A DNA stretch of 20,124 bases. Origin: Planctomycetota bacterium. GTDB lineage: Bacteria; Planctomycetota; SZUA-567; H5-PLA8. Under the pieces are notes generated by a model. It saw only the letters and a list, made by a program, of their open reading frames with translations, did no database searches and had not been told where the DNA came from. Position 1 is the stretch's first letter. Each line of letters begins with the position of its first letter. The stretch is taken from the NCBI GenBank assembly GCA_045863855.1, contig BTVV01000115.1, positions 1 through 20,124 on the forward strand, in the 5' to 3' direction. Below are positions 1-20,124 of the stretch, piece by piece. A program made the position numbers and the translations under genes.

Positions 1-1043
1 ATTGGGCGCTGGACCTCTGGACGCGCCTGCAAGACGAAGACGGCGGGGTGCATCACGGGATCGAAGCCACCAAGGACCCGCTGCCCGGCGATACGCCCGC
101 CACCGACCGGCTGCGCGAATTCGCTTACGCGAAAGACAGCACCGCCAGCTACTACTTCACTGCGATGGCCGCGCACGCCGCGGTGCTCTGGAAGCGCAAC
201 GGTAAAGCCGCCGAGTCCGAAGCCTTCTTGCAGCGTGCATTGAAAGCCTGGACGTGGGCGCAGGCACATCCCGAAACGGAAGCGCCGCGCCAACCCGGCG
301 AACGCGACCGACTCGTGCACGCCGCCGCGGCGCTCTTCCGAGCTACCGGCGAAGCGCGCTTCGACGAGGTTTTTCGCAAGCAGGTGATTACTTCGGAGCA
401 TCCGGCCGCGCCGCCGTTCGAATACCGCAAGCACGATCACTTGGCCGGCATGCAGCAGTATCTTGAAGCTGAAAAGGGCGACGCGGAGTTAAAGAAAAAG
501 ATTCGCGCTTCGATGGAGGGACTGGCCGGTTACTGGAAAACCTGCGCCGAGACGACCACCTACCGCTACATGCGCAGTTCCCACGCCCCCAACAGTTGGG
601 GCACCGGCGGCTTGCCGGTCTGGACGTACTTCCCGGCCGTCGCCGCGCACGCGAGCGAAAACGCGGAACTTAAGGCGGGCCTGACTTCTTGGATCCTCTT
701 CACCAACGACTTCTCGCTGGGCTGCCATCCGATGAATCTGGTTTTCACAGTGGGCATCGGCAAGCGCTACGTCCACCATGCCTTCAGCTACCTGGACATC
801 AACAGCCCCGAGGGCGTGGTCGCGGGCTTGCAGTGCGAGGGCCCCAGCCGCGGCAAGCCGGCGGGTTCGCCGGGCGGCAAGAGCATGGGCGACTGGCCCG
901 CGATGAGCTTTTATCCGCACGGGCCGTGGCCGGAACTGTACTGTTTCTCCGAAGAGGCTTCGCCCGGCATGGCCGAGGGGGTGGTGATCAATCAGGCGCG
1001 CACGGCGCTGGCGTACGGACTGTTCCTCCCGCCGGCCAAGTGA
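1..1043 (+). CDS. Glycoside hydrolase family 9 protein (cellulase-like (alpha/alpha)6 catalytic domain), 5'-truncated by the window edge
   Basis: The frame is open from base 3 (WALDLWTRLQDEDGGVHHGIE...), so the GTG at 48 is internal. GH9-like segments: 'W.LD...RLQDEDGGV', 'FLQRALKAWTWAQAHP', 'AAAALFRATGE..F', 'LGCHPMNLVFTVGIG' and the C-terminal 'EGVVINQA..ALAYG' carrying the probable catalytic Glu. Stop TGA at 1041-1043. Confidence 0.8.
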   Translation, partial: WALDLWTRLQDEDGGVHHGIEATKDPLPGDTPATDRLREFAYAKDSTASYYFTAMAAHAAVLWKRNGKAAESEAFLQRALKAWTWAQAHPETEAPRQPGERDRLVHAAAALFRATGEARFDEVFRKQVITSEHPAAPPFEYRKHDHLAGMQQYLEAEKGDAELKKKIRASMEGLAGYWKTCAETTTYRYMRSSHAPNSWGTGGLPVWTYFPAVAAHASENAELKAGLTSWILFTNDFSLGCHPMNLVFTVGIGKRYVHHAFSYLDINSPEGVVAGLQCEGPSRGKPAGSPGGKSMGDWPAMSFYPHGPWPELYCFSEEASPGMAEGVVINQARTALAYGLFLPPAK

Positions 1044-1050
1044 GGCCGAG

Positions 1051-2220
1051 TCAGCGCGGCAGTTTCCGTAAGCGTTCGGCTGCGGCTTGCAGCGTTTCCA
1101 TGCGCTTGGCGAAGTTGAAGCGGATCAGCGGTTTTCCTTCCGGCGAGTCGGGCCGGTAGAAGCTCGAGCCGGGCACCGCCGCCACACCGATATGCTCCAC
1201 GAGATAGCGCGCGAATTTCACATCGTCGCCGGTAATGCCCGCGCCGGTGGGGTACTGCGTCATCACATAGTACGCGCCCTGCGGCGCGAAGCACCGAAAG
1301 CCGGCGTCTTCCAGCATGCGCAGGCAGAACGCGCGCCGCTCGACGTAGCCCGCGAGCATTTTCGCGTAGTACGCGTCTTCGAACGCCAGCGCTACCGCCG
1401 CGCCTTCTTGCAGGGGCGCGGGCGCACCCACGGTCAGGAAATCGTGAACCTTGCGGATGGCGTCGGTCAGCGCCGGAGGAGCGATGCACCAGCCGATGCG
1501 CCAGCCCGTTGCACTGTAGCTTTTGCTCAATCCGCTGATCGCGACGGTGCGCTCCCGCAATCCCGGCAGCGAAGCCGGGTACACGTGCGTGCGTCCCTCG
1601 TAAAGAATGTGCTCGTAAATCTCATCCGTGTAAATCAGCGCGTCGTGTTCTTGAACCAGCTTGCCGATGCACTCCAGTTCGGGCCGAGTGAAGACCTTGC
1701 CGGTCGGATTGTGCGGCGTGTTGATTACAATGCCTTTGGTTTTCGGACCGAACGCGGCTTTCAGTTCCTCCGGATCGAAGCTCCAGTCCGGCGGGCGCAG
1801 CTTCACGTATTTCGGCACGGCGCCCGAGAGGATGCAGTCGGGCCCGTAGTTCTCGTAAAAGGGCTCGAAGACGATTACCTCGTCGCCGGGATTCGCGGTG
1901 GCGAGCACCGCCGAGATCATCGCTTCGGTGCTGCCGCAAGTGACGACAATCTCGCGTTCCGGATCGGGCCGGTAGCCGGCGAAGCGTTCGGTTTTGGCTG
2001 CTATGGCCTCGCGCAGAGGCTTGGCGCCCCAGGTGATCGCGTACTGGTTGATCTCGCGGTCGATCGCATCCTTCGCGGCTTGCTTCATCGCGGCGGGCGC
2101 GGGGAAATCGGGGAAGCCTTGCGCCAAGTTCACGCCCCCGTGCTTGGCGCACAATCGGCTCATCTCGCGGATCACCGACTCGGTAAAGCGCTCCGCCTTC
2201 GCGGAAACATGGTTCTTCAT
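1051..2220 (-). CDS. PLP-dependent class I/II aminotransferase (YbdL/kynurenine-methionine aminotransferase-like)
   Basis: Motifs NLAQGFPDF, NTPHNPTGKVF, DEIYEH, SLSKSYSATGWRIGW-type PLP lysine segment (GLSKSYSATGWRIGW) and IRFNFAK. Start placed at ATG 2220 (MKNHVSAK), with AGGAAG upstream and an ATGA overlap with the stop of the upstream gene. Confidence 0.92.
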   Translation of the reverse strand: MKNHVSAKAERFTESVIREMSRLCAKHGGVNLAQGFPDFPAPAAMKQAAKDAIDREINQYAITWGAKPLREAIAAKTERFAGYRPDPEREIVVTCGSTEAMISAVLATANPGDEVIVFEPFYENYGPDCILSGAVPKYVKLRPPDWSFDPEELKAAFGPKTKGIVINTPHNPTGKVFTRPELECIGKLVQEHDALIYTDEIYEHILYEGRTHVYPASLPGLRERTVAISGLSKSYSATGWRIGWCIAPPALTDAIRKVHDFLTVGAPAPLQEGAAVALAFEDAYYAKMLAGYVERRAFCLRMLEDAGFRCFAPQGAYYVMTQYPTGAGITGDDVKFARYLVEHIGVAAVPGSSFYRPDSPEGKPLIRFNFAKRMETLQAAAERLRKLPR

Positions 2221-3242
2221 GGAGCTTCCTTGGGGGGCGTTTCCGCGGGGCGGTCCCACGGCGGCCGGCGATTCAGCACATCTTCGTAAAAGGTGGCGCG
2301 CTGCATTTGGTGGTAGGAAAGCTGTTGCAGGAATTGCGCCACGCGTTCGGCCACGGCCTGCTGCTTCAGCACGGGTTCGAAATCGGCAAAGGTTTTCGTT
2401 TCCAACAGCTTGGCGATGTGAAACCCGAAATCGGTCTCGAAGATCGCGGAGCGCGCACCGGGGGATTCGAGGGCGTAGCAGGCATCGGCGAAGGCGGGAA
2501 CCAGCGGCGCCTGCGCGTCACGCTTGCCGAAGTAACCCAGATCGCCGCCCTTGGATTTGGACGGGCAGTCGCTGTACGCCTTGGCTACCTCGGCGAAATC
2601 CGCGCCGCCGTTCAGTTTTGCCAGCGCCTCTTCCGCGCGGGTTCGTGCTTCGGCCGGCGAGCGCGTGACGCCTTCTCGCGCCGCCGCCACGCTCCCGCGG
2701 TGCATGATCAGGATATGCGAACAGCGCCTCAGCGGCAGGCGATCCTTGGCCGCCGCGAAGAGTTCCTGAAGCTCCTCCGCGGTTACGTGCTCCGCCAAGC
2801 GCGTTTCCATCGCTACCTGCGCCGCAAGCAGCGCGCGGTGCTGTTCGGCGCTTTTCCCCATGGAGTGAAGGTAAGCGTCGTAACTTCGGCCGCTCCGCGC
2901 GAGGCCGTCGCGGATGTTCTTCAGGCGCTCTTCGACTTTGCCTTCATCCGCCCGCACTTCGTTTTTGCGTACGTATCGCAGCAACAGTTGCTGCTCCAAT
3001 TCGCGCTCGCTCGCGTGCCGGCGAAACTTAATCCGCTCGGCATCGGGCGGCGTCTGCGGCGGTTCCTGCGCCTGCAAGTCGCGCCACCACTGCTGCTCCA
3101 GCGCCCAAACCGTCTCGGCGGGCACTTTGAGATCTTCCAGTTCGGCCATCAACTCCACGGGCTGCGGCTCGCCGGCGCGCGCGCACACGGCCGCGAGGCC
3201 GCACGCGAGCAGAAGCCACCGTATTGGGTTCATGCGCATCAT
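2217..3242 (-). CDS. Exported PpiC/parvulin-type peptidyl-prolyl cis-trans isomerase with SurA/PrsA-like helical N-domain
   Basis: Signal peptide MMRMNPIRWLLLACGLAAVCARA. Parvulin motifs CSHILI, FAEVAKAYSDCPSKSKGGDLGYF, LVPAFADACYAL, ETDFGFHI. ATG 3242 overlaps the TGA of the upstream gene. The ORF-track extension to 3752 is not part of the gene. Confidence 0.9.
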   Translation of the reverse strand: MMRMNPIRWLLLACGLAAVCARAGEPQPVELMAELEDLKVPAETVWALEQQWWRDLQAQEPPQTPPDAERIKFRRHASERELEQQLLLRYVRKNEVRADEGKVEERLKNIRDGLARSGRSYDAYLHSMGKSAEQHRALLAAQVAMETRLAEHVTAEELQELFAAAKDRLPLRRCSHILIMHRGSVAAAREGVTRSPAEARTRAEEALAKLNGGADFAEVAKAYSDCPSKSKGGDLGYFGKRDAQAPLVPAFADACYALESPGARSAIFETDFGFHIAKLLETKTFADFEPVLKQQAVAERVAQFLQQLSYHQMQRATFYEDVLNRRPPWDRPAETPPKEAP

Positions 3243-3613
3243 GGCGTGCTCGCTGGGGCGGGGGTTGCGGCCGATTCGGTGCGCTTGGCGTCCTCGATGG
3301 CGCGCGTGCGCTGGTATTCCTCGTATGCATCGTACGGCTTGCAGAACGTACAGCGAATCTTGCCTTGGCGCTCGGCCGCGGCGGGATTGGCAAACCCCAA
3401 TTGATCCTTCTCGGCAATATCCTTCGCGTAGGGGCACGTGCAGAAGTGGTACACCGACGTCTGCTTGCCCGAGAGGATCAACGCCTGCGACGGAGGAGCC
3501 GCATCGGCGGCCGGAATCGCGGCTCGTTTCGAGCGGCTGCACGCCGCAAGTCCGGCGAGCATCCCCGCGGCGAGGCACACCGATGCCAGAAGATGAATGC
3601 GGGACGGCTTCAC
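3239..3613 (-). CDS. Putative lipoprotein with Ada-type metal-binding domain
   Basis: GTG start, hydrophobic signal ending in lipobox LAAC. The segment 'SVYHFCTCPYAKDI...FANPAAAERQGKIRCTFCKP' fits the Ada metal-binding pattern (YH...C...F....A...G..C..C.P). ATGA-coupled to the PPIase. Confidence 0.75.
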   Translation of the reverse strand: MKPSRIHLLASVCLAAGMLAGLAACSRSKRAAIPAADAAPPSQALILSGKQTSVYHFCTCPYAKDIAEKDQLGFANPAAAERQGKIRCTFCKPYDAYEEYQRTRAIEDAKRTESAATPAPASTP

Positions 3614-3722
3614 GGGCGGGTTCGGGCCTCCATACGAATACTAACGTAGTTTCGGGCGCGCTTTTCCGCAAGGCGGAGCGCCTTCGGTTGCCGTGCTGCT
3701 CGTGCGGCGGTACCTTGCCCGC

Positions 3723-5102
3723 ATGCAAGCCCCGCTTTCGCCCGACGAGCAAGCCCGCTTACGCCGGCTCGATGCCGGCGCCGTATGGCATCCGTTCACG
3801 CAGATGCAGACCTACCTGGACGACGATCCGGCTCCGCCGCTGATCGTCGGGGCCGAAGGCAACTGGCTGATTGCGATGGACGGTTCGCGCTACCTGGACG
3901 CCAACTGCGGCTACTGGTGTCTGGCCCTTGGCGCTCGGCCGCACGCCGTCGAAGCGGCCATTGCCGCGCAGCTTCAGCGTTTCTCGCATTCCACGCTCCT
4001 GGGTCTGGGCCACCAGCCCGCCGCCGAACTGGCCGGGAAGCTCACGGCGTTGGCCGGCGAGCCGCTCAATCACGCGTTTTTCGCCGACTCCGGCAGCGAG
4101 GCCGTCGAGGCTGCGCTGAAACTCGCCTATCAGTACCACGTGCATCGCGGCGAGCCCCAGCGCTACCGCTTTCTGGCGTTGGGCGAGGCCTACCACGGCG
4201 ATACCTTGGGCGCGGTCTCGGTCGGCGGCGTGGAACTCTTTCACGCCACTTTTAAGCCGCTGCTGTTTCCCGTGGAGCGCGTGCCCGCTCCGTATTGCTA
4301 TCGTTGCCCGTGGTCGCGCCATCCGGACACCTGCGCGCTGGAATGCGCCCAAACGATCGAACAAGTCATTGCGCAGCGTGCGCCCGAGCTGGCGGCGTTG
4401 GTGATCGAGCCCTTTATCCTGGGCCCTGGCGGCGTCATCCCGCAGCCCAAGGACTACCTGCGCCGCGCCGTCGTGGCCGCGCGCGCGCATGGCGTACCGG
4501 TGATCTTCGACGAAGTGGCCGTCGGCATGGGCCGGCTGGGCCGGCTCTTCGCGTTCGAAGAACTGGACCTGAAGCCCGATCTCGTCTGCCTGGCGAAAGG
4601 ACTGACGGCCGGCGTCCTGCCGCTTTCGGCGGTCCTGGCCGGCGAATCGTTTTACCGCACATTCCTGGGCGCTTTCGGCGAGCGCAAGACCTTCTTCCAC
4701 GGGCACACCTTTACGGGCTCAGCACTGGGTTGTGCGGCGGCGCTGGCGGCGTTGGACATCCTGGCCGCGCCGGATTTTCTTCCGCGTATCCGGCGCGAGA
4801 CCATTCCGGCCTTCTGGCGCATGCTGGACGGCCTGCGCGAACGGCCGCTGGTCGGCGAAGTCCGCGGAATGGGCCTGATGGCGGGGCTGGAACTGGTTGC
4901 CGACCGCGCGACCCGCCAAGCCTTCCCGTGGGAGCGGCGCACCGGGCATCGCGTGGTTGTGGCGGCGCGCAAACGCGGCGTGAACCTGCGCACCATCGGC
5001 GACCTGGTGCTGGCGGTTCCGCCGCTCACGATCGGTGCATCGGAAATCGAGCTGCTGGGGCGCGTGCTGGGCGAGAGCTTGGAAGAAGCCGCCACCCAAT
5101 AA
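3723..5102 (+). CDS. bioA: Adenosylmethionine-8-amino-7-oxononanoate (DAPA) aminotransferase, class III PLP
   Basis: WHPFTQM, DSGSEAVEAALKLAYQY, YHGDTLGAVSVGG, IFDEVAVGMGRLG, PDLVCLAKGLTAG (PLP Lys), TFFHGHTFTG. Start placed at ATG 3723; stop TAA at 5100-5102. Confidence 0.85.
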   Translation: MQAPLSPDEQARLRRLDAGAVWHPFTQMQTYLDDDPAPPLIVGAEGNWLIAMDGSRYLDANCGYWCLALGARPHAVEAAIAAQLQRFSHSTLLGLGHQPAAELAGKLTALAGEPLNHAFFADSGSEAVEAALKLAYQYHVHRGEPQRYRFLALGEAYHGDTLGAVSVGGVELFHATFKPLLFPVERVPAPYCYRCPWSRHPDTCALECAQTIEQVIAQRAPELAALVIEPFILGPGGVIPQPKDYLRRAVVAARAHGVPVIFDEVAVGMGRLGRLFAFEELDLKPDLVCLAKGLTAGVLPLSAVLAGESFYRTFLGAFGERKTFFHGHTFTGSALGCAAALAALDILAAPDFLPRIRRETIPAFWRMLDGLRERPLVGEVRGMGLMAGLELVADRATRQAFPWERRTGHRVVVAARKRGVNLRTIGDLVLAVPPLTIGASEIELLGRVLGESLEEAATQ

Positions 5103-5129
5103 AAAAAACCCGCCTAGGGGCGGGGCTTT
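5100..5129 (-). terminator. Intrinsic terminator of the small basic gene (possibly bidirectional, also serving bioA)
   Basis: On the minus strand: CCCGCC-CCTA-GGCGGG hairpin followed by a run of T (the A-run right after the bioA stop). It lies between convergent genes. Confidence 0.8.
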
Positions 5130-5158
5130 GGAAGTTGTTCGAAATGCCGGCCTGCGGA

Positions 5159-5428
5159 CTATTCGGCCTTGGCTTGGGCCTCAGCAGGCTTCGCGGCCAA
5201 CGCGCGCTGGCGGTACAGTTCCTTCTTCAGCTTGCGCTGCGCGCGCTTAAGGTGCTTCTGCGCGGTGCGGTACTTCGGATCGTACTTGTTAAACTTGCCG
5301 TCTTTGGTCGCGCCGGTGCGCGCCTTCGCGGCCTTATCGGTCCACTCCTTGATCTCGTCGGCGATCGGCTTGGCGGTCGGGACTTCTTCAACCTTCGGCA
5401 GCACGATCTTTTTCTTTTCCTTCGGCAT
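5159..5428 (-). CDS. Small Lys/Arg-rich hypothetical protein (89 aa)
   Basis: GC3-rich codons, GAAGGAG Shine-Dalgarno upstream, its own promoter candidate and terminator. About 26 of 89 residues are K or R by hand count. No family recognised. Confidence 0.8.
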   Translation of the reverse strand: MPKEKKKIVLPKVEEVPTAKPIADEIKEWTDKAAKARTGATKDGKFNKYDPKYRTAQKHLKRAQRKLKKELYRQRALAAKPAEAQAKAE

Positions 5429-5479
5429 GCTTCGGCCCAGCTCCTTCGGTCACTCGGTTAAAGGTTCAGCACAAGCGAC

Positions 5480-5508
5480 GCATTATCTACGGATTACGGG
5501 GGTGTCAA
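5480..5508 (-). promoter_or_regulatory. Sigma70-like promoter candidate for the small basic gene
   Basis: Perfect TTGACA (5508-5503) followed by GATAAT at 15 nt or TAATGC at 17 nt spacing on the minus strand. Confidence 0.5.
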
Positions 5509-5527
5509 CTCGTTTTGGCATCGACGT

Positions 5528-8500
5528 TTACCGGCGATACAGCGTACTTGTTCCGGTACGCACCAGGCGCACTGTGGTTTGAGCCGTATGCCCGCCGGTG
5601 GTCTGGCGTACGAACAGGTCCACGCTGAACGGATCGGTGGCGGGGTTGGTCACCGGGTCGATGCCCAAGTCGCCGTCGGCGAGCCAGTGGGTCATCAGGC
5701 GGGCTGTCCATTTGGTCAGGTTGTATTGAGCGCTGGAAACACCGTCGAGCGGAATCGCCGCGCCGCCGGGCGTCTTGGTGGGACGCTTATAGGTGAAAGC
5801 CGTGCCAGAATTCACGAAGACCGAGCCGCCCACCGAGCCGTCGCCCACCGTCTCCACGAACGTGCCGAGGATCAGTTCCACGCCGTTCGCACTTGGATTG
5901 AAGCTCGTGCCGTTAGGCGGGCGATGCAGGACATCGAGCAGCAATCGCTGCTGCAAGCCCAGGGTTTTGTGCAAACGCTGCTGAAGCTGCGCTTTCGAGA
6001 CGACGAAAAGCCCTTCGGGCAAGTCCGAGCCGGACTTGCCGTAGCTGAACTGGCCGGTTCCCGTCGAATCGACCTTGGCCAATTTATACAGCGTAGTAAC
6101 CGCAGCGGTCGTTTGCCACGCGCCAATCTCGAGGCCCACCACCACCTCCACCGCATCGTTGGGGTGGGGGATCAGGTTGTCGGCGCCTAGCGGCGCCAGC
6201 GCGTTATCCAAGTCCAGCGCCTTCCCGGTGAGCGTGAATTTGCCGGTGGCGAGCGTCAGGGTGAAGCGCGCGCTGGCCGGAGCATTCAGGAAGTCCCAAA
6301 TCACGGTCTTGCCGTTGTTCGAGGCCGGCGTACCGAAGTCGAACTCCGCGCCTTGCAGCGAAAAGGTCAGGCTCGCGCCCGCGAAGCTCGTCACGTTTAC
6401 GCCCGCCGCTTCCAGGTCCGCGAAGTTCAGGATGCCTTGCGCCAGGAGCGTATCGACGTTTTCGCCCAAGCCTTTGGCGCGCTTGGAATAGAACAACTGG
6501 TAGCGCAGCTTGGAGAGTCCCAGCGGCAGGCGTCCGGTGGTGTCCTGCGCTTCGAAGTTCTGATAACCGAGTTGCGCATAGCCGGCGGCGTCGAAGGTGC
6601 CGGGATCGGGCTCGCCGCCGGTCGCGGTCACGTCGAGCCCCAGCGCGTTGAAGATCAACCGATCGCCGGGGCTGGCCGGCGGCGCGGGATTGCCGCCATC
6701 GAGGTCGATTTCCGTCGTGGTCGAAAGCCCGGCGGTGACCGTGTCGTCGCCGGGGCCGGTGGTCAGGTCCACGGTTGCCAGCGGGACCGTACCGCCGAAG
6801 CCGAGCGACAAATCAGGGCCGAGCGTCACGGTGTCTTCGCTCAGTCCGTTGCCGGCCGTTAGATCCAGCGTCAGCGCGCCTACCTCCGTGAAAGTAAGCG
6901 TGGCGAAGTTCACGCCGCCGTCAGAGCCGCTGAGCCGGCCCCATCCGGCTTGCGGATTGGCCAGCGTCATCGTGGTGGAACCGTTGGGCGGATCGAAAGT
7001 AAGCGATTGCATGCCGGTGACGAGCAACGGCTGATCAACGCCGCTGAAGACGATCTCCCGCTGCGTAAAACTCAGCGTTCCCGAACCGGTGGTGCTTGCA
7101 TGAGGCGCGTACGTCGGGGCCACGACGCCGTCGCCCAGCACCTCCAGCGTATCGCCCGCCCCGCCGTTGGGTCCGCCGGCGTAATCGATGGCGCCCATCA
7201 GGGGAATGGGGTTGCTCCCACCGTTCCAATCGATGCGCAGAAGATCATTCCCCGCACCTAGTTCGACTTCGATGTTATCGACAAAGGTAAAATTGGTGAA
7301 AAAGGTCCAGAGCGTACCGTTGAAATCGATCTTGAGCGCGATCCCGGTCTGGGTGATGACGACGGTGTCGTCGTCGCCCGCTTCGTCTCCGACGCTGACC
7401 AAATCCTGAGCGGGGTCGTAGCGCACGGGGGGCGGGTCGGTAAGCGTAACGAATAACTCGTAGAAGCCGGTATCGGTGCTGAAATCCTTCACCACGATGT
7501 AATAGGTGCCGTCGGCCGGAATGATTCGGTTCGCCAGCAACGAATCGGTTCCGTAACCCGTTTCACCGGTTTCAATGGTGGACCAGCCGTATCTGATATC
7601 GTCATTGCTCGCGATTTCAGTCGTGCCGTCCGTATCGAGCAACCGCACGAAGCAGTCGATGGGGTCATCGTAGGAATCCAAGGATTGAGAAATCTGGTCG
7701 CTGATGGTATTGATTAGAATCAGTTGTCCGGCGCGCGCGGTAAAGCGGTAGTAGTCCAGTTCGCCGTTGCTCGCGATCTCGCCCAGCACGTTCACCGACC
7801 GCGTGCCCGTCAACGCCGACGGCGGATCGTCTCCGTCCAGCCCCAAGTCCTGGGCCGTGCCCGCAGTACCGTGCGCGCCGGCGGTCTCGCTGAGGCTGGC
7901 CGGCGTACTGGCGGTCAATCCGCTGGAGTACGCCAGCTTGGCTCGCGAAAGCGAACCGAACGTGCGGACGGCCTCACGCGCGGCTTCGCCCAAGCCGGTG
8001 TTCGACGTGGCCATGATATGCACGTTCTGGATTTCGCCCGTATCGTCGGGGTCCACGATCCGCGGGTCGCCGTACGGATCGTAATGTTGTAAGCCGAGGT
8101 TATGCCCCAGTTCATGCGCCGCGGTGCTTGAAAGGCCGCGCGTAAGCTGCGAAAGCTGAAGCGCGCGGTTCGTGCCACCGGTGAACTCATCCAGGATAAA
8201 AACGAATTCCTCAGGAAAGACATAGCCCAAGTCCGTGCCGCTTTGGTTTCGAAAATCGGGGAAGCCCATCGCGATGCCCAGCGTGCCCGCTCCGGTGGGA
8301 AGGATGGTCGTGCGCGGCGTTCCGAAATCGAGCGTCTCGAAATCGCCCACGGGTAAATCCTGCGTAAACGTAACCGTGTAGGCCGCGTAGGCCTCTTCGA
8401 GCTGGCTTTCCACATCGTCCTGAAGCTGAGTGCGCTCGGCGAGGCTGAAATCGTCCACGCCCGCGCCGCCGGCCAACTCGGTCAATCGCGCCGCGAAGCT

Positions 8501-8791
8501 GGTGAAATCGAGGTACACGGTGATCGGGCTGCCGGGTGCCGCGCGCTTGCCCACACTGCGCGAGTCCACCAGCGGCTTGGGCTTGCGCTGCCCCATGGGA
8601 TCGACCGCGTAGAGTCGCGTGCTGTCTCCCGCGCCATGCAGGCAATGCCAGCATCCGCGCGGATGCTCCGTAAACGCCTGCCGCAGCGTACGTGGGGGCG
8701 TAATCGTCTCACGGGCCTGGGAGGCCGCAAGCGCGCTACCCCAAACCAGCAGACAACTCAGGATCGCGAAAGCAGTCCTTCGAGGTCCCAT
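5528..8791 (-). CDS. Large secreted metzincin Zn-metalloprotease with PPC domain, acidic Gly/Asp/Thr-rich beta repeats and a tandem C-terminal domain
   Basis: Signal peptide from ATG 8791 (MGPRRTAFAILSCLLVWGSALAA). HELGHNLGLQH (HExxHxxGxxH) at 8116-8084 with a HIMAT Met-turn. PPC-like 'ELDYYRFTARAGQ...LLDTDGTTEIASNDD...ADGTYYIVV' at about 7785-7450. 'LGAGND' and 'TGPGDDTV' repeats. C-terminal ~335 aa resembles that of 15040-18573. Confidence 0.85.
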   Translation of the reverse strand: MGPRRTAFAILSCLLVWGSALAASQARETITPPRTLRQAFTEHPRGCWHCLHGAGDSTRLYAVDPMGQRKPKPLVDSRSVGKRAAPGSPITVYLDFTSFAARLTELAGGAGVDDFSLAERTQLQDDVESQLEEAYAAYTVTFTQDLPVGDFETLDFGTPRTTILPTGAGTLGIAMGFPDFRNQSGTDLGYVFPEEFVFILDEFTGGTNRALQLSQLTRGLSSTAAHELGHNLGLQHYDPYGDPRIVDPDDTGEIQNVHIMATSNTGLGEAAREAVRTFGSLSRAKLAYSSGLTASTPASLSETAGAHGTAGTAQDLGLDGDDPPSALTGTRSVNVLGEIASNGELDYYRFTARAGQLILINTISDQISQSLDSYDDPIDCFVRLLDTDGTTEIASNDDIRYGWSTIETGETGYGTDSLLANRIIPADGTYYIVVKDFSTDTGFYELFVTLTDPPPVRYDPAQDLVSVGDEAGDDDTVVITQTGIALKIDFNGTLWTFFTNFTFVDNIEVELGAGNDLLRIDWNGGSNPIPLMGAIDYAGGPNGGAGDTLEVLGDGVVAPTYAPHASTTGSGTLSFTQREIVFSGVDQPLLVTGMQSLTFDPPNGSTTMTLANPQAGWGRLSGSDGGVNFATLTFTEVGALTLDLTAGNGLSEDTVTLGPDLSLGFGGTVPLATVDLTTGPGDDTVTAGLSTTTEIDLDGGNPAPPASPGDRLIFNALGLDVTATGGEPDPGTFDAAGYAQLGYQNFEAQDTTGRLPLGLSKLRYQLFYSKRAKGLGENVDTLLAQGILNFADLEAAGVNVTSFAGASLTFSLQGAEFDFGTPASNNGKTVIWDFLNAPASARFTLTLATGKFTLTGKALDLDNALAPLGADNLIPHPNDAVEVVVGLEIGAWQTTAAVTTLYKLAKVDSTGTGQFSYGKSGSDLPEGLFVVSKAQLQQRLHKTLGLQQRLLLDVLHRPPNGTSFNPSANGVELILGTFVETVGDGSVGGSVFVNSGTAFTYKRPTKTPGGAAIPLDGVSSAQYNLTKWTARLMTHWLADGDLGIDPVTNPATDPFSVDLFVRQTTGGHTAQTTVRLVRTGTSTLYRR

Positions 8792-8848
8792 GCCGACCGA
8801 GCTTCCCGGGCGATGCGCGTCGAATCTCGCGCCGAAGCCTGAAAGGGA

Positions 8849-8877
8849 GGAATACAACCAAGGCTACTTTAGCTCAA
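8849..8877 (-). promoter_or_regulatory. Sigma70-like promoter candidate for the metalloprotease gene
   Basis: Minus strand TTGAGC-N17-TATTCC, about 57 nt upstream of ATG 8791. Confidence 0.4.
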
Positions 8878-9000
8878 TAGACCGCACGGAACAATCCGAA
8901 GCGGACCTGAAATTGACGCACCAGTGCGGTATGAACGCGGAATATCTGCTCACTGATTGTACATGCTGTTTTCAAGAGAAGGTTTGCGGAGGAACTGCGC

Positions 9001-9579
9001 GTGCGATTTACGATCGGTTTGGCATTACTAGCGCTGGGAAGTTTGGTCTTCAGCGGTTGCGGTTCGCCGTCCGCGCCAAAGGGTTCGACGGATGTGCCGG
9101 TTCCGCCCGTCAAAGCGGCGGAAGCAACGGCAGACGGGCCGAACGTGGATTTGAAACCGGTATTGGCGGCAGGATTGATCGACGCGCAAGGTCAGAGCGT
9201 CTCGGCCGATGCGTACCAAGGCAAGTTGATCGGGCTGTACTTTTCAGCTCACTGGTGCCCGCCGTGCAAGGTCTTCACGCCCAAGCTCGTCGCCTTGCGT
9301 GACGCGCATGCCGACCGGTTCGAGGTGCTGTTCGTGAGCGCCGACAACAGTGCGGAAGAGATGGCCGGGTACATGCAGGAAGCGCAGATGAAATGGCCCG
9401 CCGTGAAGTTCGACGCCCCCGCGCGGATGAAGATCGCGGCCGATCTGGGCATCGAGTCGATTCCCACGCTGATCGTGCTCAAGCCGGACGGACAGATCAT
9501 CACCCGCGAGGGCTACAACGAGGTGGATCGCCAAGGCGCCGGCGCGCTGACGGCGTGGCAGTCGGCCGCCGGAAAGTAA
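9001..9579 (+). CDS. Nucleoredoxin/tryparedoxin-like thioredoxin-fold lipoprotein (WCPPC)
   Basis: GTG start with GGAGG upstream. Signal peptide with lipobox FSGC. 'LIGLYFSAHWCPPCKVFTPKL', 'FEVLFVSAD', 'GIESIPTLIVLKPDGQIITREG'. Confidence 0.9.
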   Translation: MRFTIGLALLALGSLVFSGCGSPSAPKGSTDVPVPPVKAAEATADGPNVDLKPVLAAGLIDAQGQSVSADAYQGKLIGLYFSAHWCPPCKVFTPKLVALRDAHADRFEVLFVSADNSAEEMAGYMQEAQMKWPAVKFDAPARMKIAADLGIESIPTLIVLKPDGQIITREGYNEVDRQGAGALTAWQSAAGK

Positions 9580-9589
9580 GGCTCGACTT

Positions 9590-10555
9590 TTAGCGCTCGG
9601 TTACGTTCTCCGCCCACCGGTTCGTCATCCCGCTCGACTGATGCGTCTTGCGCAGCTTGTGGAAAACCGCGGGCTCGGTGACGACCTCGTTCGGCCGCGC
9701 TTGGCTGCGGACGAGGAAATCGGCTTCCGGCGGATAGCACGCGATCGGGACGCCGTTTTTGCCGTCGGCCACATCCTCGTTCGGCAGGCGCGTGATCTTC
9801 GCGTTCGTCGGCAGCGCGGCGCTCTGGTAGCGCAGGTCCATGCTCCAGCGGACGCGATCCGTCTTGTTCTCGAAGCTCGCGTGCGGCGTGCGGTTGTGAA
9901 GCAGCAACACGCCGCCTTTGCGCACCGGCACGCACGTCGGCTGCCCGCCGGGTAGATTTTCCTCGACGATGATCAGATACGGCTTGTTCGTGCGGCGATG
10001 GTGCGGCACTACGCCGCCGCGGTGCGCCTTGGGGAGCACCCACAGGCAGCCGTTTTCCTCGTTCGCATCCACCAGCGGGAGCCAGACGGTCAGGACCGTG
10101 GCCTTATCGCAATAGGGCTCCATGTAGCCGCTGTCCTGGTGCCACGGCACGGCGCTGTACTCGTGCTGCGGAATCTTGGGGCGCAGCCGATAGACGCTGC
10201 TGGCGATGATTTCCGGGCCGCAGAACTGTTCGGCCACATCCAGCAGCCGCGGATGCGTGATCAGGTGGAAGAAGGCCGGCCCGGCCAGCGTGCCGTTCCA
10301 TATCGAACGCGCGACTTCCGGCGTCTCGAGGCTGATGGCCGCCAAGCGGCGCTCGAAATCCAGCTCTGCGTAGTCGCGGCTGAGCTTGCCTTCGGCCACC
10401 AGTTCGCGCGAGCGGCGGTCGACTTCCGCGGCCACCTCGTCGATGACCGGTTGCAGGTCGGCCGCGCTAAATACATCGTCGACGACCACGTATCCTTCTT
10501 CTTTAAACTGGGTCATCTGGGCGGCGGTGAGCAACGAGCAGGCGGCGCTTGACAT
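9590..10555 (-). CDS. Phytanoyl-CoA dioxygenase (PhyH) family Fe(II)/2-oxoglutarate dioxygenase
   Basis: 'LTAAQMTQFKEEGYVVVDDVFS', PWHQDSGY (HxD), 'TVWLPLVDANEENGCLWVLP', distal His in TPHASFEN and RWSMDLRY. Start at ATG 10555 with GGAG upstream. The ORF-track extension to 11116 overlaps the AraC gene. Confidence 0.9.
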   Translation of the reverse strand: MSSAACSLLTAAQMTQFKEEGYVVVDDVFSAADLQPVIDEVAAEVDRRSRELVAEGKLSRDYAELDFERRLAAISLETPEVARSIWNGTLAGPAFFHLITHPRLLDVAEQFCGPEIIASSVYRLRPKIPQHEYSAVPWHQDSGYMEPYCDKATVLTVWLPLVDANEENGCLWVLPKAHRGGVVPHHRRTNKPYLIIVEENLPGGQPTCVPVRKGGVLLLHNRTPHASFENKTDRVRWSMDLRYQSAALPTNAKITRLPNEDVADGKNGVPIACYPPEADFLVRSQARPNEVVTEPAVFHKLRKTHQSSGMTNRWAENVTER

Positions 10556-10717
10556 GCGAGTCTCCGGTGGTCTATTTTCCTGCTCCAATTCCGCCGATTC
10601 AAAAGCGGGCTTGGAGCGCTTGGTTGCGGCGGCTCTCGACTCCGCCTCGTTCCAGCCAGATAGGCTCATTTTCCCCTGTGCAGCACCCGGTTCGCAATAG
10701 CCCTCGCTCACCATAAG

Positions 10718-10732
10718 TGGTATAAATTCACC
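10718..10732 (+). promoter_or_regulatory. Extended -10 promoter candidate (TGgTATAAA) directly before the AraC start codon
   Basis: TG at 10718-10719, TATAAA at 10721-10726, ATG at 10733. No SD sequence in between. Confidence 0.5.
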
Positions 10733-11530
10733 ATGAATTGGGAAACCGTCCGCTTTGCCATGCCCCTCGACGAGCCCCCCCGGTTGCGCACCATCGCCGT
10801 CGCTCAGCATCCGGTCGGCCTCTGGCCGTACAAACTCAACTTCTGGTGTCTGCACTTCTTTGCAACGCCGGGCGACCTGAGCATCGACGGCGTGGAATTC
10901 CCCATCCGGCCCGGTTGCGCCAGCATCACGCCACGGCAGGCACAACTCGTGTACCGATTCGACGTACGCCCGCGCTACGTCTATGCGCACTACGATCTGC
11001 CGGCCGAAAGCCCCAGTGCTCCGCTTACGCCGGTCCTGGCCATGCATGACTTGGGCGGCGACTTCTCCGCCTATTGGAGCGCCATGGAGGAAGCTGTCGG
11101 CGCGTTTTCGACCCAACGCCGCCGCGCCGAAGCGCGCTTGTGGGAACTGCTGTGGAAGTTATCGGAGCGCCGCGCACAGGACGAAGCGGGCGGGACGCGT
11201 GCCGAGGGCCATCCGGCCATGCGACAGGCGCGGGAGCACATCGAGCGAAACCTGCACCAACCGTTGAGCGTTGCGAACCTGGCGGCGCGCGTGGGGCTGA
11301 GCCACAACCACCTGACGCGGCTTTTTCGCGAACAGACCGGGGGGACCGTGGTGAGTTACATTCGTGCGCGGCGTCTGGAGCGCGCGCGCCATCTGCTCCT
11401 GCATACCTCGCAGCCGATCAAAGCCATCGCCTCCGAAGTGGGCCTGCCGGATCTGCATCAGTTCAATAAAGTCGTCCGCGCCGCGCTGGGCGCGAGCCCC
11501 CGGGCGCTTCGCGCCGGGAAGCCCGATTAA
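10733..11530 (+). CDS. AraC/XylS family transcriptional regulator
   Basis: N-terminal cupin-like sensor domain and C-terminal double HTH: 'LSVANLAARVGLSHNHLTRLFREQTG...RLERARHLLLHTSQPIKAIASEVGLPDLHQFNKVVRAALGASPRALR'. Confidence 0.93.
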   Translation: MNWETVRFAMPLDEPPRLRTIAVAQHPVGLWPYKLNFWCLHFFATPGDLSIDGVEFPIRPGCASITPRQAQLVYRFDVRPRYVYAHYDLPAESPSAPLTPVLAMHDLGGDFSAYWSAMEEAVGAFSTQRRRAEARLWELLWKLSERRAQDEAGGTRAEGHPAMRQAREHIERNLHQPLSVANLAARVGLSHNHLTRLFREQTGGTVVSYIRARRLERARHLLLHTSQPIKAIASEVGLPDLHQFNKVVRAALGASPRALRAGKPD

Positions 11531-11679
11531 ACCGCTGAGACGCAGAGGGTGCAGAGAACGGCAACGGATATCGTGAAAACGAAACATAAGACGGCGCGCG
11601 ATTCAAGCCGCGCTGCGCTTCCCAAGCCGTCCCCCCGAAGTGTGTTTGTCGTTCTCTGCGTGCTCCGCGACTCCGCGGT
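11531..11679. repeat. 149 bp intergenic inverted-repeat element (REP/MITE-like) with 34 bp imperfect arms
   Basis: Left arm 11531-11564 is ACCGCTGAGACGCAGAGGGTGCAGAGAACGGCAA. The reverse complement of right arm 11646-11679 is ACCGCGGAGTCGCGGAGCACGCAGAGAACGACAA, 27/34 identical. Both arms have an internal 9-nt period. Confidence 0.75.
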
Positions 11680-11688
11680 GAATGCGTC

Positions 11689-12594
11689 CTACGCCATCCG
11701 CCCCGCATCGTACGACCGCGTGCCGCAGACCATCAGCCCGCGCTGGTTCTCTTTCTTGACCGCGTCTTTCTTCTTCTCGGCTGCGGCCCGGCTCTCGGTC
11801 GTCGTGGCGCTGACCACCACGTAATCGTCGGCCGCGCGATAGCGATGAATGAAGACCGGCCGCGCGCTCGTGCTGTGGTTTTCCTTGCTCCCGTGAATCG
11901 TCTTTACGTGGAAGAAGATCGCGTCGCCGGCCTTCCCGCAGATCGGCAGGGCGCGTTCCCAAGGCCATTCCTCGTGTTCCAGCCCCAGGTGCGAGAACGT
12001 ATCGACATGCTTCAGCACGCCCAGCTTGTGGCTTCCGGGAACGACATGCAGCGCGCCGTTCTCGAGGTTCGTGTCGACGACGTAGCCCAGCATGGCCAGC
12101 GGCCCTTCGTAGCGGTGCTCGAAATACGCCGCGTCCTGGTGCAGGTGCTTGGGGTGCCCGCCGACGGGTTCTTTGTAGAGGCACTGTCCATTGATGAAGA
12201 GTTCCACGTTCTCGCCCAGCACCGCGCGCGCCAGATCGACCGTCTTGGGGTCGAAGGCGCTGCGGAAGAAGGTCGCGCTGGTGTAGTAATTGAAGCCCAG
12301 CACCATGATCTGCTGCGGGCGCTTGAAGTGGGCCGGGGCGGGGAGGAAGAGCGTCCCGTTGGGCGTCGTCCAGCCTTCGGTGATCTTCTTCGCTTCGCCC
12401 AGCAGCGCGATCGATTCCTGCGCGCAGGCCTCGATCTCTTCGCGCAATTTCGCGACGTACGGCTTCATCAGCCCGCGCACCACCAGCGCGCCGTATTCGG
12501 CGTAGATCTTCGCCGCGCGTGCGGGATCCAGATCCTCGGCATGGATTTCGATCTGTTCCACCGAGACCTGCGGCAAGTCCAAGGCGACGCTCAT
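11689..12594 (-). CDS. Phytanoyl-CoA dioxygenase (PhyH) family Fe(II)/2-oxoglutarate dioxygenase
   Basis: HLHQDAAYF (HxD), 'DTNLENGALHVVPGSHK', 'KAGDAIFFHVKTIHGSKENHS..ARP'. Start at ATG 12594 with AAGGAG SD. Confidence 0.9.
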   Translation of the reverse strand: MSVALDLPQVSVEQIEIHAEDLDPARAAKIYAEYGALVVRGLMKPYVAKLREEIEACAQESIALLGEAKKITEGWTTPNGTLFLPAPAHFKRPQQIMVLGFNYYTSATFFRSAFDPKTVDLARAVLGENVELFINGQCLYKEPVGGHPKHLHQDAAYFEHRYEGPLAMLGYVVDTNLENGALHVVPGSHKLGVLKHVDTFSHLGLEHEEWPWERALPICGKAGDAIFFHVKTIHGSKENHSTSARPVFIHRYRAADDYVVVSATTTESRAAAEKKKDAVKKENQRGLMVCGTRSYDAGRMA

Positions 12595-12874
12595 GAGTCG
12601 GCTCCTTTGAAGGTTCGACGTCCGTTTCGCCACGCTTCGGACACGACGCCTCCGTCGGGTCGCCCAAGGGCGCCCGTCTGTGGCTGCTTCGATGTCCTTG
12701 AAGCCCTGTCCGTACGCGGTCCAAGCCCTTTTTCAACGGGCTGCTGGCGACCTCAGTCGTACAGGCTCGATGCGTGTTCGATCCGCGGGAACTCTACAAC
12801 TCCAATCCCGTTCGAACCATGGATGCGGCATAGGGAGTGGATGGATTTTTGAAGCGCTGGGAGCCTGCCGCAGT

Positions 12875-12910
12875 AAAAGAAAACGGCGCCAAGCCTTCGC
12901 TTGGCGCCGT
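12875..12910 (-). terminator. Intrinsic terminator downstream of the DUF3352-like gene
   Basis: Minus strand: 12 bp perfect stem ACGGCGCCAAGC-GAAG-GCTTGGCGCCGT followed by TTTCTTTT. Confidence 0.88.
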
Positions 12911-12943
12911 AGCATTCACGTTCTTTCCGTCGCCCTTCAGCGC

Positions 12944-14818
12944 TTACTTCTGCTCCGCGTTCTCGCCGCCCAAGCGCGGGCCAAACGTGGCCAGGACCGC
13001 CGCGAACGCGGCCACCGGCGGAGCGACGACTTCCAGCGAAGGCAGGGGGCTGCGGCTGGTCATCACTACGCCCTTTTCGCTGGCTTCCACCACCGCCAAG
13101 GCCGGGAAGAGGTGCTTCGTGACCGCTTCGGGCGCGGGGAGCAGATTCAGGTCCAGCCCCAAGCCCTTGAGCATCGCGGACGGCGCGATGAATTTCAGCG
13201 CCGTGGCGCCCACGTTAAACGCGCCCGCGTACCACTGGCCCCAATCGACGTAGACGAACAGGCTGCCCAGCGAGCCGCCGGTGCCTTTGAGCGCCTCCTG
13301 AAAGCGCGCCGTGCCGGCCAGTCCGGGGTCTTTCAAGTTCTTGAGCGCGGCCTTGAGGATCAGCATGTCCATCGCGACCACCAGACGGTCGGCGGTCACG
13401 ACATACTTGGCTTCGGTGCCCGTTCCGCCTTGGGCGGCGCGGACGTAGCGGACTTTGCGCCCTTCGTAGTCGATCTCCTGCAGCGCGACCTGGACGCCGC
13501 CTTCGGCGTTGCGCGCGGCCACCGAGCGCTTCAAGACCTGCACCAGCAGTTCCTCGGACTTCGCGGCGTCCTTTACCGAAAGGCTTACCACCAGCGTATT
13601 CCCTGCGCCCAGCGTGGGACTCTCGGGATCCTGGTAGCTGGCGACGACCAAGTCGTTCCCGTACGCCTCGGCCATTTCTTTGCTCAGGTCGCGCCCGTCG
13701 GCCTTGGCCTGTTCCCAGACCTTGCTCATCCGTTCGCGCGCTTGCGCGTCGCCGCCGCCCATCGCGTTGCGCAGCAGTCGGCTGAGGTATTCGGGCTTCG
13801 CCTTCAGCCCGATCGCGAACGGGGCGTGTGGCGGGCAGATCTTCAGGGACTCCGGCGAGAGCGGCTGTGCGTCGAGCGCCGCGAGCAGCCCCGCACGCCC
13901 ATCCTTGCTCATGAACGCCGCGCGTGACGCGAAGGCCGGCCCGTCCAGGCGCATCGACCACGCCACCGCGTGCAGGTCTTCCACGCCCAGGAAATCGAGC
14001 GTCTGCTTAAGGCGTCCGTTCTCGAGGTCTTTCTGTGCGCCAACCATCTCGCGCAGCGCCGCGACGTCCAGGTACGCGCCCATCGGCTCGGCCCCGGTCA
14101 GCCCGCAGCCCTTGAACGCCGGAGCGGCCGCCAGCTTGTTTGGCAACAGCCCGCCGATTCCGTCGACGATCTGTTTGCACAGGTCCGAGTCGGTCGTGAA
14201 GATCAGGTGCTTGCCGTACTCGGTGATCGTGAAGCTGTAGTGTTCGGTCGGGACCACCAGGAGCTTCGCCGTCTGATAGTCCTGCTGCTGCACGACCTTG
14301 AAGAGCAGCTTGTCCTGCAGGATCTGGGCCAGCGTCAGGATGTTCCCGACGTTCTGGCTGCGCATGATCAACGCCGTCGCCGGCGGTTTGACGGCGCCTT
14401 GCGCATCCTTCGCGCCGCGGCAGACGGCCACCGTCACCGGGCCGGGCGCGACGTCGTGCAGCCAGTTCATGATCGTGGCTACGACTTGGGACACATCGTT
14501 TCCGCCGGCAGGAACCGGGTCGGCCGGCGCCGCGGCCGGGTCGGCCATCATTTCGCGCAGCTTCGCGAGCGGACCGGCGAGGAACGCCTGCACCTCGGGC
14601 TCCCCGAAGATTTTGGACACGCTGGTCTGATTCCAGTCGTTCGCCCACTGGCTCCAGGTGCCGAATCGCACCACCAGCACCGTGCTGTCGGGGAGCATCT
14701 CCCCGGCGCTGGGCGGCACATCTTCCGCCGCGCGAACCGCCGATACCGCGCAGGCCGCCCAAAGCAGGCACGCAGCGATACGCCTAGAGCCGTACGGTTG
14801 TTTATAGGAAATAGCCAA
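12944..14818 (-). CDS. Exported hypothetical protein, DUF3352-like
   Basis: TTG start with GGAGG SD. Signal peptide ending in AVRA. Internally duplicated architecture ('MLPDSTVLVV...LAAAPAFK...GAYLDVAAL' and 'ICPPHAPFAIG...LAGTARFQEAL...LFVYVDW') and a hydrophobic C-terminal segment. The family call is by resemblance only. Confidence 0.7.
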   Translation of the reverse strand: MAISYKQPYGSRRIAACLLWAACAVSAVRAAEDVPPSAGEMLPDSTVLVVRFGTWSQWANDWNQTSVSKIFGEPEVQAFLAGPLAKLREMMADPAAAPADPVPAGGNDVSQVVATIMNWLHDVAPGPVTVAVCRGAKDAQGAVKPPATALIMRSQNVGNILTLAQILQDKLLFKVVQQQDYQTAKLLVVPTEHYSFTITEYGKHLIFTTDSDLCKQIVDGIGGLLPNKLAAAPAFKGCGLTGAEPMGAYLDVAALREMVGAQKDLENGRLKQTLDFLGVEDLHAVAWSMRLDGPAFASRAAFMSKDGRAGLLAALDAQPLSPESLKICPPHAPFAIGLKAKPEYLSRLLRNAMGGGDAQARERMSKVWEQAKADGRDLSKEMAEAYGNDLVVASYQDPESPTLGAGNTLVVSLSVKDAAKSEELLVQVLKRSVAARNAEGGVQVALQEIDYEGRKVRYVRAAQGGTGTEAKYVVTADRLVVAMDMLILKAALKNLKDPGLAGTARFQEALKGTGGSLGSLFVYVDWGQWYAGAFNVGATALKFIAPSAMLKGLGLDLNLLPAPEAVTKHLFPALAVVEASEKGVVMTSRSPLPSLEVVAPPVAAFAAVLATFGPRLGGENAEQK

Positions 14819-14970
14819 GGAACATCCTCCAACTTGGGTGAACCGACCGGGTCAGGATACGCTTTTCCTCATACCCTTCAATGCCCGTAACGCACGGGCA
14901 AAGGCTTTCGAAGGGACGTTCGAGTCCGGCCCCTGCTTCAAGCTCAATGTGCAAGTGTAACCGCTGCCAA

Positions 14971-15005
14971 ATAAAAGCCCCCTCCCGATTGGGGAGGGGG
15001 CTTTA
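14971..15005. terminator. Intrinsic terminator downstream of the large surface protein gene
   Basis: 13 bp stem AAAGCCCCCTCCC / GGGAGGGGGCTTT. T-rich tail (TTTTATTT) on the minus strand, 35 nt after the TAA at 15040. Confidence 0.88.
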
Positions 15006-15039
15006 AGAAGGTATGGCAGTTGCAACGGTCGCCACGCCG

Positions 15040-18000
15040 TTACTTCAGTTTAATCTTCCAGGCTCTCTGGGTGGCCAGCGTGCGGAAGATGCGCGTATAC
15101 GCGCTCGCGTTGTAAGTGAAATCGGTGGCGGTTGGCATGTCCCTAAGGTCGAGGCGGAAACCGACGAAGACATCGGCCAGCACGCCCAATTCTTCGGCGC
15201 CCTTGCCCAGCTTCGCCAGCGGCAGGCCAATGCCCGGAGCACCGTCCGGCACCTTGAGCAACTTCAGCGTAAAGTCGCCGGTGAGCCGATTGATCTTGAA
15301 ACTCGTCACGAGGTCGCCCTTGACACCCTTATAGGTGATCGTAGAGGTCGAAACGATCAGCCTCTTGGTTGCTAAGGCGGCAGCCAGATCCAACGGCCCC
15401 GAGTCGAACTCGCCCACTTGGAAGCGGAACGACTTGCCGGTCAGGTCCGCGGGCAGGCTGATCAAATCGGTGGTCGTCACCGTTCCGCCAGGCTGCATCA
15501 AGCGTCCGGCCAGCGTCACCGTATGGAACGAGTCGACCATCAGGGTGATCTTGTTGTTGACCGCGACTTCCGTAAAGGTGGCCGTCTTGAAAGTCAGGAA
15601 GCCGGTGTCTTCTTCTCCGGTGCCTTTGTCGAAGTAGTTCCCCACGCCGCTCTGGTCGGGGCGGCCCGTGTACAGCACCACCGCCGTCGAATTACCGAAG
15701 TCGCTGGCGCCGACATCCAGGCCGAACTGGATCCGGCGTTTGCGCGAAGGATTGACGTACGTGCCATCCTCGTCGGTGATCAAGAAGCGGTGATTGGATC
15801 CACTTAGCCGGCCTTTGGCGATCTGGAACGTGAACGCTCCGGTAATGGGGTTGAGATCGAAGAACATGCGGTCTTCCGCAAGGCCGTCACTAGAGAGAAA
15901 ATCGCCTTGGTGATCGATGAAGAAGGTGGCCGTGAAAGGGCCGTCCACGGGCGCGTTATCGAAGACCCCGTTCCCGGGAGTGAGCGCTAAGCTGCCCAGG
16001 CTTACGGTCACCGCCTGCCCGGCCAATTCGTCGGGCAGCAATTGCCGGTCGAGCACGCCTTGTATCAGCACGGTGTCGTTGGGCGTCGATTGCGAGAAAT
16101 CCAGCGTGAACTGAATTCGATTGAGCGCCATGTTGCCGTTGAAATTAGCGGTCTCGGCGGGGAAGCCGGCGGCATCGACCTGAACGTCTGGCCCAATCGG
16201 TTCGGTGCCCAAGCCCGATACGATAGGCAGCACGTCCAGGCTGAGGTAAGAGCCGTCCTTAAGCGAGATGGAGGAGAAGAGCTTGCCCGTCTTGGCAATC
16301 TTGCGCGATGCGGTCTCCGTACCCACCGGCACCAGTACGGTTCCCCCGTCGCCGTAAAAGAGGCGCTGCTCGTTCACACCCGCTAAGCCCGACGAACCCG
16401 CGAAATCGAAATCCACGGTCGCATTCTGCTTGATGAAGACCGGGTCGCCGCCGGGCGAACTGGTATCCAACCGCGCCACCAGATCGTCGGTGGCATCCGG
16501 GTCGCCCTTCGTGTTGATGTAGCGGCCATCCACGGACAAACCGATATTCGGGACGAAGGTTCCGGATTCCAGCCAGACGGCGAGGAATCGGCTGGTGTCG
16601 CCATCGGGAGCCGTATTGAAGAAATCGGGGATCGCTGCGGCTATGGGATTGCGCCGCGGCGTCGTGTCGGCGTCGTCGATTTGGAAGGGCTCCTGGTCCA
16701 AATCGGTTCCGTTCAGGAGCAGTCGCTTACCCAAAAAGTGGTAGGCGGTGGTCGACGTGCGGAAGCTGTGAATCATGAACCACATCGGCCCCGTACCGCC
16801 GGCCGGAAGGGCCACGTTGGCCCCGAAGAAGGCGGTGGGGTAGGCGTCCTCTAGGGTCAGGCCGCTGGGCGCCAAGCCGAAGTTGGTGAAGACTGTGCCG
16901 TCGGAAGGGGTCACAAACCCGTCGTCGCGTACCAAGTGCCGGAATATGTTGGTCTCGCCGCGCTGGTCGTGCGACGAAAGAATATGCCATGTGTCGGTGG
17001 CGTCGTCCCAGCCGACCCCGATCGGGGCGCCGAAGCCTAAATCCAGACGGTTGTCGTTGAAAACGCTAATGCCTTGGGGATCCAGCAAAGCCCCGTTGGC
17101 GCCGCTGTCCTCGATTCGGATCACGCGCGTCTGCACCGGGCGCTCGTTGCTTTCGCGGAAGGTCAGAAGCGCCGTGTCGGCGGGGCCGGCAGTCAGGAAG
17201 AAGCCGTACTGATTGCGCACGGGTACGCTCGGGCCGGGGATGAGTTGAGGCGTCGAAGCCGTCCCGGCGTTCGTATCCACGAAGACGTACTTCATTTGTG
17301 TTCCAGTGCCGACCCGATCGTGGAAGACCACCACGTAGCGGTCCGGACCGATGGACGTGATCAGCGGAAGCTCGTTGGCAATCTTACCGCTGGTGATCGC
17401 GACGCCGATAAGCACCTGGGGATCGTCCACATCGCCGAAGTCGCGAATGCTCCCATTTTCTTCGATCACCGAACCGACAATGACATTCAGGGAAATGTCG
17501 ATCCAGATGGCCAGGAATTCGTCGCCGTCGCTGGCAACTTGGGTGCGCTGTGGGGCGATTCCCAAGGGCACTTCTCCGAACGCGGGTAATGTGAGTTGAA
17601 CTTCATTGGCCGAAACGCTGCCCCGCGAAATGACTTTCCCGCGCATGACGGGGACTTTGCGGTTGGCCAAGTCGTTGTACATGATGAACGCATGCGTATC
17701 AGTCGCCGCGATGCCGGGGCTCGTCGGGTCGGTGTCGCCCACGTTCGAAATCACGAACTGGTTCCCATCGAGGACAATGATCGGATCGATCGTCACCGGG
17801 TACGCCGCATCGGCCAGCCAGCGTCCGTCCAAGGCATAGGCGATCCGGTTTTCCGCGGCTTCCCATGTCGGTTCGACCGTGATTTCCTGTCCGCCGGCAT
17901 CGCGAGCGAGCATGCGGCCCACACGCATCGCCAGACTGCCCGTGCGGTCCTGGAAGTACACGCCGCCCGAGGCTTCCGCCGCCGGCCGCGCCAACAAGCC

Positions 18001-18573
18001 CGGCGTATCCAGCTTGGCCTGGAAGGTCAGATCGCCCGAGCCCGGCGGAAGTGCTGGAAGGTCCCACAGCACTTCGACGCCGTCAGGCAGCAAGCGCAGG
18101 CGCTCGGCCATATGCGCGCCGCGCTCGAAGCGCACTTCGCGTTCTCCCGCAGCCAGCTTGATCTCCGTGGCGGGCTTGGAATCGGTAACGGAATACAGAG
18201 CCGCTTCGCCGTGCCGAATCGACTCGAGCGTCCAGACGATCCCGCGCGCCTCCGTCGCCGGAACCGTGTTCGCGTGATCCATGCGGCTGTAGACCGCGAC
18301 GCTGCGGTCGCCCTGTACCTCGACCGAGCGCTTGGCGTTTTCCGACTTAAAAGTGCCTGCCTCCGTCTGCTCAAACCGTCCCACCGCTTGCGCGCGAGCT
18401 TTCACCGCGACGGGCTGGACTTGGCTGGGCGATGCAGAAGCTTCGAGGAGCGGTTGGGAAGGTGCTTTAGGTTCCAGACCAACCGTTTGGTCTGTTTGCG
18501 AGGCGTGCTCAATAGCCACCCAGCCCCCTAACCCAAGCAGGACGAGTGCAAGACCTAGATTGAACTTCCGCAT
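15040..18573 (-). CDS. Large secreted/surface protein: N-terminal beta domain ending in YPVTIDP, propeller-like repeats, degenerate PKD domain and tandem C-terminal domain
   Basis: ATG 18573 with AGGGAGG SD. N-terminal hydrophobic signal/anchor MRKFNLGLALVLLGLGGWVAI. 'WLADAAYPVTIDP' at about 17800. Blade-like repeats (VASDGDEFLAIW, DRYVVVF, SRFLAVW). PKD-like 'TVDFDFAGSSG...FYGDG' at about 16482-16214. No catalytic motif seen. Confidence 0.8.
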   Translation of the reverse strand: MRKFNLGLALVLLGLGGWVAIEHASQTDQTVGLEPKAPSQPLLEASASPSQVQPVAVKARAQAVGRFEQTEAGTFKSENAKRSVEVQGDRSVAVYSRMDHANTVPATEARGIVWTLESIRHGEAALYSVTDSKPATEIKLAAGEREVRFERGAHMAERLRLLPDGVEVLWDLPALPPGSGDLTFQAKLDTPGLLARPAAEASGGVYFQDRTGSLAMRVGRMLARDAGGQEITVEPTWEAAENRIAYALDGRWLADAAYPVTIDPIIVLDGNQFVISNVGDTDPTSPGIAATDTHAFIMYNDLANRKVPVMRGKVISRGSVSANEVQLTLPAFGEVPLGIAPQRTQVASDGDEFLAIWIDISLNVIVGSVIEENGSIRDFGDVDDPQVLIGVAITSGKIANELPLITSIGPDRYVVVFHDRVGTGTQMKYVFVDTNAGTASTPQLIPGPSVPVRNQYGFFLTAGPADTALLTFRESNERPVQTRVIRIEDSGANGALLDPQGISVFNDNRLDLGFGAPIGVGWDDATDTWHILSSHDQRGETNIFRHLVRDDGFVTPSDGTVFTNFGLAPSGLTLEDAYPTAFFGANVALPAGGTGPMWFMIHSFRTSTTAYHFLGKRLLLNGTDLDQEPFQIDDADTTPRRNPIAAAIPDFFNTAPDGDTSRFLAVWLESGTFVPNIGLSVDGRYINTKGDPDATDDLVARLDTSSPGGDPVFIKQNATVDFDFAGSSGLAGVNEQRLFYGDGGTVLVPVGTETASRKIAKTGKLFSSISLKDGSYLSLDVLPIVSGLGTEPIGPDVQVDAAGFPAETANFNGNMALNRIQFTLDFSQSTPNDTVLIQGVLDRQLLPDELAGQAVTVSLGSLALTPGNGVFDNAPVDGPFTATFFIDHQGDFLSSDGLAEDRMFFDLNPITGAFTFQIAKGRLSGSNHRFLITDEDGTYVNPSRKRRIQFGLDVGASDFGNSTAVVLYTGRPDQSGVGNYFDKGTGEEDTGFLTFKTATFTEVAVNNKITLMVDSFHTVTLAGRLMQPGGTVTTTDLISLPADLTGKSFRFQVGEFDSGPLDLAAALATKRLIVSTSTITYKGVKGDLVTSFKINRLTGDFTLKLLKVPDGAPGIGLPLAKLGKGAEELGVLADVFVGFRLDLRDMPTATDFTYNASAYTRIFRTLATQRAWKIKLK

Positions 18574-18661
18574 GTCAACAGCCTCCCTTTGGTGCAACCA
18601 TGCCCCGCGCTACGCCCCTGAGTACGCCTTTGACTTGGTCCTGACTGAACGAAGAAGGGTG

Positions 18662-18690
18662 ATCTTAGTGCACTTGTGGGTGTACTTCAA
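18662..18690 (-). promoter_or_regulatory. Sigma70-like promoter for the large surface protein gene
   Basis: Minus strand TTGAAG (18690-18685), N17, TAAGAT (18667-18662), about 88 nt upstream of the ATG. Confidence 0.6.
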
Positions 18691-18705
18691 CTTTTCGGAT
18701 GCATA

Positions 18706-19626
18706 TTATTGGGGGGGCGGTTCTATTCCGAGAAGTCCTTGATTTTCATCTACTTGTCCATAGTACGCGCAAGTGCGTAACGCGGTTCGAGACCGCACTT
18801 TGGCGGCCATGGCATCAATTTCTTGGGCGCTGAGGCTGGATACGATTCCATATGCCGGTGGGCGCGCTACGGTATAGATTTGCACAAGGTGAATTTGTGC
18901 GCCGCCAGCCAGCAGCGTTTCCAGGCGGCCGAGGTAGGCCTCGAATTCTTCGGCGCTGGGACCCGCGCCACGGAGCCGCATAAAGCAGCTCTGGATCACC
19001 AGCGAGCGTTCTTGACCGCAGGCCAGGATATTAGCCAGGACTCGCTCGAAAGGGAAATCGGTACCGTCCACCAAGCGGAAGTAGTCGGCGGTGCCGGCGT
19101 CGAGCTTGGCCCAGACTTCGCCACGGTGGGCGTCGAGATATCGCAGCCCTTCCTTTACGTCGGGCCGGTCGAGCCCCGTCGCGTTGGTGATCAGGACCAC
19201 CTTTGAGGCATCGAAGCCCAGTTCTTCTTTGATGGCGGTGCAGGCTTTCACGATCTGGCTGAAGTTCTTAAAGGTCGTGGGCTCGCCGTCTCCGCTAAAC
19301 GCCATATCGGTGACGATACGCTTTTCCTGGGGCAGGCCGGCGAATTCCGGCTCGCTCCAGAGGGCGCTTGCGGGCCGCAGGCCGCCCAGGACGGCGCGCA
19401 GTTCGGCTTCGAGCTTCGGCTGTCCGACGAAGAACTCGGCCGGAGCCTTGGAACGGTCCACCTGGCAGTAGATGCAGTCGAAGTTGCAGGCCTTGTCCGG
19501 GTTCAGATTGATGCCGACGGAAATTCCGCCGCTGCGCCGCGAGAGCACCGGGTAAACGTAGGTGAACGCGCGAAAAGTACGCGGGTGCGCGGATTCGCTG
19601 AGGGTGCGGTCTAGCGGGGGCTCCAT
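18706..19626 (-). CDS. Radical SAM protein (COG0731/Tyw1-like Fe-S oxidoreductase group), function unknown
   Basis: 'YVYPVLSRRSGGISVGINLNPDKACNFDCIYCQV' (CxxxCxxC), FSGDGEPT, LITNAT, WAKLDAGT, VQIYTVARPP. Start chosen at ATG 19626 because AAAGGA lies upstream; alternative ATGs at 19656/19659. Confidence 0.85.
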   Translation of the reverse strand: MEPPLDRTLSESAHPRTFRAFTYVYPVLSRRSGGISVGINLNPDKACNFDCIYCQVDRSKAPAEFFVGQPKLEAELRAVLGGLRPASALWSEPEFAGLPQEKRIVTDMAFSGDGEPTTFKNFSQIVKACTAIKEELGFDASKVVLITNATGLDRPDVKEGLRYLDAHRGEVWAKLDAGTADYFRLVDGTDFPFERVLANILACGQERSLVIQSCFMRLRGAGPSAEEFEAYLGRLETLLAGGAQIHLVQIYTVARPPAYGIVSSLSAQEIDAMAAKVRSRTALRTCAYYGQVDENQGLLGIEPPPQ

Positions 19627-19677
19627 CGGGCGGCCGTTCCTTTCCACGAACTTCATCATAACATGCACGCCCGCGCG

Positions 19678-19705
19678 TTGCCGTTCGCGAACGGTTTGCT
19701 ATACC
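19678..19705 (+). promoter_or_regulatory. Promoter candidate for the GH88-like gene with an embedded 14 bp palindrome
   Basis: TTGCCG-N16-TATACC with extended -10 TG. Perfect palindrome CCGTTCGCGAACGG at 19681-19694. Confidence 0.45.
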
Positions 19706-19737
19706 GGTACTCGATTGCCCACACCCAAGGAGTCTCC

Positions 19738-20124
19738 ATGCGCATCGAAACCGCATTGCGTCCCAAGGATCTGCGTCCCCATCTGAAACGATTCTTCGAG
19801 CTGAGCGGCAGGAAGATTCTGGATCTTCAGAAGACGTGGGATCCTGCGAACGGCACCCCCGTGTTTACGGTCCGCGGCCGTTACACCACTCGCGGCTGGA
19901 CCGAATGGACCCAAGGCTTCCAGTACGGCTGCCAGTTGCTCCAATTCGAGGCCACAGGGGAGAAACGCTTTTACGAACTGGGGCTCAAGAACACCATCGA
20001 GCGCATGGCCGAACACGTCAGCCATATCGGCGTGCACGACCACGGCTTCAACAACGTGAGCACCTACGGGAACATCCGGCGCTTCATGAATACCGGCCGC
20101 GTGAAGGAGAATGCCGACCTTCGC
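19738..20124 (+). CDS. Glycoside hydrolase family 88-like protein (unsaturated glucuronyl hydrolase-like), 3'-truncated by the window edge
   Basis: Not in the ORF track because no stop falls inside the window. AAGGAG SD and ATG 19738. Hand translation: MRIETALRPKDLRPHLKRFFELSGRKIL...GTPVFTVRGRYTTRGWTEWTQGFQYG...HVSHIGVHDHGFNNVSTYGN, which fits the GH88 'WTxGF' and 'HDxGF' motifs. Confidence 0.82.
   Translation, partial: MRIETALRPKDLRPHLKRFFELSGRKILDLQKTWDPANGTPVFTVRGRYTTRGWTEWTQGFQYGCQLLQFEATGEKRFYELGLKNTIERMAEHVSHIGVHDHGFNNVSTYGNIRRFMNTGRVKENADLR

Follow-up and report, generated by a model that had tools for sequence, protein, structure and literature searches.

What do two otherwise different, apparently exported proteins gain from ending in similar C-terminal regions? 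This question is raised by genes A and B in the window (the whole 20,124-nucleotide stretch of Planctomycetota DNA that was analysed). The first-pass annotation had read the two ends as a single common domain of 335-365 amino acids, unnamed and carried on unrelated N-terminal parts, and had proposed a new, lineage-specific sorting or anchoring system.

Two unrelated genes with a homologous doubled tail

Gene A (5528..8791, minus strand; 1087 aa counted from the ATG of database record P0001) encodes a signal peptide, a metzincin-like protease, a pre-peptidase C-terminal (PPC) domain, a middle region without assignment and a doubled tail, all listed here on the minus strand. Its sequence and hydropathy (hydrophobicity 2.5 in an 11-residue Kyte-Doolittle window) suggest a Sec signal peptide of about 26 aa (8714..8791). 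The region of the metzincin zinc-binding motif (8057..8149), in which three histidines are visible in the translation, was matched weakly by Pfam Reprolysin_3 (E 0.005) and Peptidase_M10 (E 0.015), both below the cut-off, and the PPC-like domain (7490..7756; PF04151, E 0.02) was also found on the orthologue P0151. The tail comprises unit 1 (6035..6526; unit-1 profile E 1e-24; model lobe 1-162), which is homologous to the stand-alone single tail, and unit 2 (5531..6019; unit-2 profile E 2e-24; model lobe 172-330), a diverged duplicate closing with the Arg...aromatic-basic terminus of the family; both are predicted beta-sandwiches. Orthologues were found in the same-genus genome G002 and in G001 (P0151), and A is a recent, genus-level cargo. 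RNA contigs cover the gene patchily, which has no bearing on its expression level.

Gene B (15040..18573, minus strand; 1177 aa), preceded by a Shine-Dalgarno-like purine run (18582..18588, minus) 8 nt upstream of the ATG at 18573, encodes a hydrophobic leader, a DUF7948-like domain, a likely beta-propeller and a doubled tail, again all on the minus strand. The leader (18496..18573; hydrophobicity 2.5) may be a signal peptide or an uncleaved signal anchor. The N-terminal domain (17776..18228) is common with P0153 (BLASTP 32%, E 2.5e-11), which ends in a two-cysteine tail unrelated to that of B; no Pfam match was found for this domain, and DUF7948 is an Atlas lead at 0.82 only. The cargo region (16201..17775), likewise with no Pfam match, is considered a likely beta-propeller from its Atlas neighbours, namely unnamed Myxococcota clusters (0.95) and FG-GAP and Kelch (0.83-0.85). 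Tail unit 1 (15631..16140; unit-1 profile E 7e-22) is followed by unit 2 (15043..15609; unit-2 profile E 8e-16) with its terminal Arg...Trp-basic motif. RNA contigs from ~91%-identical relatives cover 15053-18632 and 14994-18632, spanning the gene, and a weak terminator-like hairpin 3' of it (14978..14995, minus) came from a pattern scan (2 found versus 0.3+/-0.8 in shuffles); RNA contig X8 ends at 14994.

The direct pairwise match between the two tails is marginal. BLASTP aligned the first half only (24.3 bits, E 0.004, 41/173 identical, 24%), and the Smith-Waterman score of 77 lay above that of shuffles (40+/-6, z=6; reached in 0/2000), whereas the N-terminal parts scored at shuffle level (50 versus 50+/-7) and are unrelated, as had been claimed. 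Word-based protein searches recovered the query alone or one to two relatives, and since an open-ended iterative search drifted into upstream PKD repeats, tail-only profiles were used instead. A profile of nine paralogous tails without B found B with E 1.4e-6 among 18,964 ORFs, and a profile of 109 tails, which includes that of A and leaves out 12 of the 121 tails as B-type, aligned B residues 820-1182 with model positions 5-314 (93 bits, E 1.4e-24 in a search space of 1e6). These B-free profiles, the larger of which covers the whole tail of B, establish the homology. The 12 pairs of sequence blocks noted earlier all lie in the same register when the profile alignments are read by eye, and the tail starts at ~nt 6530 in A and ~nt 16140 in B agree with those given before. 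The common region was thus confirmed; its description as one domain had to be revised, since the doubled tail of ~320 residues consists of two homologous units of ~155 aa each (HHalign 94.5%), the first of which also occurs alone as the single tail.

Both units are predicted beta-sandwiches. The doubled model has one lobe for each unit of the tail of A, and an equal fold would be expected for the tail of B from sequence homology. The models are nearly all beta, and that of the single unit spans 141 aa with about nine strands and one helix. In doubled tails an Asp of unit 1 is invariant (121/121) and the extreme C-terminus carries Arg in 116/121 and Trp in 104/121, while Cys is absent from 59/121. 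Unit 1 is conserved when internal (dN/dS 0.06-0.15); the ratios for units 1 and 2 are 0.145 and 0.087 in A and 0.057 and 0.054 in B, and purifying selection acts on both tails. The net charge is positive in 31/31 single units (+1 to +17), and doubled tails are weakly basic, with medians of +2 and +3 for their two halves (n=110). No membrane helix was apparent in the last 60 aa, where a 19-residue hydropathy window exceeded 1.6 in 2/121 doubled and 0/31 single tails.

Position, cargo and distribution of the tail

This Planctomycetota genome (G000, 94% complete) encodes 33 tail proteins, 18 doubled and 15 single, and relatives carry up to 60 or more single tails. The tail is not a mainly internal module: 146 of the 150 best database matches end within 30 aa of the C-terminus, and all tail matches in whole-ORF searches of G000 were terminal. 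A hydrophobic N-terminal stretch of at least 1.85 was present in 27 of the 30 5'-complete members of G000, compared with ~23% (955/4181) of long genes under a similar, not identical, rule. The cargo includes hydrolases (S8, M10, S9-like and a GH113 glycosidase), GSDH propellers, beta-helices, DUF11, SdrD_B, PKD, ice-binding and tandem-95 repeats, types that are unrelated and surface-type. The expectation of many signal-peptide proteins with varied N-terminal domains and a nearly always C-terminal module was therefore borne out. The tail directly follows a choice-of-anchor Q domain in two G000 proteins, and because of this placement, and because the N-terminal domain of B bears an unrelated tail on P0153, the tail appears to occupy the place of other anchors.

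Genome searches also bore out the restriction to a lineage. Within one family the pattern is nearly all-or-none (dozens versus 0-1 copies), single and doubled classes always co-occur, and several genomes hold only 1-6 tails (G004, G094, G122, G329 and G260). Tail-poor relatives have 3-11 PKD matches versus 119, and among 16 stretches examined from their PKD proteins, 7 of which end before the stop, no diverged tail was found. Candidatus Binatota, which appears as an Atlas row at 0.89 with low recognition, is no more than a lead to a range beyond Planctomycetota.

All tail-rich family members tested retain B and a small PKD-plus-tail protein, neither of which was found in three tail-poor members; these two are the inherited core users of the tail. 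These proteins raise the explanation, improbable in our judgement, that the tail is a self-assembling surface-layer block, in which the PKD-plus-double protein, B and proteins consisting of a signal and a tail only would form a lattice with which cargo co-assembles through its tail. Proteins of signal plus tail only do exist (P0048, P0052 and C134 of G000); among the 26 genomes searched, the PKD-plus-double family gave one strong match in each of the 7 tail-rich family genomes and none in G004, G009 and G012; and the B region (16201..17775 as query), covered by RNA contigs, is present in 14/14 tail-rich family genomes. However, few proteins are of the stand-alone kind and these were not recovered from every genome, the B region gave no match in tail-positive G018 and G019 (80% and 61% complete), and contigs cannot show the high expression that a lattice subunit needs. 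Structural matches to FlaF, archaellin and Sap domains (Z 5.0-5.4) are also at background level.

Comparison with known sorting and anchoring modules

No catalogued family was matched convincingly in Pfam or NCBIfam, as the first-pass annotation had read by eye for T9SS C-terminal domains, PEP-CTERM, SLH and dockerin, and no confident match to a characterised domain emerged from structure. The tail profile had 0 matches at E<=1 in a PDB sequence search; in Foldseek the doubled model reached a best TM of 0.20 and the single unit had no match at E<=0.001; and the VIA structure search gave best Z values of 6.1 and 6.5, with none at 8 or above. An absent structural match does not establish a new fold. 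The top structural row of the single unit was the LEA_2/WHy protein 1xo8 (Z 6.5, rmsd 3.3, 111 aligned, identity 4%), a value within the background of Z 7-8 quoted by the tool. LEA_2 (PF03168) was matched in Pfam by 2/31 singles and 2/40 doubles at E 0.004-0.008 or weaker, below the cut-off, and a profile search in the genomes of five relatives gave one sub-threshold match. By its scores, LEA_2/WHy (1xo8, TMEM106B luminal domain) is at most a distant fold relative. These matches would suit an ordinary accessory module, substrate- or carbohydrate-binding or LEA_2/Ig-like, that stabilises or binds and has expanded in the lineage with no addressing role. Substrate-binding modules usually stand at varied positions, whereas the tail stands at the end of proteases, glycosidases and giant adhesins, and together with the background-level Z this makes such a module very unlikely.

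One close likeness is to the C-terminal domains of T9SS in Bacteroidota, which are also folded, beta-rich tails with a basic end on many unrelated Sec-exported proteins and also occur as two classes in one genome; the tail has the Sec signal peptide, terminal position and diverse cargo that characterise them. According to PMC12618676, type A (TIGR04183/PF18962) forms an Ig-like sandwich of seven strands, which PorV and SprA read, type B (TIGR04131) depends on PorP/SprF shuttles, and the two classes use separate shuttles; T9SS tails are also described as basic in PMC6851124. The planctomycete unit measures ~140-160 aa, can be doubled and is predicted to have about nine strands plus one helix, which would set its fold apart. 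An HMM match is lacking: at E<=1, neither TIGR04183/PF18962 nor TIGR04131 was matched in NCBIfam by 15 doubled tails or in Pfam by 31 singles, and neither is among the 25 Pfam families listed for 40 doubles. PorV (NF033709) was not found in G000, with a positive control in Bacteroides thetaiotaomicron. SprA, PorP/SprF, GldN and TIGR04183 also had 0 matches in G000, a search in which the control genomes were silent as well, and no T9SS domain stood among the listed rows of the structure searches, where absence is not decisive.

The basic terminal domain of Fibrobacter, FPm-1, is likewise restricted to a lineage, positively charged and carried at the C-terminus of exported enzymes; according to PMC6851124, it was initially considered a surface anchor whose mechanism was unknown. 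It has ~70 aa and an overlap with TIGR04183, and a role as a cleaved T9SS signal was proposed for it. The planctomycete tail is two to four times longer and lacks the TIGR04183 match. LPXTG, PEP-CTERM, GlyGly-CTERM and MYXO-CTERM resemble it in being C-terminal with a basic end and many cargoes per genome, but these tripartite signals, as described in bioRxiv 10.1101/2023.06.07.544157, combine a short motif with a membrane helix and a basic cluster and are cut by sortase. The tail is a folded domain without a membrane helix, and no tripartite signal was matched in NCBIfam by 15 doubled tails. SLH, CWB2 and dockerin are non-covalent envelope anchors, repeated or duplicated terminal modules on diverse exported proteins, and TIGR03437, the Solibacter C-terminal domain, is a likewise unexplained lineage-specific tail. 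The first three are small or contain helices, unlike the predicted all-beta sandwich of the tail unit, and none of the four had a Pfam or NCBIfam match in the tails. A literature search over listings and abstracts outside subscription journals found no paper on the tail domain or its doubled form.

Search for partner machinery and possible roles of the tail

No translocon, sortase or receptor was found beside tail genes or tracking the tail, and clustering of 512 crudely called genes from 53 tail loci gave local synteny and housekeeping neighbours and no recurrent machinery gene. Secretins had 5 matches in G000, none above the GspD or PilQ cut-off among the 4 scanned, and were found in 5/5 relatives; they give no specific link to the tail because they also occur in the 4 tail-poor genomes. 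Three barrel candidates were profiled. A Slam-like TPR barrel was rejected (only 5/18 tail-positive genomes, plus tail-poor G004), as was ShlB/TpsB (2/18, and also 2 tail-poor). An orphan barrel tracks the tail partially (11/18 tail-positive, 0/6 tail-poor genomes) and is missing from tail-rich G007 and G010. Its gene belongs to a separate conserved cluster that also encodes an LVIVD/cytochrome-like lipoprotein and an HbpS-like protein. A complex prediction for the single unit with the conserved PKD-double tail scored 0.00 and was weighed neither way. The proposed new sorting or anchoring system is supported in part: its genomic predictions (exported cargo, terminal position, lineage restriction) held, and the three outcomes named beforehand as refuting did not occur, with the fold of B judged from homology, but a machinery was not found in these searches.

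These results bear directly on the main rival explanation, possible but rather doubtful, that the tail is a T9SS-like signal for secretion, recognised by an outer-membrane translocon or shuttle yet to be discovered, with single and doubled tails as two signal classes that are perhaps cleaved after export. The strictly terminal position, the conserved extreme C-terminus of the doubled tails, the constant company of the two classes, and the scarcity of PKD matches in tail-poor relatives, as if the exported repertoire hung on one pathway, are all consistent with it. The failure to find PorV despite a working control, the neighbourhoods of the 53 loci and the distributions of the three barrels argue against it.

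We tentatively prefer the explanation that the tandem units stay on the protein and dock exported cargo non-covalently at the cell surface. The N-terminal leader would send the cargo through Sec, the folded protein would pass the outer membrane through a general export channel, with a secretin as the likeliest one, and the basic beta-sandwich would bind either anionic material of the envelope, such as LPS or capsule, or a receptor on the surface. The doubled form may bind more tightly, or may hold a second address in unit 2 with its conserved Arg...Trp-basic end. A retained binder is favoured over a disposable signal because unit 1 keeps its conservation inside the doubled tail, because every single unit is net positive, and because genomes with few copies exist, no dedicated partner was found and secretins are present. 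Against docking, the doubled tails are weakly basic; the nearly all-or-none pattern, terminal position and conserved C-terminus fit a translocation signal equally well, and a basic character is common to T9SS tails too; and the low-copy genomes could hold non-functional transferred genes.

A broader proposal, which we consider unlikely at present, is that Planctomycetota have an undescribed system for sorting and displaying proteins at the outer membrane that depends on neither T9SS nor sortases. Single and doubled tails would be its two address labels, the proteins it handles would number 30 to more than 60 per genome and reach 14,000 residues in length, and B and the PKD-plus-double protein would be its conserved surface components.

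The surface display of large enzymes and adhesins in planctomycetes is poorly described, and our literature search found no C-terminal targeting module for them. Three genomes of the family have almost no tails, and this contrast should make the partner machinery findable by whole-genome profiling. With its single and doubled classes, the tail family labels a large share of the big exported proteins in an uncultured order and can be used directly in reporter, binding and proteomic tests.

Relatedness and architecture of the tails

Translation of the window, which belongs to a genome (G000) of 6.9 Mb and 94% completeness, gave gene A (8791-5528, minus strand; metzincin-like exoprotein) and gene B (18573-15040, minus strand; surface protein). 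The first-pass annotation had described C-termini sharing blocks in one order behind unrelated N-terminal parts. Read by eye from the alignments, 12/12 block pairs were in register. The pairwise match of the tails was weak (41/173 identical, E 0.004); an alignment score of 77 was reached by none of 2000 shuffles (40+/-6), and the N-terminal parts scored no better than shuffles. A profile built from nine paralogous tails found B at E 1.4e-6, and another, made from 109 tails of the database after the 12 B-type sequences had been taken out (A's tail was kept in), covered the B tail end to end (E 1.4e-24). Sequence comparison thus shows that the two tails are homologous. It also shows purifying selection, the dN/dS values against the same-genus G002 (A tail 0.11, B tail 0.055) being equal to or below those of the proteins' own N-terminal parts.

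The annotation had regarded this region as one domain of ~335-365 aa; the shared C-terminal region stands, but it is composed of two units. Its first half is matched by a ~140-160 aa tail found on other proteins (the single form), and profile-profile comparison gave 99.1% (E 2e-18) for the single form against unit 1, 90.8% against unit 2, and 94.5% (E 8e-8) between the units, compared with 0.3-1.7% for reversed, 0.3-5.2% for 12 block-shuffled and 0.1-0.3% for PKD profiles. These profiles point clearly to a duplication within the doubled tail. AlphaFold2 predicted beta-sandwich units: two all-beta lobes in the A tail (pLDDT 86.5), with uncertain relative placement because of a pTM of 0.55, and, in the single unit, about nine strands packed with one helix into a compact sandwich (pLDDT 96.8, pTM 0.88). 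The Asp starting the second strand (121/121 doubled tails) and several glycines are conserved, as are an Arg (116/121) and a Trp (104/121) near the end, followed by basic residues; net charge is positive in 31/31 singles and weakly positive in doubles. No membrane helix was found in the tails, and tripartite signals, in the available part of their description (bioRxiv 10.1101/2023.06.07.544157), have a helix, whereas the present tail has none. The tail gave no convincing match to a known module, as first supposed: searches of Pfam, NCBIfam and PDB sequences gave nothing convincing, and fold searches returned beta-sandwiches at background level (best Z 6.5, a LEA_2 protein), with no confident match to a characterised domain.

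Carriers and distribution

Among 14,582 closed ORF tails of G000, 18 proteins end in the double and 15 in the single form (E<0.001; best E of the reversed-tail control, 0.33), and whole-ORF searches gave terminal copies only. Of the 30 members whose 5' end is complete, 27 have a hydrophobic N-terminal stretch (>=1.85); a similar rule gave a background of 955/4181. The cargo includes hydrolases (S8, M10, S9-like), GH113, GSDH propellers, beta-helices, DUF11, SdrD_B, Calx-beta, PKD and choice-of-anchor Q. Among 1.84 billion database representatives, the doubled profile matched 298 proteins at E<=0.001; of the best 150, 146 have their C-terminus within 30 aa of the tail end, 27 carry a PKD motif immediately upstream of it, and 94/118 have a hydrophobic leader (Met-starting proteins, tail-only fragments left out). 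The expectation of many exported proteins with varied N-terminal domains and a C-terminal, not mainly internal, copy was therefore borne out. Cargo and tail are exchangeable, since the N-terminal domain of B also occurs on a database protein (P0153) with an unrelated tail; the last ~130 aa of P0153 form a two-cysteine domain that was not found in G000.

Several carriers are unusual. The small protein encoded at L020:5249-5836 (G000:C134), conserved in G002, consists of nothing but a signal peptide followed by a diverged copy of the single unit. The ORFs at L038:5388-6596 (G000:C6) and L007:5094-9284 (G000:C3), without a clear leader, look like the 3' portions of longer genes that may be frameshifted. 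Single units also lie in open frames of 14,311 aa, the longest host ORF, and 10,347 aa (G010:C10:219817 and G010:C42:384929); as context only, Omnitrophota giant genes are described near type II-like secretion loci in the available part of bioRxiv 10.1101/2023.11.21.568195.

Of 62 genomes from the class, 16 had matches to the doubled profile and 17 to the single one; all of these belong to two families of one order, and several have at least about 60 single-unit matches. Phylum-wide, with five candidates per genome scored, 20/401 genomes matched, 13 of them outside the class (1-11 single-unit matches each), in keeping with the proposed lineage specificity. The distribution is patchy: no tail was found in G009, G012 and G017 and one in G004. 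PKD matches number 3-11 in tail-poor genomes vs 119 in G003. The central region of B was present in 14/14 tail-rich genomes of the family and was not found in G004, G009 and G012; two tail-positive genomes from the sister family, G018 and G019, gave no match to it either. A PKD-plus-double protein gave one strong match in each of the seven tail-rich family genomes among 26 searched. Taken together the pattern is suggestive but not a statistical test, since the genomes are kin and incomplete. Gene A was seen in the genus only; in its G001 orthologue (L023, G001:C3:498303-499294) a frame change inside unit 1 splits the gene, either an assembly error or a real break.

Window neighbours and candidate partners

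Contigs from RNA runs of two studies (~91% identical; 18632 to 15053 and 18632 to 14994) have ends matching the limits of gene B, but give neither strand nor level, and DNA carry-over is possible. Downstream of B, a 624-aa protein with a signal peptide (12944-14818, minus strand) had no match in Pfam or NCBIfam, and separate RNA contigs cover its gene in two runs. The ordinary neighbours (3-1043, 9001-9579, 10386-12633, 18706-19668) include a GH9-like fragment, a thioredoxin-like lipoprotein, a radical-SAM protein and, by eye, an AraC-like regulator between two phytanoyl-CoA-dioxygenase-like genes; none recurred beside tail genes outside the genus.

As far as the available parts of the sources describe them, T9SS tails (PMC12618676) and the Fibrobacter basic terminal domain (PMC6851124) resemble the present tail in position and cargo range. 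However, the tail had no T9SS HMM match and PorV was not found (control genome positive), so we do not class it as T9SS-type; SprA, PorP, GldN and TIGR04183 gave 0 matches, with controls likewise silent.

Across 53 loci, the neighbours of tail genes included no recurrent partner. Secretin genes are present in G000 and in its relatives, whether these are rich or poor in tails; two large ones (1050 and 949 aa) stand in tandem at L115:11906-17954 (G000:C16), with similar pairs in G003, G012 and G017. From 22 outer-membrane barrel candidates, three were profiled across genomes. Two do not track the tail and were rejected; the third, an orphan barrel, occurs in 11/18 tail-positive and 0/6 tail-poor genomes, but was rejected as a partner: it is part of a separate gene cluster, and two tail-rich genomes gave no match to it. 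That conserved cluster (L164:6076-14982, G000:C7) also encodes a divergent HbpS-like protein and a lipoprotein of ~1450 aa with LVIVD and faint cytochrome matches, which the barrel adjoins in 8/8 loci examined, from two classes. One of the two barrels that do not track the tail, at L155:3860-5569 (G000:C32, minus strand), is a TPR and beta-barrel protein of Slam-like layout, patchy in the family, upstream of ECF-sigma-like and FecR-like genes (labelled by eye), the latter ending in short Pro-Asp-Lys-rich repeats.

Possible function

The tail module is real and uncatalogued, and we found nothing on it in the accessible portions of the published literature. Homology, duplication, terminal position, varied exported cargo, purifying selection and patchy distribution are shown by the data; the fold is predicted and the function inferred. 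The main rival reading, which we consider less likely, is a secretion signal for a putative translocon; it is supported by the strictly terminal location, by the conservation of the very end of the tail and by a distribution that is close to all or none. A lattice subunit seems improbable, and an ordinary binding module slightly more so. Conservation of unit 1 even when it is no longer terminal, the basic singles, the genomes with very few copies and the failure to find a dedicated partner lead us to favour, tentatively and at somewhat less than even chance, a tail that would be retained on the protein and may dock it non-covalently at the cell surface.
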